This document shows positions 1 through 64,000 of a DNA stretch of 64,000 nucleotides, one piece after another. The stretch is from NCBI GenBank assembly GCA_043228905.1, contig JBHGNT010000010.1, positions 16,740,001-16,804,000 on the forward strand. Direction: 5' to 3'. This stretch comes from Azolla caroliniana. Its lineage: Eukaryota > Plantae > Polypodiophyta. The translations under genes and the position numbers were made by a program. Below the pieces are notes generated by a model. The model searched no databases. It saw only the letters and a program-made list of their open reading frames with translations, and was not told the DNA's origin. Position 1 is the first letter of the stretch, and the number at the start of each line of letters is the position of its first letter.

Positions 1-998
1 CAATTTATGGTATATTACAAAACCTACCCCTGGCACTCTGGAATTATCCACATTATACCTCAAGAACAGGGGTAGTATTAATATTTCTGAAACCAAGAGG
101 CACATGATTGATAATTTTCTCTTACAGAAGGGGGTGTTTCTTATATATATATATCAGTGTTTGTCAATGTGAGTGTCACTTGATATGGTGACTGCCCAAA
201 GGCTGGAATCCTTGACCTTCATTAGTTCAAACACCTTGAATTCATCTTTGATATTAATCAATGGGCATTACTGCAACATGTGGTCAACCTACTGACATGC
301 CATCAACTCATTACATATTGTCCGTTTATGTGCAACCTTGCTTACACTTTCTCACTCATATGTTGTAAATATTGCCAGATGATTTAACATAAAGAATTAA
401 CATAGAAAATGTATGTACTAGAGTAGATCCCATTTTGTCAATGACCTTTAATATAAATTTTAAGTTTCGTACAAGCTACCAAGACAATGGAGATGATCAC
501 AAGACATCCTTAATTCACGTTATTGTTACTTCCCTATGGGCCATGCATCCCAACCCAAGCTTGCAATAAGAGTGGGAGATTCTTGCTTGACACCAGTGTT
601 GTCGTGATGTGGCATGGCCAAAGGTAGAAAATGGGAAAAGGAAGAGCGGAAGCGTGTGGAGAAAAAGGGGAGAAATGTGAAAGAGGGAAGAGAAAAGGGG
701 TGTGCTAGTACATGTTAAATCGTGAGTGCATAATAAATGGCGGTGCACAATATTTTATTCTCCTTTCAGTTCATGTAATAGCAGCAAGCATCTGAGACAC
801 CCACATTTTGGGTTGCTAGTTGGTGGGTGTTTTTTCACTCTTCTTTTGTGTTTTGAGCACTATGCTTCTTCTTCTGCGTCCAACACTTTTAGCGAGCTCG
901 TACATCAGTAGGGTAAATGGAGAACATATTGGCCAAACTTTTCAACCACACTCTCAACGACATGTTGAGCTGCATCTCAATTAGTTAGTTTCCTAGTT

Positions 999-1116
999 GA
1001 TGCCCCAATGCCCCATTTTCACATCAAGGAGGATGTTACTAAGTTATATCAAAGTCACGATGCCCCAATGCCCCATTTTCACATCAAGGAGGATGTTACT
1101 AAGTTATATCAAAGTG
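999..1116. repeat. Direct duplication, 60-bp period
   Basis: gatgccccaatgccccattttcacatcaaggaggatgttactaagttatatcaaagt occurs twice. Confidence 0.9.
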
Positions 1117-1882
1117 ACTGTATAGATCAGCACAAGGGGATGGGCTCTAACATGTATTGGTAAGTATGGACTACTTGTTTGAAGGGCTACATATGTAATA
1201 TGATGTCTTGAAAGTTGGTGTTGTGGAGAAAACTTATCATTGGTGAATCTTCACATTTTCATTTTCGAAACCATTTCTTCATCTTGCATTCTTCTAAACT
1301 CAAGTCTTGTTATTAGAACTGACTTTGCTACATATAATCCATCAAAACATAATTAGTGGTCACGTGTACACAAGAAGTCCATATGGTTGCACCATATATG
1401 AAAGCAAGAATGACCACGGTGTAAAACAGCCATACTTCTAACACTAGGCTCCCTATAATTGTATTTGGTGGCATTGTTGTTCTACCATGGTGGAGAGAGA
1501 GAGAGAGAGATCTATTTACAAAATAATGAGGTCTAATTGTACTTTTAACCACATCCAAAGGAACAAGATAAATTGCATTGTCTCGACACTTCAAACAGAA
1601 CACCTAAACTTCTTCTTGATAAGACCATTTTTACAATTTCATCAAAATAATCGCCAGTTTCAACTTTTTCAACCCACATCTACATCATGTAAATAAATTA
1701 GAAGGCTTTTAAATTGAATGATTCTGAATCCTGATAATTATCAATCTACACTAACAAATGAAGAGGGGATTGTGTACAGTTTTATACATTTCTATTCAAC
1801 TTACTGAATGAGGAACTTTTTCCCCAAAATTGTATCAATGAATGAATAAAATATGGATACAATCATTGAAGACTGCTAATTT

Positions 1883-4800
1883 TTACAGAACATCAAAAGA
1901 ATCTTCATCATCCCACTCTATGGAGATCTGTTGAGTTGCACTGAGTAGATCAGTGAGGCCAGTAAGGTCTTCCAAATAAGTTGGATTATTGAAAACACGC
2001 ATAAGGAAATCAAAGCCACTCCGCCGATATTCATCTATAATCTATATTATCAAAACAGATGATGTAATGTGAGGTTTTAATATTTACTGCAAAACATCGA
2101 AACACCCCTAAGGTTTTAGATATTTACCAGGATACCTCTATGTTTTAAAAATGACCCAATCACCCTCTGTAATAGTATAGAGGGATGTTTTTTGGTTATT
2201 TTTGAAACATTAAGGGTATTCTGGTAATTACCCATCAAGTTTGCTCTGTAGAAGTATGTTCTACACTATATGTATCATATATTTGAGAATCACAAGTAAT
2301 GCATACATCAGTTGAGCAAGCTGTGCATTTACTGAAGGCTGTACCAACGATGATCATCTGAGAAAAATTAGCAATGAATCCTCGGATTTGATGAGGTAAA
2401 ATTCCAAGAGGTTGTTCCAGGATAGAGTCAACCTTGTCAGCCGGAGCATTTATCCTGTGAAAAGTAAATGATGAATTTAATTGCTATGTCATGTCACATG
2501 ATAACCACCAAAATCAATTAACTCATCTGAGATGATAGATTTTTCATGGGTCATAAGGTTTTGAGCTCGATTTACGGTTTAGGGAGAGTTTTAGTTATAA
2601 ATCGAATGTGTTTCCCTTTCTACCTATGAAATAATAGGATATTATGAGAAAATAGAAAAACTGCATTATGTATTTAGGTACAAAATGCATATAATATCAG
2701 ATTTGAGTTCTCTTAACATGCATTTTTCCCTGAAGACCATTTTTACTATGAATTACACATGTAATCTAGAAGAAAAGAAACGACGAGTTACTTGCCTCAA
2801 TGGGTGATGCAAAAGAGAGACCGCAAGCTCCACGGCAATTGCAGCAGCAATTGGTGCTGCACCTGGGCGGGTCACTGTGCATTGCTGATCCAGTGTTCGA
2901 TTCACTGTGGACTGCACACATTTCACATGGGAAGTTTCATCAGGAAAAAATTTCAAAGAAAAGAATTGTCATTCACTCTCCCTTTAGTAACGAAAATTAT
3001 TAGGAAAAGGAATGATGAAATGCTGCCATATGTTACAAAAATACAAAAATTTGATCACAAGCTGCGTTTTGGAAGACAAAGAAGGAAATGCCTATTCTTG
3101 TCTTCATATAAACACCAAATTGAGGCAAGCGTTTGAAATTCCAGGACCGTTTCATTAAGTTCTTGCAAATGAATGACCATATTATATTATGTTGAAGAGT
3201 GCAACATATAGATCTAAAAAATAATCTGTTTCCCTTAAACCAAAGGCATGCTTAATAGAGGACTTCTTCTTTCAAATTTGACCATAACGAGGCCTAAATA
3301 TTTTGACAATATTGTAAAATATATTGACAGAAGTTGGGAAGGAATTTTCAATTTTTCAATCTGATTACTCACATCCTCTGGCGCAACAACATCATTGCAG
3401 AAGTAACATCCAAGCCTCGTCTTTCCCGAATTTATGTCAATATTGTCTATACATCCTTCCCTGTTCTCTGAATCAGCATTTTGTATAAAAGGTCCAGCAC
3501 CATGTCGCATAACGAGGTATGTGTCGAAACCTAAGGCAGCATTGATTGCAATCTGAGAAAAACATTCTATATATTTTAGTCATTTCTTTTTAATTGAAAA
3601 ATGCGCATGCATGTTCAAAACAGATTTATTTTACCTTGTTTGCATTTGCACAAAGGAGAGTTGGTAACCAGCGACTTTCTCGAGTATCAGTCAAAAGAAA
3701 AATTATATCATGTTCATCCACAAGCTTGTGCAATTTATCACATGCCTCCATTACATCCATAACTTCACTCTCCGATACACTATGCCCAGGCATGGGTATT
3801 GACAATCCAATTCCAGTAGCATCCTATAAAGAGTGATGTTTTGAAACATATTCAAACAAATATGAAGACATCAAGAAGGAAAAATATACGCAAGTAATGG
3901 AAAAGAGGGATGGTCAACTACCACACCAGGCAGGATACACCTCAAGCTTTCAGCAGCTGCTTCAGCCTTTGCTCTCCCACCATTTAAACAATGATCGAAG
4001 TTATATAGTGATTGACGAACTGGATTTGACATTGCTACATTGCCATAATCAACAAGTGTAATATGCTTGATACCCCATGCCTGATTTTTGTTACATAGTA
4101 CAATCATTAAATTCAATCTAAGATCAACTGGATCGCTTCAAGATCTATAAAAAATGCATACCATAAGACCGCGTGCCACCTGGCAGCCTAGTGTGCCAGC
4201 TCCTAGAAGAAGACACTTTGTTTTGGATAGCAAATCCATATTAAGAGATGGTAGAAGTCTCCATCTCATTAATCTAAGATTTAATCCTGCTGCATCCTGG
4301 GCTAACCTGCAAATTCTTTACTAAGTTAATTCAAGAAAAACTTCAAAGAATCCATGGCAACCTTTCTGGCATGCACCTCATAGGATCCATTGATGAAGCA
4401 AGATCCACCATTTTAGGTACTAATTTAGGTGGTCCCTTCTGTTGAACATTATATTCCCAACCCACAGCTTCCGGCACTTCTGTTTGACCTTTCAAATCTG
4501 TTTATAATCAAATTCCCTAGTATCAAAAAAGTTATGGAGTTGGATACTACAAAATTCTTTGGTGGAGTGATTGCAAACAAAGAAGACTACATCTTCAAGC
4601 AGAAGTTCTACCCTTGCTACAACATAATAGGAAACTCTAAATGCAAATAACAAGAAAATGTTTCCATGGGTTTGCGAGAACTATATATATATGATTTAAA
4701 CCGAGGTGTACATCCAGATCATGGCCGTGCATAATCTTTCCAACCAAAGCAAGCTAATTCCTTTTGCTTCTATCCTTTGATTAATAATACCGCAAGAAAT

Positions 4801-7618
4801 TGACTGATCAATCAAACTAGCAATTCACCTGGGATAATGACATCTCCAATTAGGCAGCGATCAAAATCAGCCTGGCCTTTCTTCTCTCTATAGCAGAAAA
4901 CGCGTATATTTTGACATTGCCACTTTATCGCAGCTAAAATAAGTAAGTTGCGAAGTGGCCATCCAGGAAATTTTAGATCTTGAGATGGGTCATAGAAAGC
5001 TAGCATAACCTGAAACAATTTATTATCAAAGGCTAAGTATACTATTTCTTGTTTCACAGAAGCCTCCATTCAATCTTCCAAACTAACCTTCCCATCTTGT
5101 TGACAATCAGGCCATCCAGTTAATGGCCTCGCCTCTACAGATGAACCATCCATGTGAAGAAGAAAAAATGGGCAGCCTATGATGGTATACCATTGAATCA
5201 GCAATAATGTGTGTTTTCTACAAAAATGATAGGTGAACAGTTGAAGCAACCTAAGCATTATGCAAATGCTGAGAAAGCTCAACGTGAATGTCTCGGAGTT
5301 GTGTCATACATTGCAACACTTAACTTACCTCTAGATTGAGAAGATCCACGCCAACTTAGGCATGCCGTCATGGTGGCTTCAGCCTACAATGCAACATTAG
5401 GAAAATATATAAATCTATAATATGGCCTCAAAACCCTCTCTTCAGTTGATGCAAGTGAGAAATGACTTTGCTTAACATTATTATTTGAAGACAAAGTGAG
5501 TTCAGAAACTTTATATGGCTGCAATAATTATAATTGGATAAATAAGGGAATTTCATGCAGCCAACCAGCTGGAGAAAAATCTAATATTTTGAGAAAATAA
5601 CAAATAAAACAAATCCATTTATTTCTGTGTTTAATTTTCCATCAAGATACTGAAATAAAAAAGAAAGATGAGGAGAGAGAGAAAACATTCAGTACATGAG
5701 AATTTCATCATAAAATGCATCTATTTTCTCAGCTATTACACGAATATAGAACATGCCAAGTCTGCACTGTATATCTTTTATGTGTAGGATAGCATACCAA
5801 ACACATTACACACTTTTACTTAGGCATTGTTCTCTAGGCATACAAAAATTTCCAGTTCTATTACATACATGTCTTGCACAAAAAATTTGCTACATTCCTT
5901 CTCTTACTGATATGCATATTTTGATATACTCAAGTATGTGTATCATGAATTCCATTTCTGGATGACACACTCATGGTATACAATTCAAAAAACGTTGCAT
6001 CAAAACAATTCTTTGATTTTAAGCTACTTTATCAATTTTCTTTACATGAAAATACATGCAAAAATATTTCACTACAGGGATGATGCTCCCAAACCTCAAA
6101 GGACGTTTGAAAGCCCCTTGCAATAGTAATTAAGGGAAGTATTAAACACAATATAGTGGCTGTGGACTTTGTGATCACCCTTTCCTCCCCGAATTCAAGA
6201 GAGATTCTAGCGTACCACACATTTTGAAGTACACACATACATCATTGCAACTTAGAAGACCACAATACATACCTAAACTCTATTGAAGTATTTGGAAGAC
6301 CACACCTGTACATGGTATATTTACCTACATAGTGCATTACCTTTTTACTTCCAGCTTTAAAATTGTAAACTTGATAACAAAGATCGTTCATGCACATGCA
6401 TACATATTATTCATTTGCTGTTTACAAATTTTATTTTTCAATGTGCTATTTTCCTTTTTCTTAGATGGAATAAAATATTGGACGAACCCATTTTAGGATG
6501 GGTTTCCCGTCCTTCTGGCTACATAGCCTTGTGCATATCAAAGATGGTTATGACAAGGGAAAATGTTGTATTTCTAGACCTTCTGGCAACATAGACATGT
6601 GAACATAAAAAATGGTTATGATAAACGAAAATGTAACCTAACAGGTGTAATGACTAAGAAAATATTGCACCTCTTCTCCCTGCAAAACCTGTGAAGCAGG
6701 TTTTAAGTTGATGCACGTGGCTGAAGGCTGTAATACCAAAGCTGGAAATGCAAACCAATAATGGAATTGCCATTTCTTTAGATCAGCAAACGAAATAATG
6801 AAGAATCTATTCAGAAGTGAGCAATCTTCCAAGGCACGCCCTGAGAGTATATCATCCCAGATCTGTTATCAAACAAGATGAAAAGTCCATCAGTATTAAT
6901 AATCAACAACATCGAATAGTTATGAAAGATTCAAGAAGATGCACCTTCTCAGCCTCCTTTTTCATAAGTTCTCTCTTATTAAGAGTGCGAAACTTATCTA
7001 GAGTGTTGGAATTGTATAGTGTTCCAGGCACAAAACATTGGTTTTGGTTGCCATGATTAGAACGAAATTCACTTTGTCCACTAGCCTCTTTTGAAGGAAA
7101 TGACTCACACCGAAGCTGTAAATAGTGCTCATGAGGAGCTGGCGCAAAGAATCCTGCTTAAGCATTAGCACCATGAGAAATGAACGAAGTAATGTTTGAT
7201 ATGCTTAGCAGGGTACTATTATCTGATACATTATATGCCATTAAGAGCTTGATGCGATGGGAAAAGGAACATGTGATCTGTGGTTACACCTCATTCAAAT
7301 CAATATTGATGTTCAGGATATATTGAAGCCTTCACATTTGATTGTAAGCACTCAGTACTTCAATCTAACTGTACCTAATATCAATCTAGCCTTCAAATAA
7401 GCCCATACCCACAGATCATGCATTCTTTGATACATGGTTTGAAGTTGAATTTTGTTGTCACATCATAAAATTAGTATAATACCCTGAATTTGTAGAGGAT
7501 TATCATCAAGATGGAGAGAGTCAAGCTTCATATCTGCCAGAGAGTGCCAGAAACCCTCACTAACACTACTGCTCCATAGACTGAACTTGAGCTTATCACC
7601 AACCAAAGACACAGCCAT
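1883..7618 (-). CDS. ATG7: Autophagy E1-like ubiquitin-like modifier-activating enzyme ATG7, ~692 aa. 14 coding exons: 7483-7618, 6945-7153, 6671-6862, 5329-5383, 5088-5176, 4829-5009, 4377-4497, 4162-4306, 3922-4080, 3635-3823, 3373-3552, 2796-2911, 2307-2454, 1883-2041
   Basis: Spliced frame is continuous (2079 nt). It contains [39 protein letters not shown] (ATP binding), [44 protein letters not shown] (catalytic Cys) and CTACS. Confidence 0.96.
2121..2232. mobile_element. Short palindromic MITE-like element in the last ATG7 intron; weaker relatives near 10-120 and 10245-10395
   Basis: tttaccaggatacctct...caccctct and agagggatg...gggtattctggtaatta form an imperfect hairpin. Confidence 0.45.
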
Positions 7619-7669
7619 CTTTGAGATCAGATCAAAGATACATTAATTTGCTTTTGCTTCTTGGAGTGT

Positions 7670-9736
7670 CTACACATACCATATTAAAAATGACCCCAAG
7701 ATTAAAACACAATTTTGTTTAAAAAATATAAATATCTTTCTAGTAAAATTCTGAAACTCTAATTAGTTCAACAGATAGCCTGACAGTTGTTTTACAGAAA
7801 TTAGCATTTCTATTGGCTGTTTTATAGAAATTAGGGTTTCTATTGGCTGTTTATAGATTTAAAATTTCGGGTTTCTAAAAGTAGAGTTGAGCAACTAGTT
7901 TAGGTTATTTGTTCAAACCTATCAGTATAATGATGGTAGAATTTTCGCATTCCTTATATTAAGCTTTTCAGCAGCAGTACATAGCCATGTCACTATTGTG
8001 GATTGATGTTTCTGGAAATTGTGTTGTAATTGTTGAAACTCAAAAATTTGTTCTTGTGATCTTCTCAGTTTAGTTGTAGTAATAAAAAAAAGCTACCTAG
8101 GGTGATGCCAAGCTTTTTGGAACCAGTCAGTGTGTCATAACAATTGGGTAAAGGTGATGATGGTTTGACATGTTTATCACCACATTTGAAGAACTTCAGG
8201 CATGTTTCAAGGGCAAATCCAAATAACATGTGGTGAACTAATTTCAATGTCAACATCTTTTGGCCATAAACCAAGTGCATTAATGAGTGTTCCATACTAT
8301 GTAGACTATTGACGAACACAATGCCATAGACTATGCGAAAATTGGTGCAAGTATATTGTGAAGTAGAGACAAGAATCAAGATCAAGTTTCGTAAAAGGAT
8401 AGAGTTTAATAGAAATAGGAAGTTGTGTTGGGTTTTGTCCATTCTTTGTAAATATGGATAGACATCTGTATATCAATTTTTAAAAACTTCCACATACACC
8501 TAACATATGAATGCTCTTGTACTACATGTATACATGAAACAATGTTTTCTTCCTCATTACCCTAATATGCTTCACATTACCATGTTATCTTACATAAGCA
8601 AATCTAATTACACTCTCTCTAATATATGTCACTTTACACATATATAGATACACATACAAAGAGAGATTAACATATTTTCCATAGATAGAAGTTAAATTTC
8701 AGCAGCTAATTCTTCAAGACATGTGCCAAATTAGGTTATTTATATGAATTCAAAAGTATTTTTCAAACGTATTTTTTGTAATGCACTAATAATTTTCATC
8801 TATCACTTGGTACTATGATCTATTCAGATATTGCCTTTAGGATTAAAGTGCTGCTATTAGGGACCTGGCCATGCATATGGTTTGAGTTTTAGTACACCAA
8901 TTCATGAATATAATATAATGATATAATAACACATATCGAGAATCTTCATACTTGAAGAATTAAAAAACATCTTAAATCTTACATAAACTTACTTTGTACA
9001 CAATGGTATAACAAAACTTATCTTTTATCTTTGTATTCGAATAACAGAAAACATATCAAATCTGAAATAAGATTTCAGGTATACATAGATTGCATTTAAG
9101 GACAGGCTCAAGGGATTTCGTTTCAGAAAATAAGCAGTGCCCGATTGATGATGATCCTAAGGATCCATGGCCTCTAAATACAGAATTTACACTCCTCAGA
9201 GACAAAACTTTACAATTACTCGAGACATATTTCACCCTCTTAAGATATTAAACTTTGCTGCTAGCCAGCACAAATTCACACTCTTAAAACGAAAATGGAA
9301 TTTATAATTAATCCATAATTTTGGTCGAACAGAAATTAATCAATTTTATTAACAGAGAAAAAAGACCTTGTTGATAGGTTCTAATACAAACTTGACGATA
9401 TTTAAAGATGAAACATTATAACTAATTCAAGAAAAACTCGGACTCTTTAGATATCAATTATTATAATTACTCCACGCATATCTAAACTCTTAACAAATTA
9501 AACTTCAGAACGATATTCTAGTAAGTAATTAAAACTGTTTTAAAGGATCAACCATTTCAAGATGAAGACATAAGGAAAAGGAAGAATGCGGATTACATCA
9601 GATCCACACGAACATAAAGAAAGAAAGAAACGAAGCTAACCAGTAGCAACGAGAAGATAAAAAACGTTGTGCGTTCGTTCGAGCGAGCGACCGTGAGTGT
9701 GTGTGTGTTCTGCAAACCCTAATTCGCAGCAAGTAC
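7670..9736 (-). other. Probable ~2 kb 5'-UTR intron of ATG7
   Basis: CAG|GTACTT donor at 9737/9736 below a CT/CTT-rich leader. Candidate TGTAG acceptor at ~7670, about 50 nt above the ATG. Confidence 0.5.
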
Positions 9737-9825
9737 CTGCAGAAGAAGAGGAGGAAGAAGAAGAAGAAGAAAAAGCAGTACATACATACAGCAAAATCAC
9801 AAAATAATAATAATAGTGGCAATAA

Positions 9826-9852
9826 ATATATATATATATGTATGTATGTATG

Positions 9853-9895
<43 letters not shown>
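9826..9895. repeat. Compound microsatellite (TA)n(TATG)n(GA)n at the ATG7 5' end
   Basis: Directly visible. Confidence 0.9.
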
Positions 9896-9896
<1 letters not shown>

Positions 9897-11512
9897 CAAA
9901 TAAACAAACAAAACTGTAACATGGACATAAGAGAAAAGGGGGGGGGGGGGAGGGTACTCTCCATAATTTTGTAGAAGCTCTCAAGGGTATGCATTCTGTT
10001 AATTATCCAAAACATGTAGAGCATTTGTTCTGTTCTATTCTGTTGTTGTTGTTGCTCTCTAAATGCCCCTTATCGTGTTACGATTTCTCACAACCTACTA
10101 GACCAAACCCCTCGTATGATGGGTGGCTGGTAGCTCTAGCCATGAGCACCCCTAATAGGGGTATCCCCATACAAAACCTACACGGAAACCCCATGAGATG
10201 TATAGACTATCGGTTATCCCCTCATTAGTAGTGTCCAAAATGTTGGGTGTTTTTACCAAAACACCCCTGAGTTTTTAACATAAGAAACTAAGTTTGCAAT
10301 GCTCGTAATGTGTATTCATGTGCTTTTCCGTGAATGTAGGAGAGGGATGTTTCTTGGTAAATAGCCAGAATATTTGTGTGTTTTGGAAAACCTTCGAGGG
10401 AAGTGTGGAGGTTCTTTTGTGTAAATGCACATCAATTTAGGTGTTTCCATGTTTTCTTGATTAAACAATAAGTGTAGATGTCTCAAGAATATCAATTTAT
10501 GGCTATCTCTGGGGAATTAAACGAAATTTTTGTTAGTGTGGCAACTCATTGATACCACAAACATGGGGGAAACACCTTCCTTTCCAATTTGTTTGAAAGT
10601 TATGATTAGATCTAGTCAATTCCAAGATCCAATTAAGATCATGTTGATATGGCAACCAATCAACCACACATCAATCATTGTTGACATGGCATCATTCTTC
10701 ACAATAAATTTTGATCCTATTGTCTTATTACCTGGCATGTTGATGCTACAAGAAATCTATGTGAACAAACAAGCAAAGAAAGTGCAACACATAACAATCA
10801 ATATGAATCAAGTCCAATCAATAGGAGAGACAACCCTCGTCTCGACGCTTAGGTGTCTATATTATGTGAATTGTCTAATTGTTTCCATTTAATTTTATAG
10901 TAGACATTATACAATTGCTAGTGCCCAAATGTTTGATTATGTTAGTTGGGTGGTTGTCTTAATCATCCCCATATAGTTAAGTACATTTCTAACAAAGTTG
11001 TTGTTGTTTGAATCAATTGAACTTAATCACACAAGTTGTGAAGTTATTTTTATGTGGCATGCCCTCACTCTAGTCGACATTATTTACAATAATTATGAGT
11101 GAGAGGTCTACGAGACAATACGTTGCATCTATTACATTCATGAAGTCATTTTGAATTCTACAACAAAATTGTCCTCATTCAGCATGCTCTCATAGAATTG
11201 GTTGAAGATCATATGTATGATGCATTTATGTTGAACGCTCCATAATAACAATAATCTTGCTATTAATATTACCAACATGTCCCTTCAAGTTTCCATGAAA
11301 TTCACAACATTACCCCAAAGTGTTATGGTTGCATTCCAAATGCAAAGAAAACATAGTATTGAAATACAATTAAGACAATTTTGGGGCAATCTCTCGAGCA
11401 TAGCCTTTTTTCTACTGTTATAATTTAAACTTTCTTACGTCGTGTCTCCATCTTGGTATGATTTTCTCTAATTTCAGTTGCTACATTATGCTTATTGTCA
11501 ACACATATGGTT

Positions 11513-11730
11513 TACCATGAACTTCACCGTTGATGCCATATGAATGATTGTGGGGCAATCTTAAGATCCCAACAATAATGCAAGTAATGCCCTTGTTGTC
11601 AATTGCCATATCCCATAACATTACCATGAACTTCACTGTTGATGCAACATGAATGATTGTGAGGCAATCTTAAGATCCCAACACTAATGCAAGTAATACC
11701 CTTCTTGTCAATTGCCATGTCCCTTAACAT
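11513..11730. repeat. Tandem duplication of ~110 bp
   Basis: taccatgaacttcac...caatcttaagatcccaac...gtcaattgccat repeated. Confidence 0.8.
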
Positions 11731-12527
11731 TCAACACCACCAAAGGGCCCTAACTCTATGTCAAAGAGCTTTAATAAATGGCAAATCAAAAAACTCTCAA
11801 ACACTCACTTGCTTCAAGCATTTACCCTTTCTGATTTTAAGAATTGTAATAATCTAACCCCTCCATCACATTTCCCCCCACCCCTTGCCATACCTCAACT
11901 ATTCTACACCTAATGGTGTATACTCACTAGGCTAGAGGAAGATGTCAAGTACTTGGCAACATACACTACACCGAGGTGAATATTGTTAGAGATTGGAGGA
12001 AACAAAGTAATGGGAGAGAATGTGTCGAACCTAGGCAAGGGTCTTTCTCCTCATAATGTGAAATTGAACATTCCTCAGAGGTGGTTGTTTCCATCCCAAT
12101 TATTAAGCTAATTGGATATGTCAAAGCATCCCTCACACCTATGATGTCCTCGAAAACATGCTCAGAGCTTTACTTTCCGTGTCACCTAAGGGAGTTTTTA
12201 TTCAACCATTCCTTCCATGCACCAGGAACCATGCCCGAGCCAATATAGTGGGGATCAAGTTTTAAAAATTTATATATTAACCCAAAACAGATAAATTCAT
12301 CCACATTATCATCTACACAATAGCCATACACAAATCCTAAGACTATACAAATTCAATGCATGAAATTAAATTGATGTAGAAAATCTCTTTTAAGAGCAAC
12401 TCCGATGTTTACAATTATATTCTGAGACTCATAAGCAGTATAGATATCAGATAGTAGCTACTAGCTTATCATTTCTCTGGTTAAAATTTCAAAGTAAATT
12501 CTACAGAAATTCGGAGTAGAGTAAACA

Positions 12528-14312
12528 CTATCCTGATCCAACTATAATGTTGTTGATGGGGATGAATATCAATTTAACAAAGAAACCAACAAATCCCATG
12601 ACCACGAACCCGATTGCAGTTCTGAAAGCAACCTTTGTGAACTCTGCACATTAAAAACAAAACCCATGAGAGCCTGAACTTTGATTGTAATTCGCAGGAG
12701 ATGACCAGAAGAAAACATTTACATACACATAAGACCTAAAAAAACTAAAACACACAAAAAGAAATCCACATAAGCGAGCAATCCATAAAACATGTAAAAA
12801 CAGAATCCACGAAAGCCAGCACTTTATGCTGTCAATCTGTTTGCATGGCCAAGAGGTGAAAACTTGGAATGCGAGAAATTTGTCTATCACTCATCAGGAG
12901 TAAGGAAAACCACATAACCCCCGATGCAAGCAGAATTTCAATTTTCCGCTTCATTTCAACCAAAAGCCACTCGTGTGATCTATATAATTAATATACTGTG
13001 GCATATAAAACCTGATGTGCTCACATGCATAGTTCCCATATAACCAAAGAAAGTCTATCCGAGTAGCCACAACTATCCATACTTAGGAGTCGGCAACGGC
13101 TCAGTTCAAGCCTGAACCGAGCCATTAAACCGTTTTAAATGGTTTGGCGTTTTGGTTCACTTCGGTTTTGGCTTGAGTTCCTTAACTCGGTTTATGATGG
13201 CTGGAACCGTTTTGGGCTAAACCTGTTCCCAAACCGATTAAGGCTAATTGGTTTGGCTAAACCGGGGATAATTCCCAAAATGTAAGTCCCAGAGCACCAG
13301 AACTCCCAAATGTGGTTCCTGTGTTCCCAGATCTCCCGATTACAATCACACTATATTAAAACATAGAATAGCATACTTTTTCCAACTTAAAAATAAATAA
13401 AGACCAGAAGCATGTTACATCAAATTCAGAAACAAGACTCTCAGTTTAATCTACAGTGAAACTAAAATAAAATCCAAGAAAACAAATCAACATTAGATCC
13501 AGAAAGAGATTCGGGATCGAAGAAATATAAGAAGAATTGAAGAGCAAAAAACTGAATTTATTCCTATATTGAGACTAAGACAAAATCCAAGACCACAAAT
13601 CAAACTTATGAGCAGGAAAAAACTCATCTCATGTCTGCTTAAGATCGCATCTCAACTAAAAGATATGTCCAACATATCAAACAGAAATGCATACGACCAG
13701 GTCAAAAAGATACCTAAATTTCTTACTTTGCAATGTAGACCTGGACCTAGACCTACATCTAAGGAGTATTCCAGGAAAAACTCCTGATTATAGGAGAGAT
13801 CTATGAGGAAATTAAAAAAGAGAAGAAACAATAAGCTTAGTTTTACACCCAATTGTGTACATAGATTTCGAATGTGTTATATGTGTGCCAAACTCTAAGA
13901 CAGAGAGAGAGAACAACGCCAATCTTTAGAAAAACAAATCTATGTGTCCACAGAATTCATAGCGGTCTTCTAGAGAAACCAAAGAATAAAGCAGAATGAA
14001 AGAAGACTGAATCTTCCGTCACATGAGAACCCTAGTTTACAAGAAGAAACCAAGCAGATCTAGTACGGAGACAGAAGAGAAAGGAACGAGAAAGAGAAAA
14101 CGGGATGAAAGAAGCTTACCCTCGGAAAGAAAAACCTAAATTCACACAGAAATCAAGGGAGATCTTGTACACGAACAGAAGAAGAGACGATCAGGAAGGA
14201 AGGAAGGAAGGAGCTTACCTTTACGGTCTGGTTTGTGGCACCGTTTCACGAGGCGTATACTGTCTTTAGCGAAGTCTTTGATGGGAGAGATAACGGAATC
14301 GACGGCATCCAT
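12528..14312 (-). CDS. SEC61G: Protein transport protein Sec61 subunit gamma, 69 aa; exons 14219-14312 and 12528-12643
   Basis: [69 protein letters not shown] with a phase-1 GT-AG intron. Confidence 0.97.
13084..13265. mobile_element. Partial AACCG-rich hAT-type MITE in the SEC61G intron
   Basis: ggcaacggctcagttcaagcctgaaccgagcc and aaaccg/cggttt motifs resemble the elements at 16094 and 36596. Confidence 0.45.
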
Positions 14313-14582
14313 GTCTTCCGATCTGTCTGTCTGTCTGTTTTCTTCTTCTTCTTCTTCTTCTTCTTCTTCTCCTTCTCCTTCTCCTGCTTTCTTTGACGCT
14401 TCTTCTCTCTGATTCTGTGTTTTCGTCTTCTGCGTGTGTGCGTTTATATATATATATAGAGAGAGAGAGAGAACAGAGCAGAACAGAGCAGACAGCGTTT
14501 GCCCTAATTCCAAACGATACCCCTCTCCATATGCCTAAATTTCCCCTTAATTCCTGAAATGCCCTCCCTCCCTCAAATTAAA

Positions 14583-14890
14583 AACCGCGTATTCTACGTT
14601 TAGATTCTAGAATACCTTTTACAATACACGTTTTTCATAATTTTTCGCGTATTCTACGTATTTAACGAGTATTTAACATTTCAAAAAAGAAATTAAAATT
14701 TTTGAAAAAAAACTTTAAACTTTTAAGAAGTATTTACGTATATGAAGTATTCTACACGTATTCGAAGTATTTAACATATTTTATCTATATAAATATGTAT
14801 TCTAAGTTTCTTTTTTTTAGTTAGAATACTTGAAGAATACTTAGCATACAGTTATATGTGTATTGTATACTAAGTATTCTTACAACATCG
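14583..14890. repeat. GTATT/AATAC-rich patch, possibly a DNA transposon terminus, next to the SEC61G promoter
   Basis: Many cgtattctacgt/aagtattc units, ending ttcttacaacatcg. Confidence 0.35.
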
Positions 14891-16093
14891 TTGAGTCTCT
14901 CTCCTCTCCTTTTGCCACGAGGCATTCTTTTTGGTCTGAGACAATTTGACATCTAAAACCTCGTGATTGTAAACACCCCAATTACCCCCTGTTAACTCTT
15001 AGGGCCGGACAATGGCCTAACACAGGGTGTCTATGGAAGACACTTCACCAAAGGGGTGTTACGGCAAGAGGATTAGGCTCAACGATTAATCCAACTTAAT
15101 TAGGTTACTTAGCAAGATCGTCCTTAATAATCACACGTGTAAGATATAACAATGAATGCAAAACACTAAGCTTCATTAATTATCCGCTGCTCATTACATT
15201 GTATCCGGGCCTTTAAATAGGTTTCCGGTTTGTAGTACAAAATGGTGCCATCCACACCTGTTCGAGATCGGTCCGGATCCGGAACGACATATCGATTCCG
15301 GTCCGTCCGTCCACACTAATAGCTTACTTACAACCATTCTTTAATAATTAAATAACTCATTCGTTTCACACTCTGGACTCCTTTGCCGGCCAGTAACACA
15401 TTGCATTGTCCTATGTGACAGATTTCCAACAAATGATTGCTTTCATGTTCCATATTACAATAAAATCTATATAAGCAGGAAGTTATAGTAGTAAAGATTG
15501 ACATTAATTACAATAAAACTTTTTATGACTTAAGTTTGTCATCAGGAGCACTCTGAATATGCTCTTGATAAAACATTGGTGGTATTTTCCCTAACACACT
15601 GAAACTCTAGGAGACTTTATAGGCATGACAATGACCAAATTCCTAATGGAATGCAAATACATTTTTTTTACTTGATTTGCCGTCTACTATATGGTTTTAC
15701 GCTCATCGAGAGGTGACTCGTCAAAATCTCCCACAAAAATTACCATTGTGATACCTGATGTACCTTTGAAAGAAAACGATATAATACCTCCCATGGTCAA
15801 ACATCACGATTAGTAGAAGCATCAACATTCATCTTTGAACTCGACCACATAACGTGTTCAATGTACGATCAAGCAAACATAAGCTCATGATGTCGCCGAT
15901 TCATCAATCACGATGAATGCAAACGAGAGAGTGAGCATTTGTTTCTTACCAAGAAAAATGGAAGGTTCAAAATTTCAGAGTGTGTGCATGCGTGTGTGTT
16001 ACGATGGCCCAGGTGGGATTGCACATTAGGATGATGGAGATGATTGTGGCCAGTAGGGTGGAGGAGGTGGCCATCGAGATTTGATGAGGCTGG

Positions 16094-16591
16094 TAACAAT
16101 TGGCAACAATTTGGTTTGGTTCGAGAGTATCAAACTCAAACCGTTCCAAAACACGAAACCGTTTTAACCAAACAGTTACAAAAAATTCAAGCTCAAACGA
16201 AACAGTTGTAGAGTCTTTCAAACCTTTAAACCGTTAGAGCCACGGTTTCATGGTTCGGTTTTGGTTTTCACGTTATGTCAAAATTCAAGATTTCACATTT
16301 TTAGTTAAATTTCTTTTTTTCAATATTTCAAATTTATTAAAATTTAAAGATTTTCCTAAAAAAAGATCAAAATTAGGCTTAAAATGTTCAAAAAAATAGT
16401 TAAGAAAATGATCAAGTGTCAATCCTAAACCGTCAAATTGTTTAAAATGTTTGAACTGCGGTTTCAAACCTTTAAAACAAAAAACCATTAAACCGAGAAA
16501 GGCTCAAACCGAACTGGTAAACCTCGAAATTGAATCGTTTAAACCATTAAGCTACGGTTTTGCAGTTCGGTTCAGTCGTTGCGAATTGCTA
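16094..16591. mobile_element. hAT-type MITE (AACCG-rich), older copy
   Basis: Imperfect TIR taacaattggcaac...gttgcgaattgcta. Flanks gaggctgg/gaggcgtc may be a decayed 8-bp TSD. Confidence 0.6.
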
Positions 16592-19429
16592 GAGGCGTCT
16601 AAGCGGCAATTGCTCTCGGTGTCCATGGGTCCTTGTATGTATGTACTTGCCGGCCATTAGGTAACTATAAGTAAGTGCAGATGCCCTAGCCGGGCCATCG
16701 AGTAGCTAGCTATAAGTATGTAAGCAGAAATGGCAAGAGGGGATCAGGAGGGGGAAGGTCCAGGTGTGAATGAGACCTAGAGGGTCAAAACCTAAAGAGT
16801 TCTGTACCTCAAAAAGAGAAGAGGAGAAGAAGAAAAGAAACAGGACTCTCTTTAGATATATGTGGTAGGCAGAGAGGGAGTGGACCCTACCCTAGGCTAT
16901 GGCAGACTGCTCCTCTTCAGGCTACCAAAACTCCATCTGCCTCTCTGTGGAATTTTTAGGGATCCCTTCTTTCTCGACGCTTTGCCATCCGTCCGAAAGC
17001 TCCGCATTCTCCCGCACATCACGGCGCTCGTGAAAATCGCTAGCTGATATTCAGGTAAAGAAAATCGTTCTCATTTCTGTGTGTATGGAAAGAGTGATGA
17101 GCGAGGGAGAGAGAGTGATGAATGAGGGAGATGGAGAAAGAGAGATGAATGAGGGAGAGGGGGAGATATTATTAAACATCCACCTGACAATGATATGATC
17201 TATGGGATGGGGCTGATCCCTTGGTGAGGATCAAACTTAGGTTTTCTCAGATTTCTGCCTTTGATGCTACGGTGTGAAAAACCATGCCAAGGAAGAAGGT
17301 TTCTTTTATCTCATATTAGACATGTTTATGTATGTGTAAACCCTCCAGGGTTTCTGAAACAAAAAGATAATGAATACATGGAGATATGGAGAGAGATTTG
17401 ATGGTGGAAATAGGGAAAATCAACCAGCTTTATGTGATTGGGATAGAATAAAAGAAGATACTTTTTGTGCATCAAGAGAAAGAAAGAAATAATTTTAATC
17501 TATTAAAGGCCGAAATTCGGCCCATGAGACAATCTACTATTGGAAATGACAAGAGAAATAGTACAAGAATGATAGCATTGATTAAACAATGTAGATGCTT
17601 AGAAACAGTAAAAAAGGATAGTGCTATTATGTGGATGCTCAGAAACAATGTGGATGAATAACAATCAAAGAACGTGTGATACTTATATAACCCTATAGTA
17701 TAAAAGACGATGAGCTGTAACAGTTCCCAAATCTAGTTAATGCTTACCTCCCAAGGTAGTACAATGATGAAATTCTAGCTAAAATGTAGCTAGGTCCAAG
17801 TCTTAGTATTCAGTGGTTGTAAAATGATTGAATTACATAGTTAGGCATGATATGAACGCAACTCTTTCATGACTTCCAGTCCGTAGCCATCATCCCCTCA
17901 TGGGCTACGTGGAGTATCTAGATCAGTTGTTTGTCTATGAAGAATTCTGGGGCTCATGGTTGTTTCCTTGATTTCTAATTTTTTGTGCTTGTTGCATGGT
18001 TCATGCAATTGAGGGTGGAGGTGTGTGACCTGTTATAAAGATTTTTTTGGGATGTGACCATCTCCTCCCCTTTGGTACTCTTGTGGTACATAGCAGTGCT
18101 TGTGTATCTCAAGCAAGGAACTAGTAAATTGACACTATTTGTTCAAGGGTAGGTTATCCGAAGAATAGACCCTTGTATCTGCCTCCGATGTTTGCATGTA
18201 GCTCCTCATGCACCACCTCCTCGAGGCGTATCTTATAAATCTTCTCTACTTTGGGAATGTTGACAGCTTGTCCTGTCTCAAACTCTAGTATTTGTGACGA
18301 TACTATAAATTGACCCAAATTCTAGATTTGGTATAAATGGATCTCGAGAGCACACGATCAGGGAAGGAGCTCTTTTGGTGTGATCTGAGGCCTTATGTAA
18401 AATTGCCATAACAACTTATATCTGAGCACAACATGAGAGGTGGATGAAGGGTGACTTTAGATTGTACTGCAAGAGGAGAGTCTCGCTTTGGCTTGCCAGT
18501 GTCATGACCCACACATGCTATAATCAACAAGCTATCTAGAGGCTTTGGACACCCTATACGTGACCCTATTTCATGGTGACTCTATTGTTCTCTAGATAAA
18601 TACTATCTTCTAGAGGTTCTCCATTACCATGGGCATATAGCAAACACTGTTCTAATTATGTCTTGTAGTCCTTGGGCTTTTTTGTGGGTTAGGCATGACA
18701 TCATACGTTATAAATTCTTGTGGTCTCAAATTGTGGTGATGAAGTAAATGAGAGTTCAAGGTTCCATATTGCTGCTGCATAATCAAATGTAGGATAAGTA
18801 ATGTATTGGAAAAACACCTTTTCATATGGGGTCCTAGTTGAGAATATGTCTTATTTCATCTCCAACCTGTTGAAAGGGCGGAGTCAGTTTGCAGCAATGG
18901 CTGATCTGCGTGACTTGCAGTTTGCAACGACAGATTTGTGTTTTGCAATAGCAACGACTAACTTGTGATCTGTGAGGTGGCGGCAAAGCTATGGGTGAGG
19001 GGTGTTAGTGGATTGAGGGTGGAGAGATTAAGAGGGGAAGCAGCAATGGGTTCATGGTTGGTGGCAACCCATTGAGGTGTCCCTCACAGGGAACTGTCGG
19101 GGTTGTGTCACTAGCAAGGGATGTCAGAGAACTATATGTGACCTAGGCTGGCTTTGTGGGCATCTCCGAAACGAGCATTTAGATCAAGGTCAACATGTAA
19201 GAACCTTTGCATTGTACATATAGTTATATGGACTTGGCAATGGTTGTGACCATTTTGGTCTTGGTGCATTGGTTGCATGATATGTCGGTTCCATGTAAAT
19301 AAGGGTTGCTTGCAGAGGGGTTCTGCATCTCGGTGTGGTTGCTTGCTGAGGGATTATACACGAGATTAAGACAAAAATGTCGGGAAAATGTACAAAGAAT
19401 ATCTTACAAAATGAAGGATTACAACTATT

Positions 19430-20630
19430 AAGGGCAAACTACCACGATTTTGGTGGTTTTTACAAAATTGATCACATGATTAAAACACAAACGACAACGG
19501 AACAAGCAAAGCATGACTACCTCCGACGACCACGTTGCCTCGAATTGGAGTAGCTCTCTTGCCACTACGTCCTCCCGTAAACAATCGGAGTATGAGGTAG
19601 CCCAACCTTCTCTTAAAATCGCTGACGTATAACATTCTCCACCGTGGAGAAGACGACGGAACCTCCAAAATAGTCGCAAGTAGATAACCACTAAAATGTC
19701 GAAGAAGAAAACGAAGAGGAAACCCAAAACCCAAACCCTAAAACTCTCGAGTAAGAAAAAGGCTAGAAATCAAATCCCCACAAAATCAAAAGTTCAGAGT
19801 AAAGAGAAAGAAACCCTAGATAGTCACAAAAGAGAAGTGAAAACCCTAACTCTTAAGAAGAAGAATAGTAGCCAAACCCTAGTAGTACACCCTTCACTCC
19901 AAAAATGACGACCTCTAGAAAAAGAAGAAAAAACCCTAATGATCCCCTCAAACAACAAAATGGGCAGCTTGAAATAAGCCCTCATCTCCCCCTTCTATAG
20001 AGAAAAAAGGAATCTATTTCAGCATTAAATGTATTTATACTCTTCTTTCTTCGAAAAAGAAATGGATTAAGTGAACCTTTACTCACACTGATAGAGATTT
20101 GAACTATGCACCCCTTTATCCCCACTTAATGGCTCTAACCACTAAGCCATTCACACTTATTTATTATATCCATGTTTCTTATTTACATATTCAGTGATGT
20201 GAGTGAACCCTCGTTTTTTCCCACTTTTCTCCCTTTGGCCATGCCACATTACGATAACGTTGTGTTGTGATGGTGTGGCGTGGCCAAAGGTAGAAAAAGA
20301 GAAACGGTGAAGGTTCACGCATGTTACAGAAAGGTATGTATATACAAAAAAAATCAATACTAAACAAGAGTGAATAGCCTAGTGGTTACAACTATTCAAT
20401 GGGCTTGTCGAGGTGCAAAGTTCAAACCTCTACCAGTGCAACATGAGGAAAAAGGGTTATTTATTCTCTTTCCTTTTTAAAAGAAAGGAGGGGAATAAAT
20501 GCATTTAATGCCGAAAATAGCCCTCTTTTTCTCTCCAAAAGGAATAGAAGGAAGTTTATTTTGGGTCGCCATTTTTGTTGTTTGAGGTGGACCATTAGGG
20601 CTTCTTCTTTTTTTCTTCTACTTCTCCTCA
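19430..20630. mobile_element. Foldback/Mutator-like non-autonomous element with long inverted arms containing tRNA-like A/B boxes
   Basis: 19930-20155 is the imperfect reverse complement of 20370-20605. The centre is palindromic (cctttggccatgccac...gtggcgtggccaaagg). Left end gggcaaactaccac resembles a Mutator terminus. Confidence 0.55.
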
Positions 20631-20639
20631 ATTGTTACC

Positions 20640-20676
20640 GGCAAACAAGTTTCGCGCCTAAGGGCTCATCAGTGCC
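20640..20676 (-). ncRNA. Minimal type I hammerhead ribozyme motif (Penelope/retrozyme-like)
   Basis: Minus strand reads GGCA-CUGAUGA-GCCCUUAGGCGC-GAAAC-UU-GUU-UGCC: full catalytic core, stem I GGCA/UGCC, G-C-closed stem II, very short stem III. Confidence 0.7.
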
Positions 20677-20689
20677 ATAAGACCACGTG

Positions 20690-21660
20690 GGTGTGAGGTG
20701 GTATATATAGGGGTTTTGCAGGAGGGGTAACATGGAAGGTAGAGGGGATTCAATTTGGGGAGTGGGGGTGTGCGTGGGGTTTAATATAAGGGGTGTAAGT
20801 GGTAAAAAGGATAGGGTTTAGGGTTTAGGGGAGTGAGAGAAAGATTTAAAAAGAGGGTGAGGGGGCGTGTAGAGAAATGTAGAGAGGGAAAAAGAAGTAA
20901 GAGAGGGAAAAAGGTTGCTAGTTTAAGAGAGTGAGAAAAGGAAAAAAAATTAGAGAGAGGAGGGGTAGGGGTAGGGGTAGGGGTAGGGGTAGGGGTAGGG
21001 TATGGGTTTATGTTAAGATGAGAGAGGGGTAGAGGTGAAAAACAGGGGAGGGGTAGAGGTAAAAATAGGGAAAAACAAGAGGGGTATAGTGAGAAATTAG
21101 AATTATGGGGAAAAGGGTAGGAAGGTGGTTAAGGGAGGGGTAGGGAGATAATTTGGCAAAGGGTAGAGGAGTAAATTAGAAAAAAGGTATGGTGATAAGG
21201 GGAGGGGTAGAGGTAAACAAAAGGTAAAGTAAGGGAGGGGTAGAGGTGTAAATAGGGAGCGGTAGAGGTAAGAAAAAGATAAAATTTGGGGGAGGGTTAG
21301 AGGTATGGAAGAAAGAAAAACACCAAGAACAAATTGAGCGCACCCAAACCGTTAGACATACTTGGTGTATTTGGAGGTGGAAAAGATAAAAGGAAGGGTG
21401 GAGGTAGAAAGGTAAAAGGAGGGATAGAGTGTCAATTTTTTTAAAAAGTAAGGGGAGGGTTTGGAGGGTAATTAATAAAGTGAGGGGAGGGGTAGGGTAT
21501 GGAAATATGGAGAGGTGGGGGATGGGTAGAGTGGTAATTTAAAGAGGTAAGCAGAGGGGTAGGATGGTAAATAACAAAGGTAAGGGGAGGGGTAGGGTGA
21601 TAATTTGGAAGAAGTGAGGTGAAGGGTAGGGTGGTAAATAGAAAAAGTAAAATAACAATA
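20690..21660. repeat. Strand-asymmetric G/purine-rich segment with (GGGGTA)n, GGGTAGAGG repeats and short TTTAGGG runs
   Basis: (ggggta) array at 20961-21000, tagggtttagggtttaggg at ~20812-20830, almost no C on the plus strand. Confidence 0.85.
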
Positions 21661-21756
21661 CGATTATAATGCCGGCTATCAAAAGTGTAGTCCCGTGCAT
21701 GTTCCTACAAGCGAGAGGGAGGAGATAAAATTAAAAATTAAAAATGCACGGCTACA

Positions 21757-23289
21757 TAATATAGTACACAAGACTTATGAGTCACATCAAAGTAAAAGGA
21801 ACGCTCCACCTGCTTTCCATATTGGCATTCATTACAAAAGTTGAGCTTTGTACCTTTAGCATTAAGCTTCGTTAGATTACGAAGCATAGTGAGACCCTTT
21901 TGGCTCATATGGCCAAGTCTCTTATGCCACAACTTCAGCCAAAGCAATAAACTTGCTTGATATAGCATTTCCTTGTAAACAATAAAGAGTTCCCTTGTCT
22001 GTGCCTTTCACAATCAGCCTTGAGCCTTTTGACATTTTGCACGATCCTCTCTCAAAGAGAATGCTATAACTATGCATATCCATTTGACCCACAGAAAGAA
22101 AGCTCTTCTTGATCCCTAGTACATAACGCACATTATGCAAAACCAGCTTAGTGGCATTTGTAAAAAAATGCACAGTGCCAATACCCTCAATGGAACATGC
22201 ACGATTGTTTCCAAGGTATACATGGCTATGGTTGCCTGTAGTAAAAGTAGAAAAACACTCCTTGATAGGAGTCACATGAAATGAAGCACCATAGTCAACT
22301 GTCCATGTTTGGGCTAATGCACCATTGACGGTCAACAAAGCATCAATAAGAACATTCTTAGTGATGCACATATCCGATGAATGAACATTTAGAGAGGCAA
22401 TGCATAAGTATCATTAGTTGAAAAAGTAGCACATAAAATGTCCTTGACATCTGACAGCTCCTCTATGATTACATTAGAGGCCAAATTGGTCTACTCTTTG
22501 TCCTTTTGTTTGTCATGTGCATCAATCTTGTCCTTTTTCTTATCTCCAAAATTCTACTTTCTTTCAAGTTTTGCTTTGTAATAGCGGCAATCAGGTTTCT
22601 TGTGACCTTTCTTGCCACACTGGTAACATGTTACATCCTTGCTTTTACCTTTGTTGCTACTTCCCCTTTCCTTGTTTCCACTTTTGTTCTTGTGTACATA
22701 GGTACTTCTCTTATCTGTCTTACCTCTAACCATGTTGGCTGAGCTGCCTCCTTCTCCACTTGTTTTTTTTATTATCTCTTCATTGAGTATAGAACCCTTA
22801 ACACCATCAAAGTTCAAGGTGGGGTTATTAGACAATGAGATTACCAATGTCTCCCATGAGTTAGGTAGTGTCATAAGCAAGAAAATGGCCCTAAGTTTGT
22901 CATCAAAAGGAGCCATTCCGGAGTCCTGTAACAAAGACAAGTGTAAAGCTGCACGCTTAGATTCATCCAGCTGCAAGCCAAGAAGCTTTAGCATTAGATG
23001 TACTTGATTAACATGCGTAGTGTTTTCATATGTAGCCTTAAGCTTAGCCCATATTTAGGAAACAGATATTAAGCCTTTGAGATCTACCAAAATCTCATGT
23101 GACAACCCTTTTATTCAAAATCCGCCATGCATCTTTTGACATGTTCTTTGGTTATTTTGCCTCCAATGCCCTATCATAATCCTTCAGAAAGAGAATTCCT
23201 TATATTCTCTCCTTCCACAAGTCAAAACTTGTTCCCGCAAATCGTCGAATCTCAAATAGATTTTTCACATTTGAGGAGGATGATGCCAT
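21757..23289 (-). mobile_element. Truncated, degenerate Ty1/Copia gag-protease-GAG-pre-integrase fragment
   Basis: CYQCGKKGHKKPDC zinc knuckle, WTVDYGASFH protease motif, LWHKRLGHMS, CNECQYGKQ; stops and frameshifts present. Confidence 0.92.
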
Positions 23290-23689
23290 AGTCGCATAGT
23301 GAAGAGGTTAACCTACTAAAATTTTAGGTAAAATGTACCAAAATCAGGGACTAACCTCGAGAAACAGTGCACCACAACTCCAACAGCTCACAAGAGAAAT
23401 TGGGGCAAGAAAAAGCAATTTCGGGCACAAAAATTGATCTCTAAATTTTTTGTGTACATGTTGATATAATTTTTTGTGATCTTCATACATTTTGATATAC
23501 ATGTTTACCATACCCACCAAATATTTATGATAGAATGTACCAATAGTATATTCATATACAGAATGTGCAAAAAATTGTATTCATATACATGATCAAGTTG
23601 GTCTTTACAAATTGGTTGGTTAATATACATTTCAAAGGCAACTACATAGGGTAAACATGTACAAAATTGACTTCATATAAATAGCGAGG

Positions 23690-24007
23690 TAACTACAATA
23701 TGTGCAATATAGCAAATTTGTCATGGCTATGAAATCGAAAATCCCAAAATCTTTCGAGCCCATTTCGCGATGTTTGTCCAAAGGAGTTGAACATCCTCGT
23801 GTGCGAACCACGTCTCTGTACCCTATAAAAAAGGTGACTGTAAGAACCACCCGTTACTTATAAGAGTTCTATGCAATTCACATGTCAGGCTATACTTATA
23901 AAATCGGAAGATACAGAACCTTAGATAAACTCCTCCCCTAGCATCCGAATGGTTTGCATCACGTAATAGCCACAATCCCACCCATTAGGCTTGGTTGGGA
24001 TGTGCAC
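23690..24007 (-). pseudogene. Ulp1/peptidase C48 (SUMO protease-like) transposon remnant
   Basis: KPNGWDCGYYVMQTIRML catalytic-Cys motif; homologous to 24760-24960 and 59540-59810. Confidence 0.65.
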
Positions 24008-24555
24008 TTGCTGATGTCGACCCACTGTTAGGATACAATGGTCGTTGTTACCCCTACATATGATTTGTACGACCATCTTTGCCAGACTCTTCAAAGTGCT
24101 TGTTGCACCACTATAGAGTACTTGGCTGATCACCTTTGTATCACCATTGTTAAGTGGAAACTAGTCCAGAATACATGCTAGTAGTGGAGACCTTATCAAC
24201 TAAGCAAGTAGAGCCCTTGTTGATAATTGATTCCGGACTAGGTTTCACTTAATTTAGATGATTGCTCAACATATTGAGCTAAAGTGATGTTTGGTTACAT
24301 GTAAAAGAGTTTTAAATGGTGATTGGCTATGAAAGGAAAGCAAGGATATTAGTTGAAAGCAAGCTCAAAGACAAAATTTTTTGATAGAAAAACTCTAAAG
24401 AGCCTAAGAACAAAGAGGTACGTACTGCGATATCGACAATAGATGCTTGTGGGGATAGAAAAGGTCTCAAGGCAGTACCAAAAATTTGACATATTGTTCA
24501 AAATGACTTAGAGAAAATAATCCTAAGTCTATGTATGGTATAAAGTGCATTCCAA

Positions 24556-24960
24556 TTGAGCACAAGCCAAAAATACTCGATAACGGTGGTCGATATGATT
24601 AAGAACACTCTAGGACGGGTGCTTGAACGCGATTTCATCTTCATACTCACATTGCACTTGGGGCATTGGGTGTTGTGGACAAAGATGTGGCACAATCCAC
24701 AATATGTTGATGATATGAAGGTGATCAACCAGGTACTCTATTATGACCCACATAATAATTGTGCACATCCCAACCAAGCCTAATAGGTGGGATTGTGGCT
24801 ATTACATGATGCAGACCATTCGAATGCTAGTGGAAGAATTTATCCATGGCTTGACATGTGAATTGCATGGAACTCTTATAAGTTATGGGTGGGTTCTTAT
24901 AGTTACACCTTTTTTATAGGGTATAGAGAAGTGGTTCGCACACAAAGGACGTTCAACTCC
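24556..24960 (+). pseudogene. Ulp1/peptidase C48 transposon remnant
   Basis: GHWVL (His), LYYDP (Asp), then a frameshifted PNRWDCGYYMMQ (Cys). Confidence 0.7.
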
Positions 24961-24967
24961 TGATTTA

Positions 24968-25270
24968 TCAGATACCCTAACCATTAATCAGGCACCATGA
25001 TGATTAATCAGACACCTTACCGATTAATTAGGCACCCTCCCAAATTAGACACCCTACCCATTAACAAGACACCATGCGGACTAATCAGATGCCTTGCCCA
25101 AATTAGACACCCTACCCGTTAACAAGACACCCTACCCATTAATCAGGCACCCTACCCATTAACAAGACACCCTACCCATTAATCAGGCACCTTGCCCAAA
25201 TCAAACACCCTACCGATTAATTAGACACCCTGCTAGTTTCAGATTCCCTACCCTAATAACAAACGCCATA
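24968..25270. repeat. Degenerate ~19-20 bp tandem array (gacaccctacccattaa)
   Basis: More than 10 visible units. Confidence 0.85.
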
Positions 25271-25285
25271 GTGATCGGTGCCAAC

Positions 25286-28224
25286 TGTTGGGGTAAAGGC
25301 CCTAAATGACCCCCTTATAGTGTGTACATCTGTATAGGCCTATTTATAAAGGCCAAAAGTCACTAACCACTTTTTTGTTATTTTTGGGCCAACCCTAAAT
25401 GGGTCATATAAAACATAAGTTAAAAACTTTTGCATCTCACTTCAAAGGTGAGCTCCTCCAACTACTGCTCTCTCTCTATCTTTTCTACCATAGCTCCACT
25501 ATTGCATCTAAAGGGCTTATACTAGAGTGAATCCTGAGTATTCCTTAGCCCGATTGACATAATTCCTAACACTTACAATTGGTATCAGAGTAGATTTAGG
25601 GTTTTTGAACTTCTGCACAGTTGCTGTACAGCAAAGAACAGGTGTTCAGACCTCTTTATTGTGAGCTATGGCGCCATCCTCCTCAGAAGTGAAGAATCTT
25701 TTTGAGATTCGACGATTTGAGGGAACAAGTTTCGACTTGTGGAAGGAAAGAATGCAAGGAATTCTTTTTTTGAAGGATTGTGAGAGGGTGTTTGAGGTAG
25801 AAAAACCAGAGAACATATCCAAAGATGCATGGCGGATTTTAAACAAAAAGGCTGTCATATATATTAAGATGGCTGTTTCTAATGAGATCTTGGTAGATCT
25901 CAAAGGGTTGGTATTTGCTTCTAAAATATGGGCAAAGCTGAAGGCTACATATGAAAACAATACACCTGTTAATCAAGTACACCTAATGTGAAAGCTTGTT
26001 GGCATGCAATTGGATGAGTCCAAGAGTGCAACTGAACACTTGTCCTTGTTTACAGGTACCTCATCACAGCTGCATGACTCGGGAATGGCTCCTTTTGATG
26101 AAAAGCTCAAAGCCATTTTCCTCCTAATGACATTACGTGTCTCATGGGAGACATTGGTAGTCTCATTGTCTAATAGCCCGAACTTAACCTTTGATGGTGT
26201 TAGGGGCTCCATACTCAATGAAGAGATCAGGAGAAAAGCAAATGGAGAAGGTGGAAGCTCAGCCAACATGGTTAGAGTTAGGACAAATAAGAGAAGTAAC
26301 TATGCACATAGGAACAAAAGTAAAAGCCAAGAAAGGGTAAATAGCAACAAAGTTAAAAGCAATGACGTAACATGTTATCAGTGTGGCAGGAAAGGCCAGA
26401 AGAAACTTGATTGCCGCTATTACAAAACAGAACATGAAAGAAAAAAGAATTCTAGAGATAAGAGAAAGGAAAAGACTAATGCACATGACAGTTAAAAGGA
26501 CGAAGAGAAGGCCAATTTGGCCTCTAAAGTAGTTATAGAGGAGCGGATGTAGTCATGGAGGACATTTTATGAGCTACTTTTTCAGCTGATGATACTTACG
26601 CATATGATGCCTCTCTAAATATTCATGCAGAGGACAGGTGTATCACTAAGAATGATCTTATTGATGCTTTGTGGATTGTCAATGATGCATTGGCCCAAAC
26701 ATGGATAATTGACTTTGGTGCTTCATTTCATGTGATTCCTATCAAGGAGTGTTTTTCTACTTTTACTACAGGCAACCATAGCCATGTATACCTTGGAAAC
26801 AATCGTGCATGTTCCATTGAGGGTATTGGCACTGTGCATTTTTTACAAATGGCACTAAGCTGGTTTTGCATAATGTACGTTATGTACTAGGGATCAAGAG
26901 GAGCTTGCTTTTTGTAGGGCAAATGGATATGCATGGTTATAGCATTCTCTTTGAGAGAGGATCATGGAAAATGACAAAAGGTTCAAGGCTGATTGTGAAA
27001 GCCACAAAGTCGAGAACTCTTTATTGCTTACATGGAAATGCTATATTGGGCAAATTTATTGCTTTGGCTGAAGTTCACTCCCATATGGAGTTGTGGCATT
27101 AGAGACTTGGCCATATGCGCCAAAAGGGTCTCAGTAGGCTTTATAATCTAAAGAAGCTTGATATTAAAGGCACGAAGCTTGATTTTTTTAATGAATGCCA
27201 ATATGGAAAGCAAGTGAAGCGTTCCTTTTGATCTGGTGTGTCTCGTAAGTCTTGTGTACTTGATCTTGTTCATTCTAATGTGTGTAGCATGCTCACCAAA
27301 TCTATGGGGGATGCAATGTAGCATGACAAAAGGTTCAAGGCTATTGTGAAAGGCACAAAGAAGGGAAGTCTTTATTACTTACATGGAAATGCTATATTGG
27401 GCAAATTTATTGCTTTGGCTGAAGTTCACTCCCATATTGAGTTGTGGCATAAGAGACTTGGCCATATGAGCCAACAGGGTCTCACTAGGCTTTGTAATCT
27501 AAAGCAGCTTGATATTAAAGGCACGAAGCTTGATTTTTGTAATGAATGCCAATATGGAAAGCAAATGAAGCGTTCCCTTTACTCTGGTGCGTCTCGTAAG
27601 TGTTGTGTACTTCATCTTGTTCATTCTGAAGTGTGTAGCATGCCCACCAAATCTATGGGGGGTGCAATGTATTTTATCTCATTTGTTGATGATTTCTCTA
27701 GAAAAATTTGGGTTCAATTGCTTAAATCTATGGATGAAGCCTTAGCTGCATTTAAGCGTTTTTATGCATTTTTGACCACCCAAACATGTAGAAAATTGAA
27801 ATGTTTGCGTACAGACAATGGTGGTGACTATACAAGTGGTGAATTCAAGAAATTTTGTGAAATTTTGGGTATTAAGAGGGAGCTTACTATTCCATACAGC
27901 CCCCTCTTCTAATGGTGTGGCTGAACGATATAACAGGACACTTTGTGAGAGAGTGAGATGCATGCTGTCCACCGCTAATCTCCCTCATGGATTTTGGGGA
28001 GAGGCACTCAAAACTTCAGTACATGTATTCAATAGATACCGTCACACGTCTTTAAGGGTGACATCCCTGAAGAGGTTTGGTCTGGCAAACCTGCTTCATA
28101 TGATCACTTACGTGTCTTTGCCTGCGCTGAGAAACAAACTTGATGCCAAGTCCATTAAGGGCCTCTGCATGGGATATGGTGAAGAAGGCGAAATGGGTTA
28201 TAGGATTTGGATACCCCAGCTCAA
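25286..28224 (+). mobile_element. 3'-truncated Ty1/Copia element: 5' LTR 25286-25577, tRNA-Met PBS 25580-25590, degenerate gag-PR-INT
   Basis: TG...CA followed by TGGTATCAGAG. Gag from 25668, zinc knuckle, WIIDFGASFH, integrase VDDFSR/LRTDNGGDY/NGVAERYNRT. No RT or 3' LTR. Confidence 0.92.
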
Positions 28225-28294
28225 CATCGGTCGGTGCAGATCGCACATGCGTGCCCTTAACCGAGCGATATGCACTGTCCGTACCCGCGATTCC
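28225..28294. mobile_element. Fragment of the TIR of the Ulp1-carrying element family
   Basis: cggtgcagatcgcac...tgcactgtccgtacccgcgattcc aligns with 60807-60869. Confidence 0.6.
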
Positions 28295-28742
28295 ATCGTT
28301 TGTCCTCTTTAATATTTGGTAGCAGTTAGACATGAGCGTGAGTTTCCTGCGAATTGTTTATTCTATCAGCTGTTCATGTAAACTGACATCTCCTCTACTC
28401 TTAAAATACACATGTTTTAGTAAACAGCTGGGAAGGCAGCTCGCTTCATGCCATGGATGTTGTTCTGTAAATTGGTCTGCTCTATCAATGTGAACATGGA
28501 TTGTTGTTCCCTTCTGTGGCATTTCATGTTTCTTACGCCAACTTTTTTTAAAGTTTATTTAAAAATAAGGGGATTGAATTGAAACAAACCACTTTTTTGT
28601 TTTATAAACCTACCAGCTCTGTCCATGTAAAATAATCTTTTTTTTCTTGCCAGCTGTTCTCATCTCTCTTACTCTAAGTTAAGGGTTTTTAAGATGAAGG
28701 AATAGAAACAAAAATACTTCATGTTCCTTGCAGTGTGTGAAG

Positions 28743-29951
28743 ATGGAAGAGATGGACCTATCTGGTGATGGGGGTGTGCTAAAGAAGATCTTGAAGGTGG
28801 CTAAGCCTGATGCTATAGCTCCAACAGAAGATCTTCCCCTTGTTGACTGTACGTTTCGGATCCCACTGCTCCATTGAAATTTTTGTGTAGGTATTTACGA
28901 GATGTGGTTCTTTGGACTTTGCAGTACAATACGAGGGAACCTTTGCGGAAACTAATGAAGTGTTTGACTCCACTCGAGAAGACAATACTGTGTTTAGTTT
29001 TGAATTGGGGCAAGGAAGTGTAATCAAGGGTTGGGAGATTGCTGTGAAAACCATGAAGGTAATCATTTATTAATAATTGGAGAACCATGCATGTACTTTT
29101 TCTGCATCGTTAATGGCTAACATTCTAACATAGAAGGTTAAAACTTTTTGGAAGGTCGGTGAGATTGCAAGGATTACATGCAAATCTGATTATGCATATG
29201 GAAAACTTGGCTCGCCTCCAGATATACCTGGAGAGTATGTTTCTTTAGTTTCATATGCACATAGATCATCTGGGATTTCAGAGGTTTCTTAATAGAGTTC
29301 TTATGTATATCCATGTGAAAATACGAGACTGTATTTTAGCTTGAAAATTCTGAAAAATGTTATCTACTGTTCTCTGTTTTGGATAAATGTTAACAACCCG
29401 ATTGTGATACGCTAAACATGGTTTTACTTTTCTTACATTTATTAGTGCCACGCTTATCTTCGAGGTTGAGCTCTTGGCATGCAGACCTCGAAAAGGATCT
29501 AGTATGAATAGTATGGCAGCTGAGAAGGCAAAACTCGAGTATGTTCTATATTCTTGGGGAAAACACCAAATATACCCATAATTTGTTGCATATTTACCAG
29601 AATACCCATAAGTTTTCAAATTTCATTTCTCTCACGATGTCATAGAAAAGATCCTGGTGCAGAGGCATATTCAAATAAATACCCAATAACCTATTTGTAT
29701 TTTGGTGTTTCTCCGTTTATGTTTTTGAAAGTCCTGTGACTATGATAACTGATGTGTACTGCTAGCATAAACTTTGTTTTCTTTGGTTATTTTAATTGTG
29801 TAGGGAACTCCGAAAGCAAAGAGAGGAGGCCGGTTCCAAGAAAGAGGAGGAAAAGAAGAAGAGAGAAGAGGCTAAAGCTGCTGCAGCTGCTCGTATACAA
29901 GCAAAACTTGACGCAAAAAAAGGAGGGAAAGGGAAAGGAAAGAACAAATAG
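28743..29951 (+). CDS. FKBP20-1: FK506-binding peptidyl-prolyl isomerase, FKBP20-1 type, 186 aa; exons 28743-28848, 28925-29058, 29155-29234, 29446-29538, 29804-29951
   Basis: [16 protein letters not shown]..., [53 protein letters not shown], Lys-rich tail. Phases consistent (561 nt). Confidence 0.93.
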
Positions 29952-32393
29952 ATTATATATCATTTAGTAGCCAAATGTTTCTGGAAAAATAAGTGCAATG
30001 AAATCTGACTGACAGGAAATTTTGGCTTGAAAAATCAAGTGATTATTATGTAATCAAGTAGCCAACTTTGGTTGGAAAATGTTGAGTGAATCACTTGCAT
30101 GTACAAGAGTAAATGTTTAGTAGAGAAGCCTGCTTTGAAAAGTTCTATGGCAGGACCAATCTTATTGCATGTATAAATTGATGGAATTTATTTGGAAATA
30201 AGGTTAAAAGTGACCATGTTTAAAAATTTGTGTGATTTTCAGTTTGTGATAGCACAGGAGTTTTGTAAAGTATTTTCGGAAGTAACATAATCTAGTTATT
30301 CAGTTGTTTTCCTGGGAAATTTTTGCAAGGTAGAATAAACTCATATTGGAACATTATATACATATAAAGTAAAACATTTGCTCTTAATAATACAGTAGTT
30401 TTGCTTCTCACGCAACTATTCTATTTATGTAGTAGTTGTAAAGACATTGTGTATGGCATGAGGAAAGAGTATCGATTATATTTCAATTGGAGGTGACAAT
30501 TGCAAACTAAATGCATTGATATGATTGTGTAATGGTTAAAACTTATGTTTTATCACCCCATACTAAATTTAGAGTTAGGTAACAATTTGTAGCCATAGTA
30601 AATTTTTGCCCATATTCTTATCAAAGATTTGAGGACATGGGCAATGTCATTGCAAAAAACAAAAGACTAGCACTAAGTAGGCACCAAGGATGCCTTGAAA
30701 ATTATAAATATAACATTTATCATATCTGAGGAAATGCGAATGGACCCTAGCAATTGAGATAAGGCAACTCACTATTGCACTTGGAGAGTTGTGAGGAGAA
30801 TCCTTTGCAAGGAAGCTGAAACCACAACCATTGATCCACAAACAATAAAGGAGTGGTATTGCATGGGAGTCAAAAAGTAGATGTTCAATTAGTGTCATTA
30901 ACATGGAAATATTGGTTATTATTTCTTGGAGTTATACATGATCTTCTACATGGTAATATATTTGTTGAGATATTAAAAGTTGTTAACATTCTAGAATGGT
31001 ATCTTGCACGGTTTGGGGAACAATATATCATTGAACTTTCTCCAAACTTTTCTACAAGTTACATTAAAAGTGTCAAATTTCCAAACAACAAAAAGGATAG
31101 TTGTCAACTTCGCATAAATTATGTTGGTTTTAACTTCTTCCAACAATTCCAAAATTCAATCATCAACAATATTTCTAAAAATCACTAAGGGTAACATAAT
31201 ACAATGGAGCAATGTGGTTACGCAATATTGCTCCTCAATTGACAATCATGCACCCAACACATATTTGGACAAAATATGTGTTGGATGGATAGAAGATATT
31301 ACCCCCCCCCCCCCACAGATGAGACAAGAAGATTAAGATTAAGATGGGATTGTATATAAGGATAAAAAGGGAACAAGCTTTCGGATTTTAGAGGGTAAGG
31401 GTAGTTTAAAAATATAATTACTTTGTCGGGGCTAAAGGGCATTTGGGGATAGTAAAGGCCCCCTCCTTCTTTTAGGTATGTGGGTATGAGTAAACCTCAT
31501 AGAAAGGTGTGAGAAGAAAGTGTGGTAAGGATAGGTACTAGCGTGAATCCTAGAAATGGAATTGACCCTAAATTCACTTAGCCATGTGCAAGCTTCAACA
31601 TTGAAGTTCAACATGTTAATGTTGAATAACAACTATGTTAAATGTAGTTATTGTTGTGGATACACACTAAACCTATCACATGCTTATTTGTGATTCTTCC
31701 TTCACCACTTTGATGAGATTAAATGTTTAGTTTTCACATTGCCCTTAGGCCTTTTCTCACCAAAATGACTACCAAAATGACTACCAAGTCCTATCTGTTG
31801 TCACCTTTATCTTATACTAAACTTGCCTCTTAGATATTGTTTCTATGCACATTTTGTTGAACGATGTAGCTAGGTTTTACAATTAAAATCATTGAAACAC
31901 TCTAGGGCCAAATCGGGGAAAGGAAAATGGCAAACCAAGCTAAAACCAAGAACAAGTTTTCATGAAGTATAAAAGCGAACTATTTTTGGACTATAGACTA
32001 GCAAATGCAACTAGATTTCAACAAAACATCATTAGATAGTCTATGGACGACTTGTTGGTGGATCTAAAGTGTCAATGAATTAATTTTCCTTAAGTGAGAA
32101 ATGTTGTTTCTTTACATTCCTTTTTCTTGGTAGGCATAGTATAGCCGTTTAAAAAAATAATAGATTGTTTTGAATTCCTATAAGATTATTGCCAAAAATA
32201 GTGGACTATGAGAGTTCAAACCTAGCAAAATGGATGAGAGAAATAAATGAAAAATTAACTAAGATCTAAGAGAAAAACTACATTAGTAACAAAAAATTGT
32301 GCTCCTTTTTTTTTTCCAAAAAAGAATATACTCCATTAGTTAAAATATACATAAACTCGATCCCTTTCTCGGGTAGGCCGTACCAAGACTATC

Positions 32394-32482
32394 TGTAAAT
32401 AATTAGGTGATTAACTACGGGTTGATTAGTACCTAATTATGTGATCAGTTGATAACGGAAGATTAAGTGATATGTTTGTGTA

Positions 32483-32559
<77 letters not shown>

Positions 32560-32884
32560 GTTAATACTTATGAACAACACAAGATGGAGGATGATTAACT
32601 CTATATTAAATTAGCATTATAATCATCAAATACAAAAATACTTACAATGAGGTATATACAGATTTCATGTGCAAGGGTGCCCATGTGTGAGGATAATATA
32701 GGTACAAAAGTGTAAGCCCTATATTAAATGTACTTAAGAGTGGAGGATCAAGAATATCCCACTTAAGTACAAGGTCCTCTTTAAGGCGTCATGGTGAACA
32801 CTTCTAATTAGATTCTATCTAGGTAACTACGAAGTTACATGGTTGACTCACTAACTAAACTAAGTTGAGCTTGATCTCTCAACA
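32394..32884. mobile_element. Solo LTR with 5-bp TSD
   Basis: TGTAAA...CTCAACA flanked by CTATC on both sides; contains a (TG)n(AG)n tract. Confidence 0.85.
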
Positions 32885-32889
32885 CTATC

Positions 32890-33370
32890 ATATCCTACAT
32901 AAGAGATCTCGCTTATTTATCTTACACCTTCACATATGTGTCTAGCCATCCTTTCATACATTTCACCTACATTCACTATCCCACATGCCATGTCTTTCAC
33001 ACCCCTCGTTCAACTAATGCGAGGGGGAAACAACCATATGGGTACTTCATACTTCCATAGTATATCCATTCCATTTCTTGCAGCCATCTGTGTAGTACAC
33101 CATCGCTTTTGAAAATTTAGCCTCATTAGTTCTACAGCATCATCAATCCGCTCATATTGAGCTCTTAGTGTAGTTATTAATTTGTGCCAGATTAGCTTAA
33201 TCGATTCAGCTGGAGGGCGTTTGTGTGCTGAAAATACCCTGGTACACCTTGTTGTCCATATACACCATATACGTCCAAAGATCTCCAAGTTTTTGATTCT
33301 GTGCACCCTATTTAAGCAAAGTGGGTAAAGAGTGGTTGCCAACCATGCGCTAGCAATCTAACAAGGAACC
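32890..33370 (-). mobile_element. Non-LTR (L1-like) retrotransposon 3' remnant
   Basis: ORF 33010-33342 has IWCIWTTRCTRVF, resembling the WxIWxxRNxxVF motif of plant L1 ORF2 C-termini. A possible poly(A) lies at ~32306-32315 beyond the solo LTR. Confidence 0.5.
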
Positions 33371-35699
33371 TTAGCTAACCCAAATGCCTACTTCACATAC
33401 ACAAGAGTAATATACCTTGTTGATTGGTTGTTATGAGGATCATCATGTGGGCAAATTACACTTATTGGTTGGATGGGTGAGAGAAGGTCTCAACCATGTT
33501 GATGGATATTCTCTAATTTTTTCTTATTTAAAGCTCCAAAATTATTTGGTCAAAAACATACGAATCAAGGAACAAGAATATGGATGTTTCTACTCTAAAC
33601 GTAGTGATAAGGATGAATTGGTTTGTGATGTGACGTTCAAGTCAAATTTTAACATGCTCGTACCTTGTAATGACAAATAAGTAGGTGGACAGCACATAGG
33701 ATGTGTCCTTTTCAAATTTGGCATATGGACAAACAACCAAGACTTAGAAAATAATTTATAAAATAATGTTTGTTTAATGTGGACTTAGTCTGTTTGGAGC
33801 TTCTTATGTTTCCACTCCTGTTGTACATGTGCAATGTAGACTTTTGTGGCGCCTTCATCGCCCCAATTCTGAATTTACTATTATATTGCGTTGAATCTTT
33901 AATCAATGTTGGGGTTGAGTTTACAACAAACCACTAAATTATCCCATATATTGTTTAAATATATAACATTTCGCAATCACTATCACAATTTGCATAGTAC
34001 ACATGCCGTAGTACTTGTCAAATTCCACCAAAAATTCCAATATTTTGGATGTCCATATAATGTTGTTTGGGACCCCCACATTTGCACACATTAATCAAAC
34101 ATAATTTATGGAAATGTATTTTGTTTGTAAGCAGGCTTGCAATTGTCCTATACTTGTACAAGGATTAGACGTTTTGTTGAATTATCGATACATTTGTTAA
34201 GTAGAGAACAAGTATACAAATGTAGGATATCCCTTCCTACAAATAAATAAATTGACAAACAATGTTTATAAACTTGAACAATTTGAAACAAAAACATAAT
34301 GCTAATTCATTGCCCTCTGTTATTAATCACATAATCATACCATTATTTGCTCACATGGAGTTGCAAATGTCTTGGTGACATTGTAAAGTTTTTAGGGTAA
34401 TTTTCTATTGTTTTGTGTGATGGTGAACAAACATTGCATTGTAAATAACTACCCAAAAAAAAATTTGGAATAATAATTAAAATTGGATACAAATACACAT
34501 TTAACAAAACCTTTAAGAGAAATTTTATAGATACTTGTTTATTTATATGGGAAACCACTAACCTAGTTATGCACCTTAAGTATTGAGTAATATCGATTAT
34601 AACCCTAGGAAATTTCGAGCAACCTAATTGATTTATGGGCACAATCTATTCAAACTATCTTGTAATTTAATTACATCAAGTTAATTCACTAACTTGTTCC
34701 CTTATATTCAAGTCTGGGTTAAAGACAAATAACATACTGACAAAGTTAGTATGTTGTCATGTGGCAAACTATGAAAGAGGTTTTGAGTTCATTCTCCGCA
34801 AAAGCTCTCACACCGCCTCATATTACCTTAGTTGTTCAAGAAATGTCACTATGTTCCACTTGTCGAAGAGTAAGCACTTTATTTATCTTTTTAGCTACAA
34901 TAAATAATGCTACTAATGGAGCAATGCTTACCAATATCAAACTAGGATTTCTGTCAAACTAATTGCGTTGAATTAATTGATTGATTAGTGAATCAAAATG
35001 ATATGTCAACACAATATTCACATTAGGGTGCGAAAGACCCCTTGAATGTGGCCTAATATTGCTGACGCTCGTGATATTTCCCCTCTAATTAAGTAGCTTA
35101 TGGCTTTCTCCATAAAAGGGCAAGTAACATGTGCTATTTATTGATTCCTTAATAGCTTGGTTCAGTAGATTTTAAATCACTTAAGCTTTACTATCATGTT
35201 TCCTTAAAAGCTTAATTCGAAGCATGCATTATTTTATTTTATTTTATAAAAGTTTTTCTTCAATAGTATTAAGAATAAAACACCCGAAGGCACCTAGTTA
35301 CGAAGGAGGTTATCACTTTTCCTATACAATGCTGTAAAATACAAGGATGGTTACATTTGTTGATATTTAAGAAAGAGTCCATGGAAGTCGATATTGCCAT
35401 TGAGGTTCTTGAGTTGACATTGTAAACAAGGGCACCTTTTCCATAAGTGAAGAAGCTTTTTCCTTTTCTTGCTCTTAGTATCCGGGGAACCTTGCATATT
35501 GTCATACTGGCCACGGACTACTGCCAACAAGTTCTCCCATATCTCAAACAGCACATCTGAGAGATGAATGTCTACCCCATCATAAAGTCGGTTACATCAA
35601 TATTTCCATAAAGCCCATAATGTTATTGTGGTCACAGTTTTCCAAATTTGGACAGATCGCACCTGCATGCAAGGTTGCTGGAAGGGACTAACTAATACC

Positions 35700-36100
35700 A
35701 ATCTTCTATTATGTATTGTCATTGCCTAATGAACATCGTTTGCCTCATACAACATCAAGCCAGAGTGTAGTACTCCCCACATCGTTGATCCCCATGAGAA
35801 TAAGCAACCTACATTGATTGTTAGGAATAAAGACATGACTTTCTTCCATACTTGTTGAGCAAAAGAACAAGACCATAGGACATGCTTGGTAGTCTCCTAA
35901 GGTTCATGGCAAAAGCCACATTGCCGCAAATTGGGTGCTACATTCCCTTTCAATGAATGACCAACGGGTAGTGCCATATGCACTAATAACCACCGAAAGA
36001 GAATAAATTTAGTTAGCCCCTTGAATGACCATATCCACTTCCATTAGGTTCTCATCGAAGCATGCATTATTATTGAAGTATAGAACAAATAAAACCATGA
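35700..36100 (-). pseudogene. Possible highly decayed Helitron PIF1-helicase remnant
   Basis: Frameshifted QF..NVAFAM followed by an SHG-like stretch, the order expected for PIF1 motifs V/VI. Confidence 0.3.
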
Positions 36101-36595
36101 TATGCTTTATTGGTTTTTTTTACAAGGTGTAGTAATGATGTTCCAAAAGCAAGTATTGTTGATAATTTGGCCATACATGAGGGGTACTTTTATATTATCA
36201 CTCAACCTATGACCATGACCATGTTTCAAGATCGAAAACGAATATCCATCTTTTATGGATTATTTGCATGTAACATTTGTCAAGGTTTGCCAAAAAACTT
36301 GTAACGCATAGCAAATACCACATCTCGTAGAAACGGATACACACATTTTATAAGACAATGACATCATAAGTTGACAAAGCCTGGTACAAAGGCATTATCT
36401 TTATATACACATGACATGTACAAGTCATGGTTTGTGGATATACATTTTTTTTTACAAACTAGCCTTTTAAATATATAGATATAGTAGTGTATTGGTAAAG
36501 GTAATGCGGATTCAAATCTCAAGCAAAGGGTTCAATGTAATGCGCGCACATAAAACTACTTATATTTCTAGTTTAGAATAATCCAATCTAATAAC

Positions 36596-37046
36596 TAGCA
36601 ATGGGCACGGTTTCAGCTCAAACCGAACCGAACCGTTAAGCCATGGCTTAATGGTTTATTGGTTCAAAGATAAATAAACCGTTTGGTTTGGTTTCAAATA
36701 TTATGATCCGGTTTGGTTTCGGTTCGGTTTGGTTTTGAATTTCATGGTTTAGCGGCTTATTGGTTTATTGGTTTCGGTTTGTTTTGGTTTTGAATTTCAC
36801 GGTTTAGCGGTTTAGGTTTATGTGGTTTGCTTTAAAGGTTTAAAGGTTTACAAGTTTTGAAGGTTTAAAGGTTTATAGGTTTATTGGTTTATAAATTTGG
36901 TTTGGTTTTGATTTATGATAAACCGATTTGGTTTGGTTCTAAATTTTTCATAAACGGTTTGGTTTAAATGGCTTCATAAAATTTACAAAGTTTGGTTTAG
37001 TTTGGTTTCAAGGCCAGGAAACCGAACTGAACCGCGCCCATTGCTA
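36596..37046. mobile_element. hAT-superfamily MITE, 451 bp
   Basis: TIR tagcaatgggcacggtttcag / ctgaaccgcgcccattgcta, perfect 8-bp TSD ctaataac, GGTTT/AACCG subterminal motifs. Confidence 0.92.
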
Positions 37047-38148
37047 CTAATAACAATCTCCAAAGAAGTGAAGTGGATTTGTAAGTAAAGTTTCGAGAGC
37101 ACAATGGATGACAACTAGTAAAATACATCTTGTGTGTTAAAGCATTTTTTAATTATTGTACAAAATACATACAAACCATCGGTTCCAATTTGAGCCTTTA
37201 TATATATCGTGCCCGCAAGTTAGATTTTGCATATGATTGCCGATAGGTTAATGGCATGATTTGAGAGTTTAAGGTGTAGTACAATGGATTTGACCATATG
37301 CTCTTTCTATGAATTCTTTGTATTTTGGATATGATATTATCAACAACTTCTTGCTCTTAAATTTGGTTTTACAAATTTTGTCCTCAAAACAAGAGAGGAG
37401 TTTTTGTTTTATAACATGAAAGGTTAAGTTTCCTTTTTGGACTATATTAATTTATGAAGAGAATCAAAAGATAATTATAAACGAAACCCTTGTGTTGTCT
37501 TTAACTAATTTGCAATGTAGATACTAGAGCGCATGATTTAGCAAGGGGAAATTCTACATATAAAAACTTGTGGAGTAAGCGTACCTATTTTCTATTCTAT
37601 TTGTTGATACCCCCATTGCGATGATACCATTGTGTATGTAACAAATGTGGAGAAAATGGATCTAAAAAATAGAACTCAAATGAATCTATTACATTCTAAC
37701 TCCTAGGCCCTAGAGAAGAAGGTTCAGAAGTGTAGGGTTTTATAGAATAGGTGTGGAATTTACACATTTGGAGAGCTTAAAATAGAAAAGAAAGAACAAT
37801 ATATCATTAAAATAGGAAATTGACAACCTAAAAGGTAAGCAATAAACTAACATTGATTCACAATAAATATAAGCATCTCTCTTCGATTGACTTATTGGGA
37901 TAACAATCAAAAAAACTTTTGCATGTGCACAAGATTGCTAAGAATTCTGTTTCACCATTGATACATAACATTCGAACAAATTAATATTAAATGAAGTAAA
38001 GTCGTTTAAAGAGAACAATCATGTGGGCTAACTAGACCAATTGAAGCAATAGCCTGGATGTGGATGTCACTTCGGCACCATGTGTGGCACAAATTAAAGA
38101 GTGTTTTCCATGCAAAAGTTTAACTTTTATAATTAAATTTGAGACAAC

Positions 38149-38780
38149 AAGCATTTATGCAATTACATTAGACCAAGGAAATTTATATTAATGCTCAAAA
38201 ATCCTTGAAGGTCAAGACTCAAGACATTTTGTAATACTTCAACATGTTTACGTGTGTGTGATTATTTGCAAATCCTTGAAGGCATTTGTAGTTCAATAAG
38301 TTTTAGTACGATTTTCTCATTGTCTACATTTCCAATAATCGTTTCCTAAGGGAAGGTCTCATATTTTGATGATGTTCCATTGATTTAATTTTTTGACTTT
38401 CTTGGTTGAAGGCATATTCACGGTGGCAATCTCTTAGGTCATTGGTTTCCTTTCCTAATATTTGAATATTCAATTCAAAAGCATTTATGCGATTAAATTA
38501 GACCAAGGAAATTTATATTAAATTATGTTCAAAAATCAATGAAGGTCAACATGTTTATGTGTGATTATTTCAAATTGTTGAAGACAATTGTAGTTCAACA
38601 TATTTTGGTACGATTTTCTCGTTGTCTACATTTCCAAATAATCATTTCCTAAGGGAAGGTCTAATATTTTGATGATGCTCCATTGATTTAATTTCTTGAA
38701 CTTTCTTGGTTGAATGCATGTTCATGCTACCAATCTCTTAGGCCACTAGTTTCCTTTCATGATGTTTGAATATCCGGTTC
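38149..38780. repeat. Diverged tandem duplication, ~330-bp unit
   Basis: aagcatttatgc...tagaccaaggaaatttatatta at 38149 and 38479 with colinear continuation. Confidence 0.85.
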
Positions 38781-40951
38781 TGTAAGAATTACATATTGGC
38801 ACATTTTCAACGTATGTTTTCTCTTAGTGCATGGATTCCGACATGTTTGACTTAAGAGAGTTTGGACACACATACGCAACTCTAGCTTTGCAATGTGTTC
38901 AATTTGATAAGGAAAACATCTTGGCACATTTTTTACATATATTTTCTATTGTTGCATGAATATGGACATGCTTGACTTAGAGCATATGTACACAAACAAG
39001 CAACTCTAGCCTCTCAAGGATTCCTTGAAAAGTTGAAACAAAGCAAATCCCAATGTATGTGCCTTGATAGTGAAAGTTTGAGTAAATCAACCGGACTAGT
39101 AGAGGCAAGAATGAAAGGTTCCATAGAACACTTTCTTTTGAGTACATTATTTTTGCAATTACGATATTTTATTAGCAATGTTGAAAGCACAAATTCTTGG
39201 TAGTCATAGCAACTTCAACGATCTTAAAAGATTGGGAAAGTTGTTGAAATTGGGGGATTGCGCACCTCCTCCAGTAATTGACATTGGCATTGACATTTTT
39301 CGTGGGAAACTAGGCCATTTGAAGTTAAAGAAAGTTTCAAGTTTGAGTTAGTTCACAAGAGTTCAAGAAGAATATCATCTAAAAATGTGGTTTGCTCGTA
39401 TATACATTCAAAGAAGAAACACCATAATTAGCTTCACGTGTAAAGAAAGGACAACAAAAAAAAAAAAAATGTATTTCCAAAAACCGGGTCTTCACTAACT
39501 CAATTCTATTAGCACTACTATGATGGATGAATGGAGCAAATCTATTGTAGAGAAGCTTGTTGTACATATTCCAAGGAAACATGTATCACTCGCAAAGAAA
39601 CATATTGAACCTAAGTTACAACTTACAACACCTTAAAGATCTAAAGCTTATTTGGACACCTGCGGTTCTTAATGAACGTAGAATTGGAATACGTTTCCAT
39701 GAACCTCTTTACATTTGGCCTTGTCATTTTCCAATGGTTGACTAGTGACAAATTGTCTGAAGTAAAAACTTATTCACTAGTACAATACATGAGATGGAAT
39801 ATCTTCTCAATAAGCTATGAGCGCAAGCGTTTCTAATTGAGATGCATCACTAACGTTATCTTCTTACAAATAACAGCAAATGGTTTGAAAATATAAATGT
39901 TATGAGTGTGACATTGTGTTGTATTTCAACGAGGAGGCATTTCATGTCAAAGAAAATATTCATTATCCTAATTTGTTTTGTAATGACTATGAAGGCTGAT
40001 GGTAATTGATGGTAATGTTCATGAATACTTGAAACATCATCTTGTTTCATTTGAATTTCATAATTGAATGTATTTCTATTCAACTAGCATATCAATTATA
40101 ACTTAAGATGGTCCATAAATGCCATTATCAAACTTTCTTGGCTAAGATGGCTCTTGCCTATTTACCATGCGAGAATTTTGATATTTTGTGAGAATTATTA
40201 CGCATCAATATTAGTTGGGTCTTCGAAAAGTTGTCTCACCATGAATAATCAATGACAATAATAACAAGAATACCCTATCTATTTAGAGGAGATTGAAATT
40301 AAAATTAAGTCATATTCAATGTTTCTTTACATGATTATAAACAAATCTATGGACATTGGCGTTTAAGTTCTCATTGTCAATATACTAAAAGAAATACCAT
40401 TTATCCTAGAAAACTAAACTCTAGACATTCATATAAGAAAACAAACTATGTATGATCGGCGATTATTTGATTATATGGATTATGACATGTTTGACTTAGA
40501 GAGTTTGGAGACGTAAGAGTTGTAGAACCTCGATATCTCCTTGAAATGGAGATAAACATGCATGTATTTTATTTATTTGTTTAAGGTTTTGCAAGTTCTT
40601 TAAGAGATTGATAAAATGTGAGTATGAAATATACGTAGAATCTATTAGTGTGTGCACAAGCAAGCATTTTCTTTAATTCCAGGGTTTCACCATTTTTTAT
40701 TTTTTTTTATCGGAGTGGGTTCTCAAAACTTTCCTTAGTGGATTATTGTTCATCTTGCCAATTGGCAATTCAATATGTCACACTATTCGTATCATTGATT
40801 GGCAATTCGAATATGTCCCACAGTTTGTATCGCCTATTGGCAATTCAACATGTCCCACTACCCAATTAGTTAGTGGACGACCATACTCACTCCATTGTGG
40901 TACCCATTTATTGTAAATGCCAATGTTTTTCACACACATTTTATTGATGGA

Positions 40952-41004
<53 letters not shown>

Positions 41005-41619
41005 TGGCATAGGTTCAATGCCTAGTAATCTAATAACTTACCATTAGGGTAAGCTAATTACAATAACAAACTTTGAAAAGGGAAAAATATGTTTTCTTTA
41101 TTTTAATTTTATTTACTACTATGGGAAATTACCTCAACCTAGTGGTTAGTTGTTATGCTATTATTGTTTATGTCTTGGGTTCGATTCCCAATTTTCTCAT
41201 CTCTCTCTCGTTAGTGTCATGTCATAGCAAAATTTTATGTTACGTCATGTTCCTTTTTCTTTTCTTTTCTTTTTTATTAGAAATTAGCTCACCCTAGTGG
41301 TAAGTTGTTATCCTACTATTGCCTATGTCATTTTTTCTTCATATTCTCAAATATACGTTTTATGAGTTTTTGAACGTTTGATTATAATTTATAATGACAT
41401 ATTTTGATTCAATCTCTATAGTTCATACTCATTTTTTTGTAAAGTTTTAAAGTGAAGAAATTGATACTTTCACTAGTTACGAGATGAGCACGTTGATAAT
41501 TGCAAGATGAGCTCATCATCAATACAATTATGTCTTTGAACTATTTGATTTTTATATTCGTGTTTTCTAATGTTTAGTAATTAAGTAATTCTTAAGTTTT
41601 GAGCTTTTAATTGTGTTAA

Positions 41620-42060
41620 CATTTGATTCAATCAATATACAATATTGAGCGTGGTCTTTTTTTTTCCAACTTATTAATCCAATCCAACTTTGAGATGATT
41701 TACCATACACATTTGATTGAATCATTCTCGAACCTTTATTTTTTTTCCAACTTATTAATCCAATCCAACTTTGAGATGATTTACCATACACGTTTGATTC
41801 AACCATTCTCAAATCTTTATTTGTTTCCCAACTTATTAATCCAATCCAACTTTGAGATGATTTACCATACACGTTTGATTCAACCATTCTCAAATCTTTA
41901 TTTGTTTCCCAACTTATTAATCCAATCCAACTTTGAGATGATTTATCATACACGTTTGATTCAACCATTCTCAAATCTTTATTTGTTTCCCAACTAAATT
42001 ATCCAAATTATCCAACTTTGAGATGATTTACCATACACGTTTGATTGAATCATTCTCAAA
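41620..42060. repeat. Minisatellite, 75-bp unit, ~6 copies
   Basis: caacttattaatccaatccaactttgagatgatttaccatacacgtttgattcaaccattctc repeated. Confidence 0.95.
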
Positions 42061-43329
42061 TGTGAATGCGCATATGGTACATATGGTTCATTCTATGGTA
42101 TCAAGTAGATATAATAGAGAGGTGAGAAAATGAGGTTTCGAAGCGAAAATGTTTTCAAGTAACAATTTACCATTAGGGTACTAAGCTAAAGCTAATTATG
42201 GTAAAAGAAAGAAAGATAGAAAGAGAGTCATCTTGTGAATTAAGAGATATGTATGAAGTATCTAATAGAGAAGCGAGAAAATTAGGTTTCGAAGCGAGAA
42301 TGTATTGTAACAATTTACCATTACCGTAAGCTAATTACGGTAAAAGAAATAAAACAGACGTCCAAATTATGTTGTTTTGATCCCTTATCTCCCTCTCCCC
42401 TCCCTTTATCTCATCTAATCCTCGCCTACACCAAGTTTTGTCTACGATTCGGGTGCGTTCAAATCGATCTTGGTGGTCTCTTCTCCCTCTCGACTTATCT
42501 ACAACCCATCAATGATTTCACCATTCCGCACTCCTTGTACCGGCTCGAATGTCAACAAAAAAAACAGACGTCCAAATTATGGTGATAAGAGTGTGTGAAC
42601 AATCAGATGAAAGATTAAGATTAGGTTATGGTTGTAGAGATGGTGATGAGTTGTGGTTCTCCTTATTTATAGCCCCCCCCCCCCCCACTCTCTCTCTCTC
42701 TCCATTGACTCTTTTTGTGGGTGATTCACTTGTTACATTTTTAGTCCAGTACGGAAACAGTCCTTTGTCCTTATCCCTCTCTTTCTATATATACATATAC
42801 ATATATATATATATATATACAGTATAGGATATATTGTACATACATTTAAGTACTATAAGCAAAAGGTAATGTATATCTCCTCTGTACTTCCTCAGAAGAT
42901 CTTCTTGTATGTATGCATGTTCTCAGATAATGGTGTGTGTATTTTCCATCCATGTCCCTCTTCTTCAGACTTCTCTTCTCTTTAGTACTCTTCTGATTGC
43001 AAATTATAGCCTATGATTTTAACTCCTACTCCCTAATTACTTCTATTGTTATCTTCACCTGATTGCAAAATTATCATAGCCTGCTGTTTCCCTTAAAAAA
43101 TTTCAGTTCATGACTATCAGGTAGGTTTCTCATTCATCGGATTCTAATTTATTTATTTATTGTTTTATTTTTCTTCTAATTTATTATTATTATTATTTGA
43201 TTTATTTTGCTATATTATCATTGTGAACAATTTGTAATTTGCAGGCTTCTTCTTCTTCTTCTTCATTTATTCAAATTTTTTTTTTTTTTTAATTGGCATC
43301 CGAAAATGCTGATTTGACTACTGTATAAG

Positions 43330-45661
43330 ATGGTTAAAAATAATGATTATCTGCAAATTATTTTGCAGGGTAAACTTGGAGCAGTAGCAGAGATGAAGCA
43401 AGTGCTATTTAATGGACATGATGATGATGATAATGATGATGATGATGGTAATGATGTGGCATTAAAGATGGCCAACACTGGATCAAATGGGCATGATGTG
43501 GCATTAAAGATGACCAATAATGGATCAAATGGGCATGATGTGGCATCAAAGATGGCCAATAGTGGATCAAATGATGTGGCATCAAATGGGCATGATGTGG
43601 CATCACCAAAGATGGCCAATAGTGGATCAAATGATGTGGCATCAAATGGGCATGATGTGGCATCATCAAAGATGGCCAATACTGGATCAAATGGGCATGA
43701 TGATGATGATGAGGATGATGAGGATAGGGCATTCAAGAGTGCCAATCCATTGGTTGATGATGATGGTCCACCACCTCTGCATGATGTCCATAGTACTTGG
43801 CCTAGTGATGCCACCTGCACCCAAGAGCAGGAGCAAGAGCAGAAGAAGAAGATGAAGAGGGTGATGTTGGACCTGAGTGGCCATTGCTTGGACACCTTCC
43901 TAATTCATGACCCCAGCTTCACTACAAACCTTATATCCCTCCACCTCTCCAACAACCAACTTAAGGTTAACACAAAATCTCAATTCATTAACTAACTCTA
44001 AAAATAATCTTTTATTTTAGTTATTATTTATAATCTCTCTTTTTTTTGGGGGGGGGGGGGGGGGGGGGGGGTCATTTTCATTTCTCTTCATTTTCCCCTT
44101 TACACTTTTAATTTTCTATTCTTACCATTATCTCTATATATTTTTTGATATTTTTTTTATTGCAGCTCATGATTTTACCACTTTTAACTATTTATTTCCA
44201 TTTTCTTTTTCTTTATATTTGTGCGGTTTTTGTTTTATCTTCCCATCATGACCACAACCTTACGCTTGTTTGATGGGTTGGTTCCTAGAGCTTGCCAAAT
44301 TCTATTGGAGACTTGGATAACCTTGAGATTCTAGACGTGCAATCGAATGAACTGTCTGGCCTACCAGACTCAATCGGATTCTTGGCGAACCTCAAACTGC
44401 TCAATGTGTCTGGGAATATGCTCACCACTCTCCCTGATAGCATTGGAGGATGCAGGTAACTTGTTAGAGATCATGCACCAATATCATATACTTTAAAAGA
44501 GTTAAAGCACAAACAAATGGTCCACCGATTCATAAAGGTTGTATGGTAGTTTGTAAATTTTGTATATTTAAGTGCAAATTTAAAGGAGTGGGTAAGCCCA
44601 TTCATTGTCCCAACGAGTTTTTACAAGACATGGCACATGTTTGTATATTACCACAAGAAATCAAGTTGGTGGCTCGAGGAACAATCCACCATCTACTTAT
44701 TCATGTTTGCATCCACATATATATTTGTGACTATGTATATATAACATTTTCCTCCTCATAAGATTGAGCTACATAGTTTCCCTTCAGTCTCATATTGTAT
44801 GACGTATTCAGTAACAATATTCATGAGCTTTTTGAAATGATTTTACTATAAGTTTGATATATTTGTAGGCAATTGGTAGAGCTTAATGTCGGTTTCAATC
44901 AACTCGAACGTATCCCAGCTCGGCTCGGTTTTGACCTTATTCACTTACGCAACCTTTGCCTTCATTCCAACAAGCTCACATTCTTACCTCCGTCCATATG
45001 TGAACTCAAAGAGCTCAAGTTTCTTGATCTTCACTTCAACAACTTGAAGTCCTTACCATCCTCCATGGGGAACTTATCATCTTTAGAGAAGCTTAACATA
45101 AGCAGCAATTTTAGCGATTTTGGGGGCTCATTGCCGTCAACAATAGGAGATCTAGTATTTCTTGTAGAGCTTGATTTGAGCTTTAACCAAGTGAAGGTGT
45201 TACCGATGGGTGTGGGAGCATTAGAGAACCTCAAAGTGCTAAAGGTAGACAACAACCCCCTTGTGGACCCACCCTTAGAAGTTGTGGAACATAGCATGGA
45301 AGCTTTGCTTGAGTACATGTCAGAGAGGTGGAAGACCTTCCAAACATATGATAATAATGACGATGAAGAATTGGGGTTAGGGGGTTCGCATACACCCACA
45401 CGAGCAGCTTTATATAATGTTTGCGCGTCTCCGATGACAACACCTCGTCGCGACAACAATGGGCACCAATATAGTATGAAGACGGTTGGGTTTGAGGCGT
45501 CACCAGTTCGAACACGATCATCAAGTGTGTCGACAACGGTACTCCATTGGCTAGGAGGCATGACATGTATGAATGGGAGGAATTCTATTCCTAATTTGTC
45601 TCTACATCACAAGCCTTTGAGTAGTACGTCTAGTCCATATCACCGTCATCATCAATATTAA
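43330..45661 (+). CDS. Plant intracellular Ras-group-related LRR (PIRL-like) protein. Exons 43330 (or ATG 43393)-43965, 44289-44455, 44869-45661
   Basis: Repeated LxxLxLxxNxLxxLPxSIG units across GT-AG introns in frame, [12 protein letters not shown] cap, no signal peptide. Start codon uncertain. Confidence 0.85.
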
Positions 45662-46249
45662 AATTATTCATACATAGCAAGATCGCAACATGGAGTACAA
45701 TTCGTATACATGGTCTAATATTGACTTTCATGTGTTTATACAACATGCACAATTTTTCTCAAAAATTCCTACTTATGTATGGTCATGTACGTATAATAGG
45801 CATTATTGTAGTTCTTTGTTTTTTCTCGATGGAAAAGTAACATTTTTTATCTTTTTGTGTTCTAAATTATAAGAACCGGTTTTTGTTTAAAGACTCAAGA
45901 ATTTGGTTGTTATTGAAATATTTTAACTTGATAGGTGAAACTCGTAATTTTGTTTATACATATGATTATGTAAAGGTTGATGTCATTGTATAGCACAAAA
46001 TTTTAATCAAAGTATGATATGCAATGGGTATTGGAACAAATATTATTGGAATTTCTAATTAGAAGTAACCATGTGTTATTTGTATATAAGTATGAGAGGA
46101 GATCTTTTATGAGCATGATCTCCAAACTACATATAACATGTATTGTTTTATGCCAATCCATGGAAATTTAGGAGCAACATATGGACATCAATTAGCCTTT
46201 TTAATTTAAATATCACAAGTTTGATTTAATAAGCCAATTGGCATAGTAA

Positions 46250-48460
46250 TGCTATAAAAGTCAAGTAGGGAATGTCTCATGTGATGTGTCCATTGGATTC
46301 GAATTTCAACCTATATTCCATCTTCCTGTAAGAAGCCCTGAATATTATAATTTAAGCAAGATATATCTCCCTCCTACTTTGAAAGTGTCGTGCAATGTTT
46401 CGAGCTTTGACTCATGTCTTTCTTCACTAACAAGGTGGAGCACATTGCTCCCAGGCAATAGAGGACTATTTTAAACATAAGTACATGGAATACCCAAATC
46501 TGTTTTCTCTCTCCAAAGACCCTTAAGCTTATAAGATTCATTTTAACTTGTTAACAAGACCACAATATCAAGGTTGAACCTTTAATCCTATCTTACCTTT
46601 TGGTAGATTAGCCATCCATATAAAAGTAAGCATTAAAATTAATTATCAAATGAATTCACAATATCAAAACGATTCTAGATTTAGGTCTGGTTTCTTGGCC
46701 TCTCAAATGTGGACCATATCATTCCCATGATTCTTACGAGAATTGAACTCCAAAAGTGTTCGTGTGTTTCAATGTAAATGAAGACCTTACAGACATAACT
46801 TTCTTGACAAAAATTATTAAGCTATTAAATTCCAAGCACACTTTCATGAATTCTCAATCAACACAAAATTAAATGAGGAAAAATCATTAATCATCATGAA
46901 CAAAAAATGTCAACTTCTACATCCACATTAGTGTCCTAGGTTTAAAATTCCAATCACTATATTCACTTCAATGTTTTTATTTGGTATGGTTATAAGATCC
47001 ATCCTATGATCTCTTATCAAATGTGTATATGCAAAGTACCTAGCAAATAGTGCACTTATGAATCATGATTTATGAATGAGAAACATAATGCTAAATGTGG
47101 TTCTATGTTAGTATTAAGAAAACCCCTTGATAATTATGTGATTCTCATTCTATGATCTTTTGCCAAAGATGGACATCTCGCTAGGAATAATTTAAAATGC
47201 CATTTCATAGTGTTCAAATTAACCCATACGTGCAGACAAAAAATATAAGCATTTCTATTACCTTGAAGTCCTCCAAAAAACCATCTAGTTCCTCATTACA
47301 CCTACACAATGGAAATGGAATAGAGACAAATGGTTTTTGCAAGGATTTCATGAAGTTGGAAAAACACAGGATTCTTTGTTCACTTTGAACAATTCATTAC
47401 CTGCGTATAACTCATGGTATAATCCCCATGTTTCAATAGTAATATTTCAAGATTTTGACATGCTTGCATACTCATCTAGCGTTGATGACAAGTTTGCGAT
47501 ATCTAACCATAGAATGTGGTCATATGGATTAAGGCTTCCAACTGAACCAATAAGGTGCTTATTGTTGGAGTATGAGATTAATATTTCTTGCTTAGCCTTA
47601 GATATTCATAAATATACCTCCAATGCATGACCACGAATACCATGAAACTTGGTACGTGACACTCCCTCAATACACCACAAGCATCAATATTCAACATCAT
47701 TGGGATCTTAAAAGCTTAAATCATAAAAGAAGATAAATGACATCATAAACTATCCACATCATCACCAGCAGCATGCTTATGTTCTTACTCCTTACTCAGT
47801 AAGAAACAAATATCATAAAAGGGCGTCCCAACCACATCATCATGGCCATGATAATCAACATCAAAACACATATTGGTCATCAAGCCTTTCCAATCGTCAA
47901 CACCAAAACAATCACGAACAATAGAATCTCATTGAGGAAATCCGAGCCCCTCGCAATAGTGTGCCTATATCTTCCGCATACACCAACTATCTCACAGCAT
48001 CCAAATAATCACCTCAATAACCTTGAGGAACATCTCTTATATCATGCTCAGCTTCATTAGAATAACCACGAAACCAACAAGCATAAAATCAAAATACATC
48101 TTCCCTTTTGTTCATGCATTACTTTATCGGTTTTCCCATCATGCATATTTACTTTCTTCATGATAGAATACAATACCCAACAGCAAACTTAGCATCGTCG
48201 AAAAACCAAAGCCTATGCTCACTAACTTTCCTTCCATTCTTGATGGGCAATCCTCATTGCCTCCTTTCCCCAAAGACTATTAGCATGTTTATGACCTAAG
48301 CAATCTGAAAGACTGCTAGCGCATTTACATCAAAAAGCCTTCTGGCATTGTAGCTCTTGAAAAATATTCTGAAAATTCACGGAATGCTTGTAATCTACCA
48401 ATCGTTTGAATAGATTGGGTTGGGGGTATATCCCTCATTCCACGGATTTCCAATTGACAA
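46250..48460 (-). mobile_element. Heavily decayed LINE reverse-transcriptase region
   Basis: FFDDA-like motif near 48195-48205 and a QGxP-like remnant near 48420-48445; no long ORF. Confidence 0.35.
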
Positions 48461-49400
48461 TGTTAAGGAACAATACTCTAGGTACCTTGTAGTGCATAAC
48501 ACTAAGAATAGTGATAATTGTTGTTCTAGAAAGCTAAATTTTATAAGGTTGCAAAAATGAAACTTAAAAGATATGCCCCAAGGTTACAATAACTATACTT
48601 GAGCTCTTCATTAAGTACTACATAATCTCAAGCAATAAGAACTTGAGGCTCTATATTCGGATTTGAAAAAAAAAGAGTTTCACTTCAACTAAACAAATGC
48701 GAGAAACTCATATGAAACATTAATTATGATTAACTCAAAGTGAAGGCACATTTATTTGTCTTCTCACACAAGAACAAAAAGATAGCAGTAACTAAATAAA
48801 ATTAAGGCATTGTTACTGGCCAGACCACAGTGAGAAAACATCAATCTTTTTACATTATAGGAGATAGACTTTTAAGATTCGAAAGTATAAACATGATGGT
48901 CATAGTGATAGACATCTTGTGATCTGTGGCATGTTGTTTGATTATTGGGTAATGCTATGGGTCTGATGTTGTGTTTCAAGGTAATAAAAAAAATCCTTAT
49001 TTCAGTTTTGAGATGATGATACGTTGTCTTGATTTGTTTGAGTTTGAGTCCACTATGAGCAATTGATAGTTTACACAATCGCCAAAATACAGTTTAAAAC
49101 ATAGAAGCAAATCCATATTTTTATCTTTTTCTCTATTACATGGAAAGCAAAGAAAAGAAGTGACGATGAAGGAATTACAACAAGAATGTATAGGACTTCC
49201 GTCATTAGGAACTATCCAAATTTGACACTTCAAAAGATAATAAAAAAATCAGAAAAAGAAAAAACAAAAACCCTACCTATTTTTTGCATCTCTGTAACAC
49301 ATTGTTCACTTTCGACCCTGACCAAATAAGGGTAATCAAGATAGTAGAAAAATGGGGAGAAACAAGAGCTTAATTAGGATGGGGGAGGAGAGGTAGAAGA

Positions 49401-49631
49401 TCACTTATCATCATCAACACCATGATTTGGCGGAATTGGAGGAGAGTGGAGGAGTTCGAACTGCTGCTGCTGCTGCTGCTGCTGTTGTTGTTGATGATAT
49501 TCGATGGATCCATAGCTCCTGCTCCTCATGTTCCTGCGTTCTTGTTCTTGCAGGCGATGGACAGCTGCGATACCTGCTGCGGTCACGAAACCCACCAACA
49601 GCAGGAACCCGCCGGCCTTCCCCATCTCCAT
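49401..49631 (-). CDS. Small single-exon PET117-like (cytochrome c oxidase assembly) protein, 76 aa, poly-Gln tail
   Basis: [36 protein letters not shown] matches the PET117 pattern (hydrophobic stretch, then VHxxQxxE/DRxxM/L). Confidence 0.6.
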
Positions 49632-49817
49632 CTCTCCTCCTTCTCCTTCTCTTCTTCTTCTTCTCCTCCTCCTCCTCCTCCTCCTCCTTCTATGCGTATG
49701 TAATATGTATCTGTATACGTATACGTATACGTGTATTTGTAAATTGTACATGAGTATGTATATGTATATGTATACGAGTATGTATACATATGTACGTATG
49801 TGTATTTGTACATGAGG

Positions 49818-49822
49818 ATATG

Positions 49823-49913
<91 letters not shown>

Positions 49914-49960
49914 GTGCATGTGTATGTGTATGTGTATGTGTGTATATGTATACAGTATAT
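49818..49960. repeat. (TATATG)n / (TATGTG)n microsatellite
   Basis: Directly visible. Confidence 0.95.
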
Positions 49961-50039
49961 ATATGACATTAAACACAACCAATGGCTTATGCATAGACAC
50001 CCCCTTCGGGATGCTAAGAAGTATCAGAACACTAGGTGT

Positions 50040-50270
50040 GGTGGGAGTTCCATCAATCCATCATCATCCTCAGATGTGATCTCGTGTGAGTCGTATCCAC
50101 TCACTCGCCCTTGTTGTCGCACAACCATCCATCCGGTCGCAGAATGAGCAGGATGGTGGGAGTTCCATCAATTCATCATCATCCTCGGATGTGATCTCGA
50201 GTGATTAGTATCCACTCACTCACCCTTGTTGTCGCACAACCATCCATCTGGTCGCAAAACGAGCAGGATT
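50040..50270. repeat. Tandem duplication of ~116 bp
   Basis: ggtgggagttccatcaat...gagcaggat occurs twice. Confidence 0.9.
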
Positions 50271-50859
50271 TAGCCTGTGTAGTTTTTGCAGTCGTTTGAT
50301 GTGTGAACACAATATGCTCTTAACACAAGTGTATAGAGAATTGGAAAACCATTGCGTGTTTCCAAATTGTCACACGGGGTCAATCCGAGTCGTCAATTGC
50401 TTCTCCTACTCCGAGGAACATTATTTGATGCGAAGGAACTAAATAAACAATGATAACTTCAAAGTGAAAACTTAACATTTGAATCTGACTACATATTCTA
50501 TCACAAACCTTATTGCCCAATCTTCCTCTTCGGGAGAACCTAGTTTCTAGATCATAATACAAAGAGAACCCATATCTAAGGCCAAAACAAAACAAATATT
50601 GGCAATGCCGAAACAACCACGTCATACAAGTAAACGTATTGGAATGAAAAAAGTCAAATCCAACCACAAACACATATGTGTGAGTAAACATTATGTGTAT
50701 GGATGGAGTAGGCGAAGAAGCCTATGTTACGCACACGGGCTCTAACTTCTAGAAGGAGTGGAGGAAACATGGAAGCGAAAAGTGCTAAGTTGTGATCAAC
50801 CTCATGAACACATACACAGTGAATTCTGTGTGTGTGTGTGTGTGTGTGTAGAAGGAAAG

Positions 50860-53800
50860 CAAGGTACTGTCATTGATAACTTGACTCTACCCCTTCTATT
50901 GTCACCAATAACATGATTCTTTGGGTAAGCCGAGTAACCTAGTTGTGTCTTCGATAACCCAGCTCTGCCCCTTCTACTGTCTCCATTAACTCAACTCTTT
51001 TGGATAACCCGAGTAACCCGTCTTTGTCAAGGGTAAGTTGACAAAGACACCAGTAATCCGACTGATTTGAGTAACCCAATTGAAAATTTGTGTTGAGTTC
51101 AAAAACTTTTAAGTTCAATTTTTTTTTTCCCAAAGATCAAAAGCATATTCACATATCAAAATATTCGAGTTTTACACATATAAAAACTTCACCATGAAAA
51201 TAAAACGTGGAATCCATCACCAAATGTAAAACAAAAAGTTAGAAGATCATTCCAAACATCATTCCGTCTCAAATTTCATACACAATTAAATTTTGGGCAA
51301 CAAAAGTTCGAAGCAACAAAATTTTAGCTACTAGGAAACTTAAAATGCCACAAAAGTTCAATCAAGGAAACCTTCAAAGATCACACACATTCTGCAAAAC
51401 CATAACCACCTAACCTTTTAGACTTCAGAGACACGACAAATTATGGCCACCATTAAAAATTTTGTGGCCAATTTTTTTTGAAGATACTAGAAACTTCAAC
51501 TTACACAAAATTCCAATCGCGAAAAGTTTCGAATATCATACCATATCCAATGTTGATTTTGGAGACTAAAAACCTAAAAACTCAGAGACCAAAAACCTAA
51601 AAAACCATTGGATAGAAACAAAAAGTTCGAGATCATGGCTCTTGTGGGGAGGATGGCAAAATACAACCATAATTTTTGCATCAATCAACATTTGCGTCAC
51701 TAAGTCAAGGTCATGCCATCACAATGTGGGCACAATGCAAACACCGAACATTCTCGGTCTCACATATGGGCAACTACCTCTTAGCATGACAAGTGCATCT
51801 TTGTAGTCTTCCAGTGTGTGTTTTGGTTTTTATTTGGGGAGTTGCCAATAACTTATTGCAAAATGTCAAGCATCACTCCTCTTTTCACACCAATTTGTTG
51901 CTTCCGATTTATGGATTATGTTTCTACCTCATTTGTTGATTTCGGTGCACTTAAACCATAAAACTTTTTCTTCAGATCTACGACTTGTTACATACAATAC
52001 CCGTCAACAAAACCTATTGAAGGATCCTAACCCTTGCTCGAGCAACTAAACAACTTCCCGTGTTTGATGTATTTGAGACTTCCATCATTCCACCTTAATG
52101 GTTCTACATTCATCTCCATGACAGTTATTTCCTTCATCTCCATGTATGTTTATGTGATATCATCCATTCACATCAGGGTTGTTTAACCTATAAATGGTAA
52201 CGAGCCACGTAGGGTTACTACAATGAGTTGGTGTAGAAAGTAGCGTGCGGAAGCAAGTATAAAGACAGAACAGAAGGGAGAACACTCAGGTTTAATGGAG
52301 AGCTTGAGCTTACACAATATACGCAGGAGAGACCGAGAGAGTTGGAGAGAAGACACCAAAAAGGAGAATATATTATTAAAGACAAAAAACCAATACATAT
52401 ATGTGTTCAATGAACACTTTGTACAAGCCCTAGAAGGACTGACTGGAGTACTGACAGTACTTCAATGCTCATTAAGAGCTCCTACACTAACTCCCAAATA
52501 TATTCCTCACAGAATATCTTTCCTAACGGCCTGACCGATCGGTCCTAGTCGATCCAGTCCTCGGCTTCTTCAGCCGATCCGGCCCATGTTGAGCTTGTCT
52601 CTCAACACTCCCCCTCAAGCTCAACTTGAGGCTCTTCGGGATCTTCACATCTCTGGTTCCTCTGGGCTTCACGCCTCGCTTGCGCTCCTCGACCTGTTCG
52701 ACTCTGCGCGCTTCGACCCTTACGGTCGGCTTGTCTGCTCATGTGACCCTTATCAGCTATTCTGTTGTTGCGGTGTCGACACTTCTTCTGCTACCTTTTC
52801 TTCCGCTTGGGCCTCGGTTGATTCAACTTGTCTGAATCAAACATCCGAACCGACTCGGCTACTTCCGATCGGTTTTCGCTCTCGTCCGAGTTGGCTGTCT
52901 CCAACTCGTCTTCGGTCTTCTCGCCCTCGATTGCGTCATCTCCCCCATGTGTGGTTGGCTTCGGCTCTCTCCTTCGGCTGCTCCCCTTCTGTCCACTTTC
53001 GGACTTTTCCGTGGATGCGCCCTCGGCTTCTTCAGCCGATCCAAAGTCGAACTCGACAACCAAGTCAACCGACTCGGACTCGGTGTCGCGGTCTCCGCTC
53101 CTTTCCTGCTGCCTTGCTTGGTCGTTCGGGACTGTTCTCCCCCTCAAGTATGGCACGTCAAGGTGATGCAACCCGAGCGCACCTGAGAATTGCCGCAACT
53201 TGTCCAGACCAAGAGGCTTTGTGAAGATGTCGGTAGTCTGCCGATTCATCGGCACATACTGAAGTTCGACTTCACCGGAAAGGACACGCTCACGGACGAA
53301 ATGGTAGTGCACCTCAATGTGCTTGGTTTGTGCGTGGAAAACGGGGTTCTTCGCGAGCTGGATACTGCTGAGGTTGTCGCAGTAGATCGTCGTCGGATCT
53401 GACACCTCCGCTTGCAGGTCCTTAAGTAGCCGCTTCAACCATATGGCTTCGCATGTCGCAACAACCGCTCCTCGGTACTCAGCTTCGATGCTCGACAGTG
53501 CAACTGTCGGCTGCTTCTTACTGCTCCACGCGATCGCGGCACTCCTGAGGGAGAACGCGTATCCGGACATGGATCGGCGATCGGCGGCGTTGCCTGCCCA
53601 ATCAACATCGGTGTAGCCGACTAACTGCGCGGTTGCACCGGTCCGATATAGCAGTCCTTGGTCCTTAGTGCCACTTACGTACCGCAGTACGCGTTGCGCA
53701 CACCGAAGGTGCTCCTCGGTAGGTCCCGCCAGGAACTAACTGAGCACTCCGACCGGATAACTGAGGTCGGGTTGGGTGATGGTCAAGTATATGAGGCTTC

Positions 53801-56800
53801 CGACAATTTGTCGGAACCTCGTTGGGTCGCATACCTTTCCCGTATCGGGACGAAGCTTGACGGTTTTGTCCAGAGGAGTCGAGACGAACTTACAGTCGGA
53901 CATCCCGAATTTGAAGAGCATACTCAGCACATAATGACGTTGGCTAATCAATATGCCTTCGGGGGTACGGATCACTTCGATCCCGAGGAAGTAATGAAGG
54001 TCCCCCAGATCCTTCATGTCGAACGATGCCGCAAGCTGAAGCTTCACGCGGTCGATTTCACCTAGGTCGGCGCCAGTGATGACCAAGTCATCAACATACA
54101 GTAAAATACTAACCGGTCCGAGTCGACCTTTCCGGATGAACAGGGAAGAGTCTGATTTTGACGTGACGAAGCCCATCCGACGCAGTTGTTGCGTGATCTT
54201 TGCGTTCCAGGCAAGCGGGGCTTGCTTCAGTCCGTAAAGGGACTTCTTCAGTCGGCATACTGCCGAGGAGTTCGTTCCGGAGTGAAATCCGGGGGGTTGT
54301 ACCATGTACACCTGTTCCTTAAGGTCACCTTGCAGGAACGCATTCTTTACATCCATTTGATGTAGGTGCCACCCCTTCGCCGCGGCTACTGCGAGCAAAA
54401 CACGGACGATCGTCATTTTCGCGATCGGCGCAAACGTCTCATCGTAGTCGATGCCGTGTTTCTGCGCGTAGCCCTTTGCCACTAGTCGAGCCTTGTACCG
54501 GTTAACGGAGCCATCGGTGTTGTACTTGACCTTGTACACCTACCTACACCCGATCGGTTTTACCCCGGTTGGTGCGTCAACCAGGTCCCAGGTCTCGTTC
54601 TCTGCCAATGCGTGCATCTCTTCCTCCATCGTGGCATGCCAATTCGCGTCTTTAGCCGCTTCTGCGTAGCTCTCTGGCTCACGCACTTCCGCTAAACGGG
54701 TCATGTACGCATAATGATGCGCCATGTACTCGTATCCGAACCGCAAAACAGGATTCTTCTGGCGGGTAGATCGGCGTAACCTCGCATTAGCCGATGTCGA
54801 GGCCTTCTCGGTCGACGCAGACTTCACCTTTAAAGACCCGTCACCGGTTCCCTCGAAGTCGGACTCGCGTCGGTCTGACTCGTTCCTATCCGTGCCGGAA
54901 TCCGACACCTTCTTCTTCCCTTTCTCTTTGCGCGTAAGCCGTCTCCTCGGCTTCCTACGCGGGGAATGCATGGCCGAGTCTCCACTACTCGCCGGCTCTT
55001 CATCGGACTGGTCGTACCGACTCAGTCGTCCAATCGGTCCACTTAACCGGAGTGAAATCGGACTCTCTTCGCGGGTCTCGATTTCGGGCTCATCCGGAGG
55101 CATCTCGGCCTCGCTGACCTCATCGTCAGAGCTCGGATTGGAGTCGAGGTTCGTAGTCGGGGGCAGGTACCAGGACGCGGACTCGTCAAACACAACGTCG
55201 CGGCTGACATGCGCTTGTTTGGTGCGAGGGTTATAGCACTTATAACCCTTCTGCTCGTCCAAGTAACCGACCAAGATGCATTTCTCGGCCTTTGCGACCA
55301 GCTTCCTCCTTTTCTCCTTCGGTACATGCACATACGCAATGCTACTGAACACCCTCAAGTGTCGTAAATTCGGCTTCGTTCCGAAGTATAGCTCGTGCGC
55401 CGACACCTTGTCTCCGATTCGGTTCTGGATGTATACCGCGGTCCTTACCGCCTCGGCCCAATAGAACTTGGGCAAGCTCTTCTCCTCCAGCATTGCCCGT
55501 GCCGCTTCCACAACTGACCGATTCTTTCTCTCGGCCATGCCGTTCGGCTCCGGCGTGTATCTACAACTGAATTCACGGCGAATTCCTATTTGTTGTAGGT
55601 AACCGTTGAATTGACCGAAAAAGTACTCTTTCCCGCCATCCGACCGCAGGCACTTGATCTTTCGTCCCGTTTCCGTTTCCACGAACCCTTTGAGGTCCCG
55701 AAAGCAGTCGAAGACTTCGTTCTTCCTCTCAATGAGGTAGATCCACGTGTGCGGCGTGTGATCGTCGATGAAGGAGACGAAATATCGGCTCCCACCAAGA
55801 CTAACGTTTTGTGCCGGCCCCCATACATCAGAGTGTATAAGGTCGAGCTTGTTCCGGCTCCGGTTTCGCTCGTTGGGGAAAGGAAGTCGGTGTTGCTTCC
55901 CGAGCTGGCAGGCTTCACAAATTTGTGCCTTTCGGCCACTAAACTTGGGCAATCCGAACACTACCTGTTTCGATTGCAAATCTTGAAGCCGCTGGTAGTT
56001 GACGTGGCCTATCCGCTTGTGCCACAAGTCGATGTCCGACTCGGCTTTTTGTCCCTTTGCGAACATTGCGGTGCCGCCGTCAGTGGAGTCGAGGATGAAC
56101 ATCCTCCCGTCTCTGCGCCCTTGCGCAATCACACGGCCTTCTTCCTCAATGAAGCACCCGAGGTGTGTAAACCGAACCTCCATCCCTTGGTCGACGATAT
56201 GTCCGACCGAGACCAAGTTTTTCGTGATTGTCAGAACGTGCAGCACGTTCATGAGTTTCCCTTTCTGCCCGACATGGCTAAGGGGAACTTCTCCGACATT
56301 CGCGATAGGATGTGGAGTGTCGTCTCCTGTTGCGACTACTCCAGGTTGTATCGGTTTTTCAAGGTACGAGAACCACTCCTTATGGCTCGTCATGTGGTTT
56401 GACGCGCCGGAGTCTACGTACCACACCTCGTCTGATCTCAGGGTGCTCTGTTTCATTGAGTTTGCTTTGTGTCTCGACACGAAGGCAGACCCTTCTCCGG
56501 CTCTCCCGGAGTCTTCGGCGTAGTGCGATCGCTGCGGATTTCCCTTGTCGGTATGTCTGGAGCCGTTTCCGGAACCGGTTCTCTCCGAATCGGCGCGCTT
56601 CTTCCAGCACTCACTTTCCCTGTGGCCTTTCTTGCCACAGTACTAGCACTCCGCGATGGCCTTCCCTTGTCGGTTCTCATCGCTTCGACTCCCCCTGTTT
56701 CCGGAGGGTCCGGAGTTGCTGTCGGCATCACTTCGGTGCCTTCTTCCTTGATCTCGTTAGCCGCCTCCATTGCGCGCTGACTCGCCTCGTCCTCCACGTC

Positions 56801-58201
56801 CACGAGGCCTATCTCCCTCCATGTACAACATTCTGTTGTCGGTGTGCGTGCTTGTAGACGCACCCGTGTGGTTCTCCTCTACCAGGAGCATCGACTGTAA
56901 GTCGAAAAAGGACGGCGTATTCTCCCGAGTACACACAGTCGTTCGGAACGCTCCGAACTTCGACGCCAAACCTCCGAAACAGATCTGGACCATCTCGCTC
57001 TCCTCGATGTTCACCTCTATGGAGGCGAGGGAGTCGCAAATATCCTTGATCTTTGAGGTATAGTCCGCCACCGACAAGTCGCGTTGTCGTAGGTTGCTCA
57101 ACTCCTGTCAGAGCTGAAGCTTCCTAATTGTGGTGCTCGCGACGAAAATCTTCTTCAGATTCTCCCACGCCCCCTTCGGCGTCTTTGCATCCCGAACATA
57201 GCTCAATAGTTGATCGCCCACACACGACGTGAAGCAGTATAATACCCTGCTCGCCGATTGCTCCCACGACGGAAAGTCTCTGTGTGTCGATTCGGGTGCC
57301 GCGTCATTAGCTCCTTCGACATAACTCCAGTAGTCGTGCCCGATCAGGTACTGGTGCATCTTGTAGGACCAAGACGCGTAGTTGGTTCTGTCGAGCTTCT
57401 CCGTTGGAAGCAAGCTTGCCATGCCTCTATCCATCGTTCTTCTTGTTCTTCTTCAACAAGATGTGTCGGCTGCAGAGAGGTTCTCAACCATCGCGCTCTG
57501 ATACCATGTAGAAAGTAGCGTGCGGAAGCAAGTATAAAGACAGAACAGAAGGGAGAACACTCAGGTTTAATGGAGAGCTTGAGCTTACACAGTATACGTA
57601 GGAGAGACCGAGAGAGTTGGAGAGAAGACACCAAAAAGGAGAATATATTATTAAAGACAAAAAACCAATACATATATGTGTTCAATGAACACTTTGTACA
57701 AGCCCTAGAAGGACTGACTGGAGTACTGATATTACTTCAATGCTCATTAAGAGCTCCTACACTAACTCCCAAATATATTCCTCACAGAATATCTTTCCTA
57801 ACGGCCTGACCGATCGGTCCTAGTCGATCCGGTCCTCGGCTTCTTCAGCCGATCCGGCCGATGTTGAGCTTGTCTCTCATCAGTTGGGTTACTACATTGA
57901 GTTGGGTTATTGGAATGAGTCGGGCTACTACATTGAGTCGAGGTTACTATGATGAGCCGGGCTACTCACTATTGAAAAATTGATTTGGCTTATTGCGATG
58001 AATCGGGCTATTGAGATTAAAATTTGAGTTGCGTTGTTGCTCCAAGTTGGGCCACTGAGGTTTATGTTGAGTCGAGTTATTGCAACAACTCGAGTCGGGT
58101 TACTTCTTCGAGTTGGGCTATTGATACGAGTCAAGTCGGGTTACTTAGATGAATTAGGCTATTGTCATTTGAAGGGTATAGTTACTCAGGGTAACGTGCT
58201 G
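50860..58201. mobile_element. Old DNA-transposon-like element with GAGTAACCC/GGGTTACTC subterminal repeats; host of the Copia insertion
   Basis: ccgagtaacc motifs at 50920-51080 are mirrored by gggttact motifs at 52210 and 57885-58195. No TSD found. Confidence 0.4.
52232..57882 (-). mobile_element. Full-length Ty1/Copia LTR retrotransposon. LTRs 52232-52607 and 57507-57882 (376 bp), TSD GTTGG, PBS 57495-57506, PPT 52608-52619. gag-pol is disrupted
   Basis: TG...CA LTRs with ~7 differences, TGGTATCAGAGC PBS, order gag-PR (WYVDSGASNH)-INT-RT (LYVDD)-RNase H. Confidence 0.98.
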
Positions 58202-58294
58202 ACTGTGATCCCCTCACTAGGCCTCTTTATGATCTAGTGGCAAATAGGCACATCATATCTATATACACCATATGTATGTATGTATGTAATAGAT

Positions 58295-60916
58295 ATGTAC
58301 GTTCATGTCTATTTGCACCTAACACATAAATAGGGTTGGCAAGGGAATCACAACCACTACGGTGTAGGTCACTCAAGGGCGTGTGCAATATGCACCGTCC
58401 AATTAGGATTAAAAATAAATAAATTCTTGTTTTGGTCGCCCGACTCAAAGGCGGTTGCTTGACCATGTTAGAACAATTAATAAAGTAATAAATAAAAGTA
58501 ATACTAAAAGTGAATGGTTTAGTTATTAGAGTCATTCCTTACATTTAATAGGTGAAAAGTTTGAATATTTGACATTTAACTTCTTTCTTTTTTAGGGTTT
58601 TGACATTTGATTTTGGAAATTTAGCAACTAGCAATTGATTCTTGCATGTATATTAATGTATTGCTCCCATTGACGAGGAAGTGAGTAATATATGATTGAT
58701 TCAATATGTGAAGCTTATGAATCAATATGTGTGTTACATATCAATCACACCATTGGCAATACAACATTTCTTTCTAATGCACATTTTCATTAGATTATAT
58801 ATAGTTTGCAACAAAAATACAAATGCAAAACCAACTTACTATAATAAGGAAACGTGTTTCAAATCAAACCACCATTACACATAAGGTTCAAATGATGTTT
58901 AAGAAAAAAAAAAATTGTTAGACTAGAGGAAAGTAATGGAATCAATTATACATTACAACACATACAATTATTCATTTATCAATCGGCCAGACTATCTCCC
59001 CCCTTTACAACAACCACAACTTAAATATTTTTAATACTTTTAATGATTCAATCATTGGACCACCTGACTAGGTATCCTCTCCATACTTTAAAATAACCTT
59101 CACCGTTTCAAGCCTAATGAAGTGTCCTTCATTTCCTTACTAATTTACAAATGTGACCTTCCAATTGTTACATATCCGTTAGTCTAAGCAATAATCTACC
59201 TATTATTGGCTTTAAATTGCTCTTTATGATTGTCCAAAAATTGTCCAACATATTATACGATCATACACACAATTATCATATGCACCTTTAAACATCAAAT
59301 ATGATTGTCCAAAAATTGTCCAACATATGTTACGATTATACACGCAAATTATCATATACACCTTCAAACATCGAATATGACCGGAAAGATAAAAAATGAA
59401 AGATATTTGATTAATAAGGGTATTTGATATACAATGTATGGTGGGCAACCATTGGCATTTTCCAAAATATAAAATGTTACAATTTACAATTTTTGGTAAT
59501 ATTGCATCGATGATACCAAATTTACAAAATCCTAATTGATCACGAATACGGAAATCCCCAAACCCTTTGTGCCCACTTTGCGACATTGATCCAAAGGCGT
59601 TGCACGTCTTCGTGTTCGAACCATTTCTCTATGCTCTGGAACCAAATACGTATAAGAGCCAAGATCTATAAATTCCACAATTGACATCCAAATCAAATCA
59701 TATTTACAAAATCTAGAGATGTCCACCCAAGAGTAACTCCTCTACTGGCATTTGTATGGTCTTCATGACATAAAAGCCCCAATCCCAACCATTTGGTTTG
59801 TCCAACCTCTCTCCACCCTTAGAATTGTCGGATGTACAACTTCTATTTTGTCTTCTCATGAATATCCTAGAACCAAAGCATCGGTTAACATACATGCATC
59901 ACTAGCAATAAAAAATTATTTTTGACATATATCCCTTCACTTGGATATAGGTCATCCTTATCACAATCCAACTACTCTTCATATTGGACCTAACAACCAT
60001 CTATACAATCAAGCAAAACCAATAATCAAAAATCAAATTTAGTGGAACATGTCATACATACATATGGAGGTGATTTTGGGTAATAAAAAAAAATCTTCCA
60101 ACAAAAGATGAAGGTGAATTATCTATCTTGCATCAATAATCTCACAGAAATGTATGACACAATATCAACATTAGTATATACTACTCCCCACAGATACACC
60201 TTCAATCCGCATAGATTTGATCGTGATTTGGATCCTTGACCTTAATTTTGCATTTCTCCATCTTTGATATCAGGGAGGTTGCAAAATGACAATCTTCACA
60301 AATACGTATGTTCTCCATGTTTAATATTGCCTGAAATAGATTGCAATACACAATGTAATCATGGAGAACAAGTGAAGAGCCCTTTCAATCTCGCCAAGTT
60401 GAGCATATCCAGCAACGTTGTCCTATTTCGGAACCATTTTCATGAAATATATGATTTACAGTCTAAAAAATTTGCAAAACAAGTAGAAACAAATAAAATA
60501 CTAACCTATGAAGTAAGTTGGTGGCAATGAAGATGGTGTTCCAAATACACATCGACAACTGGCTGACCCGCTGCTTTTGTTTCCCTGCCTCAAAAACCCC
60601 TACAATCTTGTTTAAAAAATGTGACAAAATGACAGGTTTTAGGGGTTTATACTTGTTGTATCAGTTGGGTGACCGAGGTGGTGATAGTTGGGTGACCATA
60701 TTTGGTTGGGCGACCGAGCTAGTGATAGTTGGGGCGACTCACGAGTAGTAGTCGGGTGACTACTGACAACTTTTTATTTGGCGCGTTTTGGTTTCATCCA
60801 GATCGGGGACGGTGCATATAGCACGCGTCCTCAGTTGAGCAATCTGCACCGTCCGTGGCCGCGATTCCCTGAGCAGCCCTATTTACATATGATTTAGGTG
60901 CAAATAGACACGTCGG
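58295..60916. mobile_element. Non-autonomous long-TIR (Mutator-like) element with a Ulp1 remnant (59540-59810, minus), flanked by (TATG)n
   Basis: 58303-58446 is the imperfect reverse complement of 60752-60912 (tgtctatttgcacctaa...aaataggg...gggaatc...tgcaccgtcc). Internal KPNGWDWGFYVMKTIQM. Confidence 0.65.
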
Positions 60917-61055
60917 ATGTATGTATGTATGTATGTATGTATGTATTGTATGTATGTATGTATGTATGTATGTATGTATGTATGTATGTATGTATTGTAT
61001 GTATGTATGTATGTATGTCTTGTATGTATGTATGTATGTATGTATGTATGTATGT
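60917..61055. repeat. (TATG)n microsatellite
   Basis: Directly visible. Confidence 0.95.
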
Positions 61056-61201
61056 ACTCATATGGTGGATGCTTCTGCTTGAGCCTTGAATTGTGCTGCA
61101 GGAAATCCTCCCTCCTGAACGAAGAAGACGCAGAATCTGGGTGTCATATTCTTCAAACAGCAAGAAGAAGAAGAAGGAGGAGGAGAAGTTGGAAGAGGAA
61201 T

Positions 61202-63901
61202 ATGAAGATGAAGATGAAGGTGAAGACTTTATGGCCAGGGAAACTCTTCTTCTGTCTGTGTGTTTATTTACTTGGCCATGATGCTTCCTTCTCATACCTG
61301 GTAAGTTCTGATCATACCTATCCACTTGATCTTTTAAATCCTTTCAATAGTTTCAATCCGGACATGTTTTCTCCTCTCTTGATTCGTGTAAGCTCGGACT
61401 AATTTAAATTAAAGAAGATCACGCGGTTATGTTCTCCCTCTCCCTCTCCCTCTACTTCTCCGTCTCGCTCCTTTCTTTCTTTTTCTTATCAGAATCAAAT
61501 ATGACCTTCGTTTCTTGCAACATCACCTTATATACAGAGATCTTGGATATTCTTTGACTTGTGCTTAGGTCTGGATAATTTGTTAGAGATACAGATTTAC
61601 TGTTGATCAAATAATGTATTCAATTTCCTCTTCTTCTTGGTCGTTCATGCTTTCTCCCAAGCTGCTTGTTTGACTGCATCTATATTGATGAGAAGTTGAA
61701 CTGCAAAGTTGTTGTCCAAGGATTCTCCAGAAATGTATTTCAAATTCGAATTTTGTTTATTCTACTTCTCAACAACTATATTGATGATAAGGCTAACTTT
61801 AAGGTTTTTTATTGATCTTTCTTTTGTCCTTCTTTGATTAAATCTATATTTAGAAGAACTTGAACTTAAAAAAAGGTTGTAAAATGAGAACTAATTTCTT
61901 CAACAACATTTATATTTATGAATTTGAATTAAAATCTGGTTGTAAAATGATTCTAGAGAAGTAAGGTCCACTCGAGGAAAATATTTCTTAAGAGACTGTG
62001 ACACTAGTATAGAGTGATTTTAGTAATCATCAATTTTCAGCTGCTAATAGATACTACCAAGAGAATCGCACCAACGTACCCCAAGTTTTTCATTATCTTC
62101 TCTGATGGTCCCATGTTTTTGGCGTTTCTCTAGATGCCAAAAACAGAAAAACAGAAAAGGGTATGAATTGACTGTGTAAATGCTCAATGAGCACATGGAA
62201 TTGCTCAAAGAGGGGCTAATAAAGGGCATTTGGGGAAATAATGAAGCAGTGTGGACATAAAGAAAAACTCGGGGTATCTCAGGCTTTTCTTCTACTATTA
62301 ACAGTGCCTATTGACTGACATGAATTATTTTTTTCAATTGCTAGCGTGATACTAAATTGTAATATGCTTTAGTGACACAGGATTATACATATGATGCTAT
62401 GCTTGCATAATAGTTGCAAGGGTTTTAGTTAAAGATCAAAATATGAATGATATACTTGTTATTTCTGGATATTTCTTACTTGTTCGAAGTCTTTTTACAA
62501 GGGGTGACTGCTTTTGGTCAGGAGGCTTCAGCAAGCAGAGCCAATCCATAACCATGACATTCATTGTTCAAGGGAACGGAGCAGGACAGCTTGGAATGTT
62601 ATTGATGAGGTACATCAATCTTCTTTTATTAATTGATCAAGGTTTATTACAACAATTGTGTGTGATAAATTTTATTAAGGAAAAACTCTGAAAAACCCTA
62701 GTTTCTATTTATTTTTTGAGAATTTTGCAGTGCACACACTGAAAGAGAGAAAAAGGGGATGCATTGACAACATAATCACTCAAATAGTACATGTAATTGA
62801 GAATTAAGAGATGAATTGATCATATAATTGCTGAAGTAGCACATATAATTGGTGGAGAGGGGGTTGAACAAGGGCATTTGATCAATGCAGAAGTTCTAGA
62901 TCGTATAATTATTTGGATTAATCGCTTAAATAAAAATAGCATGCATAATCATGCACCACATGCGACATGTATGAGTGTATAACTGCATCATTTCTACCAT
63001 ATATAATCTATATAACTGTCTAATTATTGGCTTTCTGAAATCTTTGACACACACAAGCTCAGTACAATATGTATGTTGCCTTTAATAGGAATACATGGAT
63101 TTAGGTGTACCTAATGTCATGTGTGTCCTCTCTAAAAGAAAATTATCTGATCTAGTCACATATTATTATGAGTATTCACTGGTAAATAACTAGGACAGGG
63201 TTACGTTTGAATATAGCCAAGTGTCTAGACAATATAGATCTATTCTATTATTGACATGTAACACACTTCAAAGGTCCATGGTGGGGGGTCAACCCCATCT
63301 ACTGCATTGGCATCTCAGTGGTTTGCATCCTTCTTGCTACTCACAGCTGTCAATTCTCCCTGCTAGTGCTGCTACAGACTTTGTTGGCACCTGACAACCT
63401 CAACTCAATCTGATTCTCTGTTGCTACACGGAACCACTGTTGGATGAACCTTGAAATAAGATAAATGACAATGCTGTCACTTGGTTAGACCATTCCACTA
63501 GTGCAACCTTTTGTAGGCTGCAATAATATATCTAAATGGCCATATATTATTGCTAACATTCAGTTGAAATGCCATGTTGTAATTGTACATTTTGGATATA
63601 TTGAAATCATATACCTGTCTGCAATAAGTACTATGCATTTATGCAATATTTAAAATTTTATCCTCTAATATTGCTCTGAAAATTTGTGCAGTACTTGCTT
63701 CCATTTGTGAAAGAAGCCAAATATAACATTCCTGAGGCTTGTAGGCTTCATCCCAATAATGATATTTTTAGAGAACAAGAGATGAAGAAAGAGCATATTT
63801 CAACAAGTCAATGGCAATGTTCTAATTGCAAGAAAATGTTTCGCTCTGAGAAGTATTTGGATCAACATCTTGACAACCGACATCGTGCTTTGCTTAATTA
63901 T
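61202..63901 (+). CDS. 5' part of a plant C2H2 zinc-finger family gene with an N-terminal signal-peptide-like segment. Exons 61202-61300, ~62532-62609, 63692-63901; continues past the window
   Basis: MKMKMKVKTLWPGKLFFCLCVYLLGHDASFSYL | HDIHCSRERSRTAWNVIDE | YLLPFV...CRLHP...WQCSNCKKMFRSEKYLDQHLDNRH. Confidence 0.85.
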
Positions 63902-64000
63902 GTGAGTACATCTAATCAAGTTGATGTAGCAAACACCTTGTTTAGTAGTCTTATAGACATGAACTTCCTTCCCTGCAACCTAAATTATCCTTTATGTTTA

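Follow-up and report, generated by a model that had tools for sequence, protein, structure and literature searches.

A type-I hammerhead-like motif beside telomere-complement repeats in Azolla caroliniana, probably the decayed remnant of a non-coding Penelope-like element

We analyzed a 64-kb window of genomic DNA from the fern Azolla caroliniana (the window being the whole stretch of 64,000 nucleotides, to which all positions below refer) and found a type-I hammerhead-like motif on its minus strand, at 20639–20677, just downstream of a C-rich minisatellite, a short telomere-type tract and a TATA box. The motif, its order relative to these context features and the polarity that it shares with them on one strand can all be read directly. 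Taken with this context, the motif is probably a solo, decayed hammerhead module left by a Penelope-like retroelement that was non-coding and endonuclease-less. The window as a whole is repeat-rich plant DNA with a GC content of 36%, containing several Ty1/copia elements and an open reading frame (ORF) that codes for leucine-rich repeats (LRR).

The original prediction had quoted a hammerhead string, which direct reading and location by the descriptor confirmed on the minus strand at 20676–20640. The complete motif was characterized by sequence reading, a type-I descriptor, a core-box search, folding and Rfam searches. On the minus strand, helix I is formed by 20677–20673 (UGGCA) and 20643–20639 (UGCCG), giving five pairs, four of them Watson–Crick and one U-G. 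The CUGAUGA box (20672–20666) and the GAAA box (20653–20650) are both intact and stand in the correct order, 12 nt apart. Helix II spans the 12-nt segment 20665–20654; it is closed by a G-C and a C-G pair, with the G10.1–C11.1 pair present, after which comes a C-C mismatch or a bulged C. Helix III consists of an A-U and a C-G pair around a UU loop (20650–20645), H17 is the U at 20644, and the predicted cut follows the GUU, between 20644 and 20643. This triplet obeys the NUH rule for cleavage sites, and GUU is an uncommon cleavage triplet among hammerheads. The overall geometry is compact and type-I, with helix I open. The anatomy originally claimed, comprising both core boxes, a helix I with a wobble, a G-C-closed helix II, a 2-bp helix III and a cut at 20644/20643, was recovered in full. 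Type-I hammerheads of animal genomes have a helix III of 1–2 bp capped by a loop of 2–4 nt (PMC4209133).

Upstream of the motif on the same strand, direct reading located a putative TATA box, TATATATA, at 20702–20709; the spacing to helix I, predicted to be about 25 nt, was measured at 24 nt. A G-box-like CACGTG hexamer (20689–20684) lies between TATATATA and the hammerhead motif. Across both strands of the 64-kb window, the motif was the only match to the permissive type-I descriptor and the sole core-box pair with fitting stems, in agreement with the prediction that a single copy is present.

An Rfam hammerhead search, which had been proposed as a check on the prediction, did not lend support. 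No family reached its gathering threshold anywhere in the window, and the best local match was to Hammerhead_3, at 15.2–15.9 bits against a threshold of 48.5. The 15.2-bit match carried an E-value of 4.5 in an 800-nt Rfam search; with the E-value scaled to the hammerhead families, our own arithmetic gives about 0.4 matches of that quality per 64-kb window. A C/D-box snoRNA reading of the locus (SNORD25, 11 bits) was dismissed as a chance match. The minimum free energy (MFE) fold of the region was not a hammerhead, and its stability was no better than that of shuffled sequences (z = +0.5). Folding helices I and II as a hammerhead gave −6.5 kcal/mol against −7.6 kcal/mol for the MFE, about 1 kcal/mol above the optimum.

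Because its loop is only 2 nt long, helix III is unable to close in the monomer. Hammerheads with a short helix III act in dimer form (PMC4209133); since the UU loop is non-palindromic, a dimer paired through helix III would here carry two U-U mismatches. Given that the motif has no partner repeat and combines a helix II mismatch, a non-palindromic loop 3 and a GUU site, this copy is unlikely to cut and is probably an inactive relic. The doubt that the original prediction had expressed about activity, on the grounds of the GUU site and the non-palindromic loop 3, was thereby upheld. Taken alone, the motif is weak and not convincing as a hammerhead ribozyme.

The frequency of comparable motifs in random sequence was estimated at three levels of stringency. 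With the permissive type-I descriptor, 2% of Markov-shuffled windows contained a match, and random sequence composed like the window gave 0.011 matches per window. A compact type-I descriptor, which required four or more pairs in helix I, 8–20 nt in helix II with three or more of its four outer pairs, and 2–8 nt for the helix III segment, gave 6.5 matches per Gb of such random sequence, equivalent to 0.0008 per window. A strict descriptor of the observed geometry gave 0 matches in 3 Gb of random sequence, with an analytic estimate of about 0.05 per Gb; this descriptor overstates rarity, because it was written after the motif had been seen. Across the roughly 250,000 windows scanned, our own arithmetic predicts about 200 chance matches to the compact descriptor, and tens to thousands overall. 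With that many windows scanned, the motif by itself is not beyond chance.

GC skew and repeat searches identified a degenerate C-rich minisatellite of about 1 kb at 20720–21650, built on the minus strand from CCCCTA and CTACCCCTCCCC units and therefore G-rich on the plus strand. It contains (CCCCTA)6.7 at 20961–21000 and a 33/100-nt periodic array at 21440–21650, and the 2-kb bin that holds it has a GC skew of +0.43, the strongest in the window. The motif begins about 40 nt past the end of this array. Sequence reading together with repeat and tract searches further located (CCCTAAA)2.7, a plant-type telomere C-strand tract, at 20812–20830 on the minus strand. No other perfect tract of telomere type occurs in the window. 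It shares the strand of the motif and precedes CUGAUGA by 139 nt, so it is near the motif without abutting it. An 80-nt non-repetitive island within the C-rich array (21321–21398) has a paralogue of about 70–75% identity 21 kb away on the other strand (42397–42475), which also has C-rich flanks and is without a nearby hammerhead.

Read along the minus strand, the order of features is a copia fragment, about 100 nt of unique sequence, the C-rich minisatellite, (CCCTAAA)2.7, the TATA box, the motif, 23 nt of spacer and a palindrome. The copia fragment is a truncated Ty1/copia copy on the minus strand (21754–23054; gag, zinc knuckle and pre-integrase), homologous to a relative on the plus strand at 25986–28300. 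This homology halts at about 21754 and never resumes downstream, and the same position forms the upstream edge of the block holding the motif, where the C-rich block begins. The two copia copies share 70–85% protein identity; they are inverted relative to each other, with about 3 kb between them. On the far side of the palindrome, tract searches of the plus strand found telomere-like C-strand heptamers at 19720–19940, comprising (AAACCCA)3.6 at 19720–19744 and five AACCCTA units up to 19932; these mirror the C-strand tract from beyond the opposite palindrome arm. The overall layout is of two C-strand-led units that converge on the palindrome centre.

We weighed against this arrangement the explanation that the motif is a chance match, its short core boxes and few complementary bases having arisen by accident in degraded repeat DNA, while the TATA, G-box and telomere-like motifs derive from an unrelated source, be it a fragment of an old promoter, SINE-like repeats or a telomere-like array at an interstitial site. 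We consider this a serious but less likely alternative. Several observations favor it: the Rfam score of 15.9 bits against 48.5, the fold z-score of +0.5, permissive matches in 1–2% of random windows, about 200 compact-descriptor matches per 250,000 windows, three defects in the motif (helix II mismatch, UU loop and GUU site), its single copy in the window, and telomere-like heptamers on both palindrome arms. As the local 1–2 kb is rich in such heptamers, the association between the motif and telomere-type sequence is weaker than it appears from the distance to a single tract. The joint event, however, is rare. The 128 kb of strand in the window contain one motif and one perfect telomere tract, and the two share a strand with just 139 nt between them; by our own arithmetic, a randomly placed motif would fall within 300 nt downstream of the tract on the same strand in about 0.2% of cases. 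Moreover, no equally good motif was found in 3 Gb of random sequence, by a descriptor fitted post hoc. Because the placement probability of about 0.2% combines with the rarity of the motif, descent from an endonuclease-less Penelope-like element is likelier than coincidence, and chance is unlikely for the motif and its context together.

The preferred interpretation, a Penelope-like relic, agrees with the design of known elements. Reverse-complement telomeric repeats next to a hammerhead are a signature of endonuclease-less Penelope-like elements (PMC8557442; PMC12477314), and the C-rich telomere-complement array and (CCCTAAA)2.7 just upstream of the motif, on its strand, match that design, consistent with the Penelope-like direction of the original prediction. 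In the spikemoss Selaginella, endonuclease-less Penelope-like elements carry type-I hammerheads (PMC4209133), and most Penelope-derived hammerheads in genomes are solo motifs from truncated elements (PMC4209133). Compared with the Athena and Coprina clades and with the Selaginella elements, the Azolla locus is alike in combining a type-I-like motif with C-rich reverse-complement telomeric repeats, close by and on the same strand, in being a solo motif, and in its host, a plant with TTTAGGG-type repeats; for Athena elements, the exact order of repeats and hammerhead is taken from secondary descriptions. The locus differs from these elements in that a reverse transcriptase (RT) ORF, pLTR repeats and a tandem copy are all missing, and in that the tract is 139 nt from the motif instead of directly next to it. 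Furthermore, the Selaginella hammerheads are canonical (PMC4209133), whereas in the motif here helix II is mismatched and helix III minimal. The likeness observed is one of design.

A second point of comparison is provided by the minimal hammerheads of metazoan Penelope-like elements and of animal non-LTR retrozymes. The motif shares with them a short helix III, with two pairs and a 2-nt loop, from which a dimeric mode of action would follow, as well as a short, open helix I and the G10.1–C11.1 pair. It departs from them in its non-palindromic loop 3, in lacking an additional base between positions 9 and 10.1, and in being without a tandem partner in a plant host.

We infer descent from an endonuclease-less Penelope-like element, and likewise any past self-cleavage. 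The sense strand would be the minus strand, running from the C-rich minisatellite through (CCCTAAA)2.7 and the TATA box to the hammerhead. The sense RNA of such an element would carry C-rich repeats complementary to the telomere G-strand beside a type-I hammerhead. Were the element intact and arranged head to tail, its transcripts would begin a short way beyond the TATA box in the upstream repeat. They would be cut at the downstream repeat, where the hammerhead is complete, and read-through or head-to-tail precursors would thus be trimmed. The processed RNA would then have C-rich telomere-complement sequence near its 3′ end; these repeats could pair with the G-rich 3′ end of a DNA strand and let that end prime reverse transcription, with the RT supplied from elsewhere.

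The search for Penelope RT or GIY-YIG partners that had been suggested with the prediction came back empty for the window. Neither a Penelope-type RT (RVT_1) nor a GIY-YIG match was detected among its reading frames of at least 90 aa or among frames of at least 45 aa in 14600–19950. Other coding signals were likewise absent around the motif, and the only RT- or integrase-type domains in the window were copia RVT_2 and integrase, the copia coding regions having been scanned as well. The absence of an RT ORF is compatible solely with a non-autonomous or truncated copy. Self-comparison of 20600–20860 revealed no direct repeat, pLTR-like repeat or tandem copy of it anywhere in the 64-kb window. 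Protein-word searches with an open frame across the motif and with a frame across the C-rich array were blank, and exact look-ups of 20 window ORFs found none in the protein collection.

Several other features of the window and candidate relatives were also recorded. A nearly intact-looking Ty1/copia element occupies 52500–57800 on the minus strand, with long pre-integrase, integrase and RVT_2 ORFs, a tRNA-Met primer site at 57495–57506 and a GC content of 52–55% against about 36% in the rest of the window. An open frame at 44858–45658 encodes leucine-rich repeats (LRR_8 and LRR_4) and probably represents one exon of a gene for a receptor-like product. At 41620–42040 there is a tandem repeat whose period is about 60 nt; a Pfam match to Ribosomal_S10 falls in one frame of this repeat and was discarded as spurious. 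Two metagenome contigs, L001 and L002, retrieved by a search combining the telomere tract with the hammerhead cores, were rejected as relatives: they contain long telomere-like arrays, but neither has a convincing hammerhead or similarity to the motif locus. A gene-promoter reading of the TATA box, the G-box, a telo-box and an AUG in good context was likewise set aside, since the ORF has 31 codons and the following 5 kb show no coding signal.

Downstream of the motif, self-comparison, arm alignment and a local Rfam search characterized an imperfect 700-nt palindrome at 19917–20616, centred at about 20266, whose start lies 23 nt beyond the motif. Its arms match at 71% overall, with complementarity rising to 92% over the innermost 24 nt. 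Both arms contain a tRNA-like A/B-box stretch (20086–20189 and 20335–20438), and both arms end in a T-rich run; the tRNA-like stretches read TGGCTTAGTGG ... AGTTCAAATCT, resemble Pol III A and B boxes and point outward. ARAGORN reported zero tRNAs, so the A- and B-box assignment comes from direct reading. On this reading, the palindrome may represent two SINE-like units placed head to head. Rfam returned only generic, sub-threshold miRNA-hairpin matches for it. The far arm was considered as an internal paralogue of the motif and rejected: homology between the arms ends before the motif, so the far arm is without a hammerhead counterpart. A single-arm copy of the palindrome's central segment (TGTGGCATGGCCAAAGG...) is present at 596–641 with 85–91% identity, and the central segment is therefore a dispersed repeat. 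Additional tRNA-like pieces (CTAGTGGTTAG ... GGGTTCGATTCCC) were read directly at 41130–41330, which suggests a tRNA-derived SINE family in the genome.

The palindrome gives rise to a further explanation, in which the locus is a working unit: transcription driven by the TATA box would traverse the hammerhead and continue into the 700-nt foldback, after which self-cleavage would free an uncapped long hairpin as a small-RNA precursor. The one-strand order of the TATA box (20709–20702), the motif (20677–20639) and the foldback (20616–19917) fits such a unit. However, RNA synthesis starting 25–35 nt beyond the TATA box would begin within the motif, so that the transcript would lack the 5′ strand of helix I, the monomer is unable to form helix III, and the arms are only 71% complementary. 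We therefore regard a working unit of this kind as very improbable. The extended version, in which the TATA box, hammerhead and foldback act as one unit whose ribozyme-trimmed, uncapped hairpin RNA would feed small-RNA silencing of the parent SINE-like or Penelope-like family, is slightly less probable still.

Least probable of all, to the point of being negligible, is a plant LTR-type retrozyme, a non-autonomous element with a hammerhead in each of two LTRs that spreads via circular RNA: a hammerhead-like motif in non-coding plant DNA is the sole point of likeness, whereas plant retrozymes carry a type III hammerhead in each LTR, together with a polypurine tract, a tRNA-Met primer site and duplications of the target site (PMC4918200), and the locus here has a single motif of type-I topology, no LTRs or LTR-like direct repeat, no polypurine tract and no primer site nearby, the only tRNA-Met primer sites in the window, at 25580 and 57495, both belonging to copia elements. 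The retrozyme reading offered alongside the Penelope-like one in the original prediction was accordingly abandoned.

If the preferred interpretation of a Penelope-like relic is correct, the locus would preserve, at an internal chromosome site of a non-seed plant, a trace of the spread of telomere-seeking endonuclease-less Penelope-like elements and their gene-less hammerhead derivatives. In plants, Penelope-like elements of this type have been described mainly from Selaginella. As a single and probably dead copy, the locus alone adds little; it would be useful as one entry in a genome-wide census covering such elements and the decay of their ribozymes.
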